This document shows, in pieces, positions 1 to 64,000 of a stretch of DNA of 64,000 nucleotides. Source of the stretch: Vitrella brassicaformis CCMP3155 (taxonomy: Eukaryota; Protista; Chromerida). Every line of letters starts with the position of its first letter. Position 1 is the first letter of the stretch. Location: contig CDMY01000255.1 in NCBI GenBank assembly GCA_001179505.1, forward strand, positions 434,001-498,000. Direction: 5' to 3'. Made by a program: the position numbers and the translations under genes. The notes under the pieces are model-generated. The model worked only from the letters and a program-made list of their open reading frames with translations. It was not told the origin of the DNA and did no database searches.

Positions 1-127
1 GTAGCCATGCAGTGCAGGCAGCATATGCATGCGCTTCTCAGAGTGTCTCGGACTTTCTCGGGATCAGTAGTTGCGATCAAGTCTCTTGCTTACACAGAAA
101 CTCTCCGCTGGCGTTGACTCAATCAAA

Positions 128-1738
128 TCATTCTTGTGGGAGGAATTCCCTCAGAGTGATCCTCAGCTCCTTCGGAGCCTCCTCGAGAGGAGTCCGCCCA
201 TCCTAACCGAAAAACAACACACACAGGGGACCAGCTACACACACACCAGCCACCACCTTCTCATGCCATGCCGTCCTCACGCACTTTGTTTTTCCAAGTG
301 AGTAGCTCTGGTTTGCGCTTGCAGATGAGGATGCAGATGGACGTGTACTGACCATTCTGAACACAGGTGCCGTACCAAGGCACACAGTCATTTACGTGGC
401 CTGTCCCCGTGGTGCTCGTGCATACCACGGCCATGTGCAGTGCATTCTCGCCAGTTGACTTTTCCTCAAACTGATCAGCGATAAAGAGAAGAGAGCAGGG
501 ATGCAGGCAGACGCATGTGAGTGTGGTGGTGTTTCTCTTTTCCTCTTCCTTTGTCTGTGTTTACCTACCGTGAGGTCAGCTCCCTCGTCGATGAGCATCT
601 GTGCGATGGCCTCGTGACCCGCAGCACACGCCTTCATCAGAGCACTCGCCTACATTACATACATGCCCACACACACATCGGCGCGTGTGTGGATGCACTC
701 ACTCAATCATCTGTGTACGGAGCGGGTCGTATATAGAGCTGGAATGCCTACCCCATATTTGTCTCGTGCATTGATGGGCGCCTTGGCATTCAGGAGGGCC
801 CGCACAACCTGCACTTTGCCTTCGCACACACACACACACACACACGCGCACAAGGAGTGTACAAGGAGTGTCCACTTAGCTGCAGGTGGGCCCAATGACT
901 GACCTTTGCCAGCCGCCGAGTGCAGCGCTGTGGCATTCGAAGACGTTCGCGCATCGATCTGCAGCAACCACACACATGGATAGAGATGGATGACACACAA
1001 AGAACACACTCCAGCGCCCTGGTTGCGTCACCTTTGCGCCGTGCTTGATGAGCAGGTCTACAGTGCTGGAATGGCCAGCCGACGACGCCAAATGAAGACT
1101 CGTCCATCCCTGCATTCCAGGGCAGCCACAAACACCATCACACCTTCATCTGCCCACTCACTTACGCAGTCGTCCGTTTGGTTGATATTCGCCCCTTTGT
1201 CGAGCAAGAACTGAACCTGCACCAGCCACCAAACAAGCCGACCTTTGTCAGCCAGCCCCGTGCGTGTGTCTTCAAAGTGATGCTCCTCGACTGACCACAG
1301 CATCCCGCCCACCCCCGCTGCCCCTGAGAGGCAGTAAGCCATGCAGGCGGCACAAGCACACGGCATCCAGTCACAACCAGACAAATGCTCTGCAGGTGTG
1401 TACCTACCAGTGTAGTGCTGTTCTGTCGTCTGAGTCCTTCTTGTTGAGCAGCGAGGGGTCTTCACCGTAAAGCTCTGACCACACAAAGGGCCAGACAGAG
1501 ATGCGCATCAAGCACCCTGCCCTCGTGTGAAGGCGACACTTACTCTCTATGCGGTCAACGCTGCCGTCTTGCTGCGGCAGTCGAATACACACAGACACAC
1601 ACACAACAGAGAGAGAGATCAGCGCAGTGATCTCGCTCCAAATCCACTCGTCGCTGCTGTCCTGTGTCGTTTGGTGCCTACCGCAGCGTCCACAAATGTC
1701 TGTACAGGGTCCTTCGCAGCACCAGGCCTCTGCTCCAT
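128..1738 (-). CDS. Ankyrin-repeat protein, gankyrin/26S proteasome regulatory subunit 10-like (multi-exon)
   Basis: Joined exons: MEQRPGAAKDPVQTFVDAA|QDGSVDRIE|LYGEDPSLLNKKDSDDRTALHW|..QFLLDKGANINQTDD|GWTSLHLASSAGHSSTVDLLIKHGAK|IDARTSSNATALHSAAGKG|VQVVRALLNAKAPINARDKYG|MKACAAGHEAIAQMLIDEGADLT|..DGRTPLEEAPKELRITLREFLPQE*. Ankyrin repeats are clear. The D..RTALHWA / GW(S/T).LH.A.SAG pattern and overall size resemble gankyrin. Confidence 0.8.
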
Positions 1739-1959
1739 CGGAACACCTCCCAAAACAGACCGAAAATCGGCAGGTTTCGCAGTGAAATGGCTGCCAATGC
1801 CCTGCAAGCCTCACTCAGGCAACAGCGTCGGAAACTGGGCTTGCTGATGGATTCGATCCAATCCACTAAGCTCGCAGAGGAAGAGGAGAGAAAAAGGGGA
1901 GCGGACGATGACACGAAGACCTCTTGAGATGTGCTGATGAAGATCCTCAGCTCAAAAAC

Positions 1960-3114
1960 ATGATTGCTCGGCGCTGCTTTCGCGCCAAGCGGCAGCTGCT
2001 TTCACAGCATCCCCTCGTCTGTGTGCCGCCATCGTGGTTGCGCGGCTTCGCCAGCGAAGCATCGGGGTCGCCTTTGCTTGGGCAGCGCGCATGGGTGCAC
2101 CCTACTGCAGTGCTGATAGGGCGGGTCAAGCTGGGAGATGAGGTGTCCGTCTGGCCGATGGTGACCATACGAGGAGGTAAACAGCCAGACATACCCACAA
2201 TGAGAGGCAGCATGGCATGCACACGTGAATGATTCATTTTGTGTTGTCTTTCTAATTCGTTTGTGTGGTCCATCAGACGTCAACACGATAGAGGTCGGAG
2301 CTCGAAGCAACGTGCAAGGTGAGTACATCCGTATCATTGAGAAATCGAAAAGAGGCTCATTCGTCGCGGCGCTGTGCCCTTTGTTTGTGTGTGGTCAGAT
2401 GGCGCGGTTATCCATGCGACCGGCTGTTACTCACATGCGCCCCCTGGTGGCTATCCAACCAAGGTCGCAATGGCAACCAAAGCACACAGACATGGATATG
2501 ATGCAAATATCATCCTGAGCTCTCTGTGTGTGTGATCAGGTGGGCGAGGATGTGACGATAGGTGAGCCGACGGGATGACAAGGACAGGGGGGATACGATT
2601 GCGCCTGTGTTCAGGTCACAAGGCGTTGCTGCACGGCTGCACCATCAGTGACCGTGTGCTCATCGGCATGGGGGCCATCATCATGGACGGTAAAGGGGCG
2701 GGCGACAGAAAGACACACTCACATGCCATTTCCGTGCATCCCATCCATCTGCCCATCTGTGTGCAGGGGTGTCGATTGAGCCTGACGTCATTGTGGTGGG
2801 CCCCACGAAGTTGCAAGAATGTCGAGTAATTGATTTTCGGTTTCTGTGTTCGCCCTGTAGGCTGCTGGTTCCCTGGTGCCGCCAGGCAAGGTGCTAACAA
2901 GCGGACTGTGGAAGGGGAACCCCGCACGCTTCGCCAGAGAGCTCACAGGGGAAGAGCTGCAGTTCCTACCGTAGGCAGCAGACACGACAGAGAACCAAAT
3001 GCGGCTACTGCTTCAGCTGATATCCTGGACCTGTGTGTGTTTGGTGTGTACAGGCAGAGTGCGAAGAACTACATGGAGCTGAAGGACCGCTACCTGAGGG
3101 GAGACTTCCAGTGA
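1960..3114 (+). CDS. Gamma-class carbonic anhydrase / hexapeptide-repeat protein with a probable mitochondrial presequence
   Basis: Exons: MIARRCFRAKRQLL..WVHPTAVLIGRVKLGDEVSVWPMVTIRG|DVNTIEVGARSNVQ|DGAVIHATG..|VGEDVTI|GHKALLHGCTISDRVLIGMGAIIMD|GVSIEPDVIV|AAGSLVPPGKVLTSGLWKGNPARFAREL|QSAKNYMELKDRYLRGDFQ*. The three Zn-binding His (VIH, GH, LHGC) are present. The N-terminus is Arg-rich. Confidence 0.9.
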
Positions 3115-3559
3115 CGCTCAGACAGACAGAGATAGTCAGTCGGATGGATGGACGGCTGGACGGATTGGCAATGGGCCAGCCATGTGTAGACATTCTTACG
3201 TACGTGAGTGCCATCCGCCACAAAACCCAGATTTACATGAAAATTCTGCCACACACACAGGCGCCTCGTTCCGTCAGCAGCAGCGCAGTATAGGCGACGG
3301 CTGGTGCATCGTGTGTCGGATGGATGGGTGCATGCACAGGCCGTGACGTTGTGTATACTTGACGTGCTGACATTCTCCACCAATGAATGGGTGAAATCAG
3401 CGTGTTGCTGCTGGGTGTGCACATGGGGCGGCATGACGTTAGATAGGTGTGGGTGTAATATCACTACAGCTCAGCTGCCATGGGTAGGTAGTGTACATAT
3501 TCACATTGAAAAACATCCACCGGTCCGCCAGTCAGTCAGTCAGTCAGCCCCACCCCACC

Positions 3560-4640
3560 CCTTCCTCACACACACACACACACGCACACACACGCAGAGA
3601 GAGAGAGAGAGAGAGAGGAGAGAAAGAGGGACGAAAAAGGGCCCATCCCCCCGTCTATCTGTCTGTCTGTGTGAGTCGTTTGGTGGGTGCCGCACACAAC
3701 CCCCACCCCTCCACCCTTATTATCACTGTGTCCACCACCCCGCCCCCCTTATTATCACTGTGTCCACCGCCGCGCTACTCCATCCATCCCTCCTTGTCAT
3801 ATCACTGGCTGTGCTTGGCACACATCACACGCGAATGAATCGCTGACTGCACCCCTCCCCTCTCCTCTACCTCGTGGGCAGACCGTGACTCAGACAGACA
3901 GGCAGGAGCAAGGGGCGAAAAAGAGTACGTGTCTGTGTGCATAACAAATACATACAGACAGAGAGAGAAAGAGAGACCAGCCAGCGAGATGCACGCACAT
4001 GACGTGACGAAAAAGACCACCGAACACACACACACACGTCACACACACGTCATGGCAGGCAGAGTCCGCCCGTCCCGTCCCCCCTCGCCGGCCGTGTGTG
4101 TCACGTGCGTGTCGTAGAAGAAGACAAATACCACACAACCACACACATAGAAAGGGAGAGAGAAAGAGAGAAAGAGAAAGGAGGAAAAAGAGCCCACCCA
4201 CCCGTCTATCTGTCTGTGTGAGTCGTGTGGTGCGTGCCGCACACAACCCCCCCTCCCCACCCCTCCACCCTTATCNNNNNNNNNNNNNNNNNNNNNNNNN
4301 NNNNNNNNNNNNNNNNNNNNNNNNNNNNNNNNNNNNNNNNNNNNNNNNNNNNNNNNNNNNNNNNNNNNNNNNNNNNNNNNNNNNNNNNNNNNNNNNNNNN
4401 NNNNNNNNNNNNNNNNNNNNNNNNNNNNNNNNNNNNNNNNNNNNNNNNNNNNNNNNNNNNNNNNNNNNNNNNNNNNNNNNNNNNNNNNNNNNNNNNNNNN
4501 NNNNNNNNNNNNNNNNNNNNNNNNNNNNNNNNNNNNNNNNNNNNNNNNNNNNNNNNNNNNNNNNNNNNNNNNNNNCCTCCACCCTTATCACTGTGTCCAC
4601 CCCCGCCCCTCCCTCCGCTCCTTGTCTCTCTCACTACTCC
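3560..4640. repeat. Imperfect direct duplication plus a short tandem unit (ccttat[t]atcactgtgtccacc) flanking an assembly gap
   Basis: The block ccgtctatctgtct..gtgtgagtcgt.tggtg.gtgccgcacacaacccccc occurs at ~3650-3710 and ~4202-4260. The unit ccttat(t)atcactgtgtccacc occurs at ~3715, ~3748 and ~4581, with its start also at ~4269 running into the gap. Confidence 0.75.
4276..4575. other. Assembly gap (300 N)
   Basis: Run of N. Confidence 1.
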
Positions 4641-4784
4641 ACCCCCTCCATCTTATCACTCTCTCTGTTTTTCCACCGATATCCACCACACTCACTCGAC
4701 GGACTGCGATACATCGTTCGTTCTCTCTGCAACCAACCAACCAGGGGTGGGGCGGCAACCAACCAACCAGCTGTGTCTACATGT

Positions 4785-5717
4785 CTACGGCCCATCCACC
4801 ACTTTGACCCACAGACAGACACATCTCCCACTTGTAGACACGCGGCTGAGCTGGATCTTCTTGATGTAGCTGAGCGCGAGTGCCTCCCTCTCGGCAGCCA
4901 GGGCAGCGTAGTAATAGTGCTCTGATGACTGTTGGGAGCGGCCTTCGGTCTTCTCCCTCTCCCAGAGAGCGTACGCCCCCAACAACACCCTGCACACACA
5001 CAGGGGAGACACACACAGAGACACAGACACACATCGATGTGGGGGTGTCTCGTGTGTCTCGGCCAGTGAAAGACTGACGGCAGCCCCCTTACATCGAGTC
5101 GAAGCTCTCGCGGCTGAGGCCCGCCTCGATGATGAGGCGGCCCTTTTCCGCAGAGACGCTCCGCTCGTAGTGCTGCTGGGGCGACTCGTGACGGCCCACC
5201 GACGACAGGGAACGCTCAAACGCAGCCTTCTTGACGCTGCATGACAAGGCAGACAGACAGACAGACAGGGGAGACACACACACATCCATAGAAGGTGTGT
5301 TTGATGGTGTGTCAGTGAGGTGTGCGTGTTGGCTTACTACGCAGTGAAGGCGTCCTTGGGGGTCGGGCACACCAGCTGCCTCGCCTGCACGGTGTTCGCT
5401 GTGGGGGACGGTCTGTTTTTGGGGGGTTGGGTGTTGTGGGTGGGTAGGTGGTTGGCCTCCTCCGCCGGGGGTGTCGGGTGGGGCGGCTGGCTGGGCTGGT
5501 TGGCGGCCTCTGTGCCCTGTGTGGCGCCTTGGGTGTTGGTGTTGGTGCTAGTGCCGCCAGACGTGCTATCATAATCTGCAACCATCAATCAGGCCACACA
5601 CCATACACATCAACACAACACAATGGGAAATGACCCGTGACCAACTGAGACAGCAAGTAGCGTGTGGCTGGCTGACTTACCGAAGTCTGGGTGCACCGGC
5701 ATCAGTGCTCCGACCAT
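4785..5717 (-). CDS. Hypothetical protein (3' end uncertain)
   Basis: Phase-consistent exons: MVGALMPVHPDF|DYDSTSGG..CPTPKDAFTA|YVKKAAFERSLSS..KGRLIIEAGLSRESFDS|MVLLGAYALWERE..SYIKKIQLSRVST. Donors are gtaagt/gtaagc/gtaagg. No family recognised. Confidence 0.6.
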
Positions 5718-6521
5718 GCCCGGCAGGTCGAGTATCGGGGCTGTCATTATCGTGGCCGACCAGCTGACGATTTATCAATCTCGCGTGTCAGCGGCGGCCT
5801 CTCCTCCTTGGTCGTCTCCTTGAATGGCGAACGCCCTCGTGTGTCGCGGGCGCGTCAGTCACTGGCTGCGCTGGCTGCAGTGCAGTGCACTCACTGCCGA
5901 CTTATCTGAATTTCTTGGCGGCGGCAGGGTGCAGGCTGTTGCGAGAAAGGAGGCTCACAGACGCGTTCGTATTGTTTGCACGGCTGTGTGGGCTGGACGG
6001 CGCTTGGAAGAGAGCGTTTCTTGGCGGTTGTGGCGAGGGCTGAGGAAAAGCGAGAGCGCACAGCCTCTTTTGCCGTCTCCGTCTCAAAATTCTCGCCGAA
6101 CGGAAATTTACTTCCTGGCAAGCAAGCGCTCGGCAGCTCTTACGTGTGCACAATCGGTGTGCGCAGGTGGAAGCCACTTGTTTCTAACATGTGTGCTGTC
6201 GATAGACGCCACGCGACATCCACTGGCAAAGCCGGAGAGACACTCCCGGCTTTGGTGTGCGCGAAAGCGGCAAGGGAGAAGGAAGGCCCTCGTGGTCATG
6301 GGCGACACAGCAATGACGTCCACCGACGAGACGAACACTGTATCTAGTCTCGGTCAATGTTGCCCCATGATGGTGGGTGGATGGGTGGACGGGATGGGGA
6401 GGTGGGAAGGATGGGCGCATCTTAAGGATTCGCTGTATGTTAACAAATTGTCATTGATCCGGTGGGTATGGTAGGGATCAACTCTTCGCGAGGCCACCAA
6501 CCGTCAAACAGACAGAGAGAC

Positions 6522-6552
<31 letters not shown>

Positions 6553-6833
6553 GATAGTCGGTCGGATGCATGGGTGCACTGGGTGGATGTCCCATTCATT
6601 CATCGTTGCCTAGCTGCGCTTCATATTCTGCCGTCGCATTATACAATTGTGTGGAATGTCCGTGTCAGTCAGCAGAGGCACCGCAGACACAAACACACGC
6701 CACGTACACATCGATCTCAAGATAGCTTGTACGTGTGCACACATGTACACAGCAAAGACTGTACGAATACAGACAGCATCGATCAGTGAGTGCTTCATCG
6801 TCATTCACTCTCATTCTGACGTCAATCATAATC

Positions 6834-7643
6834 ATGATGAAACTGGCGATGACTGTCCTGTTGCTCCTGTCTGTGTGTGTGGTGTCTCGCGCCACTGCGG
6901 CCGCCAACCCGCCCTTCAGCATCACAGTCAACGGCGCCAAGATCGGCATCAACGAGGCCGGCGGAGCAGCACCGGACACCGAAAAGGCTATCGCCGGTAT
7001 GCAAACACTGACGACACATCCACCCAGCCATCCATCCACCAAGCCATACATCTGTCTGTGTGTCTCTCTCTGTTTCTCTCTGTGTGTGTAGATGAGTTGG
7101 CGAGTGAGCCTGAGGATTTGTATGCGGAGAGTGCGGCCGACCGTCGCGCCAAAGAAGCCATCATCCATGACAAAGAGGCACGCAAGGCAGACGCGGCCAG
7201 GGCACGCACCGCGGACTACAAGCGCAAGGCAATCGCACTCGAGCACCAGCTCGAGGCCGACAAGCAGATGCACGACAAACAACTGGCCGCTGAGGTCACA
7301 CACATGGACAGATACACACAGACAGTCAGCCGTCATCCATCTGTGTCTCTGTGTGTGTGTGTGTGTGTGGTTTAGAAGGAGAAGACGCGTGAAGAGGAGC
7401 GCGTGTTGGCAGCTCACGACGCCAGCCTCAAGGCGCAACTCAGGAAGGAGGAACAGCACATCAAAGACATAATCCAGGTGAACAAACAAATCACACACAG
7501 GAGAGAGAGTGAGACACAATTATGCATCGCCGTGTGTCTGTCTGTGTGTGTAGGCTGAGGATGAAGAGGCGGCAGAGGAGGAGCAGGCACAGATAGAGGA
7601 ACAGGCCGCCAGAAAGAAGGAACAGCAACTCAAAAGGAAAGAG
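6834..7643 (+). CDS. Secreted (signal peptide) acidic/charged coiled-coil protein; 3' end lost in gap
   Basis: MMKLAMTVLLLLSVCVVSRATAAANP is a signal peptide. It is followed by E/K/A/R-rich helical exons (DELASEPED..; KEKTREEERVLAAHD..; AEDEEAAEEEQAQIEEQAARKKEQQ). Confidence 0.7.
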
Positions 7644-7661
7644 GTGAATGACATGTCATAG

Positions 7662-7961
7662 NNNNNNNNNNNNNNNNNNNNNNNNNNNNNNNNNNNNNNN
7701 NNNNNNNNNNNNNNNNNNNNNNNNNNNNNNNNNNNNNNNNNNNNNNNNNNNNNNNNNNNNNNNNNNNNNNNNNNNNNNNNNNNNNNNNNNNNNNNNNNNN
7801 NNNNNNNNNNNNNNNNNNNNNNNNNNNNNNNNNNNNNNNNNNNNNNNNNNNNNNNNNNNNNNNNNNNNNNNNNNNNNNNNNNNNNNNNNNNNNNNNNNNN
7901 NNNNNNNNNNNNNNNNNNNNNNNNNNNNNNNNNNNNNNNNNNNNNNNNNNNNNNNNNNNNN
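7662..7961. other. Assembly gap (300 N)
   Basis: Run of N. Confidence 1.
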
Positions 7962-8225
7962 TGGTGGTCCAGAGCTCAGAGCTGAGCTTTGCACCGCCAA
8001 CCCCTCGCTGCAGGCTCCGTTGGGCGATTGGCACACAGTCATACATGTAGTAAATGCGGTGACACAGGCAGACAGGCACATGAAAGGGGTGCATGCAGTC
8101 GAGCACGTGTGCCGTGGAGAACGGAGTGGGAGAAAAAACGGAATGGAGAGCTGCCTAGCGCCTAGGGAGAGAGGGAGGAAGGGAGGGAATACATGTACAG
8201 GGAAGCCAACACTAGAATATAAACA

Positions 8226-11037
8226 TCAATTCACGACTGTGCCTGGGAGCGACATCTCACCGACCGCCCCCGGCTCGCTGCCCCTCCGCCCGGATGCCGG
8301 GAGGCTTTCAGGCGATGCCATGAGGCTGCGGAGCGGCTCATCTGCAACTCTGGTACTTCCCGACTCACACGACTCACGGCTCGAGCGCCGATTCTCCTTT
8401 TTCCTCTTCTTCTTTTTCTTCTTCTTCTCTTTAGCGACCGTCCCCATCTCACTGACCGCAGCCTCGGACTCCTGCGGACTGTCCCCATTCCCACGGCCCT
8501 TCTCAGCCGCCCCCTCGAGGGCCTCAACGCTGCACATTCGCAATGAGACACGGACATATGACAACGGGACACACGCACAACATGGAGCATTTTATGTCGT
8601 CTTTTCTGCTTGGCCGCCTACTCTGTTGCGGTGAAGGATCTTCTGCTCATTGCATCTTTCAGCAAGTCTTCTGGCGTCTGATGAGGCTGGCTGTCCGCCG
8701 CGTGTTCCGGCGAGACCACCTGCACCATCTTCTTGGAAGGCGTCCCCTCAAGCGGCCAGAACTCGCCAGCCAGGTCCGTCTTGAGAGCCCTCCCCTTCCC
8801 CTTTTCCCCACCTGCCCGCCTGCCATTCTCCTCGCCATTCGCCGACACCAACACCCCTTTCAGCCTCTTGTCGTCGATCGTGTGGACTGTGGAAGTAGAC
8901 TTGCGACGAATGAACCTCTGCATCATGGAGCTCCTTCGTCGCGAGGGTGTTGATGAGTGGCGCCGGTTCTCCGCCCCAGCTGATGTGTCGGCCCTAAAGA
9001 GGCGGTCCTTGATGCTTATCCGCCGCACCGAGCCGGGCGAGAACAAAGGCAGCCCCGATTGCCGCCGGCCCGAGCTTGTAGGAGATGCAGATGATCTCCT
9101 GCCCGCCACCTCTTTCTTCTCGTGCTTCATTTGCAGCTTCTCCAGCTTCTCTTCCACATCCTGCGCCTCCTGATGGTTGGTTGTATCGCGACAGACAGGA
9201 AGACCACCATTGATGATGTCACACGCCAGGTGTACGTCTGGCTTACACAATGCTTACCCTCTCGGCCATGGATTTCGTTCGTGACTTCTCCCTGGTAGCG
9301 GCCGCCGCCTGATCTCTGTGTAAGTACCAATGCGCGCAGACAGAATGGGAGCTGGCTATAGCTGGTGTGTTGTCTGCCTTCGTACGCGGCGGATTGCAGG
9401 ACGTCCTCAGCAACGGAAAAAGCCTTAGTGCTCGAGCGCATTGGCTGCGGGGCTTCGCGAGTTGGCGGATCGAACTGCCCCTCGCCCTCTATTCCACCAC
9501 TGGCGAGCTTGCGGATGAAGGGATGCTTCAACGCTGTGATACATAGCACAGGCCCAATGCCGCCGTGTCCTCGTCTCATGCATTGTGTGTGTGTACCTTC
9601 ATCAGCCGTAAGTCGCTTCTCGGGATTCCGCTCGAGAAGGCTGGAGAGGAAATCAATCGTCTGAGGGGAAGGGAGACAAGGACATAGACAGACATGCAAT
9701 GCCCCCATATGCAGACGCTGCGTGCACATCTTGTCCGGGCGCGTATTCACCTACCTTCTCTGAGTACGGCTTCTCCATGTTGTGGAGCGACCAGTCGATC
9801 TGGTGGCCCTCAATCTCCTTCTGCAGCACCAGCAGCAGAATATGTAGGGGGAGATGGATGGATGGGTGTGGTCGATGGTCAGTCAGTGCATGTCTGCCTG
9901 TATGGGTGGATTCCTCACGAGTATGGCGGCTTGGTCTTCGCCGATGAATGGGTAGCGGCCGTAGAGCATCAGATACATCAACACGCCTGGCGTGATATCA
10001 TAAGATGAGACAAAGCAGACATGAAATACATGCATCGTCTGTCTGCTGAATGACAGGGGAATCCTCCTTACCGACAGCCCAGAGGTCGACCTCCACGCCG
10101 TATCTTTTCCTGGTCGATGACGCACACAACGAAGAGACAGACCCACGATACGTGTCTCACAAGTGTTCGCACACATAGCAGTCAGTACACACTTGAGGAG
10201 TTCGGGCGCCAGGTACTTGAGCGAGCCGCATGTCTCCTCCAGATGCACCCCGGGCGTCACCTTGGCAGCGATGCCGAAGTCGATCATGATTAAGGGGGAG
10301 TCGATGCTCTTCTTCTGCAGGAGGAAGTTCTCGCCCTTGATGTCTCGGTGCACGATGTTGCGCGAGTGGAGGTACTTGAGGGCGTCAAGGATCTGCCGAC
10401 ATCGTGCATACATGTATATGAGAGTCGATCGTCCCAGTAGGTCGGCAAAGCGCAGTCAATATAAACATTGGGGCGGAGCGCACCTGCCGACATATCTTGG
10501 CCGCTTCCCGCTCGGTGAACTGCTTCATCTCCTTGATGAACGTCAACAGCTCCCCGCCCTCACACTTGTCTATCACCTGGCAGCACACACACACCGGTGC
10601 GCGCCGCGCCGCGTGGTGGTCTGCCTGCGGGTCTTGCAACTTACGCCATAGACGAACTGGTGGTCCTCGTAGAGGCCGTGAAGACGGATGATGGTCGGGT
10701 GGTCTGAATGAATGAGGAAACACGACCAGGTTTTGTGTGCTTTGTGTAGTATGTCGTGCGCACCAAGCTCAGCGAGGAAGTCGCACTCCTTCTTGAACAG
10801 CTGTGCGTGATTCCACTTGGCCCCCGGCTTCTTCTCCACAATCTTGACCGCAAAGAGTTCCCGTGTGGTCCGATGGATGCACTCACGCACTTGCCTGCAC
10901 ACAACACAACCATCAGCCTGGCGGACCTCTTCACATGTGAGTCATGTTTGTTACCCGAAGGCGCCCTGTCCGAGGAGCCTGCCGAGGTTGTAATCATCCC
11001 GGACGTCACGCCGACGTACGCCACACACGTTCCCCAT
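8226..11037 (-). CDS. CAMK-group / CDPK-like Ser/Thr kinase with an N-terminal acylation motif and a long low-complexity tail; no EF-hands seen
   Basis: MGNVCGVRRRDVRDDYNLGRLLGQGAFG|..ELFAVKIVEK..|HPTIIRLHGLYED|..CEGGELL..|HRDIKGENFLL..MIDFGIA..CGSLKYLAPE|..VDLWAV|GVLMYLMLYGRYPF..|..ALKHPF. All catalytic motifs are intact. Confidence 0.9.
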
Positions 11038-11199
11038 CGGAGAAGCCTTCAAGACTGGGGGCCTCTTGGGGTCAAGCTCGCCAGACGGCTTTGGGGGTCT
11101 CCATCGTTTTCCGAGATGCGTTTGTTGTTGAGGAGTATTGACAAATGGTCCCCATCATCACCCATGCAGGCAGCACGGGAGTCCGTCATGGGCAGCACA

Positions 11200-13490
11200 C
11201 GCACGCGTCGGCCAGACAGACACAGAGCTGCAGTCATTCAACTTCACTCGCCCGTCGTTCTGTCCGTCGTGCCTGCCATGCCTACGTACGTCGTGCGCTG
11301 TACCATCCATCCATCCAATCAGTACGTATATAGCCAGTGATCGAGTAAGAAAGACACCTTGAAGCAAGGAACTGAGTGAGGGAGTGAGGCAGTCAGGTTA
11401 AAAGCGCAGTGTCATTCATTCATCATGATGTATGAGATAGACGAGAGACACAAACAAGAAGTGGCAAGCAAGCAGGCACATCCACACAGGCAGGCAGGCA
11501 GGCAGGCAGACAAACACATGACTCGACTCGTCGGGCTCTCCGCCTTTATGCCATCCAGCCCCCTCCCCACCCCTCCCCTCCCCTCAGCTGTTAGGTAGTG
11601 CGCCAGCCTCTCCCTCCCCCTCCCCGTCCCCCCTCTCTCTGTAAAAGTGTCTGTCACACATCAATCAACTAAACCACCGACAGAGTTGCCAGGACCATAC
11701 ATTCATTCACGGCCAATGGCTGGAAACACAACACCCTCACGCAATCATGCCGCTAGCTAGCTGTGGGTGTGTTCCCTCCCATAGTGGGTGGCCCTCTGCA
11801 TGAGCACAAAAGAGTGAGTGAGTTTTGAGCGAGCTAGCGAGTGGGAGACCTGTGTGTGTGGTAGTGATGAATTGAATTGTTAGCACTACTGGTAGAGTGG
11901 TCTGTCAGCGTGGGTGAGTTGGCGGCTTCCCGTGGTTGTGTTGGCGCACAAGGCTGTATGTATTTGATATTCTTATCAGTCAGTAAAGAAGTCAGGTTAG
12001 CTAAGGCAAGGCAGTCAGGTCAGGTCAGGTCAGGCAAGTCGATCGATCTGTCGGTTGGTTGGCTCGGAATGCACACACGTAGCACGGGTGCGTGCATGTC
12101 CGTTGGTCGCCTCTTCAGTCCACCAAACAGACACACACGCACATCACATACGCACACGTGCAACCCAACCAAGGCTAGGCTAGGCTAGACAGACAGACAG
12201 ACAGGCAGGAAGCGGAGCGGGGGAGCGAGTGGGAAGGTTTGCAATGCAGACATACATTCACAGCAAGCAAAGGAAAGTCACTCAGTCAGTCTGGCCATGA
12301 AAAAGAGCTGAGCCACTGGCAGGCAGGCAGGCAGGCAGGGCGGGCAGTCAGTCAGTCGTTGCGGGGTCCCCCTCCCTCCCTCCCTCATTCCACCACTCAC
12401 TCGGCCACACTACGCACCCACGCACATCCATCCATCCATCCACGCACACATGACACCCATCAGTCCGCCCCCTTGTGTCTCCCTCCCTCCCTCCCTCCCT
12501 CGGTCACCCGCTTTATGGTACACGAGCTCACCCACACCATACACACAATGCGTGCAATCAAACCAGGGAAGAGGAGGAGGAAGAGAAGGCAGTGGGACCA
12601 CTAGGCAGTCAGGAGGAGGCGAAGGGACGGACATACGCGAGTGACTGGGTGAGTGGGCGGTGGGTGCGTGTCTGTCTGTCTGTCTGTCATTGCTCGCTCT
12701 CTACGCATATAGCCATTGCATCAAAAACCTGTCTGCTCGCCTGCCTGCGTCTGGCAGGCAGGCAAGGCAGACACACATCGAGAGAGACAATCAGACGAAC
12801 AAGACTGACACCAACCAATGTTTGCCGCCTACCACCCACCCACCCACAGCCCCACCACACCCGCTCGCCACCCACCAATCACCTCCCCTCACCCAATCCA
12901 ATCAGTCAGCCCCCCCGCCCGCCAGGAAAACATCATGCCTGCGTATCGTATATGATGTCGATCGACGCATGCATGTACGCAGCAGTGTGCATTGATTGCA
13001 TTGCATTGTTGGTGGAATGGAAAGAAACATCCCTGCCTGTGCGAAAAGTCTAGAAAGAAAGAGAGACTCGGTGGGCAGGACAGGGCAGGGCAGGGGGGAG
13101 TGGGAGGTTCGGGGGTGTGGGGGTGGGATGGGGTCGGGAGGGGCCGGTAGGTGGGCATAGTGAGTGGCAGAGAGTCGACGAGCGAGCGAGCGAGCGATCC
13201 ATCTGTCCATCACACACGAACGAATCAATGGCTGGGTCAGGCATGCATCGGTCTGTCCTGTCCGCTTGCCCGTCGCCATACACACACGCGCACACGCGCA
13301 CATATCATACGCACGCACGCATGAATGGATGAATGGAGGAGAGGATGCACGCCACGCCCTGTGTGTCCTGTTTGTCTGTCTGCTGATCGGTCAACCGAGC
13401 AGCCGAGCAGCCGAGCAGTCAGTCAGTCAGTCAGGATCTCAGTCAGTATCAGTATTGTGTTGTGAATATGTGTGTGGGAAGCATCTGTCT
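11200..13490. repeat. Intergenic/UTR region dense in simple repeats ((CAGG)n, (CAGT)n, (CCCT)n, (CATC)n, (GTCAG)n)
   Basis: Direct reading; the ORF-track hits here are low-complexity. Confidence 0.7.
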
Positions 13491-13496
13491 GTGTGT

Positions 13497-15604
13497 CTAT
13501 GCCCGCGCCACTTCCTCCTCGTCGGACGCCTTGGGAAGCGCCCGCCTGTCCCGCTCGTCCGCCGTGTTGCGGCGGCGGTCCTTGTCATGGTGGTTTTGCT
13601 GACACACACATACACACACATCAACACACGCAGAGAGAGAGAGAGAGAGAGTGGGCGGTGTGTCGTCTCTCTCTGTGTTGTTTGTCTGTTTGCATGCTCA
13701 TTTACGTAGTTGAGTATGGTCCAGTCGAAGATGAAGTCGTATTGGTATCCCTCCCGGAAGAAGAGGTCCTTGAAGAGGCGGCGCAGGTAGGCGTAGTCCG
13801 GGCGGTCCTCAAAGCGCAGGCTGCGGCAGTAGTTCAAATACGTCATGAACTCGACTATTCAATGTATTACACACACACACACACATCAACACATCGACAC
13901 ATCAAACCATCAAACCATCAAACCAAACCACACAATACAAGACAAGACACACACATGCGCCGCACCGGCCTCTCGTGTGAGTGCTGCTGTGCTGTGCTGT
14001 GTGTGAGCATATCTATCATACATGGGAAGTGTTTGCAGAGTATTTCGATGGGCGTGGACATTTTCTTCTCCATGATCTTCTCGTACTTCTCCTTCTTGGA
14101 GTTGGCCTTGAGCCCCTGCCACGGCAGACACCCACGGTTGAAGTACATCAACACGTAACCCAACGCCTCCAAATCGTCGCTGAATGCATTACACACATAC
14201 CATACCATACCATACGCACACAACGCAATATGACACACATGTGTGATGTGGTGTCTGGCCGGTTGGTTGGTTGGTAGGTGTGGTTACTTACCGTCGCGAC
14301 TGTTCGATTCCGAGGTGTGTGTTGATGGATGCGTATCGAGCGGTGCCGGTGAGGTTCTTGTTTTCGCGGTAGGGGATGTGCTGCTGCGTCTTGGGGTCGC
14401 GGTACTTCTTGGCCAATCCGAAATCGATGATGTACACAACCTGAGCGATGGATGCGATGCGATGGGCCGATCGAATCGACGGACACACAACACACAACAC
14501 AACACACAAGCAGGGCAGACAGAGAGGGAGGGGAGGGGAGGGCCATGATGCTGATCTTGTCGTATCGTGTCTTCTGTGTATGTCCCTCCTCCTGTCTTTC
14601 GCTCTCTCACACAGGTACGTACCTGTGCCTTCTTGCCGAGTCCGATGAGGAAGTTGTCGGGCTTGATATCGCGATGGATGAAGTTCTTGGCGTGGATGTA
14701 CTCGATGCGGTTCAACTACACACACCAACACAAACATAACACAATAAATGAATAATACGCCAAACAATCGCGGGCCGGGCCGGCATGTGTGTGCGTGTGT
14801 GTGCGGTGTGTGGATGTGATGTATGTGGCCCATGTGATGTGTGTCCGCACCAACCATTTGGTCGGCGAGCATGAGTGCGGTTTTGAGTGAGAATTTGCGG
14901 TTGCAGAAGGTGAAGAGGTCCTCGAGGGAGGGGCCCAGGAGGTCAATCACCATCACGTTGTAGTCGCCCTCGATGCCGTACCAGTGAACCGTCGGAATGC
15001 CAACTGACACAGACAGACAGACAGGGGCATCACATCACACAGGGGGGGCTTCATCTTGCAAGCGTGTCCTGTGTGTGATGTGGCGGTAATGGCTTACCGC
15101 CGCCCGCGAGTATCTTATACAGTTTCGACTCATAGAGGAGCTGGGGGTGCTTGGACTTGATCGACTCCTGACGCGCACACACGCACACATACGGGTACAC
15201 CGAGACAGACAGACAGACAGACGCCACCAGACAAGCAAAACAACCAAATGAGCGACGCACGACCCCGGCAAACGAGGCATCGTACCCGTCCTCTCTCTGT
15301 GCAACCGTGGCTGTGTCCCGTCCTGTCTTTCATCGCTGCCTGGCGTGTGCGTGTCGCTTCACTAGGTCGGCCTTCTCTCACCAGTTTGATGGCCACCTCC
15401 TCTCCCGTAGCGATATTGGTTCCTGACAGACACGCCCAACACTCCATAGCCCCTCTCCCTCTGCACGTCGCTCCCCGCCTCCCTCCCTCCCTGGCCCATT
15501 AGCCCCAGTGTGTGTGTTCGGCTGTTACCGATATAGATGTCTCCGAATGAGCCGCCGCCGATCTTCCGGCCGAGGCGGTACTTGCCTCCCACGCGGACCT
15601 CCAT
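13497..15604 (-). CDS. CK1: Casein kinase 1
   Basis: [26 protein letters not shown]; [11 protein letters not shown]; [24 protein letters not shown]; [12 protein letters not shown]; [12 protein letters not shown]; [23 protein letters not shown]; [16 protein letters not shown]; [20 protein letters not shown]. Short tail ends EEEVARA*. Confidence 0.97.
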
Positions 15605-15929
15605 CGTGAGAGCGCAACGCTACACCCGACCAACCGGAGCTACAGGGTTAAAGCACACAGTGCCAGCCAGGCCCAGCTGCCTCCAGCCGGCTCACAAACA
15701 ACAAGGGGGACCCGCGACGCTCTCAAAGGGCCCTCTTCTCCCGCTCCCCCTCCGCTCTTCACGATCGCGAGCTTTCATCTCTCTGCGAAAAGTGAAGGAG
15801 CGGAGCAGCCTTTGTCCAAGTATCCATGCTGGAGAGGAGGTCGAGAACAGCTGTCGGCACAGATAGCCCAAAGCTCTGAGCCATCGAGTGTCGTGTCGTC
15901 AACATCGCGGCCCGTCTGCCCTTCCCGTC

Positions 15930-17122
15930 ATGCGGAGCAGCAGCAGGATCCTCCCGGTCAGCTGGGCCATGGCGTTGGCGTCCATCATGGCGCCACTGAG
16001 CATCAGCAGCATCTGTGTCAGCGCCGCATGCGTCGACACAGCCCCGGTGTTTGTGCTGCAGCCATCGCGTCTGCAGCACATCAGGACCAACCAGACACTC
16101 AGAAGGCCGCAGCAGAGGGCTCACAAGCTGCTGACCTCCACACTGCGGCCGCAGCCGAGCATTGGGGACGTCTTGTCTGCGTCTGATGGTCCCTCGGGGA
16201 CGGGCGTGTCGATTCAACCTGACCACCGAGTGCCAGCTTCTTCTGGGGAAGGTGACCTCCCAGCAACACCACCAGTGGCCACTGAGTCCCACCCACTAAA
16301 GGGCCCACCTGCCACCGTGACAGCCATCTTGCTCAACAACGTGCAGTGGTATGTGCGGACACTGGTGCTGCAGGCGACGCTCATCCCGGTGTCGTTTGCG
16401 CTGGCGTCGGTGCTGGCGATCCTGCTGGATGTGCACTGGAGCGCCAATGGGGTGCTGGCCGGGCTGGCGGGCGCCGTGCCGCTCCTGCTCTTCGATGAAG
16501 GGCTCTTCAGGTGGGTATGTGGGTGGGGTGGTACAGTCAGGACTCAGACAGACAGACAGACAGACAGATCACCCACCGGTGATGATGCCTGCACTGCGTG
16601 TGTGCTGTGCTGTGCATGTGTGTGTGCGTGAGTGCAGGTGGGCGCGTCGTTTCAAGGTGCATTCAGTGGAGGAGTGCGGTGAGCACACGGTGGCCATGAC
16701 GACCGCCCTGTACGGCGAGAAGCGCAACCTCCCGCTGGTCATCCCCTCCGCACTCATGCTGGCTCTCGTGTCGGGCATCGGCGAGGAACTGCTCTTCAGA
16801 GGCGTACTGCAGCAGTGGTTCCAAGAGGTGCGCGCGCACGCACGCCATCCATCCATCAAAGAGAAAGTGTTGTGTGTGTGTCAATGACTGTCAGCTGACG
16901 TCGAGTGAGACGCTGGGCATGCTGCTAGGCGGTTGCGTGTTCGGCGCCTCCCACGTCTTCGGCCGCTCGCCGGTCTACGGCCTCTTGATCGCCCTGATAG
17001 GCTTCTACTTCGCGGGCTTCTACTTCCTCTCGGGCGACCTGCTGACGGCGTGCGTCGCCCACGCGCTGTTCGACTTTGTGGCGCTCGTCAAGCTACACTG
17101 GCGGACCACTGACCAGCGGTAG
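15930..17122 (+). CDS. CPBP family (CAAX amino-terminal protease/Abi, Rce1-like) intramembrane glutamic endopeptidase, probably plastid-targeted
   Basis: Motifs GIGEELLFRG, FGASH and HALFD with several TM helices over 3 exons. The N-terminus has a hydrophobic leader followed by a S/R/Q-rich transit-like stretch. Confidence 0.85.
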
Positions 17123-18644
17123 ACACGTAGACAGATAGATATAGCATGTGAGAGTCGACGGCGTCGATTAGAGGGTGGGAAGGGGAGAGAGGGGAGAGAG
17201 AGAGTGAAAGGATGGATGAGTAGGGCGAGAGTGGATGTCATTGGGACCCGATGGGATGGCCTTGCCGCCTGGTTTTTGGTCTTCGACGCGTCTTTTTCTG
17301 TCGGTTGAGAGAGCATCTCTCCTGATGGTATGGTGTGTTTGGTTCTTGCCTGGCGGCAGATAACCAATGAGATTGGCCAATTCAGCTTGGCTGTCTTGCT
17401 CGGTTCCTTCGCTGTCAGCTGAGAAACACCCACACACACATCAGGGGGATGCATACGCTTAGTCCATCCCTATGGCACAACAGTTGAGAGACCGTCGACA
17501 CATGTAGATAGCACAGCCCTCCCTGGCAGAGAGCAGCGCACGGGGCCATGTGTTGTCATCCAGTCGTGTATCGCTAGCACATCTTACAAGAGCGTCAGCG
17601 TCGTTTTGGCCCCTTGCGTCGCTCACACCGCGCATCCCTCTCTGTCTCTCTGTCTCTTGTGTATCTCAGAAAGGGGGTTCAGTTTTGTTTTCCTTTCGTC
17701 CGTTTTGTTTTGCCTCGGCGTGTGTGCTGTGTGTACTGTATTGTATGCTATGTAGATACGATGCTAAGAGAGTGTCTGACGGGGGCGGGGCTGAGGGCGA
17801 CTGAATGGATGGATGGATGAGCAAATGGACGGGTGGATGGGTGTGTTCATGTGGATAACATCAATCAAGCCTCCCCCGCAATGCAACCCACTCGCTATGT
17901 ATTGCCCGCTATTACATGTATACATACGTGTGGTGCAATGCAAGGAGTGTATATTAGCTAGTGTCTTGTTCACTGTCTGCGCGGCGAGAGACGAGACAGT
18001 GAATTGGCGGGTACTTGCGTGTTTCTTGCTCCACAAATACACAGCACGCTGTGTGACTAGATAGATATACTACTAGTGGTTGCTATGCGTGTACAGCCAG
18101 AGGGGGGGGGCAGGCGGTGTATGGCGTGTACCTGTTATGTCCGACTGGCCGGACGGCTGCCAGTGCGTCAAGCTGATATCTATCGCGAGCTGATGGTTGG
18201 TAGCCCTCGGTTGCGAGCGGGCTTTCACAGTGCGTCGGGATCGCATCACGTTTGATTCCGGCGCACTTGGCGGCCCGACCGTATCAGCGGGCTTCAGCCT
18301 GGCCCATGCATCCGTGCAGAAACAGCAGCTAGAATGGACCGCCTGTGTTGATGGACAGACAAGAGGCTCATCCCGTGTCTGTCTGTTTGTCGTTCTGTAC
18401 AGTTAAATAAGTCACATAGTACACACACCATGCACGGCGCGCGGGCCATGAGTTCGTCTATAAGCCACCAACGAAGAGCAAACACGCCGTGCAATCACTC
18501 AAGGTGTGAACTCAATTGGCTGGCGGCTGCTCTCCCGCCTCACCGGCGTGCAGGTGACCTTCTCTTGCGCCATGTCAGAGTGGATCACCAGCAAACTGCG
18601 GAGGCGGCAAAACAACTGCCAGAGGACGCCACACCTGCCCTCAC

Positions 18645-19819
18645 TCAGCTGGTTCCCCTACTATCGATGATCTCCTCCACACGCCCATCCTCCACACCAC
18701 CACCACCAACACTCGACGATTCCGCCAGCGTCAGCATCTCGTGGTAGGCCGTCACACCCGCCCCTTCTCTGCCCTTGTGGCCTTCTGCCGTGGTGAAGGG
18801 CGGCTGAGCGGCGAAGAAGTCCCTGGCCATGCGGACCTTGTCGAAGCGCACGTTGTAGAACCTGTCAGTGGGGGCGAGGCGGTTGTCGGGGTGGCCCGTG
18901 ACCTCCTGACGGCCGGAGGGGCCGTGCTGACGGAGCCACAGAGACATGGGAGGTAGGCTGGTATGCAGGCAGGCATGCAGGCAGGGTACCTGGCTGAGTG
19001 AGGTGCCACTGAGGGCATAGGCGGTGTGGTAGAAGTCTGGAGGCCTGCAGACAGACAGACAGACAGACAGACAGAAAGGGACAGGTGGGCGTGGGTGGCA
19101 TGGCGTATGTGAGTGACTGCATGCCCATGCCCAGGCTGGGCAAGACTGTCTGTCGTGTCGATCAGCTCAGCTTACTTGCCAGGTTTGTCTCTGAGGAGCC
19201 CCCGGGGGTCTTGACAGCACAGGAAGACATAAAACTGGTCAACACAACCATCAGTGAGTGACACACACACACACACAGACAACAGCCGCATGTGTGTCTT
19301 GCTTGTGTCTGCAGGCAGGTGTCTGTACGCACCGACCGACCTGTAGGGCCATAGGGCTTATCCAATAGTGCGACGGAGGCACATACTCCCCACACTGACC
19401 ATTGACCGAACCAGTCAACCAACCAACACATGGATGAACGAACGAACGGGTGGATGAGTGAGTGGTGATGTGATGTGCTGTGCTGGGGTGTGGTGTGGTG
19501 CATAGGACATACACACCTGCCTCAACGCCTCGTGGACCACGGGAAGGATGCCACCCTGACAGAAGATGGATGCCGTGTCTGTGCGAGCATGGCTATGCAT
19601 TCATTCGGTCCGCCTTTCTGTCTGTCTGTCTGCCTGACTGACTGACCAGCCAGAACGAGTAGCACGAGTCCACCAGCTTGTTGGTCCGGCCCTGGAAATG
19701 CACATCAGATCCAGAATCGCACCGGCGTCTGTGGCCTTTCTTTCCCCCGTGTGTGAGTGAATTAAATTTGTGACCTGGAAGCCCCCTTCGACGCTCATCT
19801 GCCGGTGACACGCCCAATC

Positions 19820-19854
<35 letters not shown>

Positions 19855-21231
19855 CATGCAGATGAGGAAAATGTTGGCAAAGCAAACAGATCCCATCCCC
19901 GGTGGATTGGATTGGATCGGGCCCCACGCACCAGTAGTCTGTGCAGGTTGAGGTGCTGAGCCTGTCCGAGAATGGTGAGTGCGGCCAGGCCGCAGTAGGT
20001 GTAGCCACCGTGCGACTCGGAACCTGGCTCCGACGCTATCCCGCCGTCCCAACGCTGGCAACTGCCACACACACACACACACACACGCGTCCACAGACCA
20101 GATCCCCGTATGTGTGTGTGTGTACATGGAATGGATAGATGGATGGATGTGGGGGCCCATTGTGCTGCTTACGCTGCGATGTGTTGGGGTATGCCGTCGA
20201 CGAGCTCGTCAGTTAGCAAGTGCAGCATCGAGGCGGTCGCTATGGCGCAGTACACACCCCTGAATGAATGAAGATGCAATGAATAGCTATCTGATGTGTG
20301 TGTGTTGTGAGCAGAGCACATCGGTAGGTAGGTACCTCATGTCGCTCTCCCCTCCCTCGTGCAGGTCGAACCCCCCCCTCTGGACATTCTTGACACGCAT
20401 CAGAAAGGAATACAGACGACCCCTGACACACATACATACATACACACACCCATCCACTCTCTCTCTCTCTCCCCTGCCATCCCCTGCCGTGAGAATGCCC
20501 CGCCCCACCCACCCACCGTCCTGCACCTGTCCACACATCTGTAAGCTTCCTCCCCGCCGATGACCATGAGTGCGGCCACACAGGCGTATGTGGGCGCGAG
20601 GTGCGCCAGCTGACCTGGCCCGCCGCCAAAGCCCCCATCAGGGTGCTGACACCGTGCCAGGAACGACACCACACTGCATGACACACACAAACACAAACCC
20701 AAACACAATGCCTGACGGACGATGGACACACAGGCGCCCTCCTTGCTGACTGATGTGATGGTTACTTTACTGACTTCCGTTTGGTGGCGTCATCGAGTTG
20801 ATAGTTGAGGAGCTCCAGTGAGTGTGTGATCCAAAAGACGAACCAGCCCCGGGAGGCGTCGAGGCCGCTCATGCACGCCGGCAGCCGCGTGAGCCCCTCC
20901 ATAAGGCACGGCAGCAGACGGTCGCGGTGCAGACGGATGCTGACACACATGCACCACACAGGCACACGCAGGCACACCGGCCATGGGAATCGCCTCTCTC
21001 TTGCAACAAACCCCGTGGCCTCACTCACAGAACTCACAAGGTGGTTCCTCCAACTTGGTTGTCGGTGTTGATGAAGTTCCTGAAGAGGGCCACACAGATG
21101 TCCTCGATGGCTTTCTGCTCGTCAGACGTCCTCGTCGAGATGCCGTCGTCCACTGGCGGAGCTGCACCACCACCAGCACCGCGGCCAGACGAAGATCCAC
21201 GGTGGGAACTCATCTCATCTATCTGCGTCAT
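18645..21231 (-). CDS. FNTB: Protein farnesyltransferase beta subunit
   Basis: GLDASRGWFVFWITHSLELL; CQHPDGGFGGGPGQLAHLAPTYA; GGESDMR|GVYCA; ESHGGYTYCGLA; EGGFQ|GRTNKLVDSCYSFW; CCQDPRGLLRDKPGK|PPDFYHTAYALSG. Confidence 0.93.
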
Positions 21232-21329
21232 TTGAGCTCGCAGTGGTCCTTCGCACAATTGAGGTGATAGCGGAGAGGATGGCAGACGTAGCCACATGAC
21301 CGGCGCAGTGCAGCCGACCTTCACTTCAC

Positions 21330-24300
21330 ATGGCGTCGCTCAAGTCACCGTCGTCCGTCGGCACTGATGGCATAGGAGGAGCTCCGCAGGTGACGGTGCA
21401 GCGCAACTGGCTGCAGCCCGGCACCTTCAACCAGCAGGAATGGGGCAACTGGAAGAGCCACAGTAAGCATGGCATGACACACCACCCGCATCCATCCATC
21501 GTTGGGTTAACTGCATCCTCGAAGGAGGAGAGATGCTTCCCCTGTGTGTGGTTTGTTTGCATGCAGCCCTTCTGCTGCGCCAGAGCGTCGAGCGGCTCAA
21601 CTGGGAGGAAAACAGAGAATGGTCGGTAGGTAGTTAACAAGCGAAGAAAAGTGTATGTGTCTGTGTGTGCACAATGAATTCAACGCACAATGAATGCACT
21701 GCAGGTGCCTGTGCGCATGGCGTGCGAAGTCTGGCCGTAGCGGGGATGCGCAGATGACGTGCGCTGAGTTTGAGGACCTCATCGCCGACTACCCCCAATG
21801 CATGAGCGGCAGCAAATCAGTCCACCCTGGGGAGCCTGGCGGGGCCGCCAGGGCCTTCGCGTTTATCGACCGCAACAAAGACGGACAGATATCCGTATAT
21901 ATGCACACAGATCGATCCGAAGGGGGGGCCTGCTGGATGGATGGATGGATGGATGGATGTGTGTGTCTGTGTGTGTGTCTGTGTGCAGGAGGTAGATTTC
22001 CTGGCCGGCTGCATCGCGATGTCGCCACACACTGCACAGGTACAGGTGGGTGGGTGTCGCCACACACTGCAAATGACCTTTCTCGGGTCATGGATGGATG
22101 TCTGGCTGGGTGTGGGTGCAGAGGGACTTGTCGGAGCCGTATTCGCAGCTGCGTCTGCAGCTGTTGTTCCAGAACTATGACGCCAACCTCGACGGCAGAC
22201 TCGACAAAGACGAACTCGCCGCACTCATCACCGACCTCTACGCCGTCAAGGGGTCGCATGACACACAGGCAAGGATCCTCTGTGTGTCCATCCATCCATC
22301 CATCAATCCAAGTGTCAAGTGTCGTGTGGTTGGGTGCATGGATGCGGTGCAGAAGGCATCGGCGTGTGCGGCCACCCTTCACAGCCACCACGGCGGGGAT
22401 CTGACGTACTCAGACTTCTATCGCATGGTGGAGCAGCGCAACATCAATGGCACTCCAATGCTCTTCAGATTCGCAAAGGTGGGGCTCAGCTCAGCGAGGG
22501 GGGCACACAGCACAGCACAGCACAGCAGGCATCGCATAGGAATGTGCAATTTATCTATCTATCTTTCTATCTTTCTATCTATCTATCTATACCTCGGTGC
22601 TCTGTGGGTGCAGGACTTCGCCCAAGCGGTGTGTGAGAAGATGGGTGGTGTGGCCACGGCCCCCCCGCACCCACACCCACAGTCACACCCACAGCCAGCA
22701 GAGACCAAGACGCAACCCAACGAGTGAGCCTGCCGCCCAACAGACAAACAGACAGACAGACAGACCGACAGACCACCAACATCCGCAATGGATGCCATGT
22801 GTGTGTTGTGTGCACTGCAGAGGGGTGCACCACCCGTCCTCTCCCCGGTGTGTGGCTGGGACCATGCCTTCTGACGGTGGTTGTGGTGGTGGTGGTATGG
22901 GTCGGGAGTCGGTGAGGCTGCGGGGCAGCCCTCAGCAGCAGGAGCAGCAGCAGCAGCGGGGCGCGTCGCATCCCTATGGTCAGTGGGCAGCCATACGTAC
23001 GTACGTACGTACGATGGATGGATGGGAAATTGGTGGATGCAGGTGAGGTTGACGGCAACTACGACGCCATACATGACGAGACCAACGTATACACACCCCA
23101 CAGCCCACCACGCCCCACACACCTACACCCCCCCACACACACCCACACGCAAGACGCTCTCTCCCTCTGCGTGGATGGATTGGTGGACAGTTGCCCCTCC
23201 GTGTGGTCCGCACACTGATGGCCGCGTCGGCCGACGGGGCGACATCGCTGGACGCCAGCGCCCCCTTCATCCTCTGCACCAGCGACGAGGTCAAGATGCT
23301 CTGCGACATGGTCGTGCCGCACCTCATCCACGAAAACACACTCGTAGAGGTAGTTTAAGGGGGCGGGGCGCTCTCTCCGTGGCACACACAGACACAGACA
23401 GACACAGAGAGAGGGGGGGGGAACGGTATATATTTCTGTGTCTGTGTCTGTGTGTGGTGTGGTGTGGTGTCTTGTGTTGTGTGGTGAGAGTGCAGTTGTC
23501 GCTGCCTGTGCGGGTGTACGGCGACATCCACGGCAACCTGCCGGACCTGCTGACCTTCTTCAACACATACGCGTGGCCTGACAGACGCCGAGGGGACATC
23601 CTCACCACCAACTACCTCTTCCTCGGTGGGTGGTGGGGTGAATGGGTGGGTGGTGAGGCCAGACGCACAGGCGGATAGAATCGCTGATGCGTGTGTGTGG
23701 TGTGTGTGTGTGTGTGCGTGTGTGTGTGTGTTTAGGTGACTACGTGGACAGGGGGGCGTTTTCGCTGGAGGTGGTGCTGCTCCTCTTTGCACTCAAAATA
23801 CAGGCATGCAAGAGCTCCCTCCCTCCCCCCACCCACCCACCCACCCTCCCACCCCCCGACACACACCCGTGCGCTGTGCCGTGCCGTGCCGTGCCGTGCC
23901 GTGCCGTGTGTGCAGTATCCCGAGTCGGTGTACCTGCTGCGCGGCAACCACGAGGACCGCATCCGTGAGTCAGCCACGCTCAGTCAGTGGCTGACGCTTG
24001 CTCATATCTGATGTGCGTGGGTGTGTGTGGGTGTGGGTGTGTGCAGTGAACAAGTCGTATGGGTTTGGGAGCGAGTGCGTTAGGAAACTCGGTGGGTCGG
24101 TCGGTCGGTACACACAGACACAGACACAGACACACACAGATGGATGGATGGATGGATGTGTTTGCCTGCATTTGTTTGTGCACATGTGTGTGTGTGTGTG
24201 TGTGTGTGTGCGGCAACTTAGGTGCGTCTGGCGACGGTTTGTGGGAGTTGATTAACGACGTGTTTGAGTTCCTGCCCCTCGCCGCACTCGTAGACGGACA

Positions 24301-25565
24301 GATATTCGCCATACACGGTGAGTGAGCCCAGCAAACGGCGCCAGAGATCCATCGGGACGAGTGTGTGTGTGTGTACCTGCAGGCGGCATAGGCGACAGCA
24401 TCGGTAGCGTTGACGACCTGCGGGACCTCCGCAAGCCCATCAACATACCCATACCATCCAATCTACACCGTAACTAACCACAACCGCCCCTACACACACA
24501 ACACCAAACCACATTCCGCACTTATTCGTCTCATTTGTCTGGTGCGCTAATGCAGCGGCGTCCCTGGAGCAGCGTCGCATCCTCGACGCCCTGTGGTCCG
24601 ACCCCACAGACAGCGAGGAGCACTTCGGCACGATCGCATCGCAGAGGTGAGCACAAGAAATTTATCCGGCCCTCGTCAACTCGTGCACCCATCTGGCTGA
24701 CAAAGTCCCCCCTGTGTGCATCTCGACAGAGGCAACAACACGTGTCGCTTCGGCCCCGATCGCGTGATGGACTTCTGCGAGCGAAACCAACTCAAAATGG
24801 TCATCAGGTCAGAGATATGGCCCCATTACACACACACACACACACACGAGAAGACACCTCGCTCAGTGAGTGGACACATAAGCATGTCGGTCACGAGGTG
24901 TGTTCAGGGCTCACGAGTGCGTCAAATACGGCTACGAGTGGTTCGCGAGAAACCGTCTGCTGACGGTCTTCTCGGCGTCCAACTACTGCAATGCATTCGC
25001 CAATGACGCTGCCGCCGTGAGTGAGGCAGCGAGGCACGGACGGATGGATGGATGGATGTCACACAGCACAGCCCCAGCAATCCCTCCCTCCCTCCCTCCC
25101 TCCCTGCAATGCTCTGCAGGTGGTGCTCCGCCGAGACGCCTCAACCGGCCGCATTAGCACCCTCTTTCAGGTATAGCTACCTACCTACCGTAGGTCGTGT
25201 CGGCCCTTGTGCATTGCCCTGTGGTTGCCTGCCTGCCTGCACGAACCAATGAATAGATGAAGGCACTGCACATCAGTCAATAATGAGTGGGTGAGTGCGT
25301 CTGGCAGGTGTTGTGGGGCGGTGCTGTTGACACGAGCAACGGCTGGCTGGGCAACCAGGCCAGGCCCCCCACACCGATGCGGGGCAGGCCAGGCCCGCCG
25401 CAGACAGAAGAGGACCACCACCATGCACATGCATATGGTCAGGGGGCCAGGATGATCAGTAAGGAAGGCGATCTGCCTCAGCCTGTCTGTCTGTCTGTCT
25501 CATGGGGGGGGGAGTGCACACCTCTCTCTCTCTCTGTGTGTGGTTCTTGTGTGCAGAGACAATGA
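21330..25565 (+). CDS. PPP-family Ser/Thr phosphatase with N-terminal EF-hands and a PPKL/BSU1-like catalytic domain (EFPP-like)
   Basis: EF loops DRNKDGQIS and DANLDGRLDKDE. Catalytic motifs GDIHG, GDYVDRG, RGNHE, HG|GIG, LWSDP, FGPDRV, R|AHE and FSASNYC. Tail RPPTPMRGRP. Confidence 0.9.
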
Positions 25566-25865
25566 ATGGCGCCTGAAGAGCCGCTTGGCTGGCTGGCTGG
25601 CAGGCTGCGTCGGTCGGTCGGTCGCTAGAGTGCACACATCACATGCCCGCGTGGCGTGGTGGACATGAGCAATGCTGGTGCCACCAGCTGCAGTTGTGTG
25701 TGCGTGTGACGACACCGACATGACTTGACATGGCTTCCGTGTGCATGTGTGTATGTTGCGTACACGATGTTGATAAGGTCCGCACACACACACAGTCCGA
25801 CCATCTATCTCATCTGACGACACCGCACTCAGTCCATCCCATTCAGTAAATAAGTCACTCACTAA

Positions 25866-28726
25866 TCAATTATCACTCCCCCGGGCAGTCGACGCAGATA
25901 TCTGAGACCAGGTCCGCCAGCAGTGAGGCCAGATAACCGTCCTTCTCCACACACCAGCACCCACACGCACCCCTGACACGTCAGAAGCGACACACAGCCA
26001 CACAGATACATACTCACACCACACCAATGAACGAACGCCATTTCCTCCTCTGCCTCTCTCGGTGTCGCTCAGCTCACCTGTGGCTCGGTGCATTGCTCGC
26101 CAGGCGGTCATCAAGCCGACGTCGGCTCAGCACCTCATTGCCAAGGTCCACCCCAGCGTTGCGCAGCGCCCGGACTCTCCCCTCCTCACTGCTTGCCACC
26201 AGCTCCTCACACGACGCTGCACCAGCAGCAGCAGCAGCATTGCCGTTGTCTCCCTGCAGATGTGCCGCCAGGGTCTGTTGGTCCAGCCGGCTCATGAGCT
26301 CCAGACAGGCCACGCCACACTCGTGCCGCTGCACCCACGGAAGCAGGTCCTGTGTGTGGGGCCTGAGTGCGGCCGTGATGATGGACGAGACAAGGGGGGA
26401 TTGCTCCATCAGGGAGAGCAGGGTCCTCGCGACGACATCGAGGGTCTCGGCCCGCACATCCAGCAACGGGGGGCGGCTGGACAATGGTGCTGGTGGTGGC
26501 CTCCGTCTGAGTGGGTGTGCTGGCTGTGTGAAGCACCGGGCCAGATCATCTGCCAGCTCCCGAACCGCTGCCTCATCCAGGCACTGGGCGAGTGCCATCG
26601 GAAGCGACTGCCAGAAGCGGCAGCACGCCACACAGGGGCTGCTCGCGCCGGCCTCCATCTCGCTGACGGGACAGAAGAGCGCCTTGGTCGCTCCCCGCAG
26701 GTCATTGCCACACTCCTGCATCACCACGTGGGGGTAGTGAGAGGCAATCACTGCCACCGTCCGCCACGCCATGGTGCATCTGTCGCCCTCCGCACGGGTG
26801 ACGCTGGCGTGGTCGTCGGTGTGAAGGTTGCTGGCGAGTGTGCGCACAAAGGCTGCGAGGGAGGGGGGCGGTGGGGTGTTGGTGCCGGGGGGGAGCAGGG
26901 CCATCAGCCTCGTGGTGAGGGTGAGCACGGAGCTGCCATGGTCGCTCAGAAGCTCCTTCACGCACCACGTCTCAGCCATGTCCGCCAGCAGCGCGTCGAG
27001 ACTCTCGACCTTGATAAGCACCCCAGTGTCTGTGTCCGCCGCAGCCCCCAGCACCGCCAAAAGGCCGGCCAGCCAGTCGCTCAGCGACAACTCACCGTCG
27101 TCTCCACCACCCTCCTCCAGCTCCAGAATGCTGATGCTGCTGCCTGAGCCGCAGGGCCGGCAGGGGTCACGTCCATCATCCCAGCAAGCGCCGATCTGCC
27201 TTCGGATGAAGTCGACGAGAGGGCCGCATGTCGGTGGCGATAGAAGGGGGAGGCAGTGGACGGCCAGCCGCAGGGAGAGGAAGGACATGGGCGCTGTGAG
27301 AGCGTCGCTATCTTGCTGCTGCATGGCGATCTCGTGCAGGGTGTGTCGGAGGTGCTGGTGCAGGGGGAAGGCCGATGAAGGCCCTGGTGGGTCGCTGCAC
27401 ACGGTGTGGGTCAGCTCTACCAGCGCGTCCACACCCTGAACAACACGCACCAAAACACATACATACATCGCTTCAGCCAGGCAGCCAGGCAGCCATGATC
27501 CATGATGCTTCTGTCTGTCTGTCTGTGCGTTCACTTCACCTGTTGCGTCCGTTGGCTCCACCACTGCTGCAGCACCAGCGGCACACGCAGTTCATCCACC
27601 TGCACACCGACACACACACGGATGCTGCCTGTCTGCTATCCGTGTGTTTGCTTGAGTAGAATATAAACACACCAAGCTGACAGCGTAGCTATGCTGTGTC
27701 TTGGCCCACTCGTCCACATCCACGGTGCCGCCCACACGTGCCTCGAGAGCCAGGGCAGAACATATCAGGGCCAGAGTGCCCTCCATGCCCATGCCACACT
27801 CATGATCCTTCAGACGCAGCGGCAGCGGTGTCTGAGAGGCCGCCAGCAGGCCAGTCAACATTCGAGCGGCGTCCCAACGCACCTTGTGAGGCGTTCTGCA
27901 GGCACACAGCACAGGAGGGCACACAGACAGACATTTGATGGATGGATGGATGGTTTGGGGTGTAGAGAGGCGGCATGGATGGATGGGTACCTTTGGGCAT
28001 TCAGCAATGAAACAAGCCCATTTATCCACTGATCTCTGCGCGAGGGTGATTCCCGCATGGCGGCCATGATGATCTTGCGGCCAGTCGTGTGCCGAAGAAG
28101 GCCGTCGAGGAGGGGCAGGTACGCCGGCATACTCTCAAACTCCTGCACACACACACACACACACTTGACTGATGCATCTGCCGCGTATCGTATCTGTGCT
28201 TATCCTTCTGCAGATCTCACCTGCCTTTCCATGACGTCTGGACGGGACACACAGTCCACCATAGCAGTCAGATCTCCGTCAGCAGCCCCACCGCCTTTGT
28301 TCGTCTCACACACAGCCGCCACCAGAGCTCCCATCATCACGGCCGCGAAGCTCACGACGAGTGCAGGAGTCGAGGAGGGCTCCAGCACCCATCTCGACAA
28401 AATCATCCACAGCGACTTGAGCTGTGTATGGTGCAGCGCATGTCGGTGTGAGTCGATGTACTCGGCCAGCCACTGTGGGAGGGCCTCGCCTGACTCGCTC
28501 TGCAGCAGCCGGGCCGCCCTGCCCTTGGAACCGTCCAGCTGCCTCAGGAATGCGCCAAGGACCTGCAGACATGACATGTACGTGTCTGTGTGAAGCACAT
28601 TGGCATCCACAGAGAGATTTGCGGACGGATCTACCTACCCACCTGGAGGTTGACATCTTGCAGCGTTTTGGCTTTCTTGACGCATGTGCTCCGCTCCCGC
28701 ATCTTCTCAAACACACGACGTCCCAT
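25866..28726 (-). CDS. Hypothetical Leu/Ala-rich helical (ARM/HEAT-like) protein; 3' end approximate
   Basis: Phase-consistent start MGRRVFEKMRERSTCVKKAKTLQDVNLQ|VLGAFLRQLDG.. Further exons and a ~1.3 kb exon (ORF 26074-27564) have helical composition. No family recognised. Confidence 0.6.
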
Positions 28727-29013
28727 TTTCCCCTGGGATTCCTCGCCCTTTTTGAGCTGCGGCAGGCAGCTGTTTCAGGGAGCACCCTAGGCGGCCTGAC
28801 GGTTTGAGCTTGCGGTTCCGGAAGGTGAGAGAGCAAACAACAAACGGCGACGGAGAGAGAGGCTGTGGCCTTGCGCTACTGCTGCTGGGCTGCCGCATCC
28901 ACGCCCGCAGAAGAGCTGCGCTTGCAAGCTATCATCGACCCCTGCAGATCTTGGGCCCATTCCGACGTTGCAGCCGTTCCTGTGTCCCTCCACCTCTCTG
29001 TGTGCCACTCACT

Positions 29014-30514
29014 ATGAGTGTACGGCTGCTGCTTCCGTTGGTCGGTTCTCTTCTGCTGCGGCAGGCGGCTGCCCATGCAGGCCATCTACACGCGGGAGGC
29101 TCGGAAGAGGGAGAGACCTTCGGGCTGGGGTCTGCAGCAGCAGCAGCAGCAGCAGGGAGTGGGGGTGGTGGTGGTGCGCAGCTGCAACAGGAACAGATGA
29201 CTCAGCCGTGGTACGGCTTGGCTTTTGGGGTGGTGGTAGTGTCGGCCTTGTCGCATCTCGTTGGCCTGCTCTTTGTCTTCGTCCCGCACATCCGACAGGT
29301 GGGCAGTGGGGAGGGAGGAAACATGGATACGGGTGGATTGGCTCAACTGACATGGATACGGGCGGATTGGCTCAACTGACAGTGATGCAAGTGTTTGTGT
29401 TGTGTATGCAGGCCTACTTTGACAAGTCTCGGGCGTCGTCGGCGGCAATCTGCTGCCTCCTGGGCGGCTGTGGGGGCATATTGCTGCAGCTGGGCATTAC
29501 CCTCTTCGCCGACTCCAGCTCCATCTTCGATAAGGCCGTCAGCAGCAACGGCAGCGCCTTCGCCACCTTGTCCTTCTTCGCCGGCATGGCTGTGGTCGCC
29601 CTCTGTGACGTGATAGTGCTCTGCTTCACTGCGAGGAGGCGGGGCTCTCAGCAGCGAAGGAGGGCTCAGGAGGCCGGGGAGGGGTACAAGCCCACCGCTT
29701 CCATCTCTAGGGATGTGACGACGGCCAACGGTTGCAGCAACGACGGACCGTCATGCCCTGGTGTGCCGATGAAGGACCGACTGCAACCGGGGAGCAACGG
29801 TGATGTGGAGACGGGCAGGAATGATGCAGCAGCAGCAGCAGACGAAGAGGGCTTCTCAGCCGTGCCGACGATGGAGGCGAGGACCGATGTGACAACAGAT
29901 GGGTCGGTCACGCCGCCAGCCAAGGCGGCGAGTGACGGTGCCATTGACCGCCTCGCTCGAGCGGGCATCATCGCCAGCATCTCGGTGGCCTTGCACAACC
30001 TTGCAGAGGTCAGTCAGCTCAGCCACAGCCGTGTCCTTCATGGCGATGCTCTGATGCATCTGTGTGTACTTGTGTGGCCATACAGGGCATAGCGGTGTTC
30101 CTGTCAACGGCGCTCTCCCCGTCGCTAGGGGCTGCCCTGGCCGTCGGCATGATCATCCACAACGTTCTGGAAGGCTTTGCAGTGGCGGCCCCCATCTACG
30201 TGTCGTCAGGTCTCCGCAAGGCCCTCCTGGTCAGCACCGTGCCCGTCGTCACGGAGATCGCGGCCGCCGCGATTGCCTACGGCGTGCTCATGGCCCTGGG
30301 AGCGGACGTGCAGGTGCCTCTGAGTCTGTACGGCGCCCTGTTTGCGATTGCTGCGGGGATGCTGGCGTACATCGCTCTTGCGCACATGCTGCCAGCGTCC
30401 CTGAAGCTGGCCAACTCGGCGGGCGCGAGGGAGAGTGCCGAGAGGTGGTGCATCGGGGGCCTGATAGTGGGGATGCTTGCGCTGTCACTGGTGGTGCTCG
30501 CCATCGACAGCTAG
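29014..30514 (+). CDS. ZIP (ZupT/GufA-like) divalent metal transporter with a signal-peptide-like N-terminus
   Basis: 3 exons. TM4 VALHNLAE|G and TM5 IIHNVLEGFAVAAP, plus AIAAGMLAYIAL. His-containing N-terminus (AHAGHLHAG) and a long variable loop. Confidence 0.85.
29321..29378 (+). repeat. 29-bp tandem duplication in ZIP intron 1
   Basis: acatggatacgggYggattggctcaactg x2, with 1 mismatch. Confidence 0.9.
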
Positions 30515-30519
30515 ATAAA

Positions 30520-32712
30520 CAGCGGTCGGAGAGAGGCGTGGCTTGTCTAAGACACTGAGTGTATTGCGTGTGGGTGGGTGGCTGCGTGGATGGGATGGGG
30601 CGATCTGTATGTGTCGTTTGTCAAGTGAGACCGTGACTGACTTGACAGAGTCGGCCGGGGCGGGGCCTGTCTGTATGTCGGTCTGCCTGTCTGTGTGTCT
30701 GTGTGTATGCCTGTGTGTCTGTATGTCTGTATGTATGCCTGTCTGCGCGGACTCTCATTCATCTGCATCGTACGTATCGCTATGTATCGCTTCTTAATTG
30801 CTTCTTCCATCCACTGGGGCGTCTCGTTTTTGGTTCTTCCTTCGTGTGATGATGATGGGTGTGGTGTGTGTCGAGCGACCGACACACTGGGGGCTGAGCG
30901 TTGGCCGTCGGAACGGCATTGCGGGGCGCGGTGATGCCACCGAGATATTGGTGTGTGTGAATGGTTGGTTGCGTTTTGGCTGCGTGTGTGTGGGGCGGGC
31001 TGGGCTGGGCTGGTGAGACAGACGGTCGGTCGTATGTGTTCATTCGCATCTGAGCGGATCGGATGGACAGACAGTACAAAGATATTTATTTATTTATCGT
31101 TCGTATGAACGTACCTACAGCATTGCACTCATGGGATGGAGTGTGTAATCATCGCCACAACCAATCCACTCCAATCGATGTCCAGTTGTCTGTCCATTTA
31201 CTTACAGATAAAGTTGGCTACCTAGTCCCCTCCCTCCCTCTACACCCACCCACAACACCCCCAGCTAGCTACACTACCGCCTTACCGCCTGCGTGCCTCC
31301 TCTGCTGCCTACCTGCAGTGCCTGCCTCGCTAACACGATGTCCAAAATCGGCACGGCTTCGCTCACTCTACTCCGCTGACTCGACTGACTGCTATGACTT
31401 TTCTACGCGAGAAGACCACTTCCTCCCTCACCAATGGCTGGTTGGTTACCCATGTGTTTGTTGTACAGGACTCCTTGGCGGACACCACACACACCACAGA
31501 CACGCAAGCGCCCCTCACTCAACTCACCACAGCCGACACGCCGGGAACAGCATGCAAAACGGGCAGAGGGACGGGACGGGACGGGCGGATGGATGCGATG
31601 CGATGCGATTCACACACATGGATGGATGGATGGATCAACGGGTGTGTATGGTATGAAGGAAGGCACGACTCAATGAATGAATGAATCTAGATAGGTGCGG
31701 GATTTCTCAAATCGACGGGAGAAAGCACGAGAAGAAAGGCATCAGTAAAAATGCCACACACACACACGAACACACACATTCACACACAGAGGGAGAGAGA
31801 GAGTCTCTTGTTATGCATCATTACGTACGTACGTATCGGTGTGTGTATGTCAAGTACCAATTCCCCTCCCCCCCCCCCCCAACATGTTTGGGAGGGTCGG
31901 TCGGGACGCAGAGCGACAGCATCACGTCGGCTCGGCCCGCACGACAAAAAGCATCAAGCAGGGTCGCAAAGTGAGCCAACCCACTGTCCTGTCCTGTCTT
32001 TCCTGTCTTGTCAGTCGACTGTGTGTATGTCTACTGTACGCCGGTGTGTCTGTCTGCCTAGAGGAAAACCCGCCGACCCCGCCAACCTCCTTGCCTATAT
32101 CTGTTTGTAGTAGTACACTTCATTCGGGACACTCACATACATACAATGATGGATGGTCCTGCCTGCCTGCGCTATGTAATCAATGCCGTGCTGTGCGCGA
32201 CGTAAGAGCTGCCCGCATGACGGCCTCAAAACTGCAGACCAACTCACTCAGTCAATCAGTCAGTCACTCAGTCAGTCACGTACGTTGTGCTACATCCCTC
32301 GCCCACCCCACCACGGAACTCACCCCCCTTACAAGAAACGGCTTCCCGCTTGTTCCATCAAGATAGATAAATAGATAGATAGTCGGCCAACAGCGTCCGT
32401 CCGTCACGTACGCGTGGATCGGATCCACACACACATACATTCTCACCGTACGTACCGTCCATAGAAAACCATTGCATGACATGACATGCAACCAGGTAGA
32501 TAGAGAAATAGAGACAGAATAGGGTAGGATGGATAGGATTGTGTGTATGGTATGGTACACTCACTGATCATCCGTCTGAGAGTGGCGCAAGCAGGCAATC
32601 AATCACGGGGCGGGCCAGGGCAGATGGAGAGTCCCTAGCCAGCTTAAATCTCCCTACCGTCTGCGATCTCATTTCTACGTCCTCCCTGCCGCCCAATAAA
32701 TAGCCATGACGT

Positions 32713-32748
<36 letters not shown>

Positions 32749-32990
32749 TACGCATTTGTATGTATAACCCTTCCTACCGCCCCTCCCGATTCCCGCAGAT
32801 CCCTCCCGCCCTCCACTGCTAACCTCCTGTAATGCTACCACACGCACTCACGCCACCTAGACCCCTCCCGCCCTCCCCCTCCCAGACAGACAGACAGACA
32901 GACAGAACGGCCGCCGCAGAACGCCAAAAAAGTCGTGTCAGGCCAGGTGGTTGAGTGTCTATACTCCATTCATTCATCATGGATGTGTCA
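30520..32990. repeat. Intergenic region between convergent genes, rich in microsatellites ((CA)n, (GGAT)n, (GACA)n, (TAGA)n)
   Basis: Direct reading; no protein-like ORF. Confidence 0.65.
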
Positions 32991-32991
32991 G

Positions 32992-35900
32992 TCAGGGGAC
33001 TAGATAGGGGCCCTCAAATGCTCGCCGCACTTTGCTGAACGCCGACGCCGCATAGAAAATCTGGACGTACACGCAAAGCAAAGCGCCAACTAATGCGCGC
33101 GTCCTTCCTCGCCCCCTGGTCTTTGTGTCCGATAGATACGTACCTCTGCGAGTTGAGTGTTTGAGTTGACCACGTCGAATAGCAGTGGCAGCAGCCCCTT
33201 GCTGACTACCTCCACCTGCCGACACAGCAGCTCCTCCTTCATGCTCAACACCTCCATTGTCAGACCACTGTCACTGTCTCCGTCGCCCATGGCCCGCGGC
33301 GATCTTCCCAGGTCGGCCAGCACGGCCTGCAGGTCCGCCTGGGCACTACTCATACAAATCTCCCACCACCGGCTGCGCAGCTTGCGCACAAAACGGAGAA
33401 AGTCTCTCAGGTGGGGGCCGAAGGTTGTCGTCGTGGAGGCCTTCTTGGCTGTCTTCTGGCTCTGGATGAAGAGCACGGTGCGGTAGAGGTGCTGGCTCAC
33501 CACCTGCCGCCAGTCGAGGGGCATGACGCCACCCCCGCCGTCACAGCTGTCGTCCACTCGCTCCCGCACTTGCCGCAGCACGTCGCTTTGTGGCCTCGCC
33601 GCCCGCCCAGCACTGGACGCACTGGACGCCGTCGCTGATGTGGCAGCCATGTCTTTGTAGAGGACGGTGTAGACATACTCGAGGCAGTCCAGCCGCGTGA
33701 CACAGGGCCAGAAAAGGGGATGGTGCCGGCAGAGCTCGACAGGTGGTACAGCTCCGCTCCTCCGCCGCTTTTGCGTGTCGAGTTTGGGGGATGCGACGGT
33801 GCTGTGGTAGACGGCGTCAGGGGCCACCATGATATCGGTGGGTGAGCGGGACATGGTGAAGCCGCCAGCGGACACGGGTGAGGCCGTCGAGTGGTGGAGG
33901 AAGAGGCCGGTGCCAAGGGGAGTGGTGGCGCCCGTGCCGCTCTGCATGTCCATCGGGCCCGCCATGTCTGATAGATGTGTGAAGGGCGGGAGGCCGAGCA
34001 GCACCGCAATCAGCTGGTAGGCGAGCGGGCTGTACTCCCCGATGCACCGCAGCACCAGCCACGAGGGCCCCCCGTCTTCTGCGGTCCGCGCCAGAGCATC
34101 GACGGTGATGCGGCCACCCCCAGTCAGGCAGTAGACGAGCAGACACCCCAGCTGCTCTGCCGTGGAGGATGGCCATTCGTCTTTCGCCTCGTCGAGTGAG
34201 AAGATGTCCAGTCGCGGGCTGAGGGCAGCATCGCCGTTGCCGTCTACTGTTGCTGCGGCCATAAGGACGTTGTCGATGGTCATGGACCTCTGCAGTCGCT
34301 TCACCACCCCCTCCCACTCCTCATTCCTGAATGCCTCTCTCGTGGCCTCCCGCCGCAGACACTCCACCTCGCATGCCATGTCCATCAGGTCAGCCAGGAG
34401 GCTTCTGGTGTGTGGTGTGAGCTTCATGAGGCCCCTCACGCCGGCCTCCGCACACGCCCGTCTGAGTGAGGGGGGCAGTGCTGCTGCCGTCCTCTGGCGG
34501 CCGAGTGTTGGCGACTCTGCCCATGCACCGGTGCTGGTTGCCGGCGCAGATGAGTGAAGCTCGTCGGCTGGATGCTGCTGGAAGTGGTTGTCATGGCTGG
34601 CGGATTCAGGGCAAGGGAGTCCATCGCGGTCGATGTGCCACTCCCACAGGGCGTCGCAAAAGCACGTGAGCTTAGAGCCCTCGGGAGGCCCCCGGCAGCC
34701 CTCGATGAGGGTCTGGAGTGATGCCCGTGGAGGCGGGGTGAGACACAGCATGAGGGATGAATCGGGCGTCGGGCAGCTGGCAAGGTCCGTCGCTCTGCCT
34801 TGTGGCAGAACGGATGACGACGCCACTCGTGGGGCGATGGACGGGTGGAAGGACAGAGACACACATCGCAACGTGTGCCGGCCGTCCAACACCTGCTGCT
34901 GGCAGTGGAGTGAGTAGAGCTTGAGGAGGTCCTCTCCGAGCTGATAGTCTGCCAGTGCCCCGACTCGCACCGCACAGGGGACGCCCACCGTGGCGCGCCC
35001 GATGCCGCAGGGCAGCTCCACTTGCCCGAGGTGAAAGCCGTCCTTGAGATAGCGGACCCGGGACACTTGGACGCAGCTCGTTGAGGATGAATCTGTGCGG
35101 CAAGGAAACAAATAGAAATGGATATATCTCTCTCTTGTCCATGTCCATGCATACCTTGTTGGCCTGGACTGACAGTGTATCTCTCCTCCGCCCATGAACC
35201 GCTCGCCCCTTCCACCGCTCCCATCAGCGGTGGCCTAGGTGGCGTGGCCTCAGTCTCCTCCCGCGCGGCATAGCCACGTGCAGACGAGGGCGTGGAGAAC
35301 GACGACGTCGACGTGCCGAGCCGCATGCCCATCGACCCGGATGCGGGCCCCATCCACTGCACCGTCTGGGCGCTGTCGAACCCCTCCACAGTCCCAACTG
35401 ATGACGATCGTGGAAAAAGAGATGGCGATGAGTCTTCAGCACGATCCGAATCAGCCGCAGGTGATATGGCTGGGGACGCAATGACGAGTCGCAGCGGCTG
35501 CGGACGGCGTGTCGGGTGGACGTGGTGCGAGAGGAATGCTGCCGCCTCTTCACAGAGGTCGGCGGGACGTAGCCGCGCCCTCACTCGACGCGTCTTGTCC
35601 GCGCAGCTACCGATGAAGCCCTCATCCTCAGTCGGCTCCCACGTCATATCCACGCCGCCCTTCTGGCTTGCGGAGCTGCTGCCAGCGTCCACGCGCAGGA
35701 TGGCCGTCTTCCACGTGTCGAGGACCGACTTGCCCGGCAGATTGGTCGCGGCCTGCCAGCTGGGAAGAAATGACGCCATGGCTTTCGGCACAGACGGCGG
35801 CAGGGCGGCCGACAGGTTACTGAGGCTCTCCGAAACACAGACGTGGATGATGAAGAGGCTCCGGTCGTCCAGGCCGTCAAGCTGACATACAAACCACCCA

Positions 35901-38900
35901 ACAGGAAGGCAGACGGTGAGCAAGCGTTCTCTGGTGTTTCCACGGCACACTTACATGTATGGTTTGGTACTCCTGGAGGCTCTCAGCCAGGTGACCGCCA
36001 CTTGTGTGTAGATGCACCTGAACACGCGGAGAACACACATCAGCCTCGCATGACTGAGTTGCCTTCCCTATCTCCCCCGCTCGTACCAGCACGACTTGGT
36101 CACCGCGCCTCTTGTCATGGTTTTGCTTGGTGGGCTGCCCCTTGAGCCGCTGCGGCGTGCCGATCCACATGCCCCTCTCAGCCTCCACAAACCTCTCCCA
36201 CGATCCATGTCCGCAGGCCAGGAACAAATCAAACCTGTCTGCCATGAACGACAGCTCAGCGGGCAGGCACGACGACGGAGCCAACGACAGACGGACAGGC
36301 ACCAGGGAGTTGTCCAACAGCAGCACTGCCTGCACACACCACACCATTACACACAGCGAAGCGAATGCAATGCATCCATGTGTTGGTGCGGTGTGTGTAT
36401 CAATGTCAATCCGTACTTTGGGCATGTCGATGGCTTGGCACAGGCTGGCAACCGTCGCGAATGCATGGGAGAGGGAGTGTGCTTGCACAAACACGGCCGG
36501 GGCGGCTGCAAGAGATGGGGACTGATCCACCATGCCCTCGACCTCACCAAACACCCTGCGCACCACACCCATCACATCCGGCCGTCCGTCCGTCCATGTG
36601 TGCCCCCCACTCATACGTGGCTGATATATGCTACCTTCTCTGCTGTGTCTCGGCGCTGGCATCTGTTACTTCGGCCTGTGGACTCTGTGCGAGTGAGAAC
36701 ATGCCAAAACCGCCAGACGGACCGAACAGCTGACCCTGATCACACAGTCATCAACACAGTCATCAGCACAGAATCAATACACAGCGGCCGGCCGCAGCTC
36801 ACCGTTGATTGTTTCCTGCTGCTGTCTTCTCCTCCATCTGCTGATGCGGCGCTTCGCGTGGCACGACCCGAAGCAATGCCGTGGTGGTCGTGCTGATGGG
36901 ACCCCATGGGGCTGACGGACGAAGCGCCATCGGCCGCCGCTGTCGCCAGAGACCTCAACAGCCCCGCTGATGTGTGGTCGCCCTGGCCAGCATGAAGGTG
37001 CTGCATCGGTGTCAGCGAGAACAGAGATGAGCTCGCCTCTGATATGCCATGACACACACGAAAACAGACGACGGATCACATGAAGCGCCCGTGGTATCAA
37101 CGCGCCTCTTGGTTCCTTCTCATCTCACCTTCAGCCATGTTGTTGTGACTGGCAGTATCGTCGCCCTTGGCCTCCTCCGTGGCGGGCCTTTGCGGGAAGC
37201 TGTGGCTGGGGTGGATTGCCGGCGCTGGCAGCGCAGCCAAGTCTGCACCGTCACCCGGTACGTCGGCAGGGGTGGGTTGTGCGCTCAGCACAGCACTGTG
37301 GCTCGACCCTTGGCGCTTCGGCGCTGATGGAGACGTCGAGGGGATGGGCGCCCATGTGGACAGCGTGCTCTTGGTGCTGGACCCACCGCCGCCCCCTTCC
37401 CTGTTGCCATTTGCCATGGGAGACTCCACCAACGACACAGGCTCCATCTCTGCGATCTTGAGTCTGCTGGGCGGGGCCCACAGCTGCTTCTCAGACTTGC
37501 CCCAGATGTTGAGCAGGTCCTGCGGCACCGCTGCCCGCGTGATGCCCATGGGCGTGCCGTGCCGACCGCTGCTCGCCGTCTTGGGGCTCACCGCACCCAG
37601 CCTCGTTGCGTCACCGGGAACTGGTGGTGCTGGTGATGACGAAGGCGTGCCCACAGACGGTCGTTCGGTGAGGTGGTAGAGACGGGGGGCGGCATCGCTG
37701 GTGTCGCGGAGGGGCGTGTCGTCCTGCATGTGGATGTGGGGCCCTCTCCCAACATGCGATGTGTCATGGGGCGGTGCGATGAAGTGTTGCTGGGTTTGTC
37801 TTGGCCGCACGTCGGCGATGGTGAGGGATGAGTGCGGAGCTCTCATCGGTGAGAAGGCGTCCGTGTCGGTGTGGGATCGGGCAAACGTGTGGCTGGGGGA
37901 GTCCCTGGGCGTGAGGGGTGTGGGTCTCCATGCAGAGGGTGGCGGAGGGCCTGGTGGAGGGGGCGGCCTGCCACTGCCAGTGACGCTCTCAAATGGCACT
38001 GGCGGTGGGGGCGGGGGNNNNNNNNNNNNNNNNNNNNNNNNNNNNNNNNNNNNNNNNNNNNNNNNNNNNNNNNNNNNNNNNNNNNNNNNNNNNNNNNNNN
38101 NNNNNNNNNNNNNNNNNNNNNNNNNNNNNNNNNNNNNNNNNNNNNNNNNNNNNNNNNNNNNNNNNNNNNNNNNNNNNNNNNNNNNNNNNNNNNNNNNNNN
38201 NNNNNNNNNNNNNNNNNNNNNNNNNNNNNNNNNNNNNNNNNNNNNNNNNNNNNNNNNNNNNNNNNNNNNNNNNNNNNNNNNNNNNNNNNNNNNNNNNNNN
38301 NNNNNNNNNNNNNNNNNGGGGGGGGGGGGGGGGGGGGGGGGGTGGTGGCAGGACGCCTCCGTGATGCTGCGGTGTGTGCGCGGGGGCGGGGATCATGGAG
38401 TCCTCTCGCCGCACTGGGCTGCGGACGATGCAACTCAGAATGGGCGACCCAGTCTCACCCCTGCATTCACGCATACAGCCAGCCACAACAAGGATGGACA
38501 TGTCTTGTGTGGACTTCTGCATGCATTCGTTACCGTATAGAGGGCGATGGCTGTGTGATGTTTTCGGGGTCCTCCAGGTTGAAGAGGATGGGCTTCGTCA
38601 CGTGCGTCTGCAGTTTGTCGATCGATGCGAGTGGTTTGGTGTAGTCGAAGTTGGTGGCGGGCGGGTAGCGCTTCTGAGACGCGTCGTGGTAGAACGCACA
38701 CAAATCACCGCGCGGGCACCACCCTGACACAAGAATAAAGACAATGGGAGAAGTGGGCGAGTTGGATAGTCAGTCGATGCATGGCTGGCTGGACGGATCG
38801 ATACCGTTGGCCTTCCAGTCGGCGCACGGCATGACCTTGTAGTAGCTGGGGTGGTACAGCTGCTCCTTGCTCCCGTGCGCATACTGGCAGTAAAACCTGC

Positions 38901-41900
38901 AGCACACAGAAACGCATAGCTCATCGATTAATGTGTCAGTGACACGCTGCCTGGCATAGACACATACCCCTTGTTAGGGCATCTCTGTTCGTAGTCGAGG
39001 GCGTGCGCGTGTTTGTCCTTGTCCTTCTCCCAGTACGGACACGGTTCAGAGCCATAACTAAACACACGACATGACATGATGCAATGCACGCGGTACGGTG
39101 TTCATGCCATGCGGTGGTGTGTGGGTGCAGTGCAGTGCAGGTCGGTGCGGTGCGGTGGGTACCCTACCCCAGCTCAGGTGTCCGTCTGAAGTCTTGGTAT
39201 GTGTGTGCGTACACGCAGCTGTGCCAGTCGTGCTGGATGCCGTACGGACACCACTTGGTCTTGAACTTGGACATAAAAAAGTCGGCCTGACCATACATAC
39301 GCACACGGGCGAACAGGAGTTGGGTGTGGTGTGTTTGTTGGTGTGTGCGGTGGGTGTGGCGAGAACACACCGTTCGTTCGGACTCTTCCTCGGGGCTGAA
39401 TATTGGGCATCGGATCTCCTCACGGCTGTGGGCAAACGCACAAAACTTCCCACGCTGACAGCGCTGCACACGCACAACACACATTTTCACTCCCCTGTGG
39501 ATTGGTCGGCCCAGTGTGGTCTGTGTGGTCTGTGTGGTCTGTTTACTTACCGACACGTCGGGGTACGTCGCGCAGAATCTCTGTTTGTAGACCTCAGGGT
39601 GGTAGAGCAGCTCCAGACGATTGTGACACTTATCGCACGCGTCGCCCTTCTTGCACGCGAGGCTCTGTAGCTCCAGGTCAAAATGGTCCTCACACGGCTC
39701 AGCCTTGTACTGTCCAAATGGCGGCCTCCGTCTGTCTCGCAGGTTGTGGTAGAACGGGCATATCTTCCTGTCGTGCGCGTGGGCCTTGTTCCGACACGGC
39801 TGCGTCTTGAAGTGAGCAAAAGAGAAGTCGGCAGCTGCACTCGCACCCTTGACTGCCAGGGCATCCTGCGTAGTCCCCTGTGTGCGGGTGGACGGCGGGG
39901 GACTCCTGTCGCTGCGCGCGTTCGCGCGATTCGCCGCACCGCTCAAGATCAAATGCGAGTAGCGAGACTGCACGCACCAAAGGCCACCCAGTGGACACAC
40001 ACGTGTGGACGAAATGTCATCAGCTGCACATGTCATGTGGTTGTTTGCTGAAAGTTACCTGTGCGAATCGTCTGAGCTCGTGTTCCTCGTGTGCGAAGCA
40101 GCAGATTTGCTTCCTGCAGTCCTTGGAGTTGCAGAGGCGCGTCTTGTACTTGGCCGGGTGGTAAGAGATCTCGTCCTTCGAATGCGCAAACGGACACGAC
40201 AGACCTCTGACGGTTAGAGACGACCAACACAAACAGAGAGGACAGCAATCAGTGAGAGACGAGTGAGTGCGTTTGTCGGTCGTTGAATGTGTTGGTTGCG
40301 TGACTGACTGACTCACCTCGGGCAGTTGTTTGGGTGGTTGATGAACTCGCACTGGATGTCCCAGTAGGCCAGACGCTTCGACTCAGTGATGGGACGACGA
40401 CCTGACGCACACACATGGGTGGGTGGGTGCCACGCATGACATGACGCTCAGTGCACTTGGTGCGTACGTTTCTGCGAGTCAAAATGGAAGTCGAAGCACA
40501 CCATTGGCTTGTGGGCGGGACAGTGACCCTGACCGAACCGAGGACTGATGAATGGACAAACAATCAAACAATCAAACAACCAGGCAAACAGGGAAACAAG
40601 AAAGCAGAAGCAGTGAGTGAGTGACTCACAAGCGATCACATGTGCGACTGTCTCGCTGTGCTTCGTTCACTGACTGCCTGATTGTCTGTCTGACTGACCA
40701 TTTCCTGGTGTGGCAGTTGAACATGAAGTGCATGTGCTCCTCGTTCTCTCCCAACTCACGGAACATCGGCAGCTCGGGTCCCTGGCCCTCTGGCATCTCA
40801 ACCCTACCCCCAATCCCAATCCCAACCACCACACCGGACCGACCTGCACCCTCACCACCACGCCGACTGCCCCGCGGCGACCCATCGTCTGACGCCGCCC
40901 TCTGGCCCTCACCTTGACGCACCATCGGTGAAGGATTGCTGCTCCCACCGGTGGTCTGTGTCACTGTGGTGGCTGCCTGCTGCTGCTGCTGCTGCTGCTG
41001 GTGACTGCCCGGTTGTTGCTGTTGCTGCTGCATGATGGTGTTGATGGCTTGTTGCAGCTGCAGCAGCTGGTACTGCTGCAAAGAGGCGTTGCCGACCCCG
41101 CCATTGGACACCTGCTGCACTGACGGCGATGGAGAGGGCGAGGGCGACAGACGGTTGAGCAGCCCCAGGCTCGCCGCCTGGTTCTGCAGCAGGGAGAGCG
41201 CATTGGGAGTGGCGGGCTGCGGCTGCTTCGGGTGCTGCTGTTGCTGCTGCTGCTGCTGCATCCGCCTGAGCGCACCGGCAAGGTTGACCAGATCAGCAGT
41301 GGTGTCGTCCGACGACGACAGTGCGGCGTCAGATGCGGCGGCAGTGGGGGTCTTGGACACGGGCCGCTGCTGCCGCTGCTGTGGCGTGATGTCGGTCTTG
41401 TGATCGTGCAGCCGCTGCACCGTCGCCCCTCGATGGTTGGCGAAGAGGACGTCCCCATACGACTGCGGCCGTGTGAGGTCATTGGCGCTCCTGTGCGGGG
41501 TGCCAATCGCTTCAGTGCTCTGCGGTGAGATGTCGGTGAACCGCTCGCCGATGATGTCCTTGGGAGACGATTCGGCCTCAATCGATGGTGCTCTGGGGGT
41601 GGTCTGAGGGCCATGCGGTTGGGGCCTGAAGGCGGCCTGGTGGAGGGGAGTGGCAGAGGGAGTGACGGACTCCCTCGATGTGGCCGGCACTTGCTGTTGC
41701 TGTTGCGTCAGCTGCACGAGGGCTGCGGCCACATGGGTCGGGAGCTGAGATAACACAGCCGCCGAGGGGGGAGGGATGGGGCCGACCAAGGACGCGCCGT
41801 CAGCAGCAGCCCCACCAGATGATAACACGGTTGAGGCCTGCCCTGGCGCCAGCGATGAGTGTCCGTTGGGCAGGGTGCCGATGGGTCGACTTGGCTCGTG

Positions 41901-42149
41901 GGGCGAGATGCTCGTGTGGTTCATGAGGGACGCGGGGGAGGTCGATGTGCCCCCCACGAGGGACTGCTGGTGGGCGGCTGCCGAAGCGTGCGGCGTCATG
42001 AGGCCCGTGCGGGAGGAGGTCTCACGAAGTCGGTTGAGCTTGAGAGAATCCGAAAGCCGCACCTCCCCTCCGTTCTGCCGCGCGTCGGCGTGTGGGTGCC
42101 TTGCCGTTGCTGCCTCAGAGAGGCCTCCTAGATGCTGGTCAGCACGCAT
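32992..42149 (-). CDS. Large multidomain protein: Q-rich N-terminus, 9 Unkempt-like CCCH zinc fingers, poly-Pro linker, IRE1/RNase L-like pseudokinase and degenerate KEN domain (spans gap 38018-38317)
   Basis: The exon junctions I checked are phase-consistent from ATG 42149 to TGA 32992; both gap flanks read as poly-Pro. Fingers include FKTKWCPYGIQHDWHSCVYAH, YHPSYYKVMPC and CQRGKFCAFAH. The C-terminus has DIFSL..GCLLVYCLTGG, HPLFW, DW and RDFLRFVRK, matching IRE1-family hallmarks. Confidence 0.75.
38018..38317. other. Assembly gap (300 N) inside a G/C homopolymer encoding poly-Pro
   Basis: The N run is flanked by gcggggg on the left and a G-run of over 20 nt on the right. Confidence 1.
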
Positions 42150-42597
42150 CAGCGCCACAACGGATCGATGATGAATCTTGTTTGTGCTGCCCTTTCCGGC
42201 TGTCAGTGGCCTTCACCCGCCGGCCTCAGCCCCATGAAGGGCAGCCACATGGTCATGTGCCGCTGTTGCCTCCGAGACATGCCGGAGTGTGATGCTGCGC
42301 ATGGGCTGCTTGCGGTGCCAGATCTCGACTCGCGCCTCTCTCACTTCGACCTGTGTGGCGTTCTGCTGCCACTCAACGCTGAAAACAGCCTGTTTTCCGG
42401 ATCTTATCTGCGAGCTACTGAGTGGATCGACCGCGGCCAGGGGACAGAACCAAGCGGCAGCATGACAATCGGGCATCACATGCATCTCACATTCACCGCC
42501 GAAAACACGCCACTTCAACGGAACCCATGCTGCCCTGCAGATCTATCCGCTATGCATCTTCCGTCTAGCTATCGACGTCTCCACCAGTGAGTGTGTG

Positions 42598-45500
42598 TCA
42601 CGATGGTCTCTGACTTGCAGTGAGATGATCCACCACATACCGCCGCATCCACTCAACCACGTCCTGCACGACACACACAGCAATCCAATCCCTGCCTAGG
42701 CTGCACTGCACACTTGCGTTTGCTTGCTACATGTGACCATTCCCTTCACCCATCCCTCCTCCCTCCGTACATACATTGTCTTGCTGTGGCCATGTGTCTT
42801 CGTCGACTGGCGGCGTGGGCGGTAGCATCCACCCCCGCCACGGACCCATCCCCGACGTGTCGGACAGGGTGGCGCCCGTCTGCATCTTGCGCCTGGCCTC
42901 TAGGTACTGCTGGTTGTGCGCCAAGACGGCCCGCCCGAACACCCAGCAGCCGTAGGGGTGCAGGTGAAACGCCAGACAGATCACCCGGCTGTAGCGAAGC
43001 CATATGGCCAGCCGGCGGCGGCCCTCCACTGTGAACGGCACATACTGAAAGAAATAAAGGAAGACAGACAGAACTTTATTTGCTTGAACAGTTCGAGTGC
43101 GTGCTGCGTAACGTACGTCTTCTGTGGTCCGGGGCGCCAGGCACAACCAGTCGCGACACGATACCTCCTGAATGAATCGCCGCACCGCACACATTCTGTG
43201 TGCTGAAACCCAGGCAGGGGTCGTGTGTGTATCTGTGCCTGCCTACCCATATGGTGAGTAGTTCGTCAAGAGTGACGTGGTCCCGAACCATCAGCTGTGT
43301 GAACCGCGCCGTCAGCAGCGCCAGAGTCAGCACACGCATCTCGAGACCCCAATACTCGTCATCACTCCATCCCATATCCACTCCATCACCCACACCCACA
43401 GCAGCGACTCTCGCACCTTCACCACCAACTGACGCCCGTCGCATCGCTACCTTGGCAGCAGCAGCCGGTGTCGGTGTGTCTGCTGCCGTGCTGCCGTTGG
43501 TGGTGGCTGTCGTGGTGTTGTCGCGGCGGAGTGCGGTGCGTGTCTGTGTCTTGGTTGCAATGGGTAGTGGGCCGTGTTTGAAGAAGTGGTGCTTGTAGAA
43601 GAGGTGTAGGCAGAAGTGCATGACCCACACGGAAGGGGGCGAGTGGTCGACGATGATGCCGGGGCCGTTGAAGGGGCAGATGTCCAGCTCGGGCAGGCCG
43701 TTGCGGTAGCCCTCGGGCGGCCGACGGCACGGCAGCAACGGGATGGGACGCTACACATACATGAAACCAAGAAATATGTATGGGCCAGAATGGCTCGTGG
43801 TGTGTTGTGTGTCTGGGGGTCTGTGTTAGTGCTGGCTGCCTACCCTACCCGCTTTGGGAGTTTGGGTGGGGTTTTCATTTGCTCGATGACCTCCATTGAG
43901 AGCATGTCCAGTGTGGCGGCCGTCAGCAGCGCACACGCGGTGCTCTGGATGCTCTTCTCCTCTGCGAACAACAATGTGAACACACTCACGCATTGCATTG
44001 CGACCCACCCACCACATAATGTGTCATTGAGTGAGTGTCTGTGTGTCCTTTCGCACCGTACCGTCCTGTCTATAAGGTTCGAGTTGAGGGTCGAGGAGTA
44101 TGTTGAAGAGCGTCGGCACCACACCCTCCGTCTCAACCCAATCGCTCCTGATGGAATTCAAACACACACAATGGATGGATGCCTCCCGCTCCTCCTTGTC
44201 TATCTGTGTGGCAGCCCTCGCTACTTACACGGTGAGGGTCTCGAGGGCCGGCAGGAGGTAGGTGTAGTCCTGCAAGCGGAGTTCGGCTGTCAACGCCCCC
44301 AACACCTTCAGAAACTGCACAAATACGCACACACACATGTCTGCTCAAGGGCCGGATCGTTCGTCTGTTGGTCGGTGTGCGCGTGATGTCTTTCTTGCTC
44401 ACGTCCTTCTGGAAGCCCTCTGGCTCTGCAGCCATCCACACGGCCACTGGCCGCACAGCCATGCCGATCTCAGCTCTGAAGTCCGACGGCGGCCGGCGGC
44501 CCTCGCGGATCTCCCCAAAGAACTCAAACAGCACCTTGAGGCACTGCCGCAAGCCGTCGAAGATGTCACTCTGGTAAGACACATCGCACACAGAGAGAGA
44601 GGGGAGCGCTGGGTGCTCTGTGTTTCTGTGTGTGGGCCGTTGTTGGTGCTGTACCAGGTTGACGTCGCTGTCTTGTGTGTCAGTGCGGTCCATGTGTTGG
44701 CAGAGTCGGTCGACCCCCCGTGCGATGGCCTCCACTAGCCGCAGGGCCACGGCGAGGCTCTTCTTGCCCTGCGGTGTGAGCGGCTCCAGCAGCACGTTGT
44801 CCAGCTCGATGTGCAGCTCGACTGACGCCAGCTTCAATGCCAGACGCAGCAACCCACCGTGACCTGACACACACACACAACACAAGCAGTGTAGATGTGT
44901 GTGTGTGTGTGTGTGGATGCCACCCCTACGTCTGATGAGATTGTCTCCGTAATTGTGTATGAGTTGGACCACGGTGTTGAGGACATCGCACCGCTCCTTG
45001 TTGGGCAGACGGTTCTGAAGCAGCACCTCCAACGCCTTCAACGTGCCCTGCACACACGCGCATACACATACATTATACCGGCACAAGGCATCAATCAAAC
45101 CAGCCACACACCACCCCTCCCCTCTGTGTTCGCCGCGCGCCTCGCCTCCCTCTCACAAACCAAAGCCGCCCTCGGACTCACCTCCAGTCTATCTACGAAT
45201 CTCCTCAGCCACTGTGCTTTCTCAGCGGCTTTCTCCAGCCAGCCACCCAGGACACCCGCCGCCATGAGCGTGCTCTCGTCCTGCCGCCGCACCAGCGTGT
45301 CCATCAGGAGGTCGCAGTACTCATCGACCACTGTGTCAGTGAGGAGGGGCAACATGTGGCCCCACAGCGACATGATGTGCTTCATGGTGTCTACGGGCAT
45401 GCGCTCCACCCCCACCTGCTGCACCTTGCCGACGATGGGCGGGCACATGACGGCGGGGTCCACACACCCGTGGCCGCCCGGGAGTGTGGAAGCCTTGCAC

Positions 45501-46235
45501 AGGCAGCTCACCACCGCCTCGAAGGATATCGTGCCCTCCACCGAGGCACGCTGCACCCTCATCAGCTGCTCCGATGTGCCACTACTACTGCTCTGCTGGT
45601 CCTCCTGGTTGGCCGCTGGCTGTGTGTCCATGACAAGGCTGGCCGGGAGGCAGTCGACGAGCTGGGGGATGAGGGTACCGAACTTGATGCGGGCGTAGTT
45701 GTCTGTCAGGAGGCCGTCGAGCACCACAGAGCAGATGGCGGCGTAGGTCCCGCCCGCCCGGAGAAGGCGCGCAAGGAAGTCGCGGTGGATGCCAGACATG
45801 AGGAGGATGCGCTGAGCCTGCAGACAGACATACAGGGTCACCGCACCACCAAACCACACATAACATAACACAGTCCACATGGACGTCGGTCGTGTCGTCT
45901 GCACCTCGTTTCTCATCCACTCCGGCGGCAGTGTGGTGGTGAGCACGAGACCCAGAAACCTCTCCTCTGTCAGTCCATCCAATCCACCACACACCACACA
46001 CAGACACAGACACGACGGGGATATGCATGCACACGCGCCTGCGGTAGCCGGAAAAAACTCAGATCTGTCTGTCCCGCCTACCGTCGTTCTTGCCGTCGAT
46101 GAGCTCCAGGACCTTGTCAGGCGAGGCGTACCCGCCCGGCATACACCCTTCCAGCATCTTGACGAGAGTCTCCTCATCCGGCACTCGGATGTCGCCAGAG
46201 GCATGATCCTCATTGTCGCTCGAAGCAGACGCCAT
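42598..46235 (-). CDS. Neurochondrin-like ARM protein with a C-terminal extension (3' end approximate)
   Basis: KND|EERFLGLVLTT resembles the neurochondrin D-E-x-F-A-G-L-L-L-V-T-K motif. Also LLRLALKLASVELHIEL, VRPVAVWMAAE and YLLPALETLT (cf. VRVLGAWLAEE, LLPGWCHLT), recalled from family alignments. Confidence 0.7.
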
Positions 46236-46370
46236 AATCTTCTTGTCTTAACGCCGTAAAGGCCTCCTATCCCCGGGGGATGGTGAGATCTTCTACTTTC
46301 CTCTTCAAGCTCGCCACTGCGAGCTGAGTTTGCAACCAAGCGCAATTTTTCTGAAGGTTCACATCCAGCA

Positions 46371-47969
46371 ATGGGTGACGATTCCATTCCCACCTTGACT
46401 CTTCAGCCGTCGCCTCTGAGTGTGGCCTTGCAGCAGCTGCAGGAGGTCTTCGCCAACGAGTGCGCCCCGCAGCTCATCGATGTGGCCATACTCCGGGCCA
46501 AGGGCAACGTGGAAGCCGCAATCGAGTGGATCTGCGAGCAAATCGAGAGCCAGCAGGCTGCTGCTGCCGGAGGGTCTGCCCTCAGAGCTGAGGCGCAGAG
46601 CCAACCGCAGCAACAGGGGCAGCAGCAGCAGCCGCCGCAGCAGAGTGCGGAGGAGGCTGACCGACTGCTGGCGCAACAACTAAGTGAATTCGGGTAAGAA
46701 CGAAGACGGATGATCATCGTGTGACTCCCAGGCATCCTCTCCTTGATGTGTCTGTGTGTGGTTTGATCATCAGGGACACGGGGGCTGACTTGGAGCGACT
46801 GTTTCCCTCCAAGGACCGCCAGACTACATCATCGAGGCCCTCCCGGCCGCCCAGGGCCACTGGCGCCTCCCCCAGCCCCTCCCCCTCCCCGCCCCCCCAA
46901 TCGCAATCGCGGCTGCCCAACTGGCTGGGCTCCATCATACAAAGCACGCGAGATACCGTCAAGCAGGCCAGGCAACGGCAGCCCACCAGCAGCGGCGGCA
47001 GCGGCAACAACAGGGCTGATGTCGAGGAGACCACCGGCCAGACGCCTTTCACTGCAGAAAAGCTTAAGGGTGAGGGGAGAGGGGGGAGCACAGAACTACC
47101 AATGGATGGATGGATGGATGGCTCCTCTTATTCTTGCGTCTGTGTGTGCAGAGATCCGTCAGCGGATGAAGCAGGGTGTGCATCGTGTGCTGCGGTCGTC
47201 ATCCTCTCTGCTCAACCGGCGTCGGCAGGCCCCTCTGCCCCACTACCCCTCCCTGACGGAGACCAGCGAGGACGACCTCACCATCACATTCGGCAGGCGG
47301 GGAGTGCGTGCGGGGCCGCAAGAGGTCTACCATGACGACGATGAGTTCTGGGGGCTCGACAGGCGGAACGGCGAGGGCGGCCAGGGGGGTGGTGGTAGAG
47401 CTGGGGGCCAGGGCGACGGCGTGGACCCCCTGTCGGAGCTCAAGCCGCAGCCTGTCGATTTTGGAGACGCCATTGAGGCGCCCTCTCCGTCGAAGGTACG
47501 TCTGTCTCTTGCGTAAACACGCGTCGTTGATGCAGCATGACATGAATGGATCTGGCGTGCTTATGTGTCTGCAGGTTGGTGGTGCTGCCCGGGTCCCACC
47601 TGCGGCGCAGAGGGACACATCAACTGCAGCAGCTGCTGCTGCTGATGGCGGGTCGTCGGGGGCGGACGTGCAAGTCATCTCTATCAGTACTGATGGATGC
47701 ACGGGGCGATCCCACAATGGTCGGTGAACCGCAGGGTTGTTGGTGTCTGTCTGTCTGTCCTCTGTGGTATGTCAGGCACGCCCCCCGACACCCCCGATGC
47801 ATCCCCCACCCACCAGCCACCGCCAGCCTTCCCAGCCGATGACAACGCAGACGCATCGGAGGCCCCCGCCAAACCGGGTGCCGGTGACGATGCTGGTGAT
47901 GGACCGGCAGACGGCCAGCAGCAGCAAGAGGGAACAGCTGAGGAAGGGCCAGCTGATGGGGATCAGTGA
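46371..47969 (+). CDS. CUE/UBA-like domain protein with a low-complexity C-terminus
   Basis: LQQLQEVFANECAPQLIDVAILRAKGNVEAAIEWIC resembles CUE (L..MFP..I...L....GNVE.AI). It is followed by EEADRLLAQQL and S/P/G-rich exons. Confidence 0.6.
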
Positions 47970-48413
47970 GTGTGCTGGCTGGCTGGCTCGGTGGATGGAT
48001 GGACGGGTTGAGTGTTTTTGTCTGTCTGTCATCTAATTCGATACGACGTGTCAGTCTGTGATGTGTGTTTGATTGGGTTGGTGTGATGGATGGTGTATGT
48101 ATTCATTTATCGCATCATTCTTGTATGCGCCAGTCTTGCTGTCTGTCCGGCTCTCATAAGCACCGTTTCCACCATTTCCATGTGAGTGAATGAGACTTAT
48201 TCTTCCCTGTCTTCGCTCATGCCTTTTCATGCCGGTCGTGTTGGTTGCCCTGGCTATGAGCCTTCTCAGAACCAGAGCAGTCAACACGGCCGGCAAGCAA
48301 AGGCATGAGCAGAAGAACGGGCGAAGAGGGGGACCGATGGATGACCCTTGCTACGATAGATACTCAATGAAACATACATTCTCAGCGTATGTCCACCCAG
48401 AACGAAAAGCCTC

Positions 48414-51400
48414 TCACTGTGCCCGGCACGACGTCCGATGATCAGACCCAGGCAGGGACGACCTGGCGGTCGAGCGTCGATGGGGCGGCGCGTGGGTGGG
48501 GGCGGGGGGGATGTGCAGGTTAGACAGCTGATGGGCGTCAGCAGCTATCCTCGCCTCCACAGTCACCGACGCCGTCGGCTTCTCAGGCGGGCACTCACAG
48601 GTGTGCCGCCATGTGCGTGTGTCCTGGGCCATCTCGTGGGACTTGTCATCACCGACACCCAGCTGGACGCACATTCGCCTGTTGGTGGGGGCGGTCTCCT
48701 GCCGCAGCACCACGCCCCAGGTGCCGGGGCGGCCGGCCACGAAGCCGTTTGGGAAGAAGTGCAGGGAAAAGGTCACCCAGCCGTCGTTGGGCACATCAAC
48801 GGATACCGGCCCTGTGTGGTGTAATGCAGACTCATGCTCATGGATGGATGGATGCAGTGTGTGTGTGTGTATGTGTGTCTTTGTGTTCCGTACCACTGTC
48901 GATGTACTGCCCCCTGGGGACATCCCTGAGCTTCTTCGGCAGCTCTGTGATCGTCCAGGTGATGTGCCCTGCACACATCCCATACCCACACCCACACACA
49001 AACCGACAGCAGGCAAAACACATGAAGACGATCATCACATACACATGGCGTATATCTCACATACGCACGTCACAGTCATACCGTCCGCAGCTGCGATGGA
49101 TGCGGCCTCCCCTTGCGGCTCCGTGGACTGAGGTGGGGACGACGGAGTGACCTTGACGGGAGGCAGCTCAGCTGGCGCAGCACCAGCAGCATCGCCAGCA
49201 GCAGCAAGTAGTGGTGGCGCCTCCCCCTCTCCCTCTCCCTGTTGCTCGCCTTCTGCCTCTGCTGTCGTCTCCTCCTCTGCTGCCGACACGGGGCCTTCTC
49301 CCTCTTGCTGCTCCTGCTCCTGCTCCTGCTGCTGTTGTTGCGCGCTCTCCTCGTCTTCTGCCGGTGCTTCTGTCTCTTCTGCTGGCTGCTCCGCAGCAGG
49401 GGCGGGGAAGTGCAGCGACCCACCCCTTCCCGCACGGCTGGTCGGTGACGGCATCACCGTACCCAACGACGTCTGCCCATACACAGTGCCCGTCCTCAAG
49501 GCCTTCGGGCTCTTCCCCTCCTCCGTCTCTTGGTTCTCTTGCTGTGTGTGTGGTGGCTGCTGCTGCTGCTGTCTCTCGCCCTCTCCCTGATCATGGTCAT
49601 GCTCTTCTGGCACGTGTGGGCTCTCTCTCTGTGGGGTATGGCGGTGTCTGGACGAGGTGTCCTCCTCTTCTTTGCACGGAATGACGTCCTTTTGTGAGAG
49701 GAAGGATGGGTGCAGCTGTGCGCGGGGGGAGGAGCCGCGGTGGGAGGCCGCCATCGACCAGGAACGCTTCGCGGGCAACTCGTCTGCACCACATACCACG
49801 ACAGAAGAGTGAGTCCACCAGCCTCCCTCCCTCCCTCCCTCCCTCCCTCCTCTGTCACTGACTCGGGTTTGCCTTTTCGATCCATGCCACGGCCGTCTGG
49901 AAGGTTGCGAGCGCCCAGCCTTCCCGACCCATCAACATACGCTGGGGCAAGAACCTGACCAACACACACACAGCACGGCACGGCACGGCACTGTGGACGT
50001 ATTCGTGTGCCCACGTGTGCTAACTAAGTGTGGCTGACGGGCTGACCGTTCGGTATAGGCGAGATTGATGAGTAGGTGCGACGGCCGCTCCCGCCACAGC
50101 GCCACCATGAGCAGGTCGAGCTCGACCTCTGCGCTCATCTTGCTCTCGCCGCCCATGTGTGCGGCCGACGATGCTGAGAGGTGGTTGAGGCACCGCACTA
50201 GGCTCTGAGCCTTGTCCAGCGGATCCCAACACAACGACAGCTGCACAGAGGGAAAGACTCACGGTTATGGCCGGACGGGTGGGTGCGTGGGATGGTGTGT
50301 GGTGTGCTGACCAGGGTGAGCTCTTGCCGCGCTCCGTGCCACACCGACTCATCCTGCTCCAGCTGTGTCAACGATACAGACAGACAGATGGTATGTATGG
50401 TGGGCGCCTGTGTGTCAGTCGCTGTCTATCCTTTCTATCCATTCATTCCGTCTCGCTCTCACCGCTGGCTTGAGGTCGACGAACTTCCTGATGTCCGCTA
50501 CGGTGCCCAGCAGCTCCAGACGAAAGGTGACACTCCTGTCCCGCTCAACTGATCCACACACGCGCACTCCATTCCTTCCGTGTGCGGTTCGCAACTACCC
50601 ACTGAGCGACTCACTCAGTCTGTCCAGTGCCTCCTGGTGCTCTTGCGGGAGTGCGTCGGAGCAGTGGAAGAGCGCCACGAAGCACGGCGACGCGCAGCTG
50701 AATATCTTGCGATGCAGGTGGACATTCAGGCTCTCCAACGTCATGGCAAACTCCTCCTGAACACACACACATAAATGGGAAGAAGAGGCATCCATCCATC
50801 AAGCGTCGACTACCCCCTCTCCCTCCCTCCCTCCCTCCCTCCCTCCCTGCGTACCTGCAGGAGCCCTTTCATCTCCTCCACCCCCTCCCCGCCATGTCTG
50901 TCCCTCTCCTTCTCAACCGCGCCCACGAAAGCCGCCTCCATTCTCTCCGCAAACCCCTCCACACCCACACACACCTCCTCCAACAACTGAATCCCAGCAA
51001 ACTCCGCACAGTACCCGCCATTGCCGTTGTCTCGGGCGTGCCTCTGGGTGCCCGCTCGGCTCATGAAGGCGAGCAGGTCATGGACCTGGTCGGCCAGAGG
51101 GCGGCTGTGGCCTCTGTGTGTGTGCTGGGAGGTCTCGTGGATCTGGTCGCATTTGTGGGCGACGGCTGACAGGGTCTCAGTGGTGGACGGCATACGTGCC
51201 AGCAGCCGGTGCAGCATCGAGTGGTAGAGCCTGACAGAAAGGAAAGGGGTCACACGACAAAGACATAAGAACCTGGCCTGGCTCTGTGGTATTCATTTCA
51301 TATTGTGTGGCTGCGGTGCTTACGGGTAGACGAGGCAGCGATCTGCCACATTGTGCTCCCACTCCACCTCGAGCCTCCTCACCAGCGCCTCCCTGACCCC

Positions 51401-52721
51401 CCCACCGCCGCCACTCTTGCGGGGCGACCCAGATGTGGCGAGCGACGCGGCCGCGAAGGCCGTCCTCTCCAACAGGGAGGCATCCATGTCTGGGTCAGCC
51501 GAGCGAGACCTGTCGATGTGCCTGCTGACCCTGCTGGCGGCCACCTCTTCCTCGCTGGACGACAGGCAGGCTTCAAGGGGGGGGAAGCCTGTGCCACCCT
51601 GTGTTGCGGATGGGAGGGACGGGGGCGTGGACATGTCTGGGGGCAGCGATCGGGTGAGGTGGTGCTTCAGGATCTCCTTCAGCTGCCGGAGCTCCTCGTT
51701 CTTGAGGGCGATCAGCTCCTGCAGATCTGCAGGCACATCAAATCAACAAACACGGCTGGCTGCGTGCCTGTTTGTCTGAGCCTGTCTGTTGCCAGTGGGG
51801 GTTCTGTTCTTGAGAACACACCTGCGGTCTTCCTGGTTTCGTCAGCGAGGGCATGCCTGAGGCTGTCGACGGTCGACACGGCCTGCTCCACGAACTGGCC
51901 CCGCTGCTCATGCTCCAACACACGCTGCACACACAGGACAGTCAGTGGCCATCTCTCTCCCTCTGTCTCTCTCCACGTACTTTCCTGCCCGCATCCTGTC
52001 TGTACCTGCCTGTGGTATTCCCTGGCCTCTTGGCTGGGCACCCTCATCAGCAGATGCGCCCCCTCGTGCTGCCCCGCTGAGCTCTGACGCTTCACCGACA
52101 GCAGGAAGGGCCCCACCTGCAGGTCAGGAATTCACATTCTATCGTGCAGTCAGTCAAAGCCCTCAGCTATCCTTTATCTATCTGTCCGTCTGTCTGTCTG
52201 GCTGCCTACCGTGCTGTCGTCCAAGTGCACCGGAGCAGACAGAGTGGTCTCGAGCCCCAACAGCTGAATGCATGGAATCACACACAAATACATGCATTGG
52301 CATGACATCCACACAATTAACACAAAAAGCAGCAGTTGACCACCCCTCAGCCCTCCCTGCCTCCGAACACACCTCCCCTCCCTAACCTCAGTATCCCCCT
52401 CGGTGAAGCTCTGCAGTGCGGGCACAGCGAGCATCGCTTTCCGCATGACGTCATCGACCCTGGTTTGCCCTTCACTGGGGACATCCAGTGTGAGGGGGGC
52501 GGTCCGGTGTAGCTGGGGTATCACCAGCGGCAGGGTGATGGATGGCGGCGAGGGAGGCTCGTGGCCGTATGACAAACTGAAGGAACCCGGCAACATTGAT
52601 GGATGAGCCAAAGTAACGAACGGCTGATTCACTGCGACTCGGCAAACGAACGACTGACCGCCTCCTTCGCCGCCTTGTGCAAGCTCAGCTCACAGATCGC
52701 ACCAAACCCCTCGTTAGCCAT
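48414..52721 (-). CDS. Coiled-coil protein with an acidic low-complexity region and a C-terminal MATH/TRAF-like domain (start 52721 or 52596)
   Basis: Coiled coil LQELIALKNEELRQLKEIL and an E/Q-rich exon (49035-49799). C-terminal HITWTITELPKKLRDVPRGQYIDS|GPVSVDVPNDGWVTFSLHFFPNG matches the MATH pattern W.I......S..F.....W.L..YPNG. Confidence 0.55.
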
Positions 52722-52951
52722 CCTTATTGATCCGATTGTTGATTGGCGTGTGCGTGGTGAGCCGTCCTCGTGAGCATTCTGGAGCCGGCTGTTGAGGAGG
52801 ATCCCTCCAAGCGGCGCCGCGTCGATCGCGAGAAAAGGCGGAGCATCTGGTGCGCTGCCAAGAGAGCACGACACGGCACGGCACGGCAGCACGGACGAAG
52901 GAAGGAATCCTCTATGGTATGGTATGTGTGTGGTGGGCTGTGGTGTTCAGG

Positions 52952-53606
52952 ATGCGGACACTGCGAGGGCAGCAGGGGGCGGCCAAGGCCTCGGGCGGCC
53001 AGCTGGCGCGAGGTGGGAAACACATGGATGCACGTCACGGTGTCTGTCTTGTCTTGGTGCGTGCGTGTGTGTTTGCTGACTGACGGATCTATCCATTCAT
53101 CCCATCAGTTGGTCGTCGTGAAGGCCGTGACCCCCGCGGCGGCGCCGGCGCACCCGCATCGTCCTCCCGCTACCACCCCGACGATTTCGGCACGGCAAAC
53201 ATGCAGGACAGCGACATACCAGGACTAGGTAGGTGGGGGGGTGGGGGGCGGTCGACGCAGCAGACACAGGCCAGGCTGTGTGTCCCCACGTGTGAGTGTA
53301 AGTTTGTTGTGTGTGGTGTGGTGCGTGTGCAGGTGACTTGGGCAACCCGATGGAGGGGCCGGAGTTTTCGGGTGGCGACTTCGAGTCCATCCAGGACGAG
53401 ACCAAGACGGTCCACCAGGACTACTACAAAGGTACACACACACAGACAGACAGACAGGCATAGAGGGCGAGAGATGCGAGCAAAGCCCCCCCGCATCTGG
53501 GTGCCTTTCTTTATACGTAATGGTCCGTGCTGTTCCACACTCTTTCTTCGTGTGTGTGTGTGTGTGGTCAGACTTCGGCGACGATTTCGACGACGCGGAC
53601 GTTTAG
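52952..53606 (+). CDS. COP9 signalosome subunit 9 (CSN9/CSNAP/MYEOV2)-like small acidic protein
   Basis: 4 phase-consistent exons ending ..DETKTVHQDYYK|DFGDDFDDADV*, compared with the human COPS9 C-terminus [21 protein letters not shown] (recalled). An in-frame upstream exon (~52770-52849) has no ATG. Confidence 0.65.
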
Positions 53607-53989
53607 GAGAGGAAGACGCGGAGGAGGAGCGGTGGGGTGGGCTGGGTGGACCTGGTGTGCCGTTTTGGCTGAGGGTGCTGGGGATGGGGCTGGGAACACG
53701 GTGGGCCGGGCCCTGTGTGTAGCTCAGATAGATCCATGGTTGCTGCTGCTGCGTTTTCACGAGTCATGTTTTCCTGGTACCGTCCTCCTCGGCTCGCTAC
53801 GTCAGGCCATGGCAACGCGTTGGCAGCCATGCACGAGAGCATGCTATCCAGGACGTTGTCACTGCCTGACGAAGGGAGCGTGAAGGGGGAAAAAAGGGGG
53901 AGGGTGATCGTGAAACGTATATACCAACGTGAAGAGTAGAAGCGCACCACGACACATTTGCCAAGCTGGCGGACTCAGGCGACGTTGAG

Positions 53990-54738
53990 ATGGGCACAAG
54001 AATCGACGCTGCGGGCAAGTGAGCTCGACGCACAAAAGATCTCACCCCACTGCAGGCACCACATAATTCTTCATGCTGGTTCGCTGGTCAGCGTGGTTCG
54101 CAGCGGCGGTTCGCGCACTGCCTACGGACGGTTCGACGACGAGGAGAGTGGGCTCAGCGGAGGACAGGCGAGGAGCGCCCTGTTCCAGAGGCTCGACCCG
54201 AGAAGATGGAAGATTGCGCCGGTCTTTCTGCTGCTCACAGCGGCGTTTCTCGGCTTCCTCGTCATGTTATACTTCGTCCAACACCCAGTAGGAAGATATG
54301 AAGGCCATTCATGTGTGTATGTGTGTGTGTGCGTGGATGGTTGGTGCACCCCCCCAGATTCTGTGTTTCCTGTGTGTGCTGTGCGCGTGGCTGATGTCGC
54401 TGGCGTGCCACGAGTTCGGCCACGCATACACGGCGTACAGAGGAGGCGACTTGAGCGTAGAAGAAAAGGTCACTCACACACACACCACACACCACACACC
54501 ACACACCACACACATGGGGCAAAGGCACATGGACGAACATGTGCCTTGTGTTGCCTGTGTGTGATGCGTGTGTGGTTTGTCAGGGGTATTTGACGCTTGA
54601 CCTGACCAAGTATGTGGACCCGCTGATGAGCATACTGATCCCCACCATCATTCTGGCGATCGGCGGCATGGCATTACCCGGAGGGGCCGTTTACATTCAG
54701 GTGCGCTCGGAGCACATGCCACATGCACACAGACACAC

Positions 54739-54769
<31 letters not shown>

Positions 54770-55571
54770 GATGCAGACAAAATCAGTCCGTCACGTGCCC
54801 ATCCTTCCCTTCCTTCTCTCTCTGTGTGTGTGTGTGGTTATGGCAGCCGAGCTCTCTTCGGTCCAAGTCGTGGGAGACGTTTGTGAGCCTGGCGGGCCCG
54901 ATGGCCAACTTCATCTATGGGGCGGTCACAGCCCTGGTGTTCCATCTGCTCCATTGGGTGCTGCCCGTCCCCCTGGGAGGCCGAATGGTGCTCAGCACTC
55001 TGGTCAGCTGAGCACATTCAGGCAGAAAACACGTACGCTTGGTGCCGTGCATGTTGGCTCTTTCGCTGTGTTGGTTGTTGTGTTGTGCACTGCAGGCACT
55101 CATAGCGTGGTTCCAGGTATGGATGAAAGCATCAATAAGACGAGCGGCCCATGGACTCCGATAGTCGTGGATATATGTGTCTGTGTATGTGTGTGTGTCT
55201 GGTGTGTGTCCCTCAGGCGATGGCGATGTGGTTCAATCTGATCCCTCTGCCGCCGCTGGACGGGTGGGGCGCCCTGCGTCCGTGGCTGCATGAGGACTGC
55301 GTCTTCAAGCGGTGGGAGCGGCACCCGTGGCACAGCAAGAGCATGACCCTCGTGTGCATACTCATACTCTTCATCGGACTCAGCAAGGTAAGTGGCCAAC
55401 GCACCACAGCACACCTCTTGTTGGTTGCTGTTTGCGTTTGTTTGTCAGCTGCATTTCGATTGGATCGTGAATATAACGACGGAGTATGTGTATCTGCTCC
55501 CCCATGAATTCACTTCTGGAGGCAAAGGGCTCTTCGATGCCGCCATACATGGCGGTCGCGGAGGGTTCTAG
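53990..55571 (+). CDS. Site-2 protease / peptidase M50 family membrane zinc metalloprotease
   Basis: HEFGH zinc motif, GYLTLDLTKYVDP, GGAV, VSLAGPMAN, FNLIPLPPLDG and multiple TM segments. The start ATG 53990 joins the main frame via a short intron. Confidence 0.9.
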
Positions 55572-56149
55572 AGAGAGACTCCGCCAGGGAGGGAGGGAGG
55601 GATGGAGAGGGGAGTCGGTGGAGGGGCTGATGGAGGCGATTTTTGGTCAAGTTGTGCAATTGCACACGTGTCAGATCAGTATTCAATTAACTGAGCGGAC
55701 ATTCGTGTACGTACGTGTTACCTGCCGCCCTTCCCCCTACATGTTTCTGCCTGAGATTCTTTCTAGACCGACACATACCTGATACATCGTTGCACCTTCT
55801 TGTCCAAAGCTCTTGATGTTTGTGTGCGGTGGATAAATCGATGGCGCCAACTGTGGAAAGACATTTTCGATTCAAAAAGAGCACCTCACTCGCATTCCAT
55901 CATTGAACGAACGAAGGCGTCCAGCGTCTCCCTCAACACAATCACACACATACCGGCGCACGCACACGCACGACAGGGACATACGAAATGGTTGGCCTGT
56001 TGTGTGTCTTTACGTGAGACGGCGATGTGCGTGGATATGGATCAACACAACACAGCTGCAAAGGGCCTATTAGCAGATGACACTCCACCCAGGCAGCAGC
56101 ATCTCATCCTGAGTCAGACAAATGATATTATACCTCAGCTGAACTCAAT

Positions 56150-59100
56150 CTACACAGCCAAGCGGGCGAGAGACAACAACAAAGGCGCCACGATTGAGGG
56201 CCACAGATTCGTGTTGCGCCGAGCTGTCGTTGAGCCCTCAACGAACATCGAAAGATCCGAGTCCTCCACATCAAAGCTTTCTACAGTCCTGTTGGCGTCC
56301 ACAAACGTCACAAGCCCCGCAGCCTCGTCGTTGATAAGAGTATACAGCATCCACTCATACTGGATCCCGCCACCGGCCTCACTGTCAACTATTTGGCTTC
56401 CGTCGGTACCAGAGCCGCTCCCCGGTCCTCCAGGATCGGCAAGAGCCGACGCACCGTCAGTCGAATTGTTGTCTGGCGTCTCTTCTGCTGTTGGTAAGAT
56501 CGTTGGGCTGCTCGAGCCATCCGAAGGCCGCGGCTCCTCTGGCTCACTTTCAGGGTTGAAGACATCAACAGACAGAACGTATGAATCGGGAAGAAGCCCG
56601 GAGCCTGCAGAAGACAGCAAAGGAAGAAAGAAAGCTCGTGTGTCTCCTGTGTCGTGCGACTTACATACCATTTGGGAGCCTGATGACCAAGCTGTTCTTG
56701 CCGTCTCTCGTGCAGAGCGTGCCAGGGGGCGGAAAGATGGAAGGCAGCACGAGGTGGTCGGCGATTGACACATTGGCAGAGCCCCCAGCTCCGCCTTCCA
56801 GCCCATAGCCCCTATCGAACTGGTCAGCGATCTCCAGAAGCTCCGCCTCGCTCTGGTTGAGAGAAATAATCCCTGGCACATCGGCCAAAGGCTGCGGCGC
56901 TGCAGTGCTCGTGTTGACTTGTGCAGCCCCCCGTAGAGTGTCGTTTGCCTCCGTCCCATTGGTGCCATTTAGGCTTAGTGGAATTAACGTAGGAACAGCT
57001 GTGGTGCTTGTGGTGGTGGTGGTCGGCGCTGGTGTCGTAGTCGTGGTGGAGGTGGTTGTGGTGGTGGTAGTCATCTTGTCAGCCGCCGCGGTCGTACTGA
57101 CGCCAGTGCTGGAGTTGCCCAGCAACATCTGAGTGAGAGAAGGGGCAGGGGTGCTCGTCATATTCTCAACTGAAGCAAGACAGAATTCATCCTGTTCCTG
57201 AGGATCTTCTTTCCCGTGTGTACTTTACTTTGGTAAGTCTCCGCATCAGATGCGATCCTCAGCTCGAAATCGGGGCAAATCCCGTCAGAGAACTCATAGC
57301 CGGTCGGCGCGCGCAAGAGAATCTCGTTGAATGCATCGGCCTGCCGAGAAACACGGCGCAAGGTAGCTTGGTCAACGGATAAAAGGCAAGGCTCTCTCTT
57401 TCGTCAGCACCTTATTGAGGATCGTGGATGTTTGAAATGAAACGTCAATGCGCTGCCTCTGGCCCCTGTACGGCAGCGTGGGAGTGACCTTGGCCGGCAG
57501 GAGGCCTGTGATGTCGAAGCCAGGGTAATAGGTTGTCAGATCGATGATATATCCTAGCGGGCTCTCCAGATACAAACTCCAGTCGTTGGGAATGGGGGTG
57601 AAGCGGGGGTTGGTCACTTTGAATGTGATCGAGATCGCTGTGTTCGGCTCCTTGGGGTCCTGGGTGTCGATCGTGAAAACGATGTGGTTCTTTGTAGACG
57701 GGTCAGTCACACACGTCGTCGTGGGAGCCAGCCCCACCACCGAGAAGCCTCCACAGCCGAAGGTGAATCCAACGGGGCCTTTGACGAGGATCTTAGAGCC
57801 GCCAGGGATGAACTTGATCGATCGCATTGAGAGAACTACGTTGGTTGCTGAGGCAGAGGTGGTGTCCAGGGGGTCGATGTGTACGTACTCGATCATCTAC
57901 GTAGGCGACAGAACACGCGACAAGAGAATGAATGACTGGCCTGTCTCGTGTGCGATCATGCGACTGACTAATGCATTGACTGACCTTTAGGTTGAATCCC
58001 TGCACTTCTGTATCCAGATGCAGCACCACGTCGTTTTCGACAGTGATAAAGCGCCAGGAGCAGCCCTGGGCCTCGCAGGCTGCGTCTGGGTCCGCGTCTG
58101 CGTTCCTGAGGCCCACTTGGAAGGCATAATTCACTTTATACTCGAGACCACCATCAAGACGGATGGCAAAGTAATAATGCGGAGTGTCATCATAATCGAC
58201 ACTTCGCACCTCACAAGTCGTCCCTGATGGCAGAGGTTGATAATTGGAGATGTCCAAGGGCAGCTCGTCAGCCACTCTATTGCTCCCGCCATCCTCGGGC
58301 GGTTTCATGGCTTCCACATAGCTCAGTTGAAATACTTCTCCCCCACAGAGCTCCAGCGGAACGAAGCCTGAGAGGAGGGGTGGGTATATCATCAGGTAGC
58401 TGCCTGTGTTGCTTCCCGCGGTGAGGTGGTTGAAGGGCAAGTCAGAGCCAAGGCTGAAGTATACGCCCAGAATGTTGTCAACGCTTGGGCTGAAGAAGGA
58501 TGCTATCACTCCGGCAGCACCGAAGCGGCCGAAGATCTTGTACCCCTGCACATCATAATTGCAGCCCACGTTGGTCTCATTGTGTTTTGTCTGGAAGGTC
58601 CAGATGTTCTGCGACGGGCTGGGCGATGTCCTCGGATTCGCAACGACAACTGCAAAGGTCAGGTTAACTTGGCTTGGGATAACAGGCCCGCCAGCATCGG
58701 TGGTGATCCGGAAGACGTTGAGGGACCGCAGGAAGATGGTGTTGGGGGGAAAGTTTGAGCCGAAGAAGGGCTGGAAGTTGGGGTTGGGCAGATTGTCGAT
58801 GAGTTCCATCGGACACGTAATGACGATAGATGCCGGCGGCCGCAGCTCTGTGTCTAGTCGAAAGGTGACTGACACGGGATTCTCTCGCACGAAGACCTCA
58901 GCGCTTTCCGGCTCTATTCTGTCGACGTAGAGCACCCCCTGCATCTTGAAGGTCTCCACATCCTTCTGATGAATGATGGTACGGGCGTTGTCGCTGCTTC
59001 GTGTCTTGAAATGCCACACCAGGTCTACACATGCAGATAATATGCATACGAAAGCGACCAGCGAACCAAGCCTTCCATCTTCAGTGCTCACTCGTCGTAG

Positions 59101-62100
59101 CTGGAACTGGAAAAAGAGGCAATGGTACGATAGCGAAGTAGCCATCCGAATTGTAGCCCGTCACCGAAGCAGCGACCACCGCGCCAGCAGGGATCTCCGC
59201 AGCCTCCGTCTCCTTCAACGTGATCTCCAACAGGCCGCCATAGGACGTGCACGTGGCGTACTCTTCGTGTAGCTTGTACTGCGAAGCCAATATCGCACTG
59301 AAGAGGCTGCTCTCTGCTGCTCCGCTCTCCGTTCCGTTGAGCACTCCTGACGCATGAATGTCCAGCAATGTGCAGTTAATTGGTTCATCTTGGGGTGGCC
59401 TCGGCCTGGGGTAGCCAGCACGGGGCGGGATGACGGACAGTGGATCTATATACAGCCATCATGTGACAAGCATAAGAGCATGTCTCTCTCACTTAGCACC
59501 GGTTTCTTGGTCGAGCTCATCCGTCGGCTCGAGTCGCGGGCCGAAGTAGAAGTCGCTCACAAATGCCTGGTAGGTGAGGAGGCCTCCAGGAGGGATGGAA
59601 CGGACGGAGCGAAAACTGAACACGAATTGGGTGAATAGACCGGCACCTGGAGCAAACCCAGCCAGAAAGAGTAATGACTGAGTTCAAATCATGCCGAATA
59701 AGCATGCTTGTACACACCTGGATTGGACGAGTAGACGAGCGTGTCATCCAGCTGTTGCAGACAGCCAGTCAAGTCAATGCCTTCGTTGCCCCTTTCTTGG
59801 TGTGTCTCGCTGTCTTGCTCACCTCTGGTATGATCTCGAACCCCATCTTGGCAGAGATCTCTTGACCAGCGAGCGTCTGGGCCTCTATCCGCCACCAATT
59901 GAGCTGAGGTGTCACCTGGGCATTTCGCGCCATCACGACAAACTGAAACTTGACTCCCGCGGGCATGGGCGCTTCCGCATCCCGATAGACGAGCAGCAGC
60001 TCCCTCGATGACACGACCTCGCACGTTACTTTCCGTGGCAAGGGCAGCACTTCGTCGTCCTGAAGCATGTCGCTCGTCTCGAGCAGCCATTCGGCAGAGT
60101 ATGTCGGCCCATCACGGTCGAACCCTGGGCATTCGGCCGGGACGACAGACTCCCACACGAATCCTTCGGGAGCGGCGATACTGATGGAGTTGAGATTATA
60201 GAGATTGGCGGAGAGGGCGAAGGTTAGGCGGATGGGCTTCAGTGCCAAGCCGATGAGGGAAACGGGCGTCAGCGAAAAATAATCCAAGCGAGGGACCAAA
60301 GAAAACCCGGGCACCTTCACGCGAGACACAGAAGAGACATACACGAGTGCGTCCCCCACTTACTTCCCTCTCTCTTACCTCCATGTTTGAATCGATGATG
60401 TTGCCTCTGTCGTCTGTGCTTTCAATTGACCACAGATTGTCTTGGTCGTCGGCAACCATGGACGAGGGGTTCTCCACGACGAGACGCAGACAGTACTTCC
60501 CCGGTGTTAACCCCTGGTCGATCGTGATATCAACTCTGTTGTCGCCATCGCCGGAGCAATTGCTGCCTTCCGGCAGGCACTCTTCAGCAGCGCCGATACA
60601 CGAGTCGAAGTGCGCGCATGTCGTAGCGAACCTGAAGGACTGTGGCGCGATGACAATGATCGACCCCTGAGGAGGCAGCTCAGAAGTGGTTGTCAAGCAG
60701 ATGTCGACTGGATTCGCTGACACTTGGGCGTCCCTCGATACGCTGGGGTTGTATGGGCTCAGAGTCACGTCCTGCACGACCTGTATGAGGAAGCCGGGCA
60801 CCTTGGTGTTGCCCTCTTGCGGTTTTCCCGTCTCGTCGTTGGCGATGAAGCTCCAGTCATTTGGCGATGGCATGAACGAGGGGTTGGCCACGGTGACGTA
60901 GACGACGTGGGTGAGGTCACTTCTCGCTGTCCACTGCTCGCCAATCGTCAGTGTGACCTTGTTGAAGTAGCCGGCACACGAGCTGAGAGCCGGGAAGCGG
61001 TTATCACGTGACACCCAAGAGGGCCCTCCTGCTGTAAAAGCGCCTCCTCCATCCTTGCATTCCCGCTCAAAGTGAAAACCTTGAGGTGCCGTGATGGCAA
61101 GTGTAGAACCTATCTGAACCGACACAACAACAAGGTGAAGGCATTACAAAGGCTATCATCGAGTGCATTTTACTTACAGTGAAGTTGCGGGTGATCTGGA
61201 TCTGGAATGAGACACGGTTGGCTTGGGTGCTGACTCTGCGGTCTTCGTACTGCGGATAGCTGGCATACTGGGCCACAGGGAACTTCTTGATGACGTAGAA
61301 GCCATCAGCGACGCCGCTCTCCACACTGTTGATCAAAATGAGCTTGGACGATGTGTATTGAAGCTCCTCACGGAGCCCGGTCTCAATGTACCTAGCGAGA
61401 CACGAATAATATGTACCTGTTTCTTACCGAGGCGTCTCCTCTGCGTCACCTTACCAGTCGAAGGATTCCCTATCAAGCTGATGCACCTGCGCGTTGATGA
61501 CGCCCACAGCAAACACATAAAGGCGGTCCTTGTCGATGGAAGGCAGGACGGAGTTCGCTGTGCTGCCAGCCTGGGCGAAGAACTTTATCATTAGGCGCCT
61601 TGGATCGCCGCCGTGGACTCGGACGTCCTCGCATAGATACGGCTCTGACAGAGGGCTGGCACCCTCGACGTTTGCGAAGTAGGTGTTGAGGACAGGACAG
61701 ACAAACGTGAAACCTTCTGGTGCCTAGGGACAAGACAGCAGACAGCCAGATTGATGTGAGACGTACGTGTGCGAGCAAGACTCTTTCCATGGTATGTGTG
61801 TACCACAACATTGATGATGGCCTGCTGGAGCAGCTCGCCTGTGTTGGCGATGACTGAGGTCACTTGTTGCGTTGTCCTCAGCCGTATCTCGACGATATTG
61901 GAGAAGCTTTGCTCCTCAATGATGCTGGGGATGACCTGCACGTCTTCCAGCCGCTGAATCCGAAAGCCCTCAATGCCAAGCTCGTCGAGCTTGTCGACGC
62001 CATTGCTGCGAGTCGAGAGGATCCTCCACACGTTGGGAAACGGTGTCTCGGCAGGTATCTGGATGTTTGTGCGGAAGCCATAAAGGCGGTTGACCTGTGC

Positions 62101-64000
62101 ACATTGCATGACCGATGCCTCAGAGTGGTCCACATCCTCTCTGTGTGTCCGTCTTACCTCCAGATTCTCTGCTGGCCTGAATGCGACCTTCCAACCAGCA
62201 AATGGGTCCACGACAGGCACACTCAGGACGGTGAATGGCTGCGCTGACATTCCGACACTGTCGGATGACTCAAAGTACTCGTTGGGCTTCCAATCAAAGC
62301 CGAACGGAGCCCATATCTCAATGGAATCGCTCGCTCTTAATTCAGTCCCCACACTGAAGCGAATTGTCATCTGATCGAGACAACACAAGAGTGGACCGAT
62401 GAGAGCAAATAGTGATGAGACATGAATTTCAATAATGTTTGTGCTCACGCTGATGGTGCCTTCGGCCCGGCTGTCGGGAACAACTTCGAAGCTCTTGAAT
62501 CGTGACGGCCATACATTGTAGCCGTCATACACGTTCGTCTGCCGAACAATCCCGTCAGGCCGCTGCGTCGATATCTGGAGTCACACCAGAGGGAGTTTAA
62601 TGAAGTGCTTCTCGCTCGCAAAAGGCGAGCAGGTGGCCTACCATCCAAATGTTGTGCTTGCTCTCGTATCCGCCGTTGTCCATCGGGTTCATCACGTCGA
62701 TCTTGAATCTGTACAGCACACCCACCTGCAGCGCATTCGACTGGTGAAATACAAGCAGCAGATAGCGATCGTTCTCCGCCACACACTCGCACTCGGGCAG
62801 TGTGACTCTGTCAAAGCCGGGACACCTTCGGGGAAAACTCCATGACGGCGGCGCACGCACCATCACGCGGGATCGGTCAAGTACGCTGACCGTCTCTGTG
62901 GCCATGAATTGCACCGTCAGCTGCGTCTGGTCGCCGGCAAGAAACGAGGCGGGAGAGAATATCACAGAGCTCAGGGCTCCGTACACAGCAAAGCCGCGCA
63001 GGTCTGCAACGCAACGAATGTGACTAAAGCAGGGACCGGAACGGCTGTGTCGCTCTTTTTGTCGATCATGTACGTGTCTCACTTGTGGCAGATGATATTT
63101 GGGTCGGCCGCGCTGCATCGGTCGAGTCGGTGATGGCCACACTCCACGCAACAGCAGACGTGGGCACCGACGGAGTGGTGACCCAGAAACGGACATAGTA
63201 GACGGTGTCTTTGAAAAAAGTGGCATCGAACACCTGAGAAAGATAAACACCTCAGCCCGTGCAGCAAGCCACGTGTGCATGAATGTGTGGCTTTTCTACC
63301 TGCAGCGAGACTTTGTTGCCGACCGGCGATGACGACTCTGTGTAGAGCGTCCAGCTGCCAGAGAGAGCGGGTTGCCCCTCCACATTCTCAGGCATCCTGT
63401 CGGGGGCAATCTTGTAGGCCGCGGGGGGAATGATGTCGATCGTTGTCGTGCCCTCCCTGCGTGGGTAGGCAGTCTGGCCAGGGCGCAGTGCGAAGGTCAC
63501 TTGCTGCGTCAACGAGGTCCTCTCAGCCAGCCAGTCGGTCAAACCACCACGTGGACCGCCTGGCGGCGTTCCCTGCACCATCAATGGCTCGACGAAAGAG
63601 ATCGTATAGAGTCCCCCCGCCTTGTTCTCCGATGTGATGATCCATTTCGCATTGACGGCTTCTGTGGGATTCTGGAAGCCTTCCAACAGGATGGTGCCGG
63701 TCGTCGCGGCGCCAACTGAGCCCCAGCCTGTGCTGCCGAACTTGACGCGAAAAGTGTTGGCGCATGTCGTGCACGGCACTGGCAGCCCCACTGTCTGCAC
63801 AAGCGCCCGGCTGACCCCGGCTAAAGGGGCCTGGTTGGCGTCGAGGATCTGGCATTTTGGGGTAGATGGAGGTGTGAGGGGCTCTTCCTCGGCCTCACCG
63901 AAGTCCCAGATATCGGGAGGGAAGGCGATAACGTCGATAGTGTCATCCTGTGTGAACCGCCCGTAGACCTGTATGGTGATGTTGAGCTTGTTGCTCGCCC
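56150..64000 (-). CDS. Giant surface protein with ~13 tandem beta-rich, Cys-containing modules, a Thr-rich mucin-like insert and a probable GPI signal; 5' end outside the window
   Basis: The recurring module has ..I.AP.GF.F...C..C..L......F.V.V.NP...P..N.W (e.g. APQGFHF..NPSFMPSPNDW; GPVGFTFGC..NPRFTPIPNDW). A poly-Thr stretch lies at ~56990-57075. The C-terminus is GSTTARRNTNLWPSIVAPLLLSLARLAV*. Confidence 0.8.

Follow-up and report, generated by a model that had tools for sequence, protein, structure and literature searches.

A gene that probably joins nine Unkempt-like CCCH fingers to a diverged, inactive-looking kinase-KEN remnant

IRE1 and RNase L, two stress sensors, are known to use kinase-KEN modules as their output ends. 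A locus in the 64-kb stretch of DNA analyzed here (the window) raises the question of whether one protein joins such a module to an array of CCCH zinc fingers and, if it does, whether the module can still cut RNA. The first-pass annotation had read the locus as an Unkempt-type finger array fused to an IRE1/RNase L-like kinase-KEN module and had proposed it as a candidate for an undescribed RNA-regulatory system.

The gene is real, expressed and nuclear. Spliced RNA contigs define 18 introns on the minus strand, all GT..AG (run X4, with run X1 for the last intron), that join ATG 42149 to the TGA at 32992-32994 with consistent phases and bear out the single spliced frame of the first-pass annotation. 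The start is provisional: a stop lies near 42213, ATG 42149 is the next ATG downstream of it, and an RNA contig continues upstream of 42300. No signal peptide was seen in the predicted protein and no TM helix was found (the top Kyte-Doolittle 19-residue window is 1.48), in agreement with the earlier description of a soluble protein. No Rfam family was found within the 64-kb window. The coding region is organized as follows.

32992..42149, minus strand: whole coding region, 19 exons, ~2,433 aa (spliced RNA contigs, GT-AG check, translation)
42149-40699, 40544-40468, 40401-40317, 40206-40059, 39967-39551, minus strand: exons 1-5, 5' to 3'
39463-39371, 39286-39168, 39057-38968, 38896-38805, 38723-38534, minus strand: exons 6-10
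38460-[gap]-37129, minus strand: exon 11, with an assembly gap inside
37038-36803, 36735-36635, 36555-36417, 36329-36087, minus strand: exons 12-15
36017-35955, 35881-35155, 35092-33144, 33060-32992, minus strand: exons 16-19

The amino-terminal half of the protein carries the fingers, and long disordered Q-rich and P-rich stretches flank the array. The IRE1-like part lies more than 900 aa farther on, beyond a linker and unassigned sequence.

40716..42149, minus strand: N-terminal low-complexity region, aa 1-478, Q/S/P-rich, with GCT/CAG repeats and no Pfam family
38686..40715, minus strand: nine CCCH zinc fingers as three Unkempt-like clusters of three, spread over 10 exons
36635..38017, minus strand: P/S/A-rich linker, aa ~963-1370, with no recognisable domain and no Pfam family
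35155..36555, minus strand: middle region with hydrophobic patterning, aa ~1372-1760, no Pfam family (two largest exons)

Finger patterns place the three clusters at aa 479-577, about 640-738 and about 758-870. A PDB search with exon 39551-39967 returned a sole match, 5ELK_A, which comprises Unkempt ZnF4-6 (E 3.4e-14, 56.5 bits, 85 residues), and the earlier assignment of a tandem array of the Unkempt type is upheld. Pfam zf-CCCH_AtC3H23 was matched at 53.3 and 30.8 bits, above its cut-off of 27. The UNK-specific Pfam models scored 14-22 bits on the finger exons, below their cut-offs, partly because the fingers are split across exons. No RING family was found by Pfam on the scanned exons, a set without exon 37038-36803 (78 aa) and several exons of less than ~50 aa, and no Unkempt-type C-terminal coiled coil with RING was found on the same exons.

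Untargeted searches with the 649-aa C-terminal exon returned no family. A Pfam hmmscan at E<=10 was empty, with neither Pkinase nor Ribonuc_2-5A, and the gathering scores of PF00069/PF07714 (protein kinase) and PF06479 (Ribonuc_2-5A) were not reached; the profile comparison suggested in the first-pass annotation thus gave nothing in this form. No match was obtained by phmmer against 1.84 billion representative proteins, and PDB phmmer with the whole exon and three pieces of it gave chance matches only (GGDEF, designed TIM barrels, SDR and ribosomal protein L1). A word-index protein search, whose length window excludes 2,400-aa proteins, was blank, and metagenome loci queried by back-translated peptides of the exon gave none. 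The protein, PDB and metagenome searches of this exon found no relatives in other genomes, and Pfam found no ankyrin or lumenal-domain match on the scanned exons. The Atlas feature search led to plant kinase-like clusters whose models match the IRE1 kinase and KEN, and for aa 470-649 of the exon the top cluster carries PF06479 with a score of 0.84, at an Atlas recognition value for the exon of 2092, which is below the level where scores mean much. A control exon of the same gene (35156-35881) gave no lead, with a best score of 0.45.

The exon was compared directly with a reference set of 29 genuine IRE1 kinase-KEN segments from metagenomes, each of which carries PF06479 and passes the Pkinase gathering score. 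The directed P-values that follow overstate significance because the IRE1 hypothesis was chosen after the motifs had been seen. An HMM of the IRE1 kinase-KEN segments scored the exon at 5.0 bits (P 4e-4), a value reached by one of 3,000 shuffles. Alignment to the IRE1 profile by hhalign gave three collinear matches (P 5e-5, 0.006 and 0.08), which cover, in this order, the helices of the kinase C-lobe, the one with HPLFW and the one with RDxLRxxR. The chain of the three scored 96.4, compared with a maximum of 47.2 among 120 real decoys and 80 shuffles (n = 200). Gumbel estimates are 3e-5 for the best match and ~3e-10 for the chain, the fit for the chain being rough. The best phmmer E value against 120 IRE1-type reading frames, some of them fragments, was 2e-4, and a home-built KEN HMM gave the exon 3.9 bits and ranked it first among ~790 non-IRE1 decoys. 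A kinase-only HMM did not discriminate and was rejected as evidence, the query being equalled or exceeded by a spurious ORF of low complexity elsewhere in the window (13466-14155). The features of the C-terminal region are listed here.

34257..35092, minus strand: first ~280 aa of the large exon, expected position of the kinase N-lobe, hinge and catalytic loop; hhalign at noise
33984..34256, minus strand: likely IRE1-type kinase C-lobe remnant, helices aF-aH, with DIFSL, a 15-aa insert, LGCLLVYCLTGGG and PLAYQLIAVLL
32995..33764, minus strand: KEN-like helical domain with inserts, intron 33061-33143 inside; hhalign matches 2 and 3
33705-33725, minus strand: KEN motif HHPLFWP
33504-33518, minus strand: KEN motif LDW
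33369-33407, minus strand: KEN motif RDFLRFVRKLRSR
within 32995..33764, minus strand: further KEN-like motifs LGRSP and LLPLLF

The kinase C-lobe block, the first of the three matches, has an hhalign probability of 67.6% and a score of 45, compared with a decoy and shuffle maximum of 28. Its LGCLLVYCLTGGG matches LGCLLHYCLTGGG of the IRE1 loci L064, L019 and L119 at 12 of 13 positions, and the 15-aa insert falls at the expected start of helix aF. The first 285 aa of the exon scored 13.5 by hhalign, below the shuffles, and the candidate N-lobe and loop remnants in this part (PCAVRV, SLQTLIE, IDRDGLP and TIDNVLM) have no statistical support. In MAFFT E-INS-i, the one mode to give these remnants a sensible place, PCAVR is paired with PVAVK and IDRDGLP with IHRDLKP and no DFG is found; L-INS-i disagrees with this placement. 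The pairing of IDNVL with HRDLKPxN, which falls in the part scoring 13.5, was rejected as evidence, and the alternative pairing of IDRDGLP with the catalytic loop depends on the MAFFT mode and was not adopted. All of the motif strings listed in the first-pass annotation are present where it placed them; SLQTLIE and IDNVL are at noise level, and only DIFSL..GCLLVYCLTGG..PLAYQLIAVLL, HPLFW and RDFLRFVRK fit the IRE1 profile better than chance. Of the kinase-KEN module it proposed, the last kinase helices and the KEN are upheld by the hhalign chain, the HMM and the KEN decoy rank, and a full kinase domain is not.

Structure prediction adds little to this comparison. AlphaFold2 without an alignment gave a model of the C-terminal exon too poor to use (pLDDT 36.9), with low-confidence beta strands followed by helices. 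Guided by the IRE1 alignment the pLDDT rose to 57.5, with 78-83 in the KEN part, and the top 23 Foldseek matches of the guided model were all IRE1 or RNase L (E 0.3-2, TM ~0.25), a circular test. The guided model was not counted as evidence for the fold, and the structural check suggested in the first-pass annotation gave a weak result.

The C-terminal exon is likely homologous, by sequence comparison, to the kinase C-lobe and KEN of IRE1/RNase L and strongly diverged from them. Chance or convergence, with the exon a lineage-specific, largely helical and disordered domain, is an unlikely account of the resemblance. In its favour are the empty blind searches, an Atlas recognition value too low for meaningful scores, the weak structural test, the forming of the hypothesis once the motifs had been seen and a likeness limited to three short blocks with 13-28 well-matched residues. 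These blocks, however, lie in collinear order on the three best-conserved blocks of IRE1, their chain score is double the best of 200 null sequences, the aF helix matches that of a single IRE1 subgroup, and two separate Atlas queries lead to the same families where the control exon gives nothing.

Whether the fingers and this remnant belong to one protein depends on the assembly gap in exon 11.

38018..38357, no strand: assembly gap and adjoining letters, namely 300 N (38018-38317), a G25 run and 15 further letters

The gap has codons for poly-Pro on both sides and the reading is open up to its edge. The first-pass annotation had called the gap the sole break in the frame; its poly-Pro flanks hold, but as assembled the halves differ in frame by one base, and a literal reading of the 300 N and the 40 letters 38318-38357 meets a stop after 8 codons of the downstream half. 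In run X2, a contig of 16,652 letters aligns with 37500-38017 and with 38358-42300 and places just 21 letters between these segments (record 11490 is position 38358 and record 11512 is position 38017). The contig is unspliced and therefore genomic. With these 21 letters in place of the 340 assembled the frame is open end to end and encodes 2,433 aa, and gap lengths of 19, 20, 22 or 23 letters do not leave it open. The stop codon in the gap that would have separated the halves was sought and is absent from the 21 letters of this one genomic contig. No RNA contig crosses the gap, the approaches reaching 38017+6 and ~38373, and RNA depth is alike on either side (8.8 and 11.4).

The CCCH half and the C-terminal half are very probably one gene. 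It is quite improbable that the gap holds the end of a CCCH-finger gene and the start of a distinct pseudokinase-KEN gene, even though 38018-38372 is spanned by no RNA contig, the halves are out of frame as assembled, and the two sides are bridged by one de Bruijn contig, in a G-rich stretch of low complexity that may have collapsed. A gap of 21 letters leaves no space for a terminator and a promoter, the frame across it is exact, both open flanks read poly-Pro to the edge, the depths are similar, and near the gap no separate start codon context is present for the downstream half.

The KEN active site differs from that of IRE1. Alignment A2 gives the query A, K, L and R at the nearly invariant Y, N, K and H of Y...RNKxxH; the Arg alone is conserved. 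Three of the four catalytic positions of the KEN have changed (Y, N and H to A, K and R), among them the histidine of the HEPN Rx4-6H motif, and no His lies 4-6 residues after the retained Arg. With the catalytic residues lost, nuclease activity of the C-terminal module is unlikely, and for the same reason the RNA-regulatory system of the first-pass annotation is unlikely to be a regulated nuclease. The protein combines domains in an unusual way and, on its predicted sequence, is probably not a new RNA-cutting system.

Two readings would nonetheless retain cleavage. The finger array could replace the stress or 2-5A sensor, with RNA binding driving self-association of the remnant and effector cleavage through non-canonical residues or an intact heterodimer paralogue; this is a long shot that, if true, would be an RNA-gated equivalent of RNase L in a non-animal lineage. 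Still less probable is that the KEN-like domain is itself an endonuclease that works through non-canonical residues and is switched on by RNA binding to the fingers, as an RNA-sensing analogue of RNase L. The order of sensor, pseudokinase and KEN in RNase L, the conserved Arg of RNKxxH and the pairing of an intact KEN with CCCH fingers in genuine algal IRE1s speak for it. Against it stand the survey of HEPN domains of 2013, in which domains without the motif are treated as non-catalytic binders (PMC3710099), the change of the catalytic Tyr, Asn and His to Ala, Lys and Arg, and the missing His beyond the Arg.

The notion of a PAN3-like pseudokinase and knob at the C-terminus, which would make the protein a CCCH-bearing deadenylase adaptor, is hardly credible: it comes from several Pan3_CK clusters among the Atlas feature matches (0.89-0.90, 165-172 shared features) and from the pairing of a CCCH finger with a pseudokinase in PAN3 (PMC4158885), but Pfam gave no match to the Pan3 pseudokinase with C-terminal knob (PF18101) on the C-terminal exon, the Pan3 cluster for aa 470-649 scored 0.48 against 0.84 for PF06479, and the supported motifs HPLFW and RDxLRxxR are typical of KEN.

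The preferred reading, of a soluble ~2,430-aa protein with nine Unkempt-like fingers and a dead kinase-KEN remnant that would act as a multivalent post-transcriptional regulator, is probably correct. The finger clusters would read short single-stranded RNA motifs, by analogy with the clusters of Unkempt. The dead remnant may provide a dimerisation or oligomerisation surface, or a non-catalytic surface for binding RNA or a partner, and would so retain the module's role in self-association known from IRE1 and RNase L. Such a protein could regulate mRNA translation, stability or granule assembly and would not be a regulated endonuclease.

The query resembles IRE1 collinearly over aF-aH, the HPxFW helix that opens the KEN, the DW block, the RDLLRxxR helix and LGxxP / PxLL. 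Unlike IRE1, it has no lumenal sensor, TM helix or signal peptide and no Pfam Pkinase or PF06479 match, its N-lobe, HRD and DFG are not recognisable, its KEN has lost the catalytic Y, N and H, and it carries large low-complexity inserts. Apicomplexan parasites are said to lack IRE1; the use of this premise in the first-pass annotation is doubtful, the source of the DNA appearing to be a photosynthetic alveolate alga. RNase L is likewise soluble, with an N-terminal array of ligand-binding repeats followed by a pseudokinase and a KEN, and its chains are among the Foldseek matches of the IRE1-guided model, a weak and circular likeness. RNase L binds 2-5A with ankyrin repeats where the query has CCCH fingers, it keeps the KEN active site that the query has lost, and the query has more than 900 aa between fingers and module.

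PAN3 shares with the query the order of CCCH finger, pseudokinase and helical C-terminal domain, a likeness that is an Atlas lead only; the query lacks a Pan3_CK match, its KEN-type motifs fit IRE1 better, and we know of neither HPLFW nor RDxLRxxR in PAN3. With Unkempt the query shares the type of three-finger CCCH cluster, and exon 39551-39967 aligns with mouse Unkempt ZnF4-6 over 85 residues. It differs in having three clusters (nine fingers) instead of two and a likely IRE1-like remnant at its C-terminus, with no RING/coiled-coil tail on the scanned exons. The likeness to the finger units of plant AtC3H23/TZF proteins lies in the AtC3H23-type Pfam matches above cut-off.

The architecture, which the first-pass annotation did not recognise, is not wholly undescribed. 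CCCH with kinase-KEN is listed in the HEPN survey as a 'CCCH in some' entry for KEN, a one-line table entry that is all the literature we found on this architecture, with nothing more in the supplement (PMC3710099). Algal-type IRE1s with C-terminal CCCH fingers were also found among metagenomic loci (e.g. L064, L068, L022 and L027). They too carry a kinase-KEN module and CCCH RNA-binding fingers on one polypeptide, and the L064 group is the best single-sequence match to the query. These IRE1s are canonical, with a signal peptide, a lumenal domain and an intact kinase and KEN followed by one or two ordinary C-x8-C-x5-C-x3-H fingers, whereas the fingers of the query are N-terminal, Unkempt-type and ninefold and its module is degenerate. 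The query suggests a third context for the kinase-KEN module, a soluble protein whose input would be a sequence-reading zinc-finger array. Its kinase-KEN part, decayed into a probable pseudo-enzyme, would add to the dead enzymes re-used as scaffolds, and the protein adds to a recurrent pairing of KEN with CCCH fingers that is also present in genuine algal IRE1s.

Public sequencing runs were mapped to the region. Run X4 gave spliced contigs and is therefore RNA-derived, and runs X2, X3 and X5 gave unspliced genomic contigs. The contig joints define 18 introns of 62-154 nt, all GT..AG on the minus strand after stated cut shifts, and the last intron was seen independently in run X1. The exons joined from ATG 42149 have an open frame as far as the assembly gap, and 3' of the gap the frame proposed by the first-pass annotation continues to TGA 32992. 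The GT..AG introns in RNA-derived contigs and the open frames bear out the proposed minus-strand splicing between these two codons. Upstream of many intron acceptor AGs the sequence is TG-rich instead of a plain pyrimidine tract, and (CA)n repeats follow shortly after the stop codon (window 32706-32752 and 32867-32916). ATG 42149 is the first ATG past an in-frame stop near 42213. A 3,720-letter RNA contig covers 41427-42300 and extends ~2.8 kb further upstream with a mean depth of 30, compared to 4-11 over the rest of the gene. This contig represents a long 5' UTR or further exons on the upstream side, or else it belongs to a neighbouring transcript that overlaps the gene. Because it runs on upstream of 42300, ATG 42149 is a candidate start.

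The two halves of the gene are separated by one feature of the assembly.

38018-38357, unresolved tract: 300 N plus a G25 run and another 15 letters, 340 letters between 38358 and 38017

At its literal length of 340 letters the tract leaves the reading frames of the two halves offset by one base. Run X2 includes a genomic contig of 16,652 letters that aligns to both flanks of the gap and has 21 letters in between. Among the lengths of 19-23 tried, 21 alone gives a single open frame (2,433 aa), a result from one contig through a G-rich tract; a fitting frame would arise by chance in 1/3 of cases. The window itself has 40 non-N letters at 38318-38357, more than the 21 of the contig, which does not reproduce the G25 run; either this homopolymer is an assembly artefact or the X2 contig is collapsed. 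Translation verifies that both gap flanks are open and encode poly-Pro, as had been noted. RNA contigs come within ~6 and ~15 letters of the tract from the two sides at similar depth. Two adjacent genes would need a terminator and a promoter, for which 21 letters leave no space. The open poly-Pro flanks, the reach and depth of the RNA contigs, the lack of space and the bridging contig together make a single gene across the gap very probable.

The amino-terminal half contains nine CCCH-type fingers at residues 479-870, arranged as three clusters of three. The sole PDB match of exon 39551-39967 is mouse Unkempt ZnF4-6 (5ELK; E 3.4e-14 over 85 residues), and two exons exceed the cut-off of Pfam zf-CCCH_AtC3H23. 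The finger exons, scanned as exon fragments, stay under the cut-offs of the Unkempt-specific Pfam models. The 5ELK and AtC3H23 matches and the nine finger patterns confirm the assignment as an Unkempt-type array. Two introns inside the array are multiples of three without an in-frame stop.

39287-39370, minus strand, 84-nt intron
39464-39550, minus strand, 87-nt intron

The ORF 39164-40036 therefore reads through both, and their retention would preserve the frame and add 28-29 residues between fingers. In the middle region (residues ~1372-1760), neither of the two largest exons matches a Pfam family, and exon 35156-35881 gave no lead in Atlas, a protein-language-model feature resource.

The 649-aa C-terminal exon (35092-33144) matched no Pfam family at E ≤ 10, including Pkinase and Ribonuc_2-5A, the families to which the first-pass annotation pointed. 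Searches with this exon were also blank in the PDB (phmmer, whole exon and three pieces), a word-index protein search, 1.84 billion cluster representatives (phmmer) and metagenome loci. Atlas was the only untargeted source of leads. The whole exon resembled plant 'kinase-like' clusters with models matching the IRE1 kinase and KEN (score 0.92, 198 shared features, low recognition value), the first match of exon residues 470-649 was a cluster bearing PF06479, the KEN family (0.84), and another exon of the same gene gave nothing as a control (0.45).

IRE1 references for a directed comparison came from metagenome contigs, which were searched for a degenerate DNA version of the KEN motif DLLRxxRNKxxH[YF]x[DE]LP, and the surrounding frames were translated. 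The set comprised 29 non-redundant kinase-KEN segments, every one with Pkinase and Ribonuc_2-5A by Pfam (29/29). The exon scored 5.0 bits against their HMM (P 4e-4), a score matched by 1/3,000 global and 1/3,000 window shuffles. Alignment to the IRE1 profile with hhalign gave three matches in the correct order.

Query 281-371, kinase helices aF-aH (P 5e-5, probability 67.5%; reproduced by a comparison tool)
Query 445-472, kinase end and HPxFW helix (P 0.006)
Query 560-580, RDLLRxxRNK helix (P 0.08)

Calibration used 120 unrelated real ORFs and 80 shuffled sequences as a null set. The query reached a top single score of 45.0 (null maximum 28.1) and a top collinear chain of 96.4 (null maximum 47.2), with Gumbel estimates of 3e-5 and, by a rough fit, ~3e-10. 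A KEN-only HMM ranked the query first among ~790 decoys (IRE1 fragments excluded), and the best phmmer E value against 120 fetched IRE1-type reading frames was 2e-4. The LGCLLVYCLTGGG of the query and the LGCLLHYCLTGGG of one IRE1 subgroup match at 12/13 positions. The IRE1 hypothesis was picked with the motifs already in view and the directed P-values need a heavy discount; after that discount, these sequence comparisons still make homology of the C-lobe end and KEN with IRE1 likely.

Support for the proposed kinase-KEN homology does not extend to the N-lobe. The expected place of the N-lobe, hinge and catalytic loop is the first 280 residues of the exon, which gave nothing over noise against the IRE1 profile by hhalign. 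The IDNVL motif of the first-pass annotation is the top match there, yet scores under shuffles. MAFFT E-INS-i pairs IDRDGLP with IHRDLKP and PCAVR with PVAVK, L-INS-i disagrees, and a 15-aa insert breaks the start of helix aF. By a kinase-only HMM, the query and a spurious ORF could not be told apart. One decoy in that test was a minus-strand ORF fragment at window 14291-15034 resembling casein kinase 1 by eye (GPSLEDLF, TGTARYAS), which from these motifs evidently belongs to a CK1 gene, as a single exon or several. AF2 on the single exon sequence was unusable (pLDDT 36.9). A model guided by the IRE1 alignment reached pLDDT 57.5 (78-83 over the KEN core) and its top 23 Foldseek matches were all IRE1 or RNase L, but these are weak (E 0.3-2, TM ~0.25) and circular by construction.

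At the Y...RNKxxH site four nearly invariant residues differ in the query, which in the alignment with IRE1 references has A, K, L and R in place of Y, N, K and H; the Arg alone is kept, and the query has no His 4-6 residues past it. The HEPN Rx4-6H motif is therefore broken; its His is essential in RNase L (PMC3710099). No 19-residue window reaches TM-grade hydropathy (maximum 1.48), in agreement with the soluble protein proposed. The first-pass observation stands as a whole. Its interpretation is supported for very probably one gene, Unkempt-type fingers and likely C-lobe/KEN homology. It is not supported for the N-lobe and catalytic loop or for a wholly new pairing, and with the catalytic residues lost a regulated nuclease is unlikely. 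The product is most likely a multivalent RNA-binding regulator, in which the dead IRE1-like tail may serve self-association or binding.

Canonical IRE1 genes were found on metagenome contigs of high GC content that come mostly from marine samples (L064:4730-8236 (+), L068, L022, L027, L055 and ~45 further fetched loci). The encoded proteins have a signal peptide and lumenal domain, their kinase and KEN are both intact, and one or two ordinary C-x8-C-x5-C-x3-H fingers follow directly after the KEN at the protein end. The 2013 HEPN survey (PMC3710099) lists 'CCCH in some', an entry that probably refers to genes of this kind, and the KEN-CCCH pairing is therefore not new. The literature searched gave no report of the N-terminal ninefold Unkempt-type array, the missing membrane sensor or the decayed module. 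The gene shares the pairing of KEN and CCCH with these algal-type IRE1s and differs from them in that theirs combine an intact KEN, a signal peptide and a lumenal domain with C-terminal fingers.
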